64,000 bases of DNA from Paecilomyces variotii (lineage: Eukaryota), in the NCBI GenBank assembly GCA_004022145.1, contig RCNU01000007.1, one strand, 5' to 3'. The position numbers and the translations under genes were made by a program. Shown here in pieces: positions 1 through 64,000 of the stretch. The first letter of the stretch is position 1, and every line of letters starts with the position of its first letter. The notes under the pieces are model-generated. The model saw only the letters and a list, made by a program, of their open reading frames with translations. It was not told the origin of the DNA and did no database searches.

Positions 1-529
1 CTCTAGTTATGGCTGCCCAGTAATCATTTCTTTTGTCCAGACGCCCTGTTCCCCGATCCAATGGGAAATAAGGCCGATGAAAGCTGGGACGCCACATTGT
101 TAGCCTGTATACTCATCCTGATCTAGACTTCCACATATAGTCGGCCATGCATGCTTATGGAGCCGGTAAGGTAAAACTAAAGGTTCCTCATCTCCCACGT
201 TTAATCCAAATACGAGTTATTGCAGGGTTCTAGATGAATGTCTTACAATAGTTGACCGTTGCGGCGTTGAAAGAGGGGAATCATGTGGCTGGCTTATTTT
301 CTTATTATTATATTGATGAATTCTTTGCCGAAAAAAGTCTCCCTGGTTCTTTTCTTACTGGATTCCTTTCGCTGCATTAAAAGCGATTCTCTACAGTGTA
401 ATTGTCTCGCTTGTTCGCTGTTTAGGCACGATATCGTTCTTTATCCAACATTCCTTTTCTGACGCAGAATTTCTACACTGGCAAAGTTTTCTTCCGCCAG
501 AATCACCAAATAGATTAAACAATCTCAAA

Positions 530-987
530 ATGAAATTGCTCACCTACATCGCCGTCATCTTCATGGCCCCTCACCTTCTTACCGCTCTTCCGACACTCCA
601 GCCCCGGACAGTTGACAGTAAGTTGACACCGAACCACATCGACCCCTATAAACAGACATCGACAATATACTGAACACCAACCCCCGATCCATAGCTCCAA
701 CACTCAGAATCCGCGATATCCCATCATCCGAAGTTGACCTGCCGGCCTTCATAACCGCCGTGTTCGACGGTATCGCCAACGTAATCGCCGCGTCGGGCGG
801 GGCCGCCGCGAACACGATCGCTGCGACAGGCGGCGCGGTTGCAAATGGACTGGGCACAGATGGAACAGAGTCTTCTTCTGCTCCTGCTTCCACGAACACG
901 ACTCTTATTGGAAGGGCGCTGGGAGAGAAGGTTGGAAGAGCTGTCGCGCAAGAACTGACGGATGCTTTGGCGGGGAAGAAGGCTTAA
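530..987 (+). CDS. Small predicted secreted protein (~126 aa, 2 exons; intron 618-694)
   Basis: ATG at 530 gives the hydrophobic N-terminus MKLLTYIAVIFMAPHLLTALP. A GTAAGT...CTGAA...TAG intron joins it in frame to the Ala/Gly-rich ORF ending at TAA 987. Confidence 0.7.
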
Positions 988-1449
988 GTAGGTAGACTGA
1001 AGCCCACTCAACTTGAGGATGGAGTCGTTTTTGCATCGCCCTCTCATGCCGTTCTATGCAGTTGAGGATTATAGGATTTATGGTTACTGAGCGCTAGTAT
1101 GTATCTATGTACATCTCTACATATCACTTCTTTTTATTGTCTCGTATTTAAAAGCACGGAGCCCAGCAGAGAAGTTTGCTTTGGTTTGTATAAGAAGACT
1201 ACATTGAAGTTTGTGGCTTCGAAATGGAAATCTTTCCCGTAGAAATACTCAGTAATACTTAGAGGCTGGGCTATAACATACGTAGTGATTTTGAGACGAT
1301 CCGCTCAACCGCTGGACAACTTTATCTAGATCGCATCGCCTCCAATATTGGGACCTAACAATTTTAGGATAAGTTATTATATCTTCACAGTCATCTATAA
1401 TTCAACGTCATGTACCCATTCCTGTTAAAAGCGATATCGTTTAGATACA

Positions 1450-3420
1450 TTATACTTTAGCAGACAGAGAAATCCTTGCTTCTTTCGTTTCCTCTTCCTG
1501 TTCGATTCCCTCGATAAATGATTCCTTAGCAAGCTGCTCTCTTGCCAGATGCCTAGTATTCTTCACATTTTCGTGCGGCCAAACTTGATTAATGGCCCAG
1601 TATACTGTAAACCCGAGAGTAAAAGAAAGACACCACCCCAGATGGCCCAGATTAGAAGCAGATTCTGACACATTCGCGCCGAGTGTCCCGACGAATCCTT
1701 TACCGATGTTAGCGATATTATCCGGACACTTGAAGAACAATGAGTTACTTACCCGGAAATGGTAGCGCGATTGCAACCACATATGCAATGTAAGCCCGTA
1801 AATTCCATCCTCCTGTGTACCAGTAATTCTCATTACTTTTCGTTCCGTTATATAGAGACGGAACAAAAATATTCCCTCTCGAAATCATGAAATACTCGCA
1901 CACCATGATCGCACAGACAGGCGCCATGAAGATTCCATAGCCAGAAAGGAAGGTAAGGAATGTGTTTGCAGAGAACATAATCTTCCATGGACATATGGCG
2001 TAGGCCAGAACATGAACAACAACTTGGCCTCGAACTATCGTCAGATACTTTGGCCAGAGCATACTGGCGTCGGAGCCAAATGGAATCATATTCGCTGCAA
2101 CGTTCGTGGCAAGCATGGATACCACCCAGGAAAAGGCGCAGAGAAAGATCGCAAACCGGACGTCGGACCGCCAATGCCTGTTCATGATTTCTGTCATCAG
2201 GTCCCATGGGTTCCATAGATCGGTTCCCCATTTATTGTTGATTGCCGCCGTTGCCAGGATACCCATGGTTGCGGAGAGGGTTACCGCTACGATATTGGCA
2301 AACTATGATCGAAAGTCAGCGACATGACTAGTTACTAGTATGGGTTATTGCACTTACAATGACACCAACAAAGGGCGACCGCGATGTCTTCGCCCACCGC
2401 GCAATATCAGGCTGATTGGTGATCAAGGTCGCCGTATTGCCCATTCCACTGTTGATGCACCACATGAAGAACCATCCAAGTTTGCTTCCGGAGGGTGCCG
2501 TTCCACCATACAGTGGTCCCAGGTTTCCCTTCGTTGCAGCCATACAATATATGAATAATCCGAACATTGCTGGTACTGCAATGGCGGCTTTGAAGGCAAA
2601 GAAACCCCGTAGCTGATGAGGGCGCAGGAATATGAATGGGATATGAATCAGCCAGAACAGGAAAAATGCTAGCATTTGCTGGGTAGTAAAGCCCATACTC
2701 GATGCGATGCCATTAGGGATATCCGTGAAGTGATGCCCGAAGATCGCATGGAGGATATTGACGAGGTAGCTAGATCCAGTATACACTATTCATGATTGAT
2801 GGGTGAGTTTATGCCTTCAAAGAAAAACAGAGAGAAGGGCTAGCTTACATTGTACTCCATACCATATGATAGCTAGGATAGCTCGTGCACCGACGACATA
2901 ATAGCTACCCCACCTGTGTATCATAACTATCAGTTTCATGATTGCGACAGTCGTTTTCTATATAGCACAGGACTCACATCCCAAAAGCAAAACGAGCTAT
3001 CACCGGGTACCCAATGTGGTAAGTTGTTGCAGCCTTGGAATTGAACCACGTCGCTGTGGCCGATATGGTTGTCGCAACAAAGATCACAACAATGGATTGC
3101 CACCAGTTGAGACCGATACCTACCATGCTACTTCCCAGCGTCCAGTTCCCGAATCCAAGTCCAAAGAAGAACGTCACATAATTGAACCAGTTCCAGTTGC
3201 GCTTCTCTGGAGGTGTTGGCTCTAGATCTTTGTTCGTCCATGCCCGCTCGTTAGAATCATGGCCTGAATCGCTATTTTGGAGCCATGCGACGAAAGCCTC
3301 TTTGCTTGACACGGTATATTTGAAGGCTCGTGCCTTTTCCTGGACACCATCTTTGAGAGTTGATAGTTTCGAACGCATCTCGGTAGCATGAGATAGCACT
3401 CTAGTGTCTCTGGATCCCAT
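1450..3420 (-). CDS. NCS1 family nucleobase:cation symporter (Fur4/Dal4-like uracil/allantoin permease), multi-exon
   Basis: Successive minus-strand ORFs carry NCS1 motifs: WTNKDLEPTPPEKRNW, YHIGYPVIARFAFG, NQPDIARWA, LWNPWDL, NVAANMIPFGSD, ICPWKI, GWNLRAYIAY. They are separated by canonical introns. The start could be the downstream ATG (MRSKL). Confidence 0.92.
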
Positions 3421-3829
3421 CACTTGGCTGCATCGCGGCTGTATGCGAGTTGTTAATGTATCACCGACGCAATTTTCTTATCTGGAGCTTTTTGATACGG
3501 CTCACATCTCCGATTAGACGTTGCTTAATGCAGTAGGTGGTTCTTTACCAATCGAACATGCTTATCTTTGGAGTCTCTCTTACACTATCGTAGTTATGCA
3601 TTCTCGGCGAATGAAATTAGTTAGCGAAAACGCCAATATCAGACAGCCTTACGTGTCCAGCGATAACGAGTAGTTCCATGTCGGCATCTCGCGCCACTAA
3701 CTAAAGCGGTTATGGATTATGCCCGTGGTTATTAAATCTACCTACATACTTCCCCATAACAGGATTCCATGAAGAAGCTCGAGCGTTCATCTTTCTGGTA
3801 ATCCTGTCTCTCTTCACGTCTCGTGGAAA

Positions 3830-4821
3830 ATGGGTCTAGAATCAGCACCGACAGATGCGCCCGCCTCTATCCCTCTATCTGAAGCGGAAAAGGCAAAGGG
3901 AAAATACTCAGTAGCGACTCTCCGACAAATCCTAGAGCGCTTCAACGATGACGGGTTTATAGTGCTTGAGGACGTCGTCGATGTGGCTCACGTCGAGAAG
4001 ATCAACAAATACATGCAGGACGATACAGACAATGTACTACGAGAGGTCTATGGTTCAAAGGCTTATTTCAACCACGGTGTGCGATCTAACATCTTGCACT
4101 GCGCTCCACTGAAACCCGAGTATATCTTCGAGGATGTGTATATGAATCCATTTGTTATTCAAGTGATGAACGCATACCTCGGCGCGCGGCCTCGTTGGAA
4201 CTTCATTACGGGAAACAACGCCCTCGGGAATACAAAAGGTCTGCGACAGCCTGTCCACAAGGATATCCGCTGGAGCGGGCACCCGACTGCTCCTTTCTAT
4301 GCGATTGCAAATGTGCCCTTGACCGACTTCTCACCAGAAAACGGGTCCACCGAGTTCTGGTTGGGGACTCACAAAATCACTACCACTGCTGACCAGCAAA
4401 CGACTCCGGAAGGTGCAATGACATGCAACGTGAAGATAGAGAAGCTCGAAGAGCGCCGCAAGGTGCGCCCGCCAGTACAGGTCCACGCTAAGAAAGGCAG
4501 TATTACGCTGAGAGACTTGCGGTTATGGCATGCAGGAATGCCGAACCCTAGTGATGAGCATCGGATCATGATTGCCTTGGGTTATCAGGCGCGGTGGTAT
4601 CCAAATTATACACAGCGATTGAAGGTGTGTCCAATTCCGATATGTAAAGGGGATATACTGTGTAGGAGATTCAACTAACCATGCCTTTTTCTAAGCTTCC
4701 TGAGAGTATGATGAACTTCTTCCACCATGATGATATTGAGATCATGGCAAATTTCGTCAGCGATGAGGAGGTACAGGCCAACCAACATAGAGACAACTTT
4801 CATTTCAGTGCGAGTGTCTAG
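3830..4821 (+). CDS. Phytanoyl-CoA dioxygenase (PhyH)-family Fe(II)/2-oxoglutarate dioxygenase, KanJ-like; intron 4625-4695
   Basis: FNDDGFIVLEDV N-terminus, HxD motif (QPVHKD), NGSTEFWLGTH, distal His (RLWHAG) and 2OG-binding Arg (HRIM). A GTGTGT...CTAAC...AAG intron gives a last exon ending at TAG 4821. Confidence 0.88.
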
Positions 4822-7800
4822 CGGCGACGCTTCTTCATTCCCGAGTGTTACCTTCTGGCACAAGATTCATGTTGTCATGTCCCCGGAAACGAGCTTAATT
4901 GCGACAATACAAAATATATTACTCGTACCTGCCGATTTGTCTCTGCAGTCAATGGTTATAGTGGAGAATAGCAAGGTAATAGACAACATGATCCTTATGA
5001 CTTAAGATTAAAATATCTCAAATATACAACAGCATACTATCTGCAGACCCAGGTGCTCAAGTTCTCATACTCCCCCTCCACACAATCCAGTATGCAGTGC
5101 AAACGAACATGTTACACAGTGTGTGACATTTCAGCTCTTGTCTCAATGACCCGACGAGCTCTCCCAGGGCTCCTCAAGCATCGGCAGTTTAGGTACTAGC
5201 GCTCTAGATGATCGTCATAGTCCTTCGCTCTTATCCACTAGCATAAGTGAATCATGACTTACTGCATTATATTCGGATCTCATAGAACCATGTGCTAGCT
5301 GCATGGGACTTTTTGCTGTTGGCCCTAGTAGGGTCATTGTACAGCCATAAAGAAAGTGCCGATCGCTCACATTGTTACTTTTACATCTGCCAACAAGGCG
5401 TCTATCCTAGTTCCTGCCGAACCACTTTATTTAGTTGTCTATTCGTTGTCTCTTTTTCCTCTAAATGGTCATGGCAGAGTAGCGAAAACTCAGCCCTGTG
5501 CTGATATGAGACAGAATAGCTCGGCTCCGTCGCATAGATCTTCCGAGAGGAGCCTGGGTATGAGACCAATGCGCTGGACTCCGGAACGCCGGCCTATCTT
5601 GTATTCGCACCAGTATCCGTGATTAGGGGGCTCACCCGCAACCCGTGGGTGACAAGTCACGGATAGTGTACTGTGGTTCATGGGGAGCATGTGGAGAGCC
5701 ACGTGTAGGTATATCGGATAGCATACTCATAATTCAAGGGCCCCAACAGCGATATCTGTCAGCAGCTGTTTCTTTATTCGGCCTATGCATGCTTTATCAA
5801 ACCCGGATCAAAGGCTTGAATGAAATGGTAGGTGTGACAACTATATCAGGGGTCCTCAACGACAATTCTGATATCAGGTAGCTAGAGTCAGCAGGGATCA
5901 GATTTTGTCTTTTATTTTCCATATTCTGTTCCCCTTTTGTTCCTTCAAAGAGCTACTGGTTCAATATACATTCCTAATCCGGGACAGTAGCCTCAACTAG
6001 GGTCCTAGATACGACCGTGGCGCACAAGCTGATTTCAGCTCTCTTTCAACATCCACGCCACGAACAAAGTTTCTCGAACAACTCATCCAGGACATATGCG
6101 AGTAAGCATTTAAATATATACTACACAACAGTCAACTTTTAAGACTTTAAGGTTCAGCTGTATCTGCGGGGTCAGATCCCTAGAGTAAGATACCATATGG
6201 CCCCCACGTGGCTACCCTACACTGTACAGTCCCCAGCTAAGTACTTGGGTCGGTATTACAGTTTTCGAGATCGAGTCATGATCTGCGTATAACCTTGCTG
6301 TTATGAAGATCCTTTAAACCACTTTAGTAGTGGAAGATATGACGCGATCCAGTCACTCTTTGATTGCCTATGTATTCTTCTAGACGTGTCATTGCATATG
6401 GAATGTAATGCAATGCAATGCAACAATGGGGCCAGCTGAAAGATGCAGGGATCTGCAAATCCTAGCTGTGATCTGCGTTGATACCAAGCTACATACATAT
6501 GGTCATAGTAGTACATATGTACTGCGCATTTTTCGATCTCTTTGGGGCATCCCATGGCTAGGCGTAATAACAACAAGGGGTCAGTTTAGAGTTGCACACT
6601 GCAAGTTGCTTACTTTACCAGGAAGCACTCAAGCTTTTTTTTTGGCCCCTCGCAGGTTGAGTTTCGACCGCACTCGGTCTAAAGCGTAGGTTAGGTAGTA
6701 GTAGGTACAGCATGTAGGCTTCTGGCTGCAGATCCTAGTACAGTACAAGAAAACAATGCACCTTTATAGAATATCCGATCAAAGAAAAGAATATGCAAGG
6801 TTTTTAGAAGACTATATAAGACATGCACGTAGTTGCATACACTAGTAGTAAATCACAAAACATAAAAAACGATAGTAACGACAACCTATTTGCGGAGATC
6901 AATCCCGTCGGTTCCAGGATCCGGTTTTAGATAGCAGTGGTAAACATATGCTGCATATCATTAGTTATTTCTGATTTCTCTCGTGAGGACTACTTGGGTG
7001 AGATGAGTTCTCTGTTTTCGGATACACGCGATGCGCCTTTGGTATCTATGGATAATCGTCCCAATAGGACATCGACCTGCTCCAATTTAACGCCCGATCC
7101 AGGTAAGGTAACTAATTTATTGGACTCTGCAGATTTGCCTTGCAGAGATGATCGATCATAGCTCATTATTAGAGTTTCTCGCCTGCGAAATGATCGACAC
7201 CTGCTAGGCCTCACATGCCTCTGGCATTAGAGTAATAATAGCTGCACGGTGGGAGAGAATAATCGGGAAGGGAATACTCCGTAGAAGAAATCATGTTATG
7301 CAGGAATAATGAAAGCGAATATCACCTGTCGAGGACCCTGACCCGATCAACAGCTTGCTAGCAGGAGGTTGAACTCTATTACTCGATTAGACATCGATGC
7401 CAACTTCGTGGCGCTCAGCTTATGTGCCATAGACTCACCGGACAACACGACGGTCGAAGTCTAAACCAAAAATAAGCAAGGACCTCGGTTTCTTCGTGCA
7501 ACATATGATGAAGTGAGAAAGAGTTATGATGGATAGCCAAGACCCTCGGTTCGGAACCGAGTTGGATTTTCTACTCCAGAAGAATCGTGTTCCATTGGCT
7601 CTCTTTATTTTAGGCCTTCCTCTGCTTCAGTTTTCGTTTCCTGATTATCACCAGCAGACTTGGCAGTGGGCGCCACACTGTTTTTGCCCCTTTATTGTGC
7701 TATGCCGTTGAGCTGTGCAAGTTAACCTCGGCAGCATTATTATTATTATTATTATCCAGAGTTAGATGCAAGCTAACTGTTCTCCTGAGAAGCGGTTCGT

Positions 7801-10800
7801 GGAGAGGACAGTAGTAGAAAGCCGTTACTGCTAGCAGATTCTCCGGTTGCTGTGGGATTGAGGATCTCCGGCTCTCATTTCCAATGCCCCGGCCATGAAG
7901 ACTCAACAGGTTATCTAGGCTAGAATGGACCTTCTACGGAGTACTTCAGTCAACGAGGCGGACTTTGTTCCCCTGAAACTCACGGTTATTTCGGCTGTAG
8001 ATAACCTGCGCGTCGTGATAAGGCGAGCAGCACAGCACATACCTGATTTGATATCTCTGTTCTATGTAGTTGCGTGCCGGCGGTTTGAGACCGGTCATCT
8101 TCCTCCTGTAGTATAACTGAGCCACCTGGTTAGCATAACTAGTTCCTTTGGTGTTGTTTACCCTATCTAATTCGGTGTGGTAAACCGGTCAAGAGCGCCG
8201 GACGCTACCAAGAAAGCCACCCCAACAGGGCCCCAGATAGCGAGCTTGTTTTAGCCTTGCTCCGACAATAGGGATCGCCGTTCGGCTGTTTCAGGTGCCC
8301 ATACGATGGCTTTTTGCACACTTGTCTGTATCTGTAGAATATGGTATCTAATAAACAATAATAATATTCAGCGCGAGAAAAAGCTTCCAGGTCAAGCTTG
8401 ATTTATTATTCGCATACCGAATAACCTCACAACTGGGCAATGGTGAACGCCACAGCAATGCCGATAGGCTAGCTTTTCCTCTAACTAGTACGCAATCTTT
8501 CGAGGCTGGCCACGTGGGCAGTATCTAGTCCGCAGAAGTTTCCAATAATTGTAAGGCTAGTCACCGACGTTATTATTATTATTGTAGCCGGACATTTCCC
8601 GAAGGTTATCGCTCCGCGATCCATCGATTAAGACAAGCTTCAGCACGAGCTTTACCCGGCGTGCAATAGGCATAACAGAGTCGGCGTTTGAAGAAGACGT
8701 GAGATTATGATGAGGACTACTCCGTAGCATTCGCAGGGAAGTTCCTGGCTGCCAAAAAGCGGGACCGCGAGAGCACGCAGAATTCTCCCGCGTTTCTGGA
8801 AGCGATGGATTGGATCCAACAGACACAATCGTGGCCATGATCGTCGACGCTTGACAGCATTCGTGTTGTAGATTGCGTAATAATGCTGCAACCCTGATCT
8901 AGTTATTTGAATTGCGACCTTCGAATAAGACAATCCATCCATGTACTTTAAAGCATCATGATGGTGTGCATCGTAGGAGGGAATCAATCGAGACGGCGCG
9001 GAGGTTAAACGTCTAGCAGAGAGCGAAATCTGCTCCGTGACTTCACCGCTGCAGTCTACATGGTAACGCGTGTAGATCTATAGATGAGATAATGCAAAGC
9101 CTCCTCCATTCAGCATGACACGGGGGGGGATCAGGCATAATCAGACATGCGCGACGGCTGAAGCGATGTTAACTCGAGCCGGTACTTCCCCGCAGAATTC
9201 TCACATGGCCGTGCGTCCTGCAGCGAAAGGGAACTCGAATCGAATCAAAATTAGAAAGCTGTTGAGCGTCCTGCGGATTTGTTGGTACATATCTAACACT
9301 GCATGTACGGAGTAGTAAGCTGACACGCGCTCGAGCAATATTTCTAATGACGATTATCATATCCTGAGCAAGGGCCAGGATGCCGGAAGGCAGTTGCGAA
9401 ATTGTGACGAAGAACGATAACCGCCATCGCACAAAATATTCGGTAATATTAACCAGATACCAAAATACGGTACGTCGTGCTCTGCGTAAAAAGCACATTC
9501 CCTTGAAGGATTCGACTGGCCAAATTTGCACGACAGTGGTCCTGGCCCGGCCCGTTGGCACTCGACCCATGGACCACATTTAATTACCGAGCTGGTCCAT
9601 GTTCAGCGGGCGCTACTGCGTAGTCTAGTCCTCTCTATTCGGTATGCAAGTCGGTGATCATGAAAGGATAGACAGGAGCTCGAAAGCGATCCTCATGGTC
9701 CAGTATTGCCGTGGATAGTGCGCAAGAATGCACAGAGTTGCATCCAAAATCAGTTCGTTGTTATCGAAATCGCAGCAAAAGGGCAGCATCGGTTTGATAT
9801 TCTGAACGAGTTGATCTCTGGTCCAGAACGAATTTCTCTACCAAGATTCAGACGGCACATTGTGGGACGGAGTCGGCAGTTACTTCCCGTTCATAGCCAT
9901 GACTGCGTCTCGCCAGATGGTTGGTTTCCTAAAATAATAAGAAGCGCCAGCTGGGGCTGGTTCGCTCTTTGTCGTGGTTGACACTGTAGATACCCCTGAC
10001 CCTTGACAGCCGAAAAGAAGAGAACCCTGCGATCGTCGCAGACCTGAAACAGGATAATAGAAGTCCCGAGCCGTGGCCCCCAAACCCATTGGGACTTTTC
10101 TTCTGAATCTTCCACGGTTGTTCCACGGATAAACTCGAGCTGCATCCGAAACGCAACCTTGCAGAGACAGAACGATAGTCTGAAACGAGAATGACAGCTC
10201 AAGTAGCAGATCTTGAGAGCTGAAATTATTTAATCATGGAAGAGCTGGAGTATACCTCGGCCGGATGGCAGACGAGTTTATCCGTACTCGTAGTACTCTA
10301 ATCCGGTACAAATATGAAGATTCACCAACCCCCTGAGCACTACTAGTAGTGTTTTCTCGGGGAATAGGAGTGCAGCACAACCCTGATCTCTCACTCTTGG
10401 ATCCTTATTATTAGGATGCGATTTCTCCGCGAGGTTCCGCAGGAAGAGTACGGAGTCCAGCAGCTCTCGAGTCATGACACGCCACATCCCACCGATGATC
10501 AGTGCACCTTTCGCCTTTCCCCATCCTGCACCAAAACCCTTGGTTCAGGGATCCCGGTTGGAAGAATCTCCATCATCGGCCGTCTGTGCATCTCGTAAAC
10601 AATTTTAAAGTTAGAGCCTGCGCATGGAGATACTGTATTTTCTGCCTGTCCATGTATACCGCTTGAACGGTGCACCGTAATACAGACCAGGACAAGAGTT
10701 GGAAATCTTTCGTTCCTCTTTGCGGTGGCCAGAGAACGAAACCCCTTGGCAATCTCGCTGATCACCCGCCAGGGGAAGCAAACATCCAGTGGATCGACTG

Positions 10801-12277
10801 AGCCGACTTTGGTCCTTCATGCCTCGTGGCTCCGGGTGCTGTCTTTGAAAGAAACGGCTTCTGCGCGTGGGCCGCTAGACTAATGCTAGCATTTCTCGGC
10901 GGCTCCGCAGCAGACTTGAATCATGGCTTCCGGGGCCTGGAGGCGACATTTAGGTGCTTTTAGACGCCTTCCTAGGACGCTCTAGAGGCGGTGGTACAGG
11001 CTCTAGAAGCCTCGGTATGCCCGCGACAAGGGAAACATCCCGGGATGGGGGCCGTTAGACAGTCCAATGTCCCGCGTCCAGGGGGCTGTTCTGGCGGACA
11101 GTGGCAGGTGGAGAGGCAAAAGTAGAGTAGAACTGGAACTTCGGGTCCAGCACGGTAGAGAACTAAAGAGATCACTAGAGTTAGTAGAGTAAATGACTCG
11201 TTAACAGTGGTTACGAAGTGTCGGTGCGCCGTCTGACTAAACTGCCCTGATGCCTCAAATCGATCTGAACTCCGTCGTTGCGGGCAGTCAGTCCCCGCTT
11301 GTTCCTCTCGGCATCATCAGACGAAGGGGGAAAAGCTGATCTTGTTCTTCTCTTCTCGTCTATCTTCTCCGTTCTCCTTTCGCTTCTGGTCCCCATTCGT
11401 CCTGGTTTGCGTGGGCTGGGTCGTCGTGAATGTTGGAGAGTCCGGGCTGTGAACCAGCTTCCTCTCCGAATAATCTCGATCGGAATTCGTTTCCTCGCGA
11501 CTCGCACAGATCAAGGATCGGCACGGAAGACGTTGCGAGACTTCGTTCCTGGATCTAGTTAATCTCAAGCCACTTGGGTTGTCTAGATCGATCCCCTAGT
11601 ACTTGCCTTCAAGAAACCCGCGTCGACTCGGATTTTGGAAACAACAGCATCCCTTTGTTCTGCGCGCCATTGACAACCGCCAACCTCCCGGAGACCAGGT
11701 TGGGACCTACGACGGTGGCCGGATCACCAATTCGTCAGAGTATTATTCTCTTTTCTTGCAATTTTTAATTCAAGAAAGGTACAGCCGCCGCGCGGCCAAC
11801 AGTGGACAAGACCGTGTGTTGAATACCTACATCCAAATCGAAGCCGGTCTGGTTGGCTGCTGAGTGGTCATTCCCTATCCCTACGTACAGTAAGTCTCCA
11901 GGTTTGCTCCTGCGCATGATTCCGGACTGGTGTTAATGTGCTTGTCAGCAGGTGTATTGTCACACAGACTCCCTTCTGCCATCTCTCGTTCTCGTTGGTA
12001 AGCGACTCCGGCTCTCTCCTTCTACGCTGCACACCGGATGGACTGGAATACTCCGCGATGGACCTGAAGTTTTGCTAGTCTTGCGCCAAACCTCAATTGC
12101 CATCTGTCAACTTGGGAAGGTGTTAGGATCGTGTCTCGCTCTCTTGCGCCTACCGGAGACCGTTGTCCATACGGTTGGGTTTTACATTGGATGGTTCGGT
12201 ATTGGAGAATTCGCATCTTCCTTTTGACTGACCACTTGCACCCAGAATAGTCGTCCTCGTTCTCCGACTTCGCCAAA

Positions 12278-13605
12278 ATGGGGTGTATGAACTCCAAGCC
12301 AATGGATCCTGATGACAAGGAGGCCGTGCAACAGAACGCCAAGATTGAGAAGATAATCCGAAATGACAAGAAGACGCTGGATCGCACAATCAAGATTTTA
12401 CTTCTTGGTAAGGACTCGCGCATAACCGGCGCATGTCGCGCGTAGAGTCAACCGTATAAGACGCTGACAATGTGTCATAGGTGCCGGTGAATCGGGAAAG
12501 TCGACAATTATAAAGCAAATGCGAATCATCCACTCAGGCGGATTCCCTACCGATGAACGTCGCCAGAACCGTGCTGTGATTTACTCGAATTTGATCGTCG
12601 CTTTTAAGGTCCTGCTGGAAATCATGCAAACAGAGGGAATCGAGTTTACAAGTGACAAAGCCAAGGTAGGAGGATGTCATATCCAGTTAGCCGTGGGATG
12701 GTCCTGACTAACCACTGCTTTCTCAAGGAATTCGCGGCACTGATCGATAAGACGGAACCCGATGTAAGCTCGGAGGAAGCGTTCTCTGATCGCAACGTGA
12801 AGGATGCCATGGAAGGAATGTGGGCAGATGAGGGCGTTCAAAAGGCCGTTGCACGAGGACACGAATTCGCTTTACACGACAATCTTCATTAGTAAGTTAC
12901 AGGGCCACCTCGCTCGATGTCCTTCGATGACTGACGACTCAGCTTCTACAATTCTCTGGATCGTATTTTCGAACCTGGCTGGCTTCCCGATAACCAGGAC
13001 ATGCTGCACTCTCGTCTACGGACAACCGGAATAACGGAGACCCTTTTCGAGCTGGGTCAGATGAACTTCCGGATGATGGATGTTGGAGGACAGCGGTCAG
13101 AGCGCAAGAAGTGGATTCATTGCTTTGAAGGTGTTCAGTGTCTCCTCTTTATGGTTGCGCTGTCCGGTTATGACCAGTGCCTCGTGGAGGATCAATCGGC
13201 GGTAAGTAAACACATATTATATGGAAACCCTACGTCGTATAGAAGTTTCTGATCCCTGGATAGAATCAAATGCACGAGGCGATGATGCTGTTCGAATCCT
13301 TGGTGAATGGAGAATGGTTCAAGCGAAAGCCGATTATCCTCTTCCTGAACAAGATCGATCTGTTCAAGTCCAAGCTCGCTCTCTCGCCGGTATCGAAGCA
13401 CTTCCCTGATTATAGTGGATCAAATACGGATTTTGATGCGGCCGCGAAATATTTTGCGGACCGATTCCGTGGGATCAACCGGATGCCGGAGCGTGAAATC
13501 TACATCCATTATACAAACGCCACCGACACGACATTGCTGAGCGCCACCATGGACTCTGTCCAGGATATGATCATTCAGAAAAACCTGCACACACTCATCC
13601 TATAA
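12278..13605 (+). CDS. ganA: Heterotrimeric G protein alpha subunit, class II (GanA/Gna2 type), 5 exons
   Basis: MGCMNSK lipidation-type N-terminus, [10 protein letters not shown]-loop, [31 protein letters not shown]. Introns at about 12408-12480, 12666-12727, 12892-12941 and 13202-13263. Confidence 0.95.
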
Positions 13606-14832
13606 ACACGGCGCCGCAAATGTGGATGTCGTAATCACTCCCAGAATAATCTGCCCCGCTGAGCTGTCTGTCGTTCCACCTACGGGATGTGAGCAGCTTA
13701 CTGTCCGACCATATCTTTTCTCGGAATTGTTTTCAAGGTGTCTGACGGAGTGTACCAGTTGATATAGGTGCCTCGTCTTTTCTTCTCTTTCAGCGCCGTG
13801 ACACTGTTTCCTACGTTTAGGGCTAACATTTTTCCTGCGCCCATCATGTTATACCACCCATCTCATTCCTCCATGTGTATATTGACTTCTCACGACCTTC
13901 CTTCGTTTTTTTTTTTTTTTTTTTCTCTTCATTTACACAGGATCTTTCTCCATCCTCCGAAGCAATTTCTCCCCGGCTGGCGGTCAGCAACGAACTTTCG
14001 TCCCTAGTGGAAGATACATGATTCCGTCCTCTATCGGACGGACTCTGTTGCTTTAATTATATTATCTCTTCGCGACCCTCTGATACCCTCTCCCAGGTTG
14101 TCTGGCCATGGTATTGATATTTACTGTTTTATGTTTTTCAAACATTTTGCCCCAGTTCCTTCTTCTCCGCCTCATTTTTGATCAATGTCACGGCCTTATG
14201 GGGAGGTCATCTGCACTGTTCCGGGTCTTTTTGGAGTATATCTCCGTTTTATAGTCCTTTCCTTTTTTTTTTTTGCTTCAGGCTAGAAATTCCCTTTGTC
14301 CGCTTGTTCAGGCCTTCAGTTACCCGACTATCTGTCTTCCAGATAGATCAGGAGAGCTCATGGAATTTATTGCATGAGTTATGGTTTACTATGCATTAGA
14401 CGCAAGTGAAAGCAAAAATCTCATCAAGATACCAATAATTTCTCACTCGTTACCTAGATTCGGCGTACGTACATACATACATACCTGTCTGTAGGAGGTC
14501 CTCCGTTCACGTGATCGCACGAACTGAACTGAAACAATATCTGGTTCCAAATACGCAGTATCCAAAGTAGTGGACATGATGTTTTTTTTTTCCTCTTTTG
14601 AAAATGAGCAATATTCGACAAAGGCTCACATCGGAGAACTGTCTGATGATCGACGTTCTTCAAGTTCAAGGCGGAATAACGTTAACGCACGAGACCATGG
14701 CGCTTACATAATAATTGCGCCCGCTGACTCTCCGGCTCAAGTTCGCCTTCGGGTTTGACGACTTCAAACCAACTTCATCCGAACAGACTCACGGGCATCT
14801 CTCCTCGCCTGTGAAACAACCAAAGCCTCAGG

Positions 14833-15993
14833 ATGCTCGCATCCTCAGTCTTCCGTGTGGCACGGTCGCCAGCCGTGCCTTTTCCTGCTGTCACACCCGC
14901 TATCACATCGACATCGAACGGACTGCTTGCTACCGCGACCCGGCGTCAAGCGCAGCGCCGATACTCGTCCTCGAAGCCTCCGGTGCCCCCCAGTGATGGT
15001 TCGAGCCGGATTGATACCTCTCAGACTCCGGCTAAGGGAGTGAGTCCATCTGGACAGAAGCGTGAAGGCAAATCTTCCAGGCGGAAGGGCAGAGATAACA
15101 GCCGACATGGCTCTGCCAAGTCCAGCGAAAACACTGCTTTCCTGAACCTCCCCAGCGTTCCCTCGACGCAGCATCGCCAGCCTCATGGTTAGTTTTGTTA
15201 CTCTGATATTGCTTCTTGGTCATTGCATTTATTGGAGAATAGCTGTAAGCTGACTTTCCGTGAAACCTTAGACGTTCACATAGCCTCATTCTTCTCCATC
15301 CACCGGCCTATTTCCGTCACCACGACCGTTCCTCCAACCTCGAATGCCGAAGCTTTCGATGCCATATTCTCCAAGAAGGCGTCAAGAGCCGGTCCCGATG
15401 ATGTTATCCACACCATTTCATCCGCCGTGAATTCGATGGAGAACGTCATGCATGGCCAGCAGTTCGGTGCGTCAGAGCAGGATGAGCTCCGACATGCTCT
15501 CGGCCAAGCTTCCGCCAACAATGCGGAATCCGAGGTCATCCATCTCGATGGTATTCCTATGCACGAGCTGAGGATTTCCGTCGAAGAGATGACCAGACGG
15601 CTACGCCCATTCCACCCTCCTCCTCCCCCGGTTCCATTGGACGAGATGAACACGGCCGATCTGAACCAGGCTGAGGAGCCCTCCAGGTCTCAGACCTACT
15701 CGACGGTCCTGACGATCCGTGAGTCCACAGACGCCGATGGACAGAGGACGTACGAGGCTCACACGACGCCTTTTGTTCAGACCGAGATGGAAGCTCCCGG
15801 TGTGTTTGATGGCGAGGCTGCCATTGAAGAGCCCAACGGCTCTCGCAGCACCTACATGGAGCGCATACGTAACCCCCGGACCATGCACGCCATCAGCGTC
15901 AAGAGACAGCGCAAGCTGAAGATGAAGAAGCACAAGTACAAGAAGCTGATGCGCAAGACGAGAACGCTGAGACGCAAGCTGGACAAGGCTTAG
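14833..15993 (+). CDS. cox24: Mitochondrial Cox24/mS38-like protein (DUF1713 basic C-terminal domain); intron 15189-15270
   Basis: Arg/Ser/Ala-rich presequence-like N-terminus, FFSIHRPIS motif and C-terminal SVKRQRKLKMKKHKYKKLMRKTRTLRRKLDK. Confidence 0.8.
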
Positions 15994-17059
15994 AATTCCT
16001 TTCCCGTCTACGCTTTCTCTCATCGGTCTCTGCGCTTCTTTTCTCTTTTTCCTGTCTTGTGATTTGTCTATGGGATTCCTGCATTTCTCATCCCCCCAGC
16101 GTTATTCAACGACTTCGGGGCCATGCATCAGACCCTACCTATCTTTATCTTAGTCCACGTCTCGCATAGCCCTCATCCGCTCATGCTCGCTTTGTCTCAG
16201 TCATCATATTTCTCTCATCTTCCCCCTCTCTTCCTATCCGATCTTCTAGTCGTCGAATATAAATCGTATTTTCATACTTATATATACACAGTAAGATTAC
16301 ATTTCCAATGATCCGCTTTCCATAACCTCATGTAGAGTATCGGACTTTCGTTTCAGTTGTTTCCTTGCTGTTTTGTTTAATTATCTCAATCATTGAATGG
16401 CATTCATAGCTATCTCAATCACCAAGCCGGTAGATCTCTGTATACTGTGAAGTTGTCCGTCTATACACGTTCGTTTAATACTCGTAGATGCGGTATTCTT
16501 TTAACGGCTCGTAGAAAGCTTCTTACAATCTTGCAAGCGTCACTATGGCGGCGAGAGTTATACCCGACAGGCAATAGAGCATACCATTACAGCTATACAT
16601 GGGATACAACTAGGGAAACCACGGCCCGCAAGCCCAGGGCTAAAGTTACATATAGCATAGCAGAAGAGACGATTTTGGATAAATGACGTGCGATAAAATG
16701 GACAGCAAGAGAAAATGAGGCTAGAAAAGGCCTCGCGCGTGAGACGTGTATGACGTAGTCCAGAATCGCCGGCCAGGAGAAAAAAACCAAACGCGAACCG
16801 TGGCCATGCAGTATATCTATCTATCGGGAGTGTCACGTCAGACATGTACTCTCGTAGATCAGCTCATTCATCACAACTGATTCCAACCCCCTTCACCCCA
16901 CTCCTCCATACGATAGCTTCCGCATAGGAGAGCTACCTTGTTCCCGGCCATATACTTGGCTGATTGAGATACCGGGTACGAAAAACTAAAAGGGACATGG
17001 ACATGGCAAGGCGATTCCGTTCCTCACTATGCCCTTTCCCGTAACAGGATATTTCCCGT

Positions 17060-18024
17060 TTAGCACACGGCTTCCTTGGTACGGGAGTTCATCAGAAGTG
17101 CGACAATAAGACCGTAAAGACCTGTCGAAGTTAGAATTACCATGGATAATGGATTAGCTAGGTCAGATAGATAGTAAACGTACCCAAGACTTCAGCGAAA
17201 ATGAGAATCAGGATCATTCCGACATAGAGTCTAGGTTGCTGCGCAGTTCCACGGACACCAGCATCACCAACAATACCAATAGCGAAACTGGTTAAGGCCA
17301 GATTGTTAGCTTAAATAGCACTGGAACTTTGCGGAGTTTCGATCATTGACATACCCAGCCGCCATACCAGCAAGACCGACTGCGAGACCAGCTCCCAGCT
17401 GGATGAAACCAGCGTACAGCGAAACCTTTTGCGTCAAGTCGTTCGCAATCAACACGGAAACGACCAGACCATAGATACCAATGATACCAGCCATGACAAT
17501 GGGGACAATGTCTGTGATGGTCAGCCAATCCACTCTCCAGAGCTTGCCATCCATCTGGTTTCTATCATATGGCTGAGATAGAACAACGTATCCGACATAC
17601 TCTTAACGATCAGGTCGGGTCTCAGGACGGCCATGCCGCAGACACCGACACCAGCCTTAGCGGTTCCATAGGCAGCACCGAAGCAAGTGAAGACGATAGC
17701 AGAGGTGCAGCCCAGGGCGCCGAAGAAGGGCTATTTTCTCAGTCATCAGTCATCTGTTCGCATATAACGTAGAGGGGGTGATGGGCGAGTGTGCTCTGGC
17801 TGAGCCGTAGAGCCGGTTGCCATCGGAGAGCTCGCGTCAAGAGCAATGCGTGCACGGTTTAAGGATGACCTACCGCATAAACGGGACTAATTGAAAGAGA
17901 ATGTTAGTATACGATCATTAATTAGGAAACTTCCAACAGCAGCTTCATGTTCCACTAGGGTATCGGCACTAACGACGGTCGTGCACCTGGGGAGAGTGAC
18001 AGCTTACCAGAGATCCGAGGACAT
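17060..18024 (-). CDS. vma3: V-type ATPase 16 kDa proteolipid subunit c, 6 exons including 17-nt and 13-nt micro-exons
   Basis: The spliced product reads [39 protein letters not shown]...[21 protein letters not shown]...[40 protein letters not shown], which includes the proton-carrying Glu. Confidence 0.97.
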
Positions 18025-18572
18025 TTTAAGGGATAGAGGACCGATACGGGTCGATATCACCGATCAACAGCTCTGAGGGAATGATGATAAGCGAGATGCA
18101 AGGAACAAAGCCGCTGGTGCGATCGCGACAGTACCGATGAAGATGTGGCTGGTGGTTGGAGACGGAGATGAGGTCGAGGACGAAGACGCTCGTTGTTGCG
18201 TCGGGGAGATCCAAGGCTGGCTTGACCAGCTGCCGTCTCGGTCACGTGGGCTTGGCGCGACCGATCAGCGGCGTCAGCTTCCCGGCACGTCAACATCGAT
18301 GCCATATCTACCGCTCCAACAGCAATTCATCTCTCATGACAACGATACAGTTTCTTATTTCAAGCATTTATCATTTGGTTGTCCTCTAGTGATGTTCACT
18401 GGTCATATTTTATGATTCTTTTTTTTCCTTATATGGCGGCAGAGATCTACCGAGGCAAGGCACCCATACTGTCTATGCTAATCAGCTAAGAGACAGCCTT
18501 TTTCCACTCTCGTAAACAATATGTACTGTACATTGATACCCCAAACTCCACATTTCTTCATTCCCCCGTAGT

Positions 18573-20254
18573 CTATACAATTAGAAGTTGCACTCGGCAG
18601 CCTGGAATATCCAACTTGGTGCGATTCTGACCAGAGTTGTTCAGCGGCTTCTCACCGCCAATAGGTTGGGAATAGGTGATGGCTTTCTCAGTCAGTGCGC
18701 CAAAATAGTTGGGCAGCATGACAATGTCTTTCGAGTGTCCATCGCTGGTGTCAGCAATTGCCTCTGCTGTCTCCGCAGGTGGGATAACGCCAAAGCGACA
18801 GCAAGTCCCTTCCCCGGAGTTACTAAAATCTCCAGAGGCGCTGTCCTTTCGAGCTTTCGGGGCCATTGAAGCGTAAAACTGGATAAAATCGCCCTCACTT
18901 GCGACCTGGGAAAGAGCGGACAGGTCATCTCCGTAGGCAAGCTTTTCGAACGACTTTGGAAAGCCTTGCAACTTTTCCGACAGTGAGTCTGCGTCTCCAT
19001 AACCAAGCAGCTCATCGATAGGAAATAAGCCGCCGTACGGTGTAGTATCGGCAAACGTGGTTTCAGGGTCCAAAGAGAGTAAACCTTGCTTCTTCCCCCA
19101 TCCTCCACCGCCGCTCATCACCCGATGAAGCTTGCTGCCATTGGAGATGGCATTCAGGACATGGTTCGAATCGAACACGTTAGTCGATAGAACACGGTCT
19201 GGATTTTCGACCAACGCCCATACAGAAACCCTCTGGTCGAGTGCATGTTCCTCTACATACCTTGGAAGCTCTTTCTCCAATTCAGACGACGCTGGCATTG
19301 CGTCATTCGACTTTCCATCCGTTGACTTCGACACTTGACGGAGGATATTCCCCAGACTAGACATGACCTTTCGACGTTGGCCCACCGGGGAAAGCGAAAC
19401 GCCCAAGGAGGTCTGGATGCGCTCCCCCGCAGATGTGACTGTGCAGTTAGAGAGATCACTACTCTGACTTAGACAGAACCTCCCGTGATCGGACTTGTAT
19501 TCCCAGCGCATCCCGAACATAGTCCTATCCTTCCCATTGAGGAATATAGTGTTTGCTAAGCGCAAACCAACTTCATATGATGCAGTGGCTGAGCGTGTGG
19601 GCTTCACAGAATATATGAAAGAAGGTTCATCCTTGTCCGTGCTCTTCAGTCGGGAGGCTCTGGCGGCCTTCCCTGCTACGTCTTCAGTCTGGGCTAGCAA
19701 TAGTGATAGACCTTCTGACCCTAGCAGGTCGGCGACTTCGTCGCGCGGGTCAGGTAGTTTATCTACAATTGCTGCAACTGCGTGACGAGGACTCCGTCGT
19801 AGATTATCTGACTTGTCTGTGAACAGCTTGTTCATGAGTTCATCGAGGAACGTATTTCCTCGTTCAATCCACGGAGCAAATGCTGGTGTGACCAGGAGGA
19901 TAGGGACTCTGTCTGTTTTGTCGGGGGAAGGTACCGGGGGAAGGTGACGGAGGACTTCATCTTGTGTCTTGGACCATTTCGCATTGTTAGCTAGTCAAAT
20001 ATATCCGGTCGCACATCACTCACCACCTCGTGTGGCGTCTTCGTGAGCCAAGAAATGGCGATGGGAGCAGAGTGTGTTGGGGCGCTTGATTGCTCTGCTC
20101 TTCTCGAGATGGAGCTAAATGCCCGCGGAAAAGTCGATGAACAGTCAATTGCGACACCTTGTCGGACATTGGCCGAAGCCAGTTTGAGGCATCTTCGGAT
20201 AATAGCTGGTCTCGCGGCCGCGAGCCCCGAACTGTGCCCGTATATCAATGACAT
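18573..20254 (-). CDS. Conserved fungal hypothetical protein with possible mitochondrial presequence, 2 exons
   Basis: 420-aa ORF plus an upstream exon joined by a GTGAGT...CTAAC...AAG intron. Conserved-looking blocks include LRLANTIFLNG, SSLGNILRQV, ASSELE and RVMSGGGGWGKKQGLLSLDPE. Confidence 0.8.
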
Positions 20255-21007
20255 GGAGACATTGATGTCAGTGTTCGCAGCTTCATCAATTAGCTGCGCT
20301 TTGAGTGGGCAGAGCAGAGTTCCGAGATGAGAGCTCGGGCCACACAAGCAGGCAGCCCGCCAAGATATCCAACTTATTACATAGTGTTCGCCAGCAATGC
20401 CTGGGTAACTGATAATAATGTCTATACTAATTTAAAATTGGAAAGGGGATACAGAGCAGACCTAAACGCAACTTAGATAAATCAAAAGTACAATGTTCTG
20501 TTGCAAGAATCGAGAAATTATCCGGTTCCAGACGCCGTACAATCCACCCGACGAAGATGTAGAGTACATTTCCCTTATTTCTACGGTATGTCTTAAGCCA
20601 GCAGGGAGATCGCTGAAGACTGTCAAAATGAGTAGGATTTCAACGAATTGTCTGACTTCAACATGGATACCGGCCTTCGAGGAGGTACGCCCATATCCAC
20701 TGCCACAAACGGCTGGCTGGTTAGCAGGATGATATAGGTCCTAGATATAGCTAGGAGTAGGAGATACTCAATATATTATTACCATAACTATTAATAAATG
20801 CAAGACTTATTATTATTATTATTATTCTCCTAGCACTTCGTAAGGAACAACTACAGTCGTTATCGGTATGCCGAAGCTGCCAATTTCTTGTTCCGGCGCC
20901 GAACGTTTCCCGGAAGCTCCACACATACAAGTATCGACCCACAACGCAACATATATTTTTTGTCATAGAGGCAAAAAAAGTCGAAAAGGCAAAAAAGTAA
21001 TTTCAAA

Positions 21008-21079
21008 TGACCTACGCAGGGATCGAACCTGCAATCTCTTGATTCGTAGTCAAGCGCCTTGCCATTGGGCCAGCAGGCC
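21008..21079 (-). tRNA. tRNA-Arg (anticodon ACG), intronless
   Basis: Acceptor stem GGCCTGC/GTAGGTC, D-arm TGGCCCAATGGCAAGGC, anticodon arm CTTGA-CTACGAA-TCAAG, T-arm GCAGG-TTCGATC-CCTGC, and downstream T-runs. Confidence 0.97.
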
Positions 21080-21758
21080 AGTTGATGGAGATCTGGCGGT
21101 AGTACTAATTGATAAACCTGCATTCTCATAGAGAAGCGCCTAGCTTTTTATGATTGCCTTTCTTTTCGGTTCTATATATCTCTATTATTGGCATAATTTT
21201 GGTGTGTGATGTGGTATTTGTTTATACAACTCTATGCAAGGACTTAAGGTGTTTTCATATGCATTTGCATTGAGGTGATAACTATGTGGTTGATGTTCCT
21301 CCTATGTCTAGAGCCAAGAATATAAAAGCGTTCTGCTAGACATTACAACAAGCATCAGAAACGAAGCGGCACATGCAGCTCTCAAACAACCCGTTCCCCA
21401 TGCTTACGCTATAAGTTCCTTACTGGAGCTAGAGCTAATGGATGGCCGATGAATAAAGACCTGCCGCAAGCTGGGCCTGAACTATCGTGGCAAGCCTAAC
21501 ACCAACTATATAGCCAGTTCGGATCCTGAGATTCCTCCTATCCTGGCTTTCTGCTCCTCTGGCAACAAGGAAGCGGTGAATCACATGTTGCCCACAACTT
21601 TCAAAAACCAATAAGAGGAGCTCAGGCTCCCGCTAGTGATTTGGAAGCCGAGCTCATTTATCGCTTCGCTCGTGCTCCGCGATATACCATTCCAACCGAC
21701 CATTGGCAAGGGAGCTCATCATATGATCAAACTGGCTACTTGAATAGACCATTCTCTC

Positions 21759-23278
21759 ATGAACTACTCATTTGCGCAGATATCTGTTCGAAGACCACCT
21801 CCAGCTAAATTTGCCAGACATTTTTCATCGATTTCCGGTATAAGGTCTGCCTCACCGACCAGATCTGCCCCTCAAATCCGAGAAGAGGATGGAAGTCCCT
21901 ACTATGATCCGAAGAAATATTACCCTGCTCGTGTTAGAGAGACTATCGGGAAATATTGTCTTATCTCAAAGCTCGGTTGGGGTGCCAATTCTACAGCTTG
22001 GTTGGCAAGAGACACCAGTCGGTTAGTTCATCATCATCTAGTTATTGGTCACTTAATAACAACGTGAAGGTGGGCGTGGCAGTCAACCCGATATATGACC
22101 CTAAAGATTACAAATTGTGGCAAGGAAGAACGGAGATCTGCTTCTGATGAGATAGAGATCTCAAGACACATATCCAGTCTGCGATCTAGCCATCAAGGTA
22201 GAGCATATATTCGGCTAGTAAAGGAAAACTTTAGCATCCAGGGCCCATTCGGAGAACATTTATGTCTGGTATTTGAACCATTGAGAGAAAGGAGTATTGA
22301 AAGAAGGGAACGGACAAGAAGCCCACCTGTATGTATTACGTGACACTCGGAATGAAGAAAGTCAAGGCCTTGAAGCAGTAGTTTTAAGAAGGGCTTCAGG
22401 ACCGCTGGAGGTACACCGTTGCTTCCTAGGTGTCTTCCCAACAACCAGAGTGGCTCCCTAATGGGAAACAAAGATCTGAAGTCAGATAACTTCCTCCTAG
22501 GATTCGAAGACTTTGGTGTCGTTGAGAGTTACGTCCGCCACCAGGAGGAAGACCCTGCTCCCTTTAAAGACTGCGATAATCGCCCTGTATTCCAATCTCG
22601 TCCTGATTTCGGGCAACTGAGAAAAGGGGTAGGACTGGTTCAGAGAAAAGGGGTAGGACTGGTTCAGATTAGCGACTTCAGTGCGGCAGTTTTCGGCAAT
22701 GTCTCTGTGCCCCATAATCATGATATTCAACCGCAACCGTTTTGTGCTCCAGAGGTACTCTTGAGGGCGACATGGTCGTATAGTGCAGATATATGGAACC
22801 TAGGAACAGTGGTGAGAGGACCCCAAAGATGACATTTACGCAAAATACTAAACTTACACTTCCGTAAAGCTCTGGGAGCTCCTTGCGGATCATGTTCTTT
22901 TCAATGGACTGGACGCTAAAAGCGCCACTTATTCTCGAGCGACACACATGGCTCAGATGATACGGCTCCTGGGTCCGCCTCCTCTTCGCTTATTGAAAAG
23001 GGCAGATGAGGAGATTTGCTCTCAGCTATTCACCAGCCAAGGTATGGTTTTGTTGATTAATTATATCCCGGGTGCTAAGTGTTCGATCAGGAGAGTTCAA
23101 ATTCCCAGACTTGATCCCTTCAGAGGAGTTTAATCTTCCAACCCTTACACCGTTCCTCGAGGGAGAAGATAAACGACTATTTCTCCAATTTGTGCGAAAG
23201 ATGTTATGTTGGGAGCCAGAACAGCGTTCAACAGCAAAAGAGCTTTGTGACGACCCTTGGCTTAATTACAAGTCTTAG
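21759..23278 (+). pseudogene. SRPK-like (SRPKL) Ser/Thr protein kinase gene disrupted by an internal inversion (22284-22459)
   Basis: KLGWGANSTAWLARD, YMTLKI, HLCLVFEPL, DLKSDN, ISDFS, CAPEVLL, ADIWNLG and FVRKMLCWEPEQRSTAKEL are on the plus strand. The segment REPLWL...LQGLDFLHSECHVIHT lies on the minus strand. Confidence 0.92.
22619..22666 (+). repeat. 24-bp perfect in-frame tandem duplication (RKGVGLVQ x2)
   Basis: GAGAAAAGGGGTAGGACTGGTTCA occurs at 22619-22642 and 22643-22666. Confidence 0.97.
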
Positions 23279-23521
23279 TTGCTATCGTCAATGCAACCTT
23301 CGCTTCAGTAAATTTGGATCGAATCCCAACTGCCTTTCTAAATGTCAATAATCTTGTTCCTCCCGTAGTCAATGCATACGCTTGTTAAAATTCTTGTAGG
23401 TAACTAGTACGATTGCTGAATACGTAGAGATTAATTATCACATGATCTAAATGCAGAGCCCACGTCGCCGCGTATACTTAACGATCTAGCCAACTTGCAT
23501 GAATCGTTGTTTATCTGATGC

Positions 23522-24562
23522 ATGTTACATGTCATCGCCATGACTTACCCATTGAGCCTTGATTACAATTCGGCCCATGGTATTAAAAAGCCCAAACTGC
23601 CTTATTTACTGGGTGACCAGTTCTCTATCGTCTCACACCGTCCCCCTCCTCCAACAAACGGCCGAGTGTCTCTTACGTCTAAGACAGCGCGGGAACGACA
23701 ACATGTGGACATTGTCACCCGTTGCCAGATTCATCCACCCCTTGAAGGGAAACTGATTCCCGAAGAAAGGTTCAACTTGGAGGTTTTGGAGACAATTAGA
23801 GTTGGCGATGGGAAGTCCTCCCAGGTGGTCTCTGTACGGATCCTTTCTGGTCCGAAGTTCGTCGACCTAGAGGTAGTAGCGAAATTCTATGATCCCCTCT
23901 ACTGCGACCATAGCTCTGATGATGTCGACCCTTTCCTATGTGTCGATAGAGACTATACGCATGAAACTGCTGCCTACATTCACTTGTCCGAGTCCTTGAA
24001 CGTCGTACCCCGGTATTACGGTTCATATTCATGGGAGGTGTCTGTCAACGAAAATCAGTCACGTCTTGTGCAACTCATCCTAATTGAAAAGATTAACGGT
24101 CCCTCGATGGATATGATGGATCCTCAGATGTTGACCGCCGAATTAAGGAAGAGTATCATGAAGGGGGTTGTCGATGCGGAGTCTCAGCTATATCAGCGGA
24201 ATGTTCGACATGGCGACATTCATCCGCGAAATGTGCTTGTGCAGCGGCTAAAGGACACGTCTGATTGCCCAGTGATCACCCTCATTGATTTTGGAAGAGC
24301 GGTTATTGGCCGATCTTATGACCCAACAGACCCCGAGGAAGAAGAGCAATATCTTCCCGGAACATATATTGGCCCCCTTCTTCGGTGGACCATGTCAGAT
24401 TCGTGGTGCTCGTATCCTTGCGTATACAAAAATTGGATCACGTGGGACTGGCAGTTCTGGCTTGAAGATGAATATCAAGGAGATGAGATTACAGAGCATA
24501 TGAGAGTTCTTTGGCTGCCTTCTCGAACGAAGCCGTTGCCTTCCCCACCGGACACTGCTTGA
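23522..24562 (+). CDS. Atypical protein kinase-like protein, single exon, intact
   Basis: 346-aa ORF with VVAKFYDPLY (beta3 Lys), HETAAY (helix C Glu), VPRYYGSY, LILIEKING, HGDIHPRNVLV (catalytic loop) and LIDFG. Confidence 0.85.
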   Translation: MLHVIAMTYPLSLDYNSAHGIKKPKLPYLLGDQFSIVSHRPPPPTNGRVSLTSKTARERQHVDIVTRCQIHPPLEGKLIPEERFNLEVLETIRVGDGKSSQVVSVRILSGPKFVDLEVVAKFYDPLYCDHSSDDVDPFLCVDRDYTHETAAYIHLSESLNVVPRYYGSYSWEVSVNENQSRLVQLILIEKINGPSMDMMDPQMLTAELRKSIMKGVVDAESQLYQRNVRHGDIHPRNVLVQRLKDTSDCPVITLIDFGRAVIGRSYDPTDPEEEEQYLPGTYIGPLLRWTMSDSWCSYPCVYKNWITWDWQFWLEDEYQGDEITEHMRVLWLPSRTKPLPSPPDTA

Positions 24563-25014
24563 GTGGATCTATCTACCTCGTTTTCATCGGAGCCGTTGAG
24601 ACCTGCAGTGAGACAGTACTCGTCCTTTATCCTTCTGAAACTTGCCGCATAGAAGTGTCGGCGAAGGTAAGGCAGTAGGGGGGCAGTCTTCCGCTGCTTC
24701 TGGATCGGGACAGCTCACTGGACCTTGCATGGCTAAACAGAATGTTCAGGGATGCGGGAGTATCTTCAATGCTTCCTTCGCTTTAGGTTTGATTTTCGTT
24801 CCTTCGAAGATCTGATTGCTCTCGGGGTGTTTCTATATCGGATTTCCTTGGTATCTTTACGGTAAGGGCGAACCACGCACTGAAGAGTCAGTGTCAATTC
24901 TCAATTTTCTCGCCGAGATCATTCGTGATTGTCAGCTCGCGTTTCTCAGCTCCCTTCGATGGAAGGTCTCTGCCATTAATGAAGCAGAAATTATTGACTT
25001 CTCTCCTAGCCTTA

Positions 25015-25056
25015 CTTAGCAGTTGATTTCTTAGTCTTAGCAGTTGATTTCTTAGT
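25015..25056. repeat. 21-bp perfect tandem duplication
   Basis: CTTAGCAGTTGATTTCTTAGT occurs at 25015-25035 and 25036-25056. Confidence 0.95.
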
Positions 25057-25692
25057 GGCAGTATCAAGCTGCATGTATCTAATAATATCCAACACTTATC
25101 TGACATTTAGATTAGACGAATTCGACACAAAGAATTTTAAATAGTTGCTTGATTCCAGATAAAACTCTCCTATATACTTATTCCTAAGGCTTTTAACGCA
25201 CACTACTTTACATTGTTATAATATTTTTTTTCCTATTAAAGTTGATATTGAATACCCCTGAGATATTATCCCAACATACTCTGCAACTAATGCCAGGTGA
25301 TATTCCAAAGTTTAGATTGGGGCCCTTACCACGCAGACGTTTTATCTCTCTCCGACGCTGTCGCGAGAGGTTGCTATATCTGCAACCCTATATTCCAGTA
25401 TACTGTCCAGCAATGTGGGGAGGCAAAAAATTGTGTTGGAGCACCTTGAAGCTATCGTGTGTATAAGCATAAAACAGGAGTGCAGGTGATTATCAACATG
25501 CAACTCCAAAAATATTTTAAGTGTGTCTGGCCACATTTGGCTGGCTTCTCTGTTTGTATCTGCATAGGTATCTCTTTCATCATTCGCCCTGAAATGCTAC
25601 ATCCTATGATAACTTGGCCTTGTTTTTGATCAGAATTGATGTGAATCCCAGTAAATCTACGTCCTATTTAAAGCCTCTATTCTATTCAAGGA

Positions 25693-27279
25693 ATGGTCAT
25701 GTTGTTGTGCAAATCTTTGGTTACCCGTTCTCTCCGATTCCCACGGCCGCCTATTCCAAGAGGTGTCATCATGTCCGCAAGTCCATCACCCACAATCCTC
25801 TCGCCTAATATCCTAATAGAGGAGGAGAGGATTCCTGGCTACAACCCGAAGAATTTCTACCCAGTAAATCCAGGGGATATCCTCAACAACAGATATAGAA
25901 TCGTGGCCAAGCTTGGATGGGGCACTACTTCTACCGTATGGCTAGCTCAAGATCCTCCACAGTATGTATTACCCCAGCTAGATGCGTATTCCTCCTAAGT
26001 TCTTCATAGGTGGTGGTGGAACTCCAACCGCTATGTGACCCTAAAGATAGCCGTCTCCGGCTTCACCGATGAAGATACAGCAAAACATGAGCGAAATATA
26101 AGTCGATCCCTTGAGACGAATCCATCGCACAAAGGCTTCAACTTTGTGAGGATTATGCTCGACAGTTTCGAAGCTATAGGGCCGGAGGGTAAGCACTTAT
26201 GCTTGGTCTATGAGCCGATGAGAGAGCCCCTTTGGCTATTTCAACAGCGCTTGCCGGACGGCAAAATCCCACCGCCGCTTTTGAAGGTGTACTTGGGATT
26301 CTTCTTGCAAGCCCTCGATTATCTTCATTCTGAATGTCACGTCATCCACACAGGTGAGTTCCAAGGGGACGTTTGACTTCGTAAGCTAAGGCTCACTCTA
26401 TCATAGACCTCAAAATGGACAACATCTTAGTGGGATTCGAGCACCCATCTGTGCTCGAAGAATATGTTGAAAAATAAGCTAAAAATCCCATGTCTCGAAA
26501 GATAAAAGATGGCAGATCGATCTATCTATCACCTAATGATTTTGGGCCAATGAAATCATTCCGTGTGATACCGAAGATAGCGGACTTCGGTTCAGCACAA
26601 CCAGGAGATAGTTCGGAGCCTTTGAGATTCCCTATTCAGCCACCTCTCTTCCATGCTCCAGAAGTCCTATTGGGTACGGGCTGGACATACAGCGCAGACA
26701 TCTGGAACCTCGGTGTATTGGTATGCTTCCGCTTCTTCTGTCACCTATCTGCAGTCTGACTTACGCGACGTTATACACAGATTTGGAACATGATGGAGGG
26801 CAAGGATTTATTCAAACATATTCGTTCTAGCAAAGGAGATTACGATGCTCGAGCACATATTGCGGAAATGATTGCGTTACTAGGCCCTCCACCGAAAGAA
26901 CTTCTTGATCGAGAAAAATTATGGGGCGACATTAAATGGGACAATGCTGTTCTAAACTCAGATAGCAAGCTTTGTCACACTGCTCGCGAGTATTTTGGAG
27001 GGCCTTTCTTCAACTCTGAAGGTAAGCTGCCTAGAAAGTTGTCAAAAGCTAACATGCTCTATCTGCAAATAGAGCAAGGCGCTAACCGTTCCCTTTCCAG
27101 GCGAGTTCATGCATAAGGATCTAATTCCGACGGACGTTAGCTTAGAGGGATCGGTCTATTCTCTTGAAGGGGATGATAAGCAGCTCTTCCTTAATTTCGT
27201 AAGGAAAATGCTTCAATGGTTACCAGAACACAGAAAGACCGCTAAGGAGCTCCTCGAAGATCCGTGGCTGGTTCTGTAA
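25693..27279 (+). pseudogene. Second SRPK-like kinase gene with a single premature TAA (26475-26477)
   Basis: KLGWGTTSTVWLAQD, HLCLVYEPMREPLW, HT/DLKMDN, IADFG, HAPEVLL, ADIWNLG, KMLQWLPEHRKTAKELL. It has the same four intron positions as the 21759 gene. The frame reads ...EYVEK*AKNP... Confidence 0.9.
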
Positions 27280-27419
27280 ATCGGCGGATGAATGAATCCA
27301 TTTCTATGGGGAAAAGAGCACCTGCAACTCACGAGCAAGGTTTTACAATAATTTTTACAATGTGGTGTTAAGGGAAACAATCCGAGGAATTACTACTAAC
27401 AAACCCTCAATGGCTGAGC

Positions 27420-27860
27420 GGTAGCGAGGCGATAAATTAGTCCACTTGCTTTTGCGTTAATAAACTGAGACGCTTTCTAATTAGTCTGTTTCTTCTTATC
27501 TTATAAAAGCTGATGTTATATAACTTTATTTAGTTATTACCTTCGTTCTTTATAGTATATTAAGTAATATTTTCCACTATAATAATTAAAAGAAACAATA
27601 TTTTCTACGCTCCTCGCGTTGTACCTCTACTAATCTACTAGCTTTACCTATAACATTTGCTTAACTAACCAATTTGCTAGCTTTACTGACCTAATTAGAT
27701 TTATTACCTAGTCTATATACCCCTTTAGCTTTTATTTATTTTAACAAATTTGCTAACTTTTTTTTTAAATCTGCTAGATTTGCTACTATATCTCGGTTAG
27801 CTCTATCTGCTCTACTCGGTCTATTAACTATACCTGCTTTACTAGGTCAGGTCTGCTTTG
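27420..27860 (-). other. AT-rich, TpA-enriched RIP-like degenerate sequence (probable relic of a coiled-coil ORF or transposon)
   Basis: Sharp AT and TA enrichment. The minus frame reads VKQV*LIDRVEQIELTEI**QI*QI*, with stops where Gln would be expected. Confidence 0.55.
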
Positions 27861-29854
27861 CCAGACCCCCTTCTCTTCGCGAGTGTCTTGAAACGTGGAG
27901 GGGATCAGGTGACCCCACCGGCTATTCGCGGGACTTGGTGATTGTCAGGGACGGCGGTGACTGGAAGGATCGAATGGTTGGGACAGTAACTATCATTGAT
28001 GATGAATGAACATGTTGTCAATAATAATATTACTGTCTAGCTGTTCCTAGGAGTTATGCACGTTCCTGGCTAGTTTACACTGGACTCTGGAGGAGCTGCT
28101 CAGGTGACCGGATCAGAACTAGCGTATCTTGGCTCTTCTGGATTCAGGACGATCCAAACTGGAGAAATCGGTCATCTACTCTAGACTACTCTACAGCGCG
28201 AGATGGATGCATTACCTCGACATACGGCCACCTCTTCCCCACAATCCAGCGTATACTTGCTCGTGGTTGAACTTCGATGAAATGAAGCTGGACAAAGAAA
28301 CGAGCAGAAGAGAAGCAGAGTAGTAGCTGTTAGGTAAGCTGAATGCACGGGCGGGGTGTGTGGGCGGTGTGGCCAGTCAGCATCGTGCTAGCGTCCGGGG
28401 TAGCTCCGGCACGCTAAATTAGATGATCGCTTTAGTGCGAATTACTCTAGGACTAGGTAGACCCGGAAGGGACTCGATTTATTTTATAATAATCTGATTG
28501 GGATAGGTATTTAGTAGATAGATATTATTGGGAGCTATAAAAGACTAGAAAAGAGAGAAAGATAGAGAGAGAAAGAGACAGAGAAAGAGAACGACAGCAA
28601 CCGACGGGAAGGAAAAAAGTACCATACAAACGCCAAAGTCGGGCCACGCGACAGCTGGCGGCACAGCGGCTTTTCGATTAGGTCACAGAATGCTCGCCAG
28701 CCCCAGTCAATTATAATAGTTAGCTAGTCAGTACGACTCCAGCAGCATTGGTGCTATTTTCGAGCATTTAATTATTCGATCCTTTTCAATATTATCAGGA
28801 TTTTATTTGATTTTATTTTACTCTGTGTGGGAGACACAAACAAATAACGGAGAATCAGTCATTATTATAGTCCAACGGCCACCCCGCTTGTTCATTAGAT
28901 AAGTTATGACATGACACAATATCGGTCACTAGTGGGAGTATTATCCAGTATTAATACAGAGTAGATTATATCGACAGAGACGACACCAATTACACAAGGT
29001 CTCCAGTATAATTTAATTAATTTAACTGACCACCAGCGCAAGACTAGCAGATCCCGATCGACTTTTTCAAAATGAACCTATCTTATTGTCCTGTGTGGTA
29101 CATGGGAAAAGTCGAGTACCATACATCAATAATCCCGGTCCCGTGCGCAACGTCACATCGTCATCGCCGCATTCATCCTGATAGTCGATCATCTAGACTA
29201 ACTAGCTAGTATTGTAATTAATTAACTATGTATTATTATTCCTCGTCTATCCCTCATCAGCAACAACAACAACCGCCATCTCCACCCAGACACTAGATAA
29301 CAGTCTAAATTATAATTAATTTAACAATACACAACCTTCCACGGTCCCTTCCGTCGCCGTCCCAGTCTTCGGTCCCTGTGGCCACCCATGGCGCTTGGCT
29401 CCAGCTTCCGCCGCGCTGGGTCCATTTCGCCCGTCGCAAAAATTCATGCTCGCCTCGAGTAGAGACTTCTTTCGCCCTGCATTTTTCCTTCTTTCGTTTT
29501 CTGCTCCAAAACAAAAATAAAACCCTCGAATAGATTCCCCTGGCCTCCCCCGTGTGCTCGCCCGGACTGAACATCGTCTGCGTCAGTCGCGCGGCTGCAG
29601 GCAAGAAAGAAAGAAAGAAAAAAGTCGACCATCCGCCGTTTCTGTGACTAACAGCTATTCCACCCCTCTCGAACCGCCTCCTCCTGCCCCCTCACCTCAC
29701 CTCACCTCACACCTCACCTTGCGCCATTCTGGTAACACGCTGAACCTGCATCTGACCGCCGGGGAACTCGCTTTTGGGGCTCATCTCGTGTTGGCTGTGG
29801 ATTGCGTGGTTGCAGACGGTCTTTAAAGGCGGACTTTCGCCTTCCGTCGCCATC

Positions 29855-31941
29855 ATGGACCTGGCCGCGCCCTCCGCCGCTTCACGCCCGAAGCAAACCC
29901 TGTCGCGATTCACTACGACGCCTGTCGTCGACTGTTGTCGCCAGGATCACTCGAGGGACTCGTCGCCGCATTCGTCGCATTCCCCGGCCTCCCAGTCACG
30001 AACCAGCAGTCGCCGCCCATCGTTTGGTTCCATCAAGGAAGACGTCACAGGTACGGCCCAGACAAACATGAGCGGAGAGGGACAGAAGATTATCTCGGGG
30101 AGCTAGATCAAAGGCTAACGGCATTTGCTGTAGGCATTGCACAGTCGTTCGTGGATACGGAGCCGCCCCAGCCGTCGGAGGGGAACGCTTCACCCGCTTC
30201 ACCCACCGCCTCGGAGCTGGAGATGCAGGCCCCGGATTTCTGCTGTCCATGCGGGGGATTCCTGGGTTGGAAGCAGATCCGGCTCGGGGGGAGGAGCTTG
30301 AGTCGGAGCTACAGTGACCTGCGCTTCCTCGGAAATGCCCAGTCCAAGGGCTGGGCCTGGGAGGTCACCAAACCACGCGCGCCCCAGAAGACGGAGGAGC
30401 AAGAAGTTACGAAAGCAGGCCGTTCGTCGTTGGAGAAGCTCCCGGCAGAAGTATTGGGTATGGCTTTCTGTGGCATGTCTGGCCCATGATGATGATATGA
30501 GTCTAACTATCCTCTAGATCAGGTTATCTCGCATCTGGCCCTCGACGTCCCGCCCAATGGCTATACACCTCGCAATGTCGATCTCATCTCGTGCTTGCTG
30601 ACCTCCAAGACGCTGCATGCAGCGACGCTCAGTGTCCTCTACCGCAACATCACCATCCCCCACTCCATCATCTTCTCCAAAGCCCTCAACCATATCTCGC
30701 AGTATCCCGCCCTGGGCACCCTGGTCCGGCGTCTGGACTTCTCTCACTTCACCTCGGTCGGCCTGGGACGCACCAAGCAGATGAACGTGGAGATCCAGAA
30801 TCTCACCGCAAAGACCCTGTTGAAGTGTCTGGATCTGCTGCCGTACCTGAAGGAATGTCTCCTGCAGGAGCACGTCGAGACGGATATCGATGTGCCGGTG
30901 CTGCGGAAGTTGTTTACGGGTCTGCCCAACCTGCAGGCCGTGGATTTCTGCGGTTGCTCCACCCAGGCCTTCTCGGCCAGCTTCGTCGAGGCGCTGATGG
31001 AAGGTCTGCCGCCAGCTCTCCCGATGTTGAAGCGGGTTTCGCTGCACGAATGTAGCAGCCTGCCTGCGGTGGCCTTCGAAATCTTGCTGCCACGCCTGGT
31101 CAATGTCACTCATCTGGACCTGGCCCATACCCAGATCACGGAGGCGGCGTTGTTTTCGATTCCGGATACCGCCCGCATCACCCACCTGAACCTCTCGCGT
31201 TGCTCCCGTCTCACCGGCCCGAAGGTCGTGGAATTCCTTACCACCCATCCAGCCGTCCGTGAGTCGCTCGTCTATTTGAACCTGCAGGTGGATATCTCCC
31301 GCTACAGACTCTTGGACGGCGACGATGTCACGGCATTGCTTCCCAAACTCCCGTCCACACTCCGTTCACTCAACTTGGGGGGCGCGAGGATCTCCTCGGA
31401 ACATGTCCCGGCCCTCATCCCACTGACCAAGCATCTGGAGGAGCTTGGCCTGGGCGCCGCAGACCTGTCCGTTGCTGATATCAATTCCTTCTTTGTTGCT
31501 CCCAAACCACCACCAGCCCCATCCCCAGAGAAAGCCGCAGACTCTGCCCCTACCCCAGCGTTTCAGACGCCCTGGGTCCCGCCAACTTTACACTATCTCG
31601 ACCTGACCAAGGTCCCCTCAATGACCCTGGCAGTTATCTTCAACACCAACGCGTGCGTCCTCATCGCTCCCCAGACCCAGCCGCTGGAGGTGCTGGAGTT
31701 TGGCGACAAGATCATCACGCTGCTGCGGGAGCGTACCAGCACCAAAGCCAAGATTGGATGGGCTGTGCGCGAGCTGGGCCGTCGGGGATGGTTTGTGCGG
31801 GAGCCATCTGGGATACATCGTGCCGCAGATGACGGGTCTCGCTGGTGGAAGATGGGTGCCAGATGGTGGGGTATGCGTAAGATCCCCGTCGCTGTTGGCG
31901 ATGTAGGCGGCATATACGGACACTACATGTTTAAAAAGTGA
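29855..31941 (+). CDS. F-box-like / leucine-rich-repeat (RNI-like) protein, 3 exons (introns 30051-30133, 30458-30517)
   Basis: F-box-like LEKLPAEVLDQVISHL...DLISCLLTSKTLH, repeated LxxLDL/LNL units, and C-terminal WWKMGARWWGMRKIP...GGIYGHYMFKK. Confidence 0.88.
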
Positions 31942-32604
31942 GTCTTGACACACACACGACTAATGATTCATCTTCTGCATCACACTCCGCTCAGCGAATT
32001 ATTTATATTGGTCTATGCATTTCCAGAGGGGCCACTCTTGTCTTGATACCATTTTATGTTACGGACGAAATGCATCTGCACTGCTTTACGTGTTTTACTG
32101 GAGCGGGCAATTTATGGTCAACTCAGGGTTCGGGTCAATGGACGTGGAGTTGCATAGCAAGCGTGCGCCTTACCGTTGGTTATCACCTGTATATTCCATG
32201 TATATTGCTACTCTTTATGTTCGGTTTATGGGAAGGCGGTCTTGTTCTAGTTAGGCGTTGGGAAGTCGAGACGGTTATGACGGCCATGACTCAGAATGCT
32301 ATGGTTTTCTACATAATCCACCATGAGTATGTGCATTGTATCGTTATCGCCTGTAGTATTGTAACCTGATCTGTCGTCGTATTAATCCATATGCTCTGGG
32401 ATCATGTAGTACACCCCCAATCACGTGACCAAGTACTGTCAAGCTTTCGAGCGGAAGAAGAGCTCGGAGCTTCACTTTGGCCGCATATCCATCCATCGAT
32501 CGCTCGACACTTCCCGACGTCTGCCTCGCGAGGGAACTCCATCTCCAGATGGGCGGAGTTGTCGACCAAGTCTGGGACAGTGAGAGCTGTCGATTTCGAT
32601 CACG

Positions 32605-34629
32605 ATGGCGTCTGCGCCGCGCGGGTTGGCGGCGTACAAGAAGAAGGATGGCGTCCTAGCCATGGCGAAGGATGGCAAGACGATCACTTGGACGCCGGCA
32701 TCGGGCGATGCAGCTGGGATGGTGACGATTGCGGTTGGACATATTACCAGTGCGTTTTCCCTTTTCTTTTCTTGCTACATTTATGGTTTTTATGAGATGG
32801 TGTTTGCAAGTTGAGATTTATACATCTGGCTATATACAGAACGAGAGCTGACTGAAAGGTTGATGACAGATTTGCAGCAAACTCCAGCGAGTAATCCGAA
32901 AGTGATGCTGAGAGTTTTCGCCCAGTTACCGACCGCCACGGCGCCCGAGCAGTATGTTTTTTCTTTTACGAACGGAGCCAACGCTCGTCCCGAGGCGGAT
33001 GCTATCAAAGATGCCCTCAGTGCCGCGATTCAGGCTTCCAAGGCAGTGCCGACGCCCGGCGCAGGGACGGACGGCGTGTCGCCTGCGATGGCGATTGCGA
33101 GTGCCCTATCGTCGTCTGGAACTGGGAAGAATGCGTGGGACGACGATAACAAGCTCAGGACGGACGCGGAGCTGCAGCAGTCGTTGCTCAAGGCGGATGC
33201 GAACCTGCAGCGCATGTTCATGGAGTCGTTGCGCACCAAGCCGGATACGATGACGGGCGCGCAGTTCATGTCGCAGTTCTGGTCGACGAGGTTGCATCTC
33301 CTGCGGGCGCATGCGATCGAGAGGGCCCAGACAAGGGGATCCTATAATGTTCTCTCGACGCTGAAACCGCGCGTGGAGGATAACGTGACCAAGTTGAATA
33401 TTAGCAAGGAGCAGATCCAGCTCATTTTCAACCAGCATCCGCTCGTCAAGCGGGTGTATGATGAAAATGTGCCCAAGTTGAGTGAGCAGCAGTTCTGGTC
33501 GCGGTTCTTTCAGAGTCGGTTGTTCAAGAAGCTGCGTGGAGAGCGGATCTCGGAGACGGATCCGACAGATGTCATTTTGGATAAATATCTGAAAGTGGAT
33601 GAGAATGCGGATCGCAAACTCGAAGCACATGTGCCTCATATTATTGACTTGGCGGCGAACGAGGTCAACCATAGTCAGAAGCAGGGCAATCGGCCTGATA
33701 TTGATATGAGACCGACGACGTTGGACAAGGTGCCAATTATCCGGTCGTTGAATAGTCTGAGTGAGAAGATCATGGCCAATGTTGCGCCTGCTGATCGGGA
33801 TCCGTCGGCGCCTGTTGGTATGGATGAGGAGACGTACAACGAGCTGCAGTTGCGAGATCTGCGGGGCGACGAGGAGCAGAATCGTCTGATGCTGAATATT
33901 CGTGATCAGAGTCGGTTTTTCTCTCAGGCTAAGGATCTGGAAGATGAACAGAGCAAACTGTTCGCGCAGCAGGACCCAGAGCAGATTCTGGTCACGCTCC
34001 GCAGTGAAGTTCGACGTGATCTTCCGTCGGACGGATCTATCCCCTTGGGCAAGCTGGTCCAGCCGGAGGAGGATAGTGATAATGAAGAGGGCCCGCAGAG
34101 TCAGCAAGTCGGATCGAAGGCCAACCTGCAGCGTGCCTCGGCGCATATTCTGTCGAATATCCGCGAGCGGCGAGCGCAGACGGAGGTGACTTCATCTTCC
34201 GATACATGTGGCCTACCGAGTAATCTGTTCGACCGGTTAACACTGACGCATGCGACGACTACGGAGTTCCTGCATCAATTCTGGCAGGCCTTCTTGTCCG
34301 GCAATCCTGACCGCGCAGGAGAGCTTGCGTCGCTGGTCGAGTCGCTCAATCGAGCCATGGAGCGCATCAAGTCTGTGGCGGCTGATGCTGAGGCCGAGCG
34401 GCAGGTTGAAGTAGAACGACTGAAGCAGCACGCTCGCGACGTGCTGGCTACGACGGGGAAGAAGATCCGCGTCAACCTGGCGGGAGTGCCTGGCGGCGAG
34501 AAGGTAGTTAACCAGCTGCTTGGCCCGACTATCAAATCACTGGAGCTTGCAATGACGAAATACAAGGACGCGCTGGCGGAGGAGATGAGAGAAGCCCAGT
34601 CCAGCACGCCGGGACCCAGCCAAGGATGA
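32605..34629 (+). CDS. tfb1: TFIIH p62 subunit (Tfb1), PH-like plus BSD domains; intron 32750-32869
   Basis: AAYKKKDGVL...NLQQTPASNPKVMLRVF N-terminal PH domain. BSD motifs LQQSLLKAD...FWSTRLHLL and IFNQHPLVKRVYDENVPKLSEQQFWSRFFQSRLF. Confidence 0.93.
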
Positions 34630-35209
34630 TGCTTTCTTTTTCTTTTTCTTGTAATGATCCTGTCACAAAAATCTGCATCAAGAGGAGTTTTAGGGATTTT
34701 GGTCCTGTTGTTTTTTTTCGACTCATACATTGTATTATAGATCTATCATGAACATGAACCCTATGGAAGAAAACGAGCTTACTAGCTTACTATAATTGAT
34801 TAATCTATGCCACTATCTACGTCACAGTCCAAGCAAGTAATAAGTAACTCTGTTCTAAACCACAGCAGGGACCATCTCGGCATGCCGAATCTGAACCATC
34901 CCAGCCACGGACCTCGGCCCGCGTCACTAGCGCAACGTGTTGAACTCCAACTCGGCCTCTGACGTTCCCCTCAGCAGGAAGCTCAAGCTCAAGCTCGGGG
35001 GTTCCTAGACTACAACACGTTAGACTGCAGCATTGCGATATCTTTATGTCTTCTACCAAGGCAATTCTGCTTATTAGATCTCATATAATATACATCTAGC
35101 TCTTACGAGAAGATATTCGTCTCTTCTATCCCTCCCTCTCCGCGCCGGAGGTCACTGCCCATCCAATCAATCAACCAACTACCTCATCCCCAGAGATTGA
35201 AACGCAACC

Positions 35210-36231
35210 ATGCTCTCCTCCGGCTTCACCAACGCGTCCGTATCGAAATCTCTCCTGATCTACGTGGTGGTGTCGTCGATCGCGCTCGCGCTCTTCGATT
35301 CCAAACACCTCGCTCATATCCAGGTCGTGCCGCATCTCTGGGGATATGGCCAGCTCTGGCGCGTGTTTGTCTGGCAGGTGGCTGGGTATGCGAACTCGAC
35401 GGAGACGCTGTTTGCGGCGATGTTGGTTTATCATTTACGTGTGATTGAGAGGGTTTGGGGGAGGAGGAAGGTTGCTGTATGTTTTTTTCTTCCGTGTCTG
35501 TTGAGGATGTGTTCTTGTCTTTGTTAAAGATGACTGACGTTTTCAACCCGCTGCAGACATTTATACTTACAACTCTTCCATACACGACCATCCTCACGCC
35601 GCTACTTCTGGCACTTGTCATCCGACCCCTTTCGCTAGGAACGATCAATTACCTCCCCTCCGGCCTGACAGCGACCATATTCGCCCTCCTGGCCCAATTC
35701 CACGCCATCATCCCGCATACTTTCAAATACCGCATTTCCACATCCACTACCTCTACTCAATCCTCTTCTACCTCTTCCGCATCATCCTCCCCTGCAGCCC
35801 CAGCAACAGCAGCTACTCCAGCCAAAAAGTCCCTAACGATCCTCTTCTCCGATAAATCAACCACCTACCTCCTCGCGGCGCAACTGGCCCTATCGCAATT
35901 CCCCTTCTCCATCCTCCCCGCCCTAGTCGGGTGGTGCGTTGGGGTCGCGTGGCGCGTGGAGATTCTGCCTTTCGGGAGCAAAGGATGGAGAGTGCCCGCG
36001 TGGATGGTTGGCGAGAAGGAGGTGCGTAGGACGCAGTCGTCAGGAAACAATGGTAGTTCTGATGCGGAGAGGTATGAGGATCTGAGAAGGAGGTTGGAGG
36101 ACGAGAGTCGGGCTGCTGCGGCGGCGGCGGCGTCGACGAGTAGTGGTGTTGATGCTGGGGAGAGGGGGAGGAATAATGGCGCTGGACCAGCGCAGGGGGG
36201 GTTGTTGGAGAGGTTCAGGAGGGCGTTTTAA
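35210..36231 (+). CDS. Dsc2/UBAC2-like rhomboid-family pseudoprotease membrane protein; intron 35477-35556
   Basis: [35 protein letters not shown] (WR and ER-x-x-G motifs), [32 protein letters not shown], several TM helices. Confidence 0.8.
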
Positions 36232-36915
36232 CTAGTTTTTTGTTTGTATTTCGTTTTGGATTGGATTGGGCTTGTGGTGTTGGATTGCCAATTGGTGGAT
36301 ATGGTATTGGTATTGTTTGGATAAAAAGGAATATATCACTTATTTACCATCTCTCCGGTTCTACTCATATCAAGCACAGGTAAATACCATGCATATTCTG
36401 AATAGAAGATGTGGAATATGGAATATTGTCTATTGCAGGTAAATATTCAATCAACAGTATGGCTGGAGATCGCATGTACTAAGCATGTAGATCTAGTTCT
36501 GGAGGGAGCGGAGAATAGTCCGAAGCCCCTCATTTATCCAGCAATGGTGGGGGTGGCTCTTTTTCCCCGCGGGAAACCATGTTTAATCTCTTCTTCTCTT
36601 CACTCGCATTCTTGCCATTCTCTACATTGATAAATACATAGCTGCGCTGCTTTTGTTTTATCAAGCTTGATTTTCCTCGAGATCTAAGGGAGGTTCTTTT
36701 GTCTTTCGTTTCGTTTGTGGGGAGAGTATCGCAGGTGAGTGAGTACGGTACGGTTCTTTGAGAGTTTGATGAACCCCAAATATTGTATTGGTATCGAGTC
36801 CATACTGTATAGAGAACTATTTTATTTTGATGATTTATATTCCGATCTATTGGATTTCTCTACACAGCTTGAATCTCAACCCACGCCATTGACACGACAC
36901 CTACTAGACTATATC

Positions 36916-38260
36916 ATGACCACCAGAGGCAAGGTTCTCCTCCTAGGAGATATCGACCAGTATGTCTCTCCTTCCATTGATCTTTTATTCCTATTATCCA
37001 ACCAGTATATTGAAACTGACAAACCGCGCCAGCGCGCACGAATCATGGTCTTCACTCGGCAAGATCGCTGACCTGATCAAACCGGCCGCGACCAATCGCA
37101 CCGAATTCATCCAGGAATGCAAGGATGGAAAATTCGACGGTGTCGTTGCGGCGTATCGTACCTTTCCCTCTGTTGATATTACCGGTCTTGTTGATGAGGA
37201 ATTGGTCGCTGTGCTACCGAGGTCATTGACGTATCTTGCTCATTGTGGTATGTCTGCACATTCTAGCTTCGATATGAATGAAATCAATCACTACATGGCT
37301 AACACCCTCACCCCAGGAGCCGGCTATGACCAAGTCGACGTACATGCGTGCAGCGCGCGAAACCCCCCGATCAGAGTATCCAACGTCCCCACGGCCGTCG
37401 ACGATGCCACGGCCGACGTAAACATGTTCTTGATCATCGGTGCTCTACGCAACTTCAACACCGGCATGCAGGCCCTCCGGGAGGGAAAATGGCGCGGCGT
37501 TCCCGCCCCCGCACTGGGCCACGATCCCGAGGGCAAAGTGCTGGGTATTCTAGGCATGGGCGGAATCGGACGCAACTTGAAGAGGAAAGCAGAGGCGTTC
37601 GGTATGAAGGTGATTTATCATAATCGTCGAGAACTGAGCGAAGAGTTGGCCGATGGTGCGAAGTACGTCTCGTTTGATGAGTTGCTGGCTACGAGCGATG
37701 TGATTAGTTTGAATTTGCCGTTGAACGTAAGTATTTCGTGCAATATAACTATCCCTCCAGTGTTATATTATGCAGATAACTAATATATAGATACATACAT
37801 ATAGAAAAACACCCGCCACATCATCGGAAAAGAGGAATTTGCAAAAATGAAGAATGGCGTCGTGGTGGTGAACACTGCTCGTGGCGCCGTCATGGACGAA
37901 GCCGCTCTGGTCGACGCTCTTGATAGCGGAAAGGTATTTTCAGCCGGTCTCGACGTCTTCGAGGAAGAACCTAAGATTCATCCGGGTCTGGTGCGGAATC
38001 CGAATGTGCTCCTCGTACCGCACATGGGCACGTGGACTGTGGAGGTGAGTTTCATAATCCTTTAAATCCGGGAGCATTTCTTCTCTTCTCTTCTCCTTTG
38101 TGGAGAAGTGATATCATACATGATACCTATCTATGAATAAATAACTAACATCCCATCTCAGACACAAACCGCCATGGAAGAATGGGCTATTGAAAACATC
38201 CGTTCGGCTCTCGAGACGGGAAAACTAAAGAGTCCTGTTCCTGAGCAAGCGGATTTGTGA
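36916..38260 (+). CDS. D-isomer-specific 2-hydroxyacid dehydrogenase (glyoxylate reductase-like), 5 exons
   Basis: CGAGYDQVD, VSNVPTAVDDATAD, LGILGMGGIG (Rossmann fold), SLNLPL, VNTARG, GLDVFEEEP, LVPHMG, canonical introns. Confidence 0.94.
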
Positions 38261-38400
38261 CCGTCTCTCTCTCTCCAAAGGACTGTCTGCATAGATGGTA
38301 TATTTAGAAATAGGGTAATAGGCTCTATGGGATATAAATGGCCAGAGAGTATTTTTACATATTACATAAGTTATGTATTGAATTGGAATAAGACTGTATA

Positions 38401-38428
38401 AAGAAGAAGAAGAAGAAGAAGAAGAAGA
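38401..38428. repeat. (AAG)n microsatellite
   Basis: About 9 AAG units read directly from the sequence. Confidence 0.95.
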
Positions 38429-38768
38429 TCCCCAGGGAACTTGAAATGTGTATATATTATTTCCCGTTTATAGTGACATGCAAAGCTGAAATTGAAACCA
38501 GGAGTCATCACCAAGAATTATCAATCCACTGCCACCTGCCAATCCAGGAAGGAACACAACACAACACAGCACAGCAGGATCATTCCTGAGAACCTCACAC
38601 CACGATAAGACAGATGCAATCCCCAGCGCCAACCACCCTCAATACTACACTATACAACTTTCCCCCCCAACTTGACCTCTAACTTTTCCATCTCAATCCT
38701 TCTACAAGCCACCTCCAACTTCTAACTCTTCCTCTTCATCATTTCGCACTCCTCCTCCAACTCCCAAC

Positions 38769-39546
38769 ATGACCGAACAACAAATAGTCACGTACGCAAT
38801 TCCTTTTCCTACCCACCCACACGAAAAATCCAAACCCCCATCCAAAAACCACATCTACCATCCCTCAAAACTAACCATTCCATTCCCCCCCCCCCCCCAG
38901 ACACAAAACATTCATCCACAACCACTTCTTCAACACCACCATCATCATCGATTCATCCCATCATCATCATCATATCCAGGACTCCATCCCGAGCGAACTC
39001 GCGACTATATATACAGATCTCGAATCCGCGCAGAGAGATCTCACTGATGCATGTGATGATCTCCAAAGAAATGCAGTGCCTAGACATCTCAGGCAGGCAC
39101 AGATAGATTTAGCGCAAGCGCAGAGGGATATTCGATGTTAGTAATCTTTCCCACCAGGAAGTACTTAACTACTACTTTCTAACTCTGACTCTTTTTCAGA
39201 CTCTCAGCAGGTTATGAGTCGCTTCTCACGGGGGAATATAGACTACTCTCGACCTCTCTGTGCTGGATGTGGAAAGATGCATCGTGGGAGTTGTAGAGCG
39301 TATTGTTCTCGTTGTCGAGTCAGTGGGCATTCACGGGTGTATTGTCCAGGAGGTACTACTGGTGGGGTGGTGAATGTTTCTGGTACGGTTGGCTCTTACT
39401 ACGGTAGAGGGGAACAGCGTCGTGATAGGAAGAAGAAGAGGCGTAATAGACGTGGAAAATGCAAGGATGATGCCGTTGAGGTCAAGCAGGAGGGTGGAAA
39501 AGTGGATAGAGAAGTGGTAGAGATCAAAAAGGAGGTAAAGGAGTAG
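38769..39546 (+). CDS. Orphan-like 201-aa protein: coiled coil, CCHC zinc-knuckle-like region and basic NLS-like tail; 3 exons (introns 38792-38900, 39137-39199)
   Basis: GTACGC...CTAAC...CAG and GTTAGT...CTAAC...CAG introns give a stop-free frame containing CAGCGKMHRGSC, CSRCRVSGHSRVYC and RRDRKKKRRNRRGK. Confidence 0.7.
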
Positions 39547-40370
39547 ATGGGAAGGATGAGTGGAGGGATCGTGCGTTATAGACGCAGAGCAACTGATGTT
39601 TACTGCTGCGATATATCTGTACTCGTGGAGAGTGTGTCAAGGCTCAGCAGAATGTATGATGTATCGAGTTTTCAGCATGTCCTAGAGATCCCGCTTCTAT
39701 GACGGCCCAGCCTGCACAATATTTGTATAAGCTATAGGAAGCATGGCTTAGCTATGTGTCAATGCAGGAATAGGCACTTATGTTGAATTGTTCCTTGTAA
39801 ACAGGTTCTCCTTGTATATTGATATAACATCACGATCAGGGTGTTGTCCCATAAGAGGATGTAGAACAGTTAAATAGGCTATATCTGTATCAATTCCAGC
39901 CCATGAAAAGTATAAAAGACACGACCAATTGTCTGTTCTGATAATATATATACATATATACATACACTCGTTGCGTATTTAGTCCAGTCGAATCTCATGC
40001 CTGCGTCAAGTAAAGATCTGGTACATACATACAAAAATGAATGAAAAGTCGAGCATATCATGCTAAGCTAATACCACCCAAGTGGTTCGATGAAGTGAAG
40101 TGAATGAATGGTAGATATAACCAGCCGAGATAGTGTGCGAAAAAAAAATAAAAAATAAAGATGGTAATAAAACAATGGTATATATGAATGTAATGGTTCC
40201 AGTCGTGCGTGCTGGAGTAGAATAGTTAGATGCGGTGACTGACACATGGTCTATTTTGTCAGGAGATGATTTGAATATATGAAAACATTGCGGGGGTATC
40301 AACGAGGATATTCCAAGGTAATTTTACAAGTAGATGGCAAGTCTCGTGATGGTAAGTGTCGGGCGGCACC

Positions 40371-42458
40371 TCAATCGACACTGAGTATCAGATGAGAACC
40401 GTGTCTTGATGGCGTGAGGTTCCGTATCATTTGCGGTCCTCTGATACCCTGTACGTTGGAGGGTGCGCGTGGAGCCCTGTATCCCCGGGAGAGGTCCTGC
40501 TCTCCGGGTTTTGATTCCATGTTGATTGTAGAACTGGTGCCTCTTGATTTGTTTTCGATATTTGCATTCCGGCGCTCGTGGTTTGTTCTAACCCTCTCTG
40601 TTCGAGGGTGGTTACCAGGCTGGAGTAGGAATCTAGAATGTGGATGGTCCATGTGAGATGTTGATTCAGGACCAGACCATTCTTGACCTGATGACTGATT
40701 TCCATACACAGGCACGCCGTCTAGCTGCTGAGCAATCGGCTCTGCAGGTGGGGGCACATCTCGTCTGGCCGGAAAATATCTCTCTGGCGAACCCGTGGCT
40801 ACGGGCGACCTTTGGTTTTGCTTCTCGGGAGTGCTGAATGAAGAAGCCACTTCCTCAACAGGAGTAAGCTGCTGTTTTGGGACCGTGAGACTGGAACTCG
40901 AAGGCACCTCCTCATCCTCGAAACTCGTCTCGGAACATTCCGAACAGCGTCTGCTGGAGGCTGTGCATGATGGAGGACGAGACCATCGTCGTGAGCCGCG
41001 CCATTGTCCGTCAGAATGGATACTGCCGGTTTTTGAAACATGCCGTTGCACGATCGGTCCTGGCTGACTCTGCGACATACCATCGCCAGTTGGCTTCAAC
41101 AGTTGACTTGATGTCCGGTACACAACAGGGTTCCGCTGAATGACCCTCCTCACGGCTGGCAAGCCATTCTGCTGTCTCTCCTTAGCGTACATCAGAGCAC
41201 GTGGATCAGCTTGAAGTCTCAACGCATGTCCTCGAATGGAGTCTGGGTGGAAAGGCATTGTGCCGGAGAATCTGTTACGCGCAGTGCTACCTGCTGGCAT
41301 GGGCCAACCACTCGAGCGTTTTGATCGCTCTACATCCTCTTCAAACACCGTTGCATTGCTCTCAGGCCTGACTCCATTTTGGTGTGTATTCGGCTGTCCT
41401 GGATCAAGAGTGTAATCAGGTTTGTCGGGTAGTAGTTGCGACAGCGTACGCCGGGACACCTGGCTCATTGGGGAGTCGCCATTGTCAGTGGCTGGAGATA
41501 TTGCCATGCCAACGTTCTGCGGCCCCCCTGGCGCCATCGAACACACGGTGGGTGTGGTCACGACCACCAAAGGGCCACGGGACGCTGGTTGAAATGGCGA
41601 TCCTAGCTGTGGTTGTGGTTGTGGTCCTACGGTGCCTCCATCAGGCTTGGGGTATCGACCTTGGCCCAGACCAGAGTTCCTCATTGATGCATACAAAAAT
41701 TCCGGAGGCTCAGCCATCGCACCGCCAATTTCGAACCCGTCAGAATCTCTTCGTCGCTGCTTTATCTTCCTGATACAGAAAAATATAGCAATACTGACAA
41801 GGGCCAGGCCAGAGACGCCCGCGGCGACAGAGATTCCAATAACGGCAGGTTTACTGAGGTGGCTGGGGCTTGCAGAAGCCGAGTTTGACGAAGCGGAGGC
41901 TGCCAATGTGACTGAACTCCGAGAATTGACAGTGGGCGTGGTAGTGGTGGTCGTAAACATGGTTGAGGTCGCACGAAAGCTTGTAGCTAAACCCGTTGTG
42001 CTCATGGTTGAAGACGGCGCAGAAGCAGTAGGCAGCGGACACCGCCGCGAGCTTGGAGTCGGCGTACCCAAAGACGTCTTCGTTGCAATGATGGTCGCCG
42101 TGATCACACTGTGAGTTTCATGAAGAGCCCCAGGTACTGAATCGCAGATATAGAGGGCCTTGGTTCCCGAGATGACGTCTTGGGGACAGGATGCAATTGT
42201 GCAGCGTAGTGCCGCTTCCCCGAGAGTGAATCCGCTTGTCGAGTTTGTTCTGCAGAGACAATCGCCATCCGTCAGATTAGAGCATGCCATACGCGGATAC
42301 TGTGAGTGTATAAAATCGTGTACGCAGCACTGAGCGCAGCTGGGGATCTCGTCGCTCAGAGGTACCATACCCCGCGACGTCAAAGGCCGTTGAGCCAGAC
42401 ATGATGAGATCAACGATGTGGAAAGGATCAGGAGCGATACACTGAAAAGAGAAGGCAT
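40371..42458 (-). CDS. CFEM-domain type I membrane protein
   Basis: Signal peptide, IPSCAQCC...C...CLCR...CTIASC...IC CFEM cysteine pattern, Ser/Thr stalk, one TM (VIGISVAAGVSGLALVSIAIFFCI) and a long disordered tail. Confidence 0.9.
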   Translation of the reverse strand: MPSLFSVSLLILSTSLISSCLAQRPLTSRGMVPLSDEIPSCAQCCVHDFIHSQYPRMACSNLTDGDCLCRTNSTSGFTLGEAALRCTIASCPQDVISGTKALYICDSVPGALHETHSVITATIIATKTSLGTPTPSSRRCPLPTASAPSSTMSTTGLATSFRATSTMFTTTTTTPTVNSRSSVTLAASASSNSASASPSHLSKPAVIGISVAAGVSGLALVSIAIFFCIRKIKQRRRDSDGFEIGGAMAEPPEFLYASMRNSGLGQGRYPKPDGGTVGPQPQPQLGSPFQPASRGPLVVVTTPTVCSMAPGGPQNVGMAISPATDNGDSPMSQVSRRTLSQLLPDKPDYTLDPGQPNTHQNGVRPESNATVFEEDVERSKRSSGWPMPAGSTARNRFSGTMPFHPDSIRGHALRLQADPRALMYAKERQQNGLPAVRRVIQRNPVVYRTSSQLLKPTGDGMSQSQPGPIVQRHVSKTGSIHSDGQWRGSRRWSRPPSCTASSRRCSECSETSFEDEEVPSSSSLTVPKQQLTPVEEVASSFSTPEKQNQRSPVATGSPERYFPARRDVPPPAEPIAQQLDGVPVYGNQSSGQEWSGPESTSHMDHPHSRFLLQPGNHPRTERVRTNHERRNANIENKSRGTSSTINMESKPGEQDLSRGYRAPRAPSNVQGIRGPQMIRNLTPSRHGSHLILSVD

Positions 42459-45400
42459 ACTGTGCGATTCCTATGAATCTCATGTTAGGCTAGCTCAAAT
42501 TACATTGTAATCTCTTGAACCAACCAGGAAAAATAGTCGGGAGTATAGCTGCTCCTGAGAGATGCCTTCCAGCTGGCCGCTGATTCTAGACATACAACGT
42601 CTCGCAGCCCTCGAAGGAAAGAATCCTGCCCTCCTAAACGGAGAAACCGATTCACGCTGCTCCCTGAGGCCCCGGAAATCTAGGACATATCATAATATCG
42701 TAGAGACAAAGGGATAGATTGATTTGGCTGGAGAGTCTATCAAGTGTGGAAAGAAACAAAATATTAAGGAACATCAGGAAACAACAAAGAAAAGCCAAGT
42801 CGAGAGAATCTCGACATCTTGAAACCGGCGCCATAGGAAGGAGTTTCTATGGTACAAGGAGCCATTGGCACCTTGCATACAGGGCAGGAAGCCTGCAAAG
42901 ACGACAGGACGCTGGATATCCTGTACGCGCCCTGGTGGCATCATGAAACAGGAAGACCTCAGTCTCCAAAGGACAGGAAAGACAGATAGGGGCCGTGTTG
43001 ATGGTCTGTAGCAATCCGTTGGTTGAGGATGAGCGCGAGAGTTCAGGATACGCGCCGGGTGGGCGTTTACGCTGTGATGGAATCCTCGACGCTGGTTGGC
43101 CAGAGCTCACGGATGACGCCTGGTCAGGTGACTGGTCTCGAGCTCTGGGACATTGGTGTACATTCGCTCTCCAAGCGCTCTGCAACGGCCTTTTGGATAG
43201 CGCTGGTGGCGCTATTTGTAATGAAGGATGTACGGAGTACAGGCAACCTCATAGAGCACTTTCAGCGCTGCGCCTTCACTGACACGCATGCGCTTCGTAT
43301 CTGCACAGTTGCACTGTACAACTTACCGGTCGCTAAGGCTCAGCGGCCCCCAACCGTCCAGTGATCGTCCAGGGGCTTGGACATACATACCCCAATCCGG
43401 CCCCGACTCAGATCTGCGTGAGTTACATTGCTAGAGTGGTACTAGATACTACTGAACGTAGAACATCGTAATTACCGCCTGATTTGGCAGTTGGGAGCCA
43501 AGGCTGATTTCACATCAATTAATGTATAGCATTAATCTTCATGTCTAAATACATGGGAGTTTTAAAACCGACGTCGGCTCGTGCATCGCTCGTAGAAACT
43601 GGCGACAAGCGGACCGACGAAAACCCTGCGAACATCACAAACCGACTGGTATCATCAAACGCGGAAGAAGCAAGAATTCAGGACCATTAAATACGGAGTC
43701 GACGTAAGGGAGGCGACCGGCGGTAGCGTCGCCAAGCGACGGAGGCGTCCGCTAGTCGAGACCGGAAAGCGTCGGAAGCATTGTTGCTGACCATGACCGA
43801 CCGGGCGCAACAAACAGCACCCGCAACCTCCAATTCCGGCCGGAGCTGTGAAACAGCGCAGTAGGAAGAAGTTGTTTCCTGAGGGCGAAGCTGGTCGCGC
43901 GTCTAGTACTTGAGAATGATGTATCTGGACGTCGAGGTTAGCTATCGTCATGAAGGGAGTCTGAGGACCTCAAATGTACGTACAGAGCGTGAATGATACC
44001 AGGAATGTAACCCAGAATGGTCAAACAGATGTTGATCAGCAGGTCAGCACCACATCCGCGCTCCAGGAAGACACCCAGAGGAGGCAGGATGATGGCAAGG
44101 ATGATCTTGCAGATGTCACTAACAGGCCGATGTTAGTATCGGGGCCATTCTGACGATTATCGCAATGCCATTCTGTCGTTCCTGTTCCCAAAAGGCGAGA
44201 CCACCCTCTGGTCGCCCGGTGAACAGTGGATAGTCATAGCTGCGAAGAAACAAGACACGGTGGTACTTACGAAGCAGTGAAAGGCATGGTGATGGTGAGT
44301 GATGAGGTCTGAGAGGGACTGGAGTCTGGAGATCTGACAGGCGATGGAGATTGTCAATAATACGGACGGCTGGTTGATGGAGGAGTGGTGGAGAGAGAGA
44401 GCAACAGGGCTGGAGCGGAGCGGTACGTTTAAATAACGGGCGCAACAGAGATCAGCAAGCTCAGCCGTTCCCTTTTTTCACTCACGCGAATTGGAAATAG
44501 CTTTCTCTCCAACCGACGTCATCAGCGCACCGCCGCAGCCGTGCCACAGTCAGCTGGCTCTGTCCCTGATTATTGGGCGCCTGTTGGCTGTTGTCTCTCT
44601 CGTTGTGCTCTGCGCCTCAAGTCCATCTCGTCATCTCCAAACAGGATATTATTATTACTGCCCGGAAGATGACACCCTTTGCGTAAACAATACGTGAAGT
44701 TAAGTTAGCGAGTCCGTGGGATGGTCAAGGGCTAGCCGTTCAACGGCTAGTCTGGCGACTCGAGCCGGCTTTATTCCCTGATCTGCTGCTTTAAGAGGCC
44801 GATCCTTCTACGCGCTGTCCATCGCAATCTCGCCTCTCAGGCTCTCACGGTCTCATCAACAATGATCAGGCTGGAGGGGAAAGCTTGTTTCGTATCCGTA
44901 ATCCGTATAGATAACTAACAGTCGCGGCCCTGAGCGTTTCTAATCTTAGAGCAATTCCCCGCCGCATGCCATACTCTAATTTCGGCCCCAGGACCAGTCC
45001 ATGCCCACGTTGTGCTGCTAAGCCATATCAGCTCCAGGCAACACTTCACCCTTGGTGAAATAGCAATATCTCTAAATATGGAGATGCTGAGGAGGCGATC
45101 CTGGACTCGAACTGCGCTATCTCTACGCGGTCGCGTTCAATGGCCCATGGATACCAATTCCGCGATCGATAGCAGAATAACTCAGTATGACGTATGATAT
45201 TTCCCGTATCTGAAGGCCACGAGATCGGATATTCCCGACTGGACAAATTATAAAGTAGGCATGCGATTTTTTTTATTTTTTTTTATTTTTTTTTTTTTTT
45301 TTTTCCCCTCTCTGACATTGCTCCTTGCGTGTGAGCTTCCTCCCTGGCAAGCTGACAACATACGGTGCTCCGAGCTGCTATCCAGACTCCAGACCAATAA

Positions 45401-45501
45401 TGACTTCATGACACCACCTAGAACGCAATCAGGCACAGGCTTACAGAGCATATTCTATTCTGCTTCTCCAGTCAAGTCTGTGGATCGCTAACCAATCAGA
45501 A

Positions 45502-45595
45502 GCCCGGGTGGTCTAGTGGTATGATTCGCGCTTAGGGTCAACCCTTTGCTTAGCTATATTGCGCGAGGTCCCGCGTTCGATCCGCGGCTCGGGCC
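45502..45595 (+). tRNA. tRNA-Pro (anticodon AGG) with a 22-nt intron (45538-45559)
   Basis: Acceptor stem GCCCGGG/CTCGGGC, D-arm TGGTCTAGTGGTATGAT, CGCGC-TT-AGG-G[intron]T-GCGCG, T-arm CCGCG-TTCGATC-CGCGG, and a T-run terminator. Confidence 0.96.
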
Positions 45596-46668
45596 CTTCT
45601 CTTTTTGCATTTTTTTGCTCCTCATCTATATAAATCTGGAAGAAATGGACCTCCATTCACAGATACCTTGCGCATATAGCAGTGATACATAGGCACTTTC
45701 ATAGCAGCCACCTTGTATGTCTTCTTATTACCTACAACTTTCATTGTAGTGACCAATTCACAACTGGAATGGGCCGTCAAACCCCGCATTGTTTGGTGAA
45801 GTCGCTGGACCGGCAGTTAAATACAGCTTCTATCTCCATTCGCTTCTTCTCTTCCTGATAGTTATTTGCAGTTTCCAACATAGTCGAGCTGCTGCAAGAC
45901 GGCACATTACCTCTACTTTCGATCAATATCTTGAGTCAGAAATCTCACTTTTCTCCTTGCTATCTACAGTCAACTCCCAGCATTTTCGAACCCGCTCTTC
46001 ATTGGCTTTGCTCCTGATATCGTCAGCTCCGTGCTCATTTATATATATGACTGCTATGTCGGTGATGTCTTGAATGCATATATATAGCAGAGTACATCCG
46101 ACAAAGCTTCTAAGCGCCGGATCAAGAAAGCGAACCGGCTTGTACACCAAGAGGATGCAGTGACCGATACCTTGATGTTTACAGAAAGAGGGCGAAACGA
46201 TATTCGTGTCGATCGTGCTGGTCCTTCGGTCGCCCGGACTCCCCCGTCTCGTCGTGCCTTTCAGAACTTCGTGATTCACGTTGCGGATTGGACGATCGCG
46301 GAGTTAAGGGCCTTCCCAGCAGAGCTAGCGGAGTTCGCCGTGTATATCGACGGCGTTATCGATGCTCGTGAGACCGGGCGACATGCTTGGTTGTCAGTCG
46401 TTTTTAAACTTTTAATCAAACTTCTTTATAGACTGTCTCATCAAAAGGTGATAACCTTGGTATATCCTCTCATCGATAAATCTCTCTGCAACTCTATAGT
46501 TGGAGATTTACTCCGTCCTACTTGACCTCAGTCAACCGTATCTCTGAAACGGCTGAGTAAATCCTCATTGTGTCAGCCTCCTTGTGCTCTCCCGGTTCTT
46601 ATTTTTATATTCGCCGCTATATCTTGCCAGCAGTATTCCTCCTCTGAAACCTTCTTCCTATAGCCTCC

Positions 46669-47223
46669 ATGGCCTCTACTCTGTCTATTCCGGCTTTAGA
46701 CCCTCTGATGGAGCCTGAAGCTGCACCCCAAACAGCCGCTGTCCCGCTGATAGAGATGCTGCGCGCTCTTATCCCTATAAATATTTAATCTTTAGCCGAA
46801 ATTATTACTGACTTTTTGTCTGACTTCAGCACAATTCCTAATGGCCCTTATATATATCTATATGTGCTCTCCTTCCCAAACAGCAAAATGAAGACTAACT
46901 AGTGCGATTTATTGCCGGATATCAATATCCGCGATATATACTCATTCTTCTGGAAAGCCCCCAAAGGGGGGAAGCAGGCCTAATTCGCCGTTTACAGCAC
47001 TCCCAGTAAAAACTAGATCGCTAATCTGCATTAGGATATAACGTGCTAGCATATTTAGGGTATTATAGTGATACGCTCCAAAGTTGGGACCGGCAAGAAC
47101 TTGATCATCTAGGACTATAATCCCAGGGATCTGGCCGGGCAGAGGCTCCGTGAGTTCCTCCTTTCCCCGCAGAGGGCCGTCTATGAGTACGCGAGAGGAC
47201 GAGGGGAGCTCGCCTCGTTCTGA
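46669..47223 (+). pseudogene. RIP-like mutated ORF of unknown family
   Basis: The frame from ATG 46669 has 8 internal stops, all TAA/TAG. Substituting Trp/Gln gives protein-like text: AWFAVYSTP...NLHWDITCWHIWGIIVIRSKVGTGKNLIIWDYNP. Confidence 0.55.
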
Positions 47224-47652
47224 ATCTTATACTTATCGGTCTTATCGGAGTGTCAAGAGCTGTACTACCTCAGGTTACAGATGGAGTCTATGGACTACAA
47301 TATGCCATGTCGCTGTTATGATACGAAATGCTGAAACGCAAACGTGGATATCATTACCGTGATTCATTATTGCAGCCCCAACAGCACATTCAGCGGTCTC
47401 TGCACCCCAATTGGCCAAGTCAGTTTACATCAAAGTTCAAATTGCGCAAGTCCAAATTTAGGGGCATCAACTTCTGGTCGTTAGCTGATATTCGATATAC
47501 AAGAGCCACTCGATATACTCGGAGTACTACGGCCGGGAGTGAATACTACTACCCGGGTGCCAATATGTCTGGGTATAATGCAGATAAGGCTAAAATTGGT
47601 TTATAGCCAGCCGTTCTCAAGGGCCTGGCTTTCAGTGATCTACCAGAACGTT

Positions 47653-47955
47653 TTAGCCTGACTGGTTAGTCCCAGGCATGATCACCAAGCATTCGTCGGC
47701 GCGGCAGGAGATATAAAATATCGTTTGGACGTTGCGCAGAGACGTATCCATCTGATACTCAGGTTTGTATAATCTCCTCTTCTCTTCACTGGAAAGATTG
47801 CTAAAGCAGTTTAGACATGCAGCCAATAAGGGGGGTGCTTCTTTACTGCGAGTGCCGTTGAATATCTTCGAGCAATGGCAATATAGCAGCAGGCACGGCA
47901 CAATAATCTGAAAACTGTTGAGGTGGTCAAAGTGCCCTAGCAATATTTTCTGCAA
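47653..47955 (-). pseudogene. Possible JmjC/cupin-like gene fragment
   Basis: GHFD (HxD-like), a downstream SKIF, and ISCRADECLVIMPGTNQSG*N resemble JmjC GE.V++.PG.YH.G.N. The similarity is weak and was judged by eye. Confidence 0.3.
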
Positions 47956-48255
47956 ACCGCAAGAAAAATCCGTCTTGGGACGACCTGTCCATTCGTGGCC
48001 GCACTTACGAGATCAGACGTACACAATTATACTCAATGAATTTCATAAATAATAGCCTCTATCCAATACTTTGACAATTTCGACTTATCCTTCCACTGGA
48101 CTCAAGCCCCTACTGCTTGACTCCTGCGTTCGCTTTTTATATCGTCATCTTTTACTTTGATTCTATATATTAGGCAACAACATGTCACATGGGAACCGTG
48201 GTCGACTCTTAGCAGAATCAGACCTCATTCAGAGCCATCCAGCCCAACTGTCGAC

Positions 48256-49842
48256 ATGGCTGAATTTCCACGACAGCAAGACCTCACAGAGGAAGTAAGA
48301 GACCTCGAAGCGGATTTTGCTGATGAGACGATGAAGCCAAGCGTGCCACCACCTCGCCCGACATCCGAAGGCATTTCTGAGCTCCTGGCAGCGGTTTCTA
48401 AACTCGAGAAACGCGACCATATACAGGTCGAGTCCAGCCGCAGGGAAGCAAATCCTCTCACTAGTCCATCTTATCCTCCGATAGGGGCTCCAAAACGAGT
48501 CGCAGAGATCCTAGATTCCCTCGCCAGTCTGTCAGTTTCTCAGCCGAAGCATGAAGTGATTGCGGTCGCATTACGCGTGGATTCAAGGTCTCACTCAATG
48601 GAACTTATCGTATCTGGCAATTCAGATATACTTTCATCTACGCTAAATCATTTGAGATTCATATGGACGGCATTGAAAGCTCTATCCGACTTCATGTACG
48701 CCAACAAGCAACCAGGTCTCCAGGATACATCGCCTAATGAGAAGACAAAAGACCCGGCCTTTCGAGCTATTGTGGCTGATTTCAATCATCGCTGTCTGGA
48801 ATTCACATTCGCAAGGCTCCAGCAGAAAGTCAATGGGAAATTTACACAATTTATGAGCATTCCAACAGCTGGTCTACCTTCAGATCACCCCTTCAACTCT
48901 CTCAGAGAGACTCTTTCATATCTCGAACGTATCTTTACGAGAAAGGAGGGAGCTATATACGGAAAGCCTCATCATGATGACACAGACAACTGGAGACTGA
49001 TGTACAGCTGCCTGAGAGCTTTCTCACAAGCCTCGGGTCAATTCTTGCGTGCGGGCGGTTTTCAGGGGAAAGATAAGACGCGTGCCCTTGGGTTCCTGAA
49101 ACTCCACACTTACATTCAAAAGATCGCTTCGATATTCAACAACATCGATATATTAGTGAAAGCCGCCATATCACCGAGATCTCGGACCCTTTTCACGTGC
49201 AACCTGAGCGTCACTCCACTTGCAAAGCTATCGGGTAGGCTGCCTCATATCGCTGAAAACGCCAGCGACTGGAAACGTGTGCTTGAAGAATCTTTGGCAT
49301 ACTATAACATGTCCAGCGATCCTACCGATCTTACCGGGGCAAGGCAAGTTCTCGATCTGAAGGTCATAGACGCAGACGCCACATACATGGCTCGGGAAGC
49401 CGTCTCCAAGGACGTTATCGTCCACTGCGAAACGAGGTTGTTGGCAGCAATCGAGAAAGCCCAGAACGAACGTGGGAACATACCCAAGGCTTTCACGTAC
49501 ATAGGCGTATCCAAATTGTCTTGCCACGGGTGTGCATGCTTCTTTGCAGCTTACAACCGTGTACACGGAACATCATGGCGGACGAAGGCGAGTCATGGGA
49601 AATCATACTATCCATGGATGTTCCCACCAGTCGTCCCAGGAAAGGATCAAGTTCTCACAGCAACCTACGCCATTATTTCCGCGAAATGGGTCACTTCTTA
49701 CAGAGGCTATCGACATAGGTTCGTGCCGTTAGTTGCTGTTGCTGATTCTACCGTACGCGTGCCAGCACTCGAATACTACGATGAGGAGGATCAGACTCCG
49801 GCTGATATAGAGGCGTTGAGAGAGATCGTCAGGAACTTATAA
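48256..49842 (+). CDS. OTT_1508-like Zn-dependent nucleic acid/nucleotide deaminase (528 aa, intronless, intact)
   Basis: N-terminal LDSLASLSV...EVIAVAL...LIVSGN block. C-terminal VHCE...YIGVSKLSCHGC...SHGKSYYPW matches the HxE / SKxxCxxC / HGKxYxxW signature. Confidence 0.85.
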   Translation: MAEFPRQQDLTEEVRDLEADFADETMKPSVPPPRPTSEGISELLAAVSKLEKRDHIQVESSRREANPLTSPSYPPIGAPKRVAEILDSLASLSVSQPKHEVIAVALRVDSRSHSMELIVSGNSDILSSTLNHLRFIWTALKALSDFMYANKQPGLQDTSPNEKTKDPAFRAIVADFNHRCLEFTFARLQQKVNGKFTQFMSIPTAGLPSDHPFNSLRETLSYLERIFTRKEGAIYGKPHHDDTDNWRLMYSCLRAFSQASGQFLRAGGFQGKDKTRALGFLKLHTYIQKIASIFNNIDILVKAAISPRSRTLFTCNLSVTPLAKLSGRLPHIAENASDWKRVLEESLAYYNMSSDPTDLTGARQVLDLKVIDADATYMAREAVSKDVIVHCETRLLAAIEKAQNERGNIPKAFTYIGVSKLSCHGCACFFAAYNRVHGTSWRTKASHGKSYYPWMFPPVVPGKDQVLTATYAIISAKWVTSYRGYRHRFVPLVAVADSTVRVPALEYYDEEDQTPADIEALREIVRNL

Positions 49843-49879
49843 TAATGATAATACTAGACTGTCCTTTGAACTAACTCCC

Positions 49880-50260
49880 TGGCATCGCTCGAGTTCGAAG
49901 GACTCATGTGGTATCATGCCACAAACAATGAGCCAGAGGATGAAGAAGGTTTCCCCCTCAAACGCAGACATTATTACCCCAACTGAGAGTATGCTTAAAG
50001 GCTTTCAGGAGCGCCAGGCGTGGTTTGACAGTGTGGTCTTCCAGCGCGAAGACCACGCTGCTGCTTGCCGCCACCTAAACATCCCTAACCCAGGATACCC
50101 GGAATGAGGATCACGAAGTCGCTAAGGTTCTGGCAGCCAGTTGCAGTTGCAGCTCTGCGAGAATTTTATACCTCGAAGTTCATGCGCGGTGGCCTTCTGG
50201 CTGACCATGTCGGACTGGGCAAGACATAAACCACAATTGCTTTTCTCCTTGCAGAATGTT
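49880..50260 (+). pseudogene. SNF2-family helicase N-terminal fragment (Q-motif region and Walker A), frameshifted, with a premature stop
   Basis: RIPGMRITKSLRFWQPVAVAALREF...MRGGLLADHVGLGKT*TTIAFLL (TAA at 50227-50229), with a frameshift near 50095. Confidence 0.75.
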
Positions 50261-52495
50261 GCAGCCCTCCACATACTGCTCTTGTTATATAAATGCATTG
50301 CTAATATTATACAGAATCTGAACGAACTGTTTCAACACATGGATATCTACTGTATAAGATATCATCCCGAAATAGACTACTGAGATTGCTTCTTTATTAT
50401 TTTAGGAGAGTTACTCTACGAGTAGTATAGGTGTGAAGGCTGACTAGGTTCCTATATCACTTGTACTGTATAAAGCTTGTATATAGTCACAGGAACTTTG
50501 ATACTCTCCATAAGAGATGATAGATAGAATCCAAGAAAACCTGCAGGAAAACCTATTATACGTTTACTTTATCCACTCCTGTATTATTAATTTCATCTTC
50601 AGCTGCCTAAAATACACCCACTAACTAACTCACTAACCCAATCTCTACTCTACACTAAGTATATACATAAGTACTCACAGTACAATCCCACACCTCATAC
50701 AACATATCACGTGCCCCCCTCTCCCCCAACTCCTATATTCAAAACCACCACATGCACTACCATATGGTAATATATAGAAACACCATAAGAATCAACATTC
50801 AACCCAATCTAAACTACCTAAACATACATCACAAACCCCATTCGCAACAAAAATCACATGATTTCTTTCCTCCGGTACAGAACTCGTTACGATGTAATGC
50901 ACACGCACACCCTCAAGTAAATGCCACATCCCTTGTTTGTTTAAGAGCAGCCAGCAAACTCCGCCCGAGACCCCCGCTTCCGGCGGCGCTGACACTTCGA
51001 TTCGTTTTAACTAAGTTAATAGGTGTAACTACCTAGGTAAATAACTAGATTTCAAGAATGTCTTGCGCATATCTACCTTCAATTACATTAACTCGAGTGT
51101 GTCTTAGGCAAGAAAGTGATAACTAAGGGAAGGGAAGGGGATTGTTTATTTGTTTCTTTTCTTTCTTGGTGGTTTTAGAAAGAGTATAGTACCTATATAC
51201 AAGGTACTTTAGTTAACTGGAGTATCCTCTCAAGTCCCGTATAATATAATCTAGATAGAGTAAATACGTGACGCGGGAAAGAGAACTACATACAATACCC
51301 TTAACTATTAGCCAATAATACTAAACACAGGACTACTATAGCTACCTAGGTAACCAACTAATAAAGTATACCTAGTCTAGTCTAGTCCACCATAAAACAG
51401 AAGCAATAACCCATCTATCCCGATTCACACGCCGTTCTAGGTAGTAGTTACCTAGACCTAGATGAAAAGTCAACGACGTCATTCCCAACGACGGATTCGA
51501 ATACTTTCGAGACTGGTCTATTCGATAAAACAAGATATACAAATATAAATACGAAGATGAATATGAAGCGACGTTGTAATAAAACAAAATCAAGCTGAAA
51601 CAGAATAAATCGCTATGAGCAGGGAACCGGGATTAGAAAGTTCTTGTTCTATACTCCCTATCAAAATAGAAATATCAGGTAAACGCTACAACAAAGAAAC
51701 AAAAAACCCTTTTTTCCCCCTCCCTTCTAAATTGCAGGTGCCGTAAATGCATTTCCCAATTACTTACCTAGAAACTGCATGCACACATCGGGTTTGGTCG
51801 CGATGGGTTCGGCTTGGACCGAGATCGAATTTGCCACCGGAAACGGACGTCCCGTCATGGATACGTCGACTGTCTTCAAGTGTTCACCTAATTCATGTCC
51901 ACACGGGCGGTCCTAGCTGGTTCCAGCATGTGGATGGATGTCTGGATAATGAGCGTAGAAATTCATCGAAGAACAACCCAACCGTTCGTGGGATGTCGTC
52001 GCCGGTCGTGGAATGCGGGGGACGAAAGCTGCATTCTGGAAGATCGATGTTCTCGGAAGCAAGTCCAGACTAGTCAGCTTGATGTCATCGGCCCGTCGTT
52101 GGTAACAATACGAATTTCGTGACTGTACTTGTCAGTTTTCAGATCCTATTCGATACTACTACTGTATGGATGGATTATGGAGATGAGAACCCGTAGAATC
52201 AATTCGTCAAGAAGGATAGAAATCTAATCGTATGACAGGCCCGTCACATCGACCCGGTGCTGCAGGGGAAAAAAAAGCAATGGGAAATCCAGTTCCACGC
52301 GCTATCCCCGCTCTAGGCGTATTCTAATAATGACATGCAAAACAAAAGGTATCGGTAGGTCTGAAGTAGAACCTGGGAAACAATTTGGCATCAAGCAACG
52401 GTCGTCAACACATAACACCCGTTTATTTTAGGAGACAAAAAAAATTTGAGAACGCCTGGCAAATGCAAGGGTAAGTCCGGCTGGGAGGAGACCGT

Positions 52496-53992
52496 TTACT
52501 CCACAGCAGAGACACCCTCACCGTGGAGGACGGGGTTGATCTTGGGGTTCCACCGGAACTCGAAGTCGTCGCCAAGCTCCTTGCGGACGGCGGCCTTGAC
52601 GGCTTCGAGAACATTGGGGAAGACTCCGAAGCTGGCAGGGTTGTTGGGGTCGTTCTCGCCCTCCTTGCTCTGGAAGACACCGGTACGGACCAAGCAGGTG
52701 TTCCAGCCGTACATGTTTCCACCGATGATGTCGGAAGCCGGGTTGTCACCAACCATGTAGATGTGCTCGGGCAATTTCTTCTCTCCGTGGAGCTGCTCCA
52801 CCCACGAGGCCATGACCTCGTCCGCGTACTTGTAGGTGGCCAGTTCAGGCTTACCGTAGACGACACGCTCGAGATCGACACCGGTGAGAGCCTTGTACTG
52901 GGCCTCGAGACCGATACGGAAGGCACCCATGGTCAGACGAGGAGTTCCCTTGTGTTCAGTCGGCATGAGCAAGTCACCCTGGGAGAAGTAGATGGGAATG
53001 CGGCTGGCAACAGGGTCCTCGGCCTTGGTGCCAATCCTGCCGTCCTCCGCGATCAGGAGGTCCATGATGACCTGGGTGTCGGTCTGGTAGTCACGAGGGT
53101 CAGCGAAGACCAAGATGGCGTCGAACTTGATCTGCGAGAAGTCGACAATGCGAGCCTCCTTCTTCTCCTCGGGAGTGAGAGTGCTCCAGGGAGAGACGGT
53201 AGGGTCCCAGGCCTGGATATCCTTGGGAAGGAAGACGTTCTTGAAGCCGTAGTTCTCTGCAACCTCGCGGATCTTGTATCCATCACCACCGACGACGAGA
53301 ACGGTCTCGTAGTACTCAGCCAATGCCTGCATCGGCGTGTGGGACTGGATGAACTGGTCGAGCTCGACGGGAACACCCAGGATCTCAGAGAGCTGCTTCG
53401 TGCGTGCCTCCTCGGTCTTACCGCTACCGTTGGTCAGGAGGATGTAGGGGATTCTGATGCCAAGCATGTTGTCCCCGTTGAGCATCTTGAGCGCCTCAGC
53501 ACCCTGGGGGATCAGGTTGTTTCCGTGAACCAGGACACCGTCGATGTCGAAGGCGAAGGCCATGTTCTTGACGGCCTTGACCTTGTCCTTGTGCATGTCC
53601 TGGATCTGGGAGGCCATGATCTCCCGGGACTTGAGCAGCGGAGGAGCACCCGCGCGCGCGCCATCCTCGCGGTTGACCACGGAAGACAGTCGGGACGGAC
53701 GAGGAGAGCGGGGAATGGGCAGAGACGTGCCAAAGGAGTTGCGAGATCCACGGCGGTCTCGCATCGAGGGAGACAAGCTCAGGTTGTGCATGTACTGCGC
53801 AGCATCACTGATCGAGCTTCTGGTAGCAGGCACCTCGATCGTGTTGCCGGGAGCATTGGGGTCTCCGGGAATGGCGATGGAACCGCGCGGAGCGGAGACA
53901 CTGGGACGAGTGTCTCTGGGGGACAGAGAGCCCGCCACTGGCGCAGGAGCGGAGGGATCAACAGCCAGGTCAGCGTCGTCGATGCGAGCCAT
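52496..53992 (-). CDS. cutA: HAD-superfamily class IIA hydrolase (CECR5/Cut-1 type)
   Basis: FAFDIDGVL (motif I), LLTNGSG (motif II), YGKP and YMVGDNPASDIIGGN (motifs III/IV), LVRTGVF. Lies head-to-head with gldB. Confidence 0.88.
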   Translation of the reverse strand: MARIDDADLAVDPSAPAPVAGSLSPRDTRPSVSAPRGSIAIPGDPNAPGNTIEVPATRSSISDAAQYMHNLSLSPSMRDRRGSRNSFGTSLPIPRSPRPSRLSSVVNREDGARAGAPPLLKSREIMASQIQDMHKDKVKAVKNMAFAFDIDGVLVHGNNLIPQGAEALKMLNGDNMLGIRIPYILLTNGSGKTEEARTKQLSEILGVPVELDQFIQSHTPMQALAEYYETVLVVGGDGYKIREVAENYGFKNVFLPKDIQAWDPTVSPWSTLTPEEKKEARIVDFSQIKFDAILVFADPRDYQTDTQVIMDLLIAEDGRIGTKAEDPVASRIPIYFSQGDLLMPTEHKGTPRLTMGAFRIGLEAQYKALTGVDLERVVYGKPELATYKYADEVMASWVEQLHGEKKLPEHIYMVGDNPASDIIGGNMYGWNTCLVRTGVFQSKEGENDPNNPASFGVFPNVLEAVKAAVRKELGDDFEFRWNPKINPVLHGEGVSAVE

Positions 53993-54819
53993 GATGACGG
54001 AATGTTCAAGAGGTATTGTGGTTGTCGTAGTTGTTGTTATGCTAGATCTCTATCTATCTATCTTATCTTGACAGAAGAGATGATGATGAAGTGGTGGGAA
54101 AAGAAAAGTAAGATAAAGAAGGAGGAAGGAGGAAGAGCGGTGGAATGAATCAACCCTCGACAAAGAAATTTCTTTTCGTGGGGAATCGGTGAATGAGAAA
54201 AAAAAATATCAAAAAATTCAATCCGGTCCAGGGACAGCAGGATGATATATATTGTTTCAATCGCAACCAGTGGCGGTCAGTAGGAGACAACGGAACCCGC
54301 CAAGCTCGCAGATGGAAGGCTGCCATGGGATCCACTCCAGGGTATCATCATTCCTAAGAATTATCGTCATCATTGGCAACACAACCATGTTGGGAGATCG
54401 AAGGAGCGGGAAAAGCGGAGCCGTGGATGGATCATGGAGCAGGCAAGTTGGGTTTGTCGCCAGTTGCAAATTAATTAATTGCTGTACCATACTACCATGT
54501 ATACTTCGGACGGCGCGGGTCAACCCTTGGGAGGGCCAGGATGTTACTGACGTGATAACTGCTGCGATAAGTGAAGCCCCCCCCAGTCAAGCCCCAGTCC
54601 AAGACCCCCCGATGACGAGAGGGCGTCGTGCAGCGGATAATGCAACCCAGCGGGACTGTGTACGCACGGCGCTCCGTGACTGGACGGGAGACCACCGCAG
54701 GAGTGGATCGCGCTGGGTGGAATTCGGAGGAGGGTCGTCCGTGGATGGGCAGTAGTAGTAGTAATTACCATAGTACCATAGCTGTTCTGTCCTGGTTAGG
54801 ACGAAATAATACCGTGGGT

Positions 54820-54873
54820 ATTATTATTATTATGATTATGATTATGATTATGATTATTATGATTATTACTATT
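54820..54873. repeat. (ATT)/(ATTATG)n microsatellite in the cutA-gldB intergenic region
   Basis: Visible directly as attattattattatgattatgattatgattatgattattatgatt. Confidence 0.9.
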
Positions 54874-55493
54874 TGATCTCTATGAGGGAATCTACCATAT
54901 GGATATGCCTGGATATACCATACCATATATACCTCACCATACCCGTATCGCCGTATCTAACGCTCCGGGGAAAACAGCACAAAACAACGCAGGGAACGAA
55001 CGACGATCGTACTCGGGCGGGTCAAACGCTCGCGCTGTTTCGACCCAAAAGAGAACAGTACCATAGACTAGTGGGGAGTGCCAGCGCCCACCGAACCATC
55101 GACCATGATGTCATCGCTCGCCGGTTAACCTCGCACGGCTGCCGATGCGGTTGCTTTTCTGCTGCTGCTGGTCAGTTGCCCTGAGCACCGCTTTCGCGCT
55201 GGCCCGAGGGAGCAGAGTCTGGTAACTTAACGTATTTGCGCACTCGGTTAACTACCATATGCCGTAGAGGGGGCTTCTTTTTTGGCGGTCCGTTCATAAG
55301 AGGGGCTCAACAATCAAACGCCCATCGACGTTGTTCTGCGCTCATCGAATAAAACATACCCTGCGTGCTCCTCCTGGTCTCTGATCTACTAGTACAGTAT
55401 CTCTCTTTCTTCCAACTTCACCACCACATACCCCGGCGTTTTTCCCCTCCATCGAAGAATATAGTATAGTTCATTGCAGATTTCATCGTCAAG

Positions 55494-56551
55494 ATGTCCT
55501 CCGGCGTCACCTTCACCCTCTCCAACGGTGTTAAGATCCCCGGAGTCGGCTTCGGTACCTTTGGCAACGAGGGTGCCAAGGGCGAGACGTACGACGCCGT
55601 CACCGTTGCGCTGAAGACGGGTTACAGACACCTGGACTGCGCATGGTTCTACAAGAACGAGGATGAGGTTGGCCAGGCCTTGAAGGACTTCCTCAAGGAG
55701 AACCCCTCCGTCAAGCGGGAGGACATCTTCATCTGCACCAAAGTCTGGAACCACCTGCACCGCTACGACGACGTCCTGTGGTCTCTCAACAACTCCCTGC
55801 AGAAGCTCCAGCTCGACTATGTCGATCTCTTCCTGGTTCACTGGCCCATTGCGGCCGAGAAGGATGGCCAGGAGCAGCCCAAGATTGGTCCCGATGGAAA
55901 GGTTTGTTGCCAATGCGTTTGAGCCGTGAGCTAAAAGAAAACGAAGAGAAAAAAAATATATACTGACTGCTTCGACAGTACATCATCCTCAAAGATCTGA
56001 CTGAGAACCCCGAGGAGACATGGCGCGCGATGGAGAAGCTCTACGAGGAAAAGAAGGCGCGCGCCATTGGTGTCTCCAACTGGACCATCAAGGGCCTCGA
56101 GAAGCTGTTCAAGTTCGCCAAGATCAAGCCACACGTCAACCAGATCGAGATCCACCCCTTCCTGCCCAACAACGAGCTGATTGACTTCTGCTTCAAGAAT
56201 GATATCCTGCCCGAGGCCTACTCGCCCCTGGGCTCGCAGAACCAGGTGCCCACGACGGGCGAGAAGGTCAGCGAGAACCCTACGCTGAACGAGATCGCCA
56301 AGAAGAACGGCTACACGCTGGCTCAGGTCCTCATCGCATGGGGTCTGCGTCGCGGCTACGTCGTGCTGCCCAAGAGCTCGAACCCGGCCCGTATCCAGTC
56401 CAACTTCAAGTCGATCGAGCTGTCCGACGAGGACTACGAGGCTGTCAACAAGGTCGCTGACCACCGTCACTTCCGCTTCGTCAACATGAAGGACACCTTC
56501 GGCTACGACGTGTGGCCCGAGGAGGCCAAGAATGCCATCAGCACCGAGTAA
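55494..56551 (+). CDS. gldB: NADP+-dependent glycerol dehydrogenase (aldo-keto reductase); intron 55902-55978
   Basis: IPGVGFGT, GYRHLDCAWFY (catalytic D/Y), ICTKVWN, LFLVHWP, AIGVSNW, NQIEIHPFL, AYSPLGSQNQVP, LPKSSNPARI, RFVNMKDTFGYDVWPEE. Confidence 0.92.
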
Positions 56552-59500
56552 AGGATGAAAAAGAGCTAGAAATTATGTTTACGGGACGATGACGATGCGA
56601 CGAATACGGTTAAGCAGTTTCTCTCGTGGAGTGAGGAAATGAAATTCGAAAAGAAAGCTGTGCTCTCAGGCCATGCTGCTGGTTAGCGGGGTCTAGGTAA
56701 TACATATGCCATATCAACCTAGGGTGGTTCATCCATCCATCCCACCACATCACGTCACGTCGGAGCTGAGCTGGGAAGGAGAGAATCCCTAGATGTAGAT
56801 AGACAGCGAATCAATTCTAGTCTGACTACGAAATTCAACATATATCCTAGTTTACCAGAATGGCATTATTATCCATCATCACCCATCGCATAGAATAACT
56901 ACATTACAACAATCCACACAAACACGAACAGATCTGCAAAAGCTACCCCTCCTTCACCCCTCCTCCGCAGCCCAAACAGGCAAGAACCGCGCAGAGCCGA
57001 CTCGGCTGGAGCTCGCACGGTCGCGACGCTACCAACCCTACACTTGCGATCCGCCAGCCAATCATGTCCTAGATGACTGGGCAAATCGGCGTTTTACCGG
57101 CATAAAAAACAACCTATTCCCGATCGAGCGAGCGGTGGACGTGGGCGGACAATAATAATTTGAGGGGAGCAGTTTGGGACACGCGGATCCAGTTTTAATT
57201 AATTAATTATGCGAGATGAGGCGGGAATTAATGAATTAATTAGTTAATTTGTTATTATTATTATTAGTCGGGTTATTATTTATTTGATTAAGATAGTTAT
57301 TTAATTTTAAATGAATTAATTATTATGTGATAGAGTGGTTCGTTTTTTAATTCCGTTCTGGTTCTGGTTCCGTAGAGTCGTAGACAGGTTAAATTGTTAT
57401 ATTTCATGAGTTGATTATTATTACCTAGGTAGGTAGTAACTCATAACTTACTCTGTCAGAGACGAAGAGTTGGTATTTGCACTGGATAAAGGGAAAAGGA
57501 GAAATCGATACCGAATTGGCGATCTATGCTTTCCAACATTCCGCCGTGAAGAAGAGCCTACGTAGGTAGGCAGGAAGATAGCGAAGAAACGATTACATGT
57601 GAATCTCAAAGATTCGACAACCTGTACTTAACATGTTAACAATCTTAAATAATATCCCAACTCTGTTCATTTCCTCCCTTTCCCACCAGCTGAAATACAT
57701 AATACTTACAGAGTACCATAATTTCCAGGCTCGAAATCCAGAATATCTGATTGGCAACCACACACCTCTCTAAACGAAACGCCCTTCATCTCCTTGGCAT
57801 ATATGTACTATGACGTGTGTGAAAAGATCCGCCCCTCTCAGTCCCCCTCATCTCCACCAGATAGTTATGTAACTAGTCAATTAACTCGGGCATAATTAAC
57901 TCCACTATCTAGGTAGGATACATTCGCTGATTATTAACCATTTCCTTATGCACCACTACGTAATATTACTGCGGATGGGCGGGGAGGATTACATACGTAC
58001 ATGTACATACATACATACATGGGTAGATACTAGAGGCTTAGAGGCTAAGAGTACTAACTAGGTAAATAACTAATCACTGCATCTGCTAACTAGACTATGT
58101 ATGTAGTAGGTTAATTTGGGTACCTAGTTATTGTATGTATGTATGTACAGTACGATAGTAGCTCGTAGGAGAAGTTATTCCTGATAGCAGGGAGTGAGCG
58201 ATACTTAGGACGCGCCTGAAGATAATATTAATATGTCTATGTACCATATGTATGGATCATCTAGGAATCAGTTATTCGACTTGTCTCGACGACTCGAGTC
58301 TCTGATCGGACGTTACGGAGTACTTTATGGTACTCTGGACAGACCGGGGATATAGTTACTACTACCTTAGGTACATACTTTGGTACAAGGGTAGAATCCC
58401 TGCACTGCACAGTACTTATTCCAGTCAAGACTTGGTATCTATCTGCTACTTGCATAAGATACGTCCTAGCATACTCATAGAGTTGATAACTTCTCCGTCG
58501 TAGTCTATGAGGTATAACTATACAATATGCAGAAGATCTTCCCCGCGCCGACATTTTTCTTTTATTCATGTTTCTAGGAGAACACCCGACGAAGAAAAAG
58601 AAGCACATGAGAGAAGAGATTCGGGTTCTCCATATCAGAAAAGAAATGAACTTCACACACACACTTCGCTGAGCTCTGATGCATAATAGATAGTAGTTAA
58701 GTTACCAGTATCATCCCCAAACTATGACATAGAGTAAGTTAACCTATGGTAATAATAGTTGCTCTCCTACACAGCGACAACAGTAGTTACAGTACTTACA
58801 ATACCACCCTACCAGCGCCTCCTCTAAACAGAATATCCAACAGCTTAGTTAGAACTCAAGCCAATATTATTATGCACGGTTACTGCTCTAGTAACAATAC
58901 CAAGAAGTTCATATTGCAGCAAATACATGATCAACAACAAAAAACCACCATCTGCCCTCTTCATCCACCGAAAAAGGGCGAATATGAAAATCCCAACCGA
59001 CTACGGAATACAGAATACGGGGTACGTACATACACACATACATACATACAGCACCACTCTACACACTACATAGCACACACTCTAGTTAGCCCTGCTAGTT
59101 ACCTTACCTACTTACTAACTCACTAGTTACAGAAAAGCTAAAGCATAACATATTACTTTCACTATGATCTACCTCTTATCATTACCAGATTCAGAAAGTA
59201 TAGACTATAGAGTAGTCTAGTAGTTATCTAGTGACTGACAACTCCGGGACAGAGACCGCCGAGGATCCAATCCAATCCAATCTAACGCAGGACAAAGAAC
59301 CCGATCGGTTTATGCAGGAGACCTAAAACTGCTACAAAATTGCTTTTCTTTTTTTTTTTGTTGATCATTGTTTTCTACTTGACTGACTATGAAGATACTG
59401 GTAACTACCCAGTAATGATAATACAGCTCATATACGATCCTACTCTAACTACCTACCTACTTAGTCTCCGCTCCAATCTCAACGAGGCGGTTAGTTTACT

Positions 59501-60082
59501 ACTAGCTATCTACTTTACTAGTAAATGATTTTTGTCTAGTTAAGAATCTTCACCTACCTACGTCATCGTCATCATTGCTATCCACATGAAATGCAGAGAA
59601 TGAAGAAATCCAATCCACACTATGACTGGCGCCGCGTGTAGGGCTCGACTAGCAAGCCCAAGTGGGAATTCGCCCATGCATCCGGAGGATCCATCTCGGG
59701 CAATCCCGGGTAGACTAGCTGGCCTATCAGGAAGGGCGCACACGATGCATGCATAGCTTGATTGTCGCAGTAGTTAATATAGAATAATTATGGTACTCTC
59801 TTGCTCTCTATGTACAAGGAACGATGAAGTTGTTGGAACCTTTCAGCCGGCATGTCCCTGGCTGTCTTCATCGTGGGTAAGAATGTCAGACCATCCATTC
59901 ATCCATCTATCCATCCATCCACCACCCACCATCCAACGCCTTTTACAACCATGATGCAGCAAATAATATGTACACGAACACAGAAAGATAGATGATCCAC
60001 ATGCCGCCAAAGTGGATGGATACGATTGTCCTCCACTTTCCTCCTCAACCAGGCACCGGTGCCAGATTACTATACTACACTA

Positions 60083-62041
60083 CTACCTCCTGGCCCGCAC
60101 GCGTTTCGGCATCGGCGTCGAGCCAGCTGCGGCGTGAAGTATGCCGGTGCTCTTGCTCTTGACCGGAGCTTTACTACTCGTGCTGCTGGCGGTCGTGCGC
60201 GCTGGCAGACGTGATCGCGCGATCGTACCCTTGGACGCTCCAGGGGCCTTGGGGACCAGTCGCTTGCGTTGACTGAGGTCGGACTCGGACGCGGTGGTGA
60301 CGGCCGTTGGGATGAGCGAGGCAATACTGGCGGGGGACAGGGCGCGGGGTGTGGCTGGTGCAGGAGACGGAGATGCAGTAGTGCAGGAACTAGAAGTACT
60401 TCCAGCAACCAGCTGCTCGCTCCACGACACCGTCTTGCCCTTCCCTCGACGCCGGCGAGATCGCGACGAGCCGCTGGTGGAGTCGCTGTCGTCCTCCTGC
60501 CGCTGTGCCAGAGTCTGCAGCATCTCCTTCGGCATCCGTGCATTGCCCCGGTTGCGCTTGGTGTTCCGGCGTGTGGTCAGCGCCAGCTCCTGGGCCTCGG
60601 TCCGCTGGAGGAACACAAACTCCGTCCCCTTCGGGCGGCGGACAGGGATCTGGTTGGGGACGGCGGGAGGTGGTGCGCGCTTGGGCGCTTTCGACGGCTT
60701 CGTCCTGCTGCTCCGGCGACGGGTTGGACTGGCGAGCTGGGGGTCCTCGGGTTCTCCGGGGCCAGCATCTTTGGAGTCTTCGCCAGCAGCGACCAGGGCG
60801 CCATCGATTTTGGCGGGGGATGGAGGTGCTAGAGACGGGGAGTTGGTATCGAGCTCTTCCAGGGCCCGACGGCTGCGAGGAGTGGGCGACTCTGGCACCA
60901 AATCTGCTGGAGCGGACTGAACCTGATCACCATCCTTCGGGGTCACTGCAGCGTGCGCGGCCCGTTTGGCTTTAGCTCGCGACAGGAAGTTGTTGAGCAG
61001 TTCTTCATCCTCGCCGTCCAGAGCAGCAGATCTCAGTGCCGATCGAATAAGAGTCGCCTCCTCAGCAATCAACGCTTTGCCCTCCGATGCGGCGCTTTGG
61101 CTCTTGTGCTCGATCACGACGCTGATCGCGGGGAACGGACCGTCCGGGCCTGGGGAGTTGCCATGGCCAATGCGAGAGCCTTTGTCCAAATTGGCCGCCG
61201 TCTCGGGAACCGTCTCGCCTGTCTCTTGTGAGTCTTGAGTATCCTGCCGGTGGCAGTCTGAATTGAAAGCTTGGACGAGAGCGGTGGCATCCTCATCGGC
61301 CACAGTTTCGCTGGCCTTTTCATCTTCACAGAGACTTGTGGGTTGATCACAGCTCGGGGCTTCCTTTGTTGGAGACGCAGGCAGGTCTAATGCAAGTTGG
61401 CCGTTCAAGAAGGTATCTTCGTCTGGACTTCCGCTGTCGGATGTCGCATCCTGCCCCTCACTTGGAATGGGCGAACTTCCTTGCGTATTGTTCTCAAATG
61501 CCGGGTTTGTTTCTTGCGAGTAGTTTTCCGGTCCGTCCTGGCCATCAGTTGCGGTCTCCGGTTGAGTAGCTGGGCGATGGCACTCCGTGTGTGTCGCGTA
61601 TTTTCCTGCATCAGGATCAGAAACTAACTCATGTCTCATCTATCAGTCGACAGAAAGCTCCTCACGTCTTCTGGTTGTCTCTAACTCCCACTTGGTTTCG
61701 AGAAAGGACCGTCCACGCTCGATCTCTCCGGCGGTAGCGACTCCGGGACCGTTGGTATCGAGACAACGTCTCTTCACGCCGCGGGCTAAACCCTTCGATG
61801 CGGATGAGTTGATCTCAGTCACCAGCTCATCTTCCTCATCACCCGCTGGCCGTCGGAGTTGTTTCATGGTGTCGAACGAGCTCCGGAAGCGCTTCCACAA
61901 TTTGCGCGGCCTGGAACGTGCCAGGAATGGCGTCGAGGGTTTGCGATCCCACAGGCGCGGCGCCTTTATCTTCGATACCGCGACGGGCGTGAACCGCCAC
62001 TGATTTGCAAAAGGTGAAGTGTTGCTGTGAAAAAAGACCAT
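60083..62041 (-). CDS. Hypothetical low-complexity, probably nuclear protein, 2 exons (intron 61606-61665)
   Basis: A GTGAGG...CTGAT...CAG intron removes the TGA/TAG between the 132-aa and 518-aa ORFs and joins them in frame (ETTRR-R-KYATH). Conserved-looking blocks: EDEELLNNFLSRAKAKR and ELALTTRRNTKRNRG. Confidence 0.8.
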
Positions 62042-63714
62042 GAAAGCGCGCCAGAGCGCGTTTCAACAACCTGTCAGCGACGATGACACCAAAGAATAAC
62101 GGACCAGCCAACAACTCCACCGCAATGTGGTCTCACCACATTAAACAAAAGTAGGATTGCATCGCAGATAATCACATCAAAAGCCTCATATCACATCGCA
62201 CCAGGAATGTGTATGTCAGACGGAGTAACTAACCATGTTGGGCCCGAGGAGCATATCCCGACTGTATCCTTTATCTCCATTAGGAGGCAGCAAATTGTCA
62301 ACGGAATGCTCGACAGTGACTTGAAAAGCGACGCGTTTTTAAGAAATATTATTATTCCCTTGTAGTAGAAACACCAGTATCGGATATTATTCCCTATGAA
62401 TCATTCATTAAAAAAGGGAGCGATAAGCCCGATGTCGTAATTTAAAGAAAGAAAGAAAGAAACAATAATTTAAAGCTGTCAACGTCCGTCGCGGAAGTTT
62501 GTTGTAGGAGTCGGCCCAGGTTCGTCGTCTGGTTGGCAGTTTCACCTGTGAGTGGGTTCGTCGTTGCCCTGCCAACACCACGCTACGGCGCATACGGGAA
62601 TTTAGTCTTGAATATGCGCAGAAAAGTGAGTTGATAATAATAAGAATTAGTTAGAGATATGGTCTAGTCATATGTATATATACCTCATGAAAGTAAAAGG
62701 TAGTATGGCTGCCTAGAGGTATGAAAACACATGTACTAAACTACATCAGTAAAATATACCCATCACAGCTCCGTAACGGATCTCTGAATTATTCATTTAA
62801 TTTTCACAGAGAGGTTAGGTACTAATCCTTACCTTGTTACTGTTACTGTTAACGTGACTATATCTTTCGTTTTCGAGGAAAGGTTCTTAAAAAAAAATGG
62901 ATATATTCAAGTCAAGTTAACCTCGGCCTCGATATCTCATTCTACCACTCTACAAACAACTCAATATGAAAAACTACTTAATACAGACGTACTGAGAAAT
63001 TATTAGATCCTCACTAACTGCTCAGTTATACATTGCTATGCTAATCGATGTTTTTTATACATACTTTACATTAAAAATATGTATCCTGATCCGTGAGAGT
63101 CCGTTACGTGACGAGTCAACTAGCATACTCTAGAGGTTTCAATCCGAGTCTTTCACGCTTGTCTTCATTTCATGATTTTAAGACTTTCAGGAGCGAATGG
63201 ATTTCTCTATCTGGGCCGTTCAAGGTCCAAACTTACCATCGAAATCAAGGGCTGCTAGGACTTCTACGTTCCCTAGTTATGGTCGTTTCTGGACACACAA
63301 GAGCTAGATATGGCTTGCTGTATATACTAATAATGTCCTCTAAGAAATAGACTCCTGACCCCAAAGGGGAGAAGCATATCTCTTCATCATAAATTTATAG
63401 GAACTCTGTAGTCCTGAGTGTATTTTGCTGCGAGTCTCGATATGGAGCACTGCGCAGTGGATGACATATTCTGTCCTGGCTTCATCCATCATCTCATCAG
63501 CTACAATGATGGGTTGCAATGCCCTTCCAGCGTAAGCCATGAGCATATAACGACGATCGACCCCAGCTGTTGAGAAAGCGGATTCATGGTCAGGAGTTGG
63601 ACATGTCAGGAGATAAGATATGTCATGATCGGGGAAGCCATCCCTAGTGTGTATTCACCATTATCCATTATAGAATTCCGAGGAACATAGTTATTGCGAG
63701 ATCGTCTCATCTCA

Positions 63715-64000
63715 TCAGAATCCGTTCGTGTTCACATCTCTCTCGTCGAAAGGATCTCCAAACTCCCCTACAGTAAACAAAAACCGCATTAGCAAATCCC
63801 AAGACTTCACAACCAACAGCATGACTTGGCTAACATACTCAGACTGAAATCCCTATCCACCACATTCTCCAACGCCCGTTGATACTCCTCTTCCGCACGT
63901 TTATTCATCCATGACGCCCCGGGCTTCTCTGTCGTCTTCGAATCGCCCTTCCTATCCACTGCCTCGGACCCCGTTGTAAATGTCATGCCGCCTGGTCGTG
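63715..64000 (-). CDS. 3' end of a hypothetical gene (continues beyond the window)
   Basis: The minus frame ...KPGASWMNKRAEEEYQRALENVVDRDFSL is followed by a GTATGT...CTAAT...TAG intron and a last exon REFGDPFDERDVNTNGF*. Confidence 0.75.

Follow-up and report, generated by a model that had tools for sequence, protein, structure and literature searches.

In an SRPK-like (CMGC) protein kinase gene of Paecilomyces variotii, a segment of 176 bp is turned around without loss or gain of a single base, and the copy that carries it is a pseudogene allele of the SRPK-like family. The five-exon gene occupies positions 21759-23278 on the plus strand (ATG at 21759, TAG at 23276-23278) of the 64,000-nucleotide stretch of DNA analysed here, referred to as the window, and the inverted segment lies at 22284-22459. 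The inversion is very probably a one-off, inherited event, either microhomology-associated (template switch) or of the break-rejoin type, that left a lineage-specific pseudogene.

The disruption is visible as soon as the plus strand is read. Its frame proceeds to ...GEHLCLVFEPL, continues as RERSIERRERTRSPPVCIT and ends at a premature TGA (22341-22343). On the minus strand, 22284-22459 reads REPLWLLGRHLG...LQGLDFLHSECHVIHT and then runs into intron sequence. BLASTP against the intact allele P0002 (427 aa, named Paecilomyces variotii at NCBI) assigned the first plus-strand piece to residues 88-161 (E 1e-51) and the minus-strand piece to residues 160-203, with 44 of 44 residues identical (E 2e-29); the plus strand picks up again at residue 204 (E 9e-74). 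Ten breakpoint pairs were tried, and only 22284/22459 restores both junctions: the left one then reads FEPL-REPLW and the right one ...LSLMGNKDLKSD, which is exactly the read-through of the non-inverted, Logan-derived protein P0001. Inversion of 22286-22457 gives the identical sequence, because the piece begins with AG and ends with CT. Re-inversion also rebuilds an intron of 57 nt (GTGGGC...CTAAT...AAG) that joins ACA G to AT CTG AAG and so produces H-T-D-L-K-S-D-N. Comparison with the non-inverted P0001 and P0002 shows that the derived sequence is the ancestral one reverse-complemented, base for base. The inversion as such lies far above chance.

All these details had been anticipated by an earlier note on this DNA, namely the collapse of the plus frame after HLCLVFEPL, the missing piece on the minus strand, the restoration of P-L-R-E-P by reverse-complementing 22284-22459, the rebuilt intron that splices into the catalytic loop with nothing lost, and the two short arms at the ends of the segment; each was confirmed. 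The left arm, CCATTGAG, lies at 22278-22285, and the breakpoint falls at 22283/22284 or, equally, at 22285/22286. The right arm, CTAATGG, lies at 22458-22464, contains a CTAAT branch-point-like motif and is cut by the breakpoint at 22459/22460. Both arms were read on the plus strand and submitted to the chance test described below.

The gene model was fitted to P0002. Exon 1 (21759-22021) and intron 1 (22022-22069, with the donor GTTAGT from 22022) follow from the sequence and the P0002 alignment. The proximal part of exon 2 (22070-22283) is correctly oriented, ends in ...FEPL and corresponds to P0002 residues 88-161. Its distal coding part, comprising 44 codons (REPLW...HVIHT) and the first base of the catalytic Asp codon, is found at 22327-22459 on the minus strand. 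The first 43 nt of intron 2 (GTGGGC...) are also within the inversion (22284-22326, minus strand), as indicated by the rebuilt intron and the P0001 read-through, and the last 14 nt (22460-22473) remain uninverted with the AG acceptor at their end. Exon 3 (22474-22811) begins with AT CTG AAG (..DLKSDN, catalytic loop), matches P0002 and extends through the SDFS and APE motifs. It is followed by intron 3 (22812-22869), exon 4 (22870-23041), intron 4 (23042-23090) and exon 5 (23091-23278), which includes the TAG stop. Apart from the minus-strand parts, all these features are on the plus strand. Genes next to the kinase gene are housekeeping genes (COX24-like, TFIIH p62).

After re-inversion the five exons give a stop-free product of 435 aa, in agreement with the earlier claim that the remaining exons are free of stops. 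This product differs from the intact allele P0002 by 8 substitutions and a duplication of 8 residues. The latter results from a perfect in-frame 24-bp tandem duplication in exon 3 (22619-22666, plus strand), which was detected by repeat listing, is missing from P0002, P0001 and the contig of run X6 (see below) and represents a second, later lesion. The description of the gene as otherwise intact overlooked the 24-bp duplication and does not hold for the 8 substitutions.

Membership in the SRPK family was examined on the intact allele. P0002 scores 98.2 bits against Pfam Pkinase (PF00069; cut-off 31.7), and the separate exon pieces of the window reach 21 and 19.8 bits, below the cut-off, or give no match, as expected for fragments. 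For the intact allele, the alignment with SRPK1 (1wak, E 7e-40) extends from one end to the other. All of its 13 best structure chains belong to SRPK1, SRPK2 or Sky1 (E 7e-40 to 4e-37), and the next chain below these is DYRK3 (E 4e-19). The intact allele also contains the Lys, H-x-D, D-L-K-x-x-N and A-P-E motifs. In end-to-end alignment and Pkinase domain the intact allele is therefore like human SRPK1/2 and yeast Sky1. It differs from them in being a short fungal paralogue, putatively SRPK-like by its sequence, and the copy in the window is broken: the catalytic core is interrupted, with residues 160-203 on the opposite strand and the plus frame terminated at 22341-22343. Many SRPK-like paralogues exist in Eurotiales and Onygenales.

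The earlier note had proposed to look at orthologous loci elsewhere. This was done with P0001, P0002 and P0003, and the intact colinear order was found. P0001 (Logan; 5 member sequences, 4 contigs) reads across the non-inverted DNA and its intron, to the letter as the re-inversion predicts. The protein cluster of P0002 has 10 member sequences. P0003, named Aspergillus californicus and the closest match from another species among those inspected, is colinear as well (...FDPLREPLW...IIHTDLKADN), so that the intact order is to be regarded as ancestral. Colinearity thus holds for another strain (P0002, P0001) and likewise for orthologues from other genera.

Carriers of the inverted form were sought in public sequencing runs, represented by Logan contigs of X1, X2, X3 and X6 from two studies; such contigs drop rare variants. 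Contigs from all four runs cross both junctions in the orientation of the window, with no joint. Those of X1 and X2 show no difference from the window over the compared stretch, and these two runs may derive from the source strain of the window, in which case only X3 and X6 count as independent carriers. The X3 contig has the inversion and 3 SNPs relative to the window. The X6 contig has the inversion, 11 SNPs and 6 indels, and is without the 24-bp duplication. Three inversion-carrying genotypes therefore occur among the four runs. In the run index, others among X7-X24 contain the sampled words at a share of 0.61, or of 0.28-0.57 for the RNA runs; these shares carry no information on orientation, expression or habitat. 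Since X6 has the inversion without the duplication, the inversion is the older of the two changes and has been inherited in a lineage; for the same reason, a single complex event that created both can be rejected. Ordered as intact, inverted, and inverted with duplication, the alleles are nested, as fits a single origin of the flip (four runs, two protein records). The inversion had been judged most likely a recent one-off. One-off it appears to be; private or very recent it is not, because it is present in three genotypes from four of four runs and predates the 24-bp duplication and several SNPs.

Searches in other collections gave no further carriers. Gene calls with the derived tail (RERSIERR...) were sought with the window stretch 22068-22343 as query. 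None of the 3 matching calls of near length has this tail (best 62% identical), and neither does any of 15 longer ones, whose coverage of the query was at most 81%, so that none of them reads into the inverted piece. These searches are not informative on the frequency of the inverted allele. Among metagenome contigs, a 20-nt pattern from the left flank retrieved no locus. A 20-nt pattern from inside the segment matched two loci, which were discarded as chance matches with only 21 nt in common with the window.

How did the flip arise? A single mutational event very probably turned 176 bp around in one lineage of a Paecilomyces variotii-like mould, taking along the final 44 codons of exon 2 and 43 nt of the following intron. 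Judged from the junctions, the most likely route is template switching, to which we assign slightly more than half of the weight of this explanation. A replication error would have let the nascent strand jump to the opposite strand and back at CCATT(G)AG / CT-AATGG, the same process as inverts the spacers of short inverted repeats. The inverted allele has since been passed on unchanged and has gained the 24-bp in-frame duplication and point changes in the manner of a pseudogene. Inter-strand template switching between short inverted repeats is described as inverting spacers in coding DNA of yeast (PMC8604942, in the part cited here) and, in the corresponding part of PMC5453318, in human-chimp comparisons.

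The arms at the breakpoints share a perfect inverted match of 5 nt, or 7 of 8 positions if one gap is allowed. When 5000 random breakpoint pairs 176 bp apart were drawn from the same window, 6.1% of them had a mismatch-free inverted match of 5 nt or more within 10 nt, and 3.2% attained the same gapped score. The breakpoint microhomology is thus only weakly above chance, too little to establish that homology guided the event. Of the 123 inverted pairs in 21700-23300, none of the 25 longest flanks the segment. In the cited section of the yeast study, inverted spacers have arms of more than 9 bp and 2-5 substituted bases, and spacers of up to 70 bp were searched (PMC8604942); with a spacer of about 165 bp and arms of 5-7 nt, the present case is well beyond that range.

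These figures leave some room for another origin of the same inherited inversion, in which a fragment was freed by two double-strand breaks some 176 bp from each other and end-joined backwards. We consider this rather unlikely overall, with a share in the preferred explanation clearly below that of template switching, and the same grade applies to its corollary that at most the 2-nt AG/CT match was used in end joining. Breakage and rejoining would be consistent with a strict breakpoint homology of only 2 nt (AG...CT), the 5-nt CCATT/AATGG match being offset by one base, with an inverted match barely above chance, and with an arm-to-arm distance far above that of the template-switch spacer inversions in the cited part of PMC8604942. 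On the other side, both junctions are perfect, which is less expected from two independent end-joining events, the inverted match sits exactly at both ends (3-6% of random pairs), and the sequence shows neither a transposon footprint nor a target-site duplication. Two further sources were rejected: gene conversion from an inverted paralogue, since the piece is 44/44 identical to the allele of its own locus and its intron part matches P0001, and a mobile-element or Starship context, given the adjacent housekeeping genes and the lack of any transposase in the scanned ORFs. The reading originally preferred, a one-off inactivating inversion by microhomology or template switching, is supported by the intact form elsewhere, the base-perfect flip and the arms of 5-7 nt.

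Through the flip the gene loses the stretch whose SRPK1 alignment leads directly up to and enters the catalytic loop. In the H-T-D motif, H-T is parted from the Asp; intron 2 is split, and after 19 foreign codons the TGA comes into frame. With these defects the allele is predicted to be unable to make an active kinase, that is, to have lost kinase function. An alternative fate, re-purposing, is improbable. Cryptic donors in the flipped piece would be used together with the acceptor at 22473 to yield an in-frame protein of regulatory function, either a pseudokinase or a truncated N-lobe; such a product, equally improbable, would lack the 44 inverted residues and the catalytic Asp. Two GT sites, 22294 (GTATTG) and 22333 (GTATTA), do share the frame of exon 3, neither the acceptor nor the CTAAT motif is damaged, and all other exons are still open despite divergence among carriers. 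However, GTATGT at 22329, which looks best among the cryptic donors, does not keep the frame, the product would have neither the Asp nor the stretch that aligns to SRPK1 immediately ahead of the catalytic loop, and no gene call has such a structure or the derived tail (0 of 3 and 0 of 15 matches cover the tail). Open exons, moreover, are expected by chance at a divergence this low.

The earlier note had also raised, as a speculation, a reversible ON/OFF switch, in which the segment flips between its short arms, spontaneously or by a recombinase, to give kinase-ON and kinase-OFF cells as in bacterial intragenic invertons. In its favour, the species contains both orientations, a second flip of so exact an inversion would return the gene to its full form, the inverted arms and the CTAAT motif have outlasted the event, and the other exons are all still open; very short spacer inversions of yeast have also reversed over evolutionary time, according to the part of PMC8604942 cited here. 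Against this, each of the four runs has one contig path and one orientation (contigs drop rare variants). In X2 (word depth about 1991), one of the records listed, record 9, continues across both junctions without a break, whereas at 23079-23195 the same run kept side contigs of depth 8.2 and 22.8, which break the main contig there. This is a weak hint that the other orientation is well under 1% in X2. The inverted allele has, in addition, gathered the duplication and SNPs without flipping back, and its arms of 5-7 nt compare with an 11-nt repeat and an enzyme in the bacterial example (10.1101/2023.03.11.532203, in the part cited). No recombinase domain was found in the ORFs scanned: recombinase and transposase Pfam families were absent from 21 of the 36 window ORFs of at least 150 aa and from the gene's own pieces, and those of the other 15 ORFs that were checked overlie scanned ORFs in different frames. 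A literature search, at the level of titles and abstract starts, returned nothing relevant either on this locus or on switching by inversion within fungal genes. With a single orientation per run, nested alleles, no long inverted repeats and no recombinase found in the scanned ORFs, the switch received no support and is highly improbable. Hardly better placed is low-rate, enzyme-independent flip-back via the short match, at a level below the sensitivity of contigs, with both states kept in populations. If true, it would make the locus a naturally reversible kinase-ON/kinase-OFF system, a eukaryotic, enzyme-independent counterpart of bacterial intragenic invertons.

That the inversion exists only in the assembled sequence can be practically dismissed: mis-assembly around inverted repeats can create short inversions, and the source reads of the window were considered as contigs rather than raw reads, but the same arrangement occurs in independent Logan contigs of four runs from two studies at word depths from 36 to about 1991, two of these runs differ from the window by SNPs and indels, all sampled words are present in X1 by index search (share 1.00), and the inverted match of 5-7 nt is far below the 31-letter words of the run index, so that it is presumably unable to mislead an assembler. 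Reads in the non-inverted orientation only, named beforehand as the mark of an artefact, are not what the runs contain; contigs from all four are inverted.

The one-off, inherited inversion constitutes a very clean natural case of a balanced, base-perfect rearrangement of less than 200 bp in a eukaryotic gene, with ancestral, inverted and further-decayed alleles all still extant in one species. It may serve as a useful lineage marker for a food-associated mould and as a test case for variant callers and gene predictors, which are prone to misread such events as clusters of substitutions or split genes. It does not point to regulation of a new kind; what one lineage has lost is a single member of a large family of SRPK-like paralogues.

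Microhomology-mediated FoSTeS/MMBIR and break-rejoin models usually concern kilobase-to-megabase rearrangements, often complex and with copy-number change. Our inversion is like these in its breakpoint homology of 2-5 nt and in having neither long repeats nor a mobile element. In contrast to such events, it is simple, balanced and sub-nucleosomal, and the 24-bp duplication is separate and later, as X6 demonstrates. Both FoSTeS and MMBIR are mentioned in the cited part of PMC5453318.

Bacterial intragenic invertons, as presented in the part of 10.1101/2023.03.11.532203 cited here (an example has 57 bp and an 11-nt repeat), are likewise wholly intragenic, bracketed by inverted repeats, of the same order of size and with a premature stop in one orientation. 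They are enzyme-driven, preprogrammed and reversible, and both orientations occur in one "clonal" sample. Here, on the contrary, a single orientation is found in each of four runs, the arms are shorter than 11 nt and no recombinase was found in the scanned ORFs; moreover, the host is a eukaryote and the flipped piece carries part of an intron.

Short-range template-switch mutation is the subject of the Ripley-type model. A four-point template-switch model is that of Loytynoja and Goldman (PMC5453318, cited in part). Inversions of inverted-repeat spacers by template switching, as far as they are covered in the cited parts of PMC8604942 and PMC5453318, are like the present one in several respects: a stretch gives way to its precise reverse complement without loss of bases, the presumed switch points fall within a pair of short, imperfect inverted repeats still present afterwards, and the change falls within coding DNA and is seen as a difference between strains. 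Differences concern mainly scale and effect. In the yeast cases cited from PMC8604942, 2-5 bases are inverted between arms of more than 9 bp and one or two residues are altered, whereas here about 165-176 bp are inverted between arms of 5-7 nt and the gene is destroyed. The arms here are also not homogenised, and the mechanism is proposed from the junctions. As one data point, the kinase gene suggests that template-switch-like inversions may reach well past the few-base spacers of yeast.

The SRPK-like protein kinase gene is read on the plus strand as five exons (21759-23278). Its exon 2 proceeds as ...GEHLCLVFEPL, continues with 19 unrelated codons and ends in TGA at 22341-22343. The absent 44 codons (REPLW...HVIHT), together with the first 43 nt of the following intron, are found on the minus strand of 22284-22459. 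When the segment was computationally re-inverted at ten candidate breakpoint pairs, 22284/22459 was the only pair restoring FEPL-REPLW at the left junction together with ...LSLMGNKDLKSD at the right one; because the piece starts with AG and finishes with CT, inversion of 22286-22457 gives an identical result. The re-inverted gene contains a 57-nt intron (GTGGGC...CTAAT...AAG), whose splicing joins ACA G to AT CTG AAG and yields H-T-D-L-K-S-D-N, and once the remaining three introns are also taken out, the gene encodes a stop-free product of 435 residues. Since intron, catalytic loop and reading frame are all rebuilt, the earlier note describes the inversion with single-base accuracy.

Using exon 3 as query, we retrieved a 427-residue protein, P0002 (named hypothetical protein, Paecilomyces variotii, at NCBI), along with about 120 SRPK-like kinases from Aspergillus, Coccidioides and others. 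In BLASTP comparisons, the plus strand of 22068-22343 matches P0002 residues 88-161 (E 1e-51), the minus strand of 22284-22459 residues 160-203 (44/44 identical, E 2e-29) and the plus strand of 22374-22832 residue 204 onward (E 9e-74). P0001, which is 237 residues long and was called on 4 Logan contigs with 5 member sequences, runs uninterrupted across non-inverted DNA including the intron, and every letter of it equals the re-inverted window translation. P0003, a protein recorded under the name Aspergillus californicus, is likewise colinear. Colinearity of all three proteins indicates, at the level of sequence, that the colinear arrangement is ancestral and the window allele derived.

P0002 scores above the cut-off for Pfam Pkinase (98.2 versus 31.7 bits) and aligns over its full length to human SRPK1 (1wak, E 7e-40), followed by SRPK2 and yeast Sky1 and then, twenty orders of magnitude weaker, by the DYRK family. 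Residues 160-203, the ones inverted, pair in this alignment with the SRPK1 stretch terminating in ...CRIIHTD, a C-lobe portion running into the catalytic loop, which we take to comprise helices D and E of the usual kinase nomenclature. The flip severs the codon of the catalytic Asp from its own first base, and nothing encoded by the inverted allele is predicted to be an active kinase. Neither the acceptor at 22473 nor the CTAAT motif has changed, and in-frame splicing to exon 3 would be possible from GT sites at 22294 and 22333; the best-looking cryptic site, GT at 22329, would be out of frame with exon 3. A cryptically spliced product would be devoid of residues 160-203 and of the catalytic Asp. 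Protein searches revealed no gene call extending into the inverted piece.

An index search with 21700-23300 identified 20 public sequencing runs containing at least part of this interval, from 11 studies, and orientation was compared on Logan contigs in four of them. Run X1 (study P1, word depth 42, contig span 21045-25000) and run X2 (study P2, about 1991, 21045-23077) show 0 differences from the window and may represent its own strain. Run X3 (P1, 36, 21231-25000) differs by 3 SNPs and run X6 (P2, 151, 21045-25000) by 11 SNPs and 6 indels. Contigs cross both junctions in window orientation in all four runs, with no joints reported, and an assembly artefact is therefore ruled out. The inversion is thus carried by three genotypes, not by one private strain. 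Metagenome scans returned nothing related to the locus.

Inversion aside, 8 substitutions and an 8-residue insertion separate the window allele from P0002. The insertion stems from a perfect in-frame 24-bp tandem duplication in exon 3 (22619-22666), overlooked in the earlier note's account of an otherwise intact gene, and sits directly before the SDFS (DFG-like) motif. The duplication is found neither in P0002 and P0001 nor in the inversion-bearing X6 contig, where one of the 6 indels is the absence of one repeat copy. The inversion therefore predates the duplication, which arose afterwards as a mutation of its own. The alleles can be ordered in nested steps, from intact (P0002, P0001) through inverted (X6) to inverted and duplicated (window, X1, X2, X3), as is predicted by one event followed by decay.

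Neighbouring genes include a purine-cytosine permease split over three frames by introns (1745-3477, minus strand), a COX24-like ORF (15193-15993) and a TFIIH p62 homologue with BSD and PH_TFIIH domains (32815-34629, plus strand). These are ordinary chromosomal neighbours, which argues for core genome and against a mobile element; a HAD hydrolase is also among them. Directly downstream of the kinase gene, a 347-residue open frame (23519-24562, plus strand) gives weak kinase-like matches (Pkinase 29.2 bits, below cut-off; APH 25.8 and Kdo 22.3 bits, each above its own cut-off) and possibly represents another, atypical gene of the kinase fold. Five small indels of X6 lie at 23401-23538, just upstream of and at the start of this frame. 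Some 680 bp before the kinase start codon lies a tRNA-Arg(ACG) gene (21007-21080, minus strand), at which contigs break in all four runs. Word depth there increases about 5- to 16-fold, in line with a tRNA gene present in multiple copies. Further along the plus strand are a tRNA-Pro(GGG) gene (45502-45596), which may contain an intron because 95 nt is long for a tRNA, and a 573-residue frame (48121-49842) whose deaminase domain is OTT_1508-like (58.2 bits against a cut-off of 27).

The one-off microhomology or template-switch inversion preferred in the earlier note is supported, with the amendment that it is shared by several genotypes and accompanied by a second, later lesion. During replication, synthesis would switch to the template of the other strand and return within a short imperfect inverted repeat. 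A balanced, base-perfect inversion with ends in such a repeat is the signature of this process; for a one-off event, template switching is modestly more likely than not. The less probable route is a double break after which the released fragment was joined back in reverse; the junctions by themselves fit either. At the ends, the sole inverted match is CCATT, perfect over 5 nt, or, with one gap, CCATTGAG (22278-22285) versus CTAATGG (22458-22464), 7/8. Of 5000 176-bp breakpoint pairs drawn at random from the window, 6.1% show a perfect run at least as long within 10 nt and 3.2% attain an equal gapped score.

The reversible ON/OFF switch that had been raised as a speculation is not supported, given the single orientation in each of four runs, the short arms and the scanned ORFs devoid of recombinase families; even rare flipping is very improbable. 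Of the 123 inverted pairs in 21700-23300, none of the 25 longest brackets the segment. Recombinase or transposase families were absent from 21 of the 36 window ORFs of at least 150 aa; those checked among the other 15 overlap scanned ORFs in other frames. X2 retained side contigs (depth 8.2 and 22.8) at 23079-23195, where its main contig is broken, and its contig over the inversion is unbroken. This hints weakly that any opposite orientation would lie well below 1% in X2 among the contig records listed, contigs being prone to drop rare variants. At 23079-23195 the main contig is fragmented into 60-64-nt pieces; the side contigs (main depth about 1900) differ by 1-2 letters and may represent minor variants, a paralogue or errors.

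Among the papers retrieved by literature searches, titles and abstract openings mention neither a fungal intragenic inversion switch nor this locus. The inversion adds a new and unusually tidy example to a known class of mutation and is not a novel type of system. A paper on the four-point model describes short inversions between human and chimpanzee, some flanked by inverted repeats (PMC5453318). The balanced outcome of a template switch and return is termed 'spacer inversion' in a yeast coding-gene study, where arms exceed 9 bp and 2-5 bases are changed (PMC8604942); the kinase inversion, with about 165 bp between 5-7-nt arms, fits imperfectly. Bacterial intragenic invertons are described as recombinase-driven at specific inverted repeats (11 nt in one example) and as occurring in both orientations within one 'clonal' sample (10.1101/2023.03.11.532203), whereas the kinase inversion has arms of 5-7 nt and one orientation in each of the four runs.
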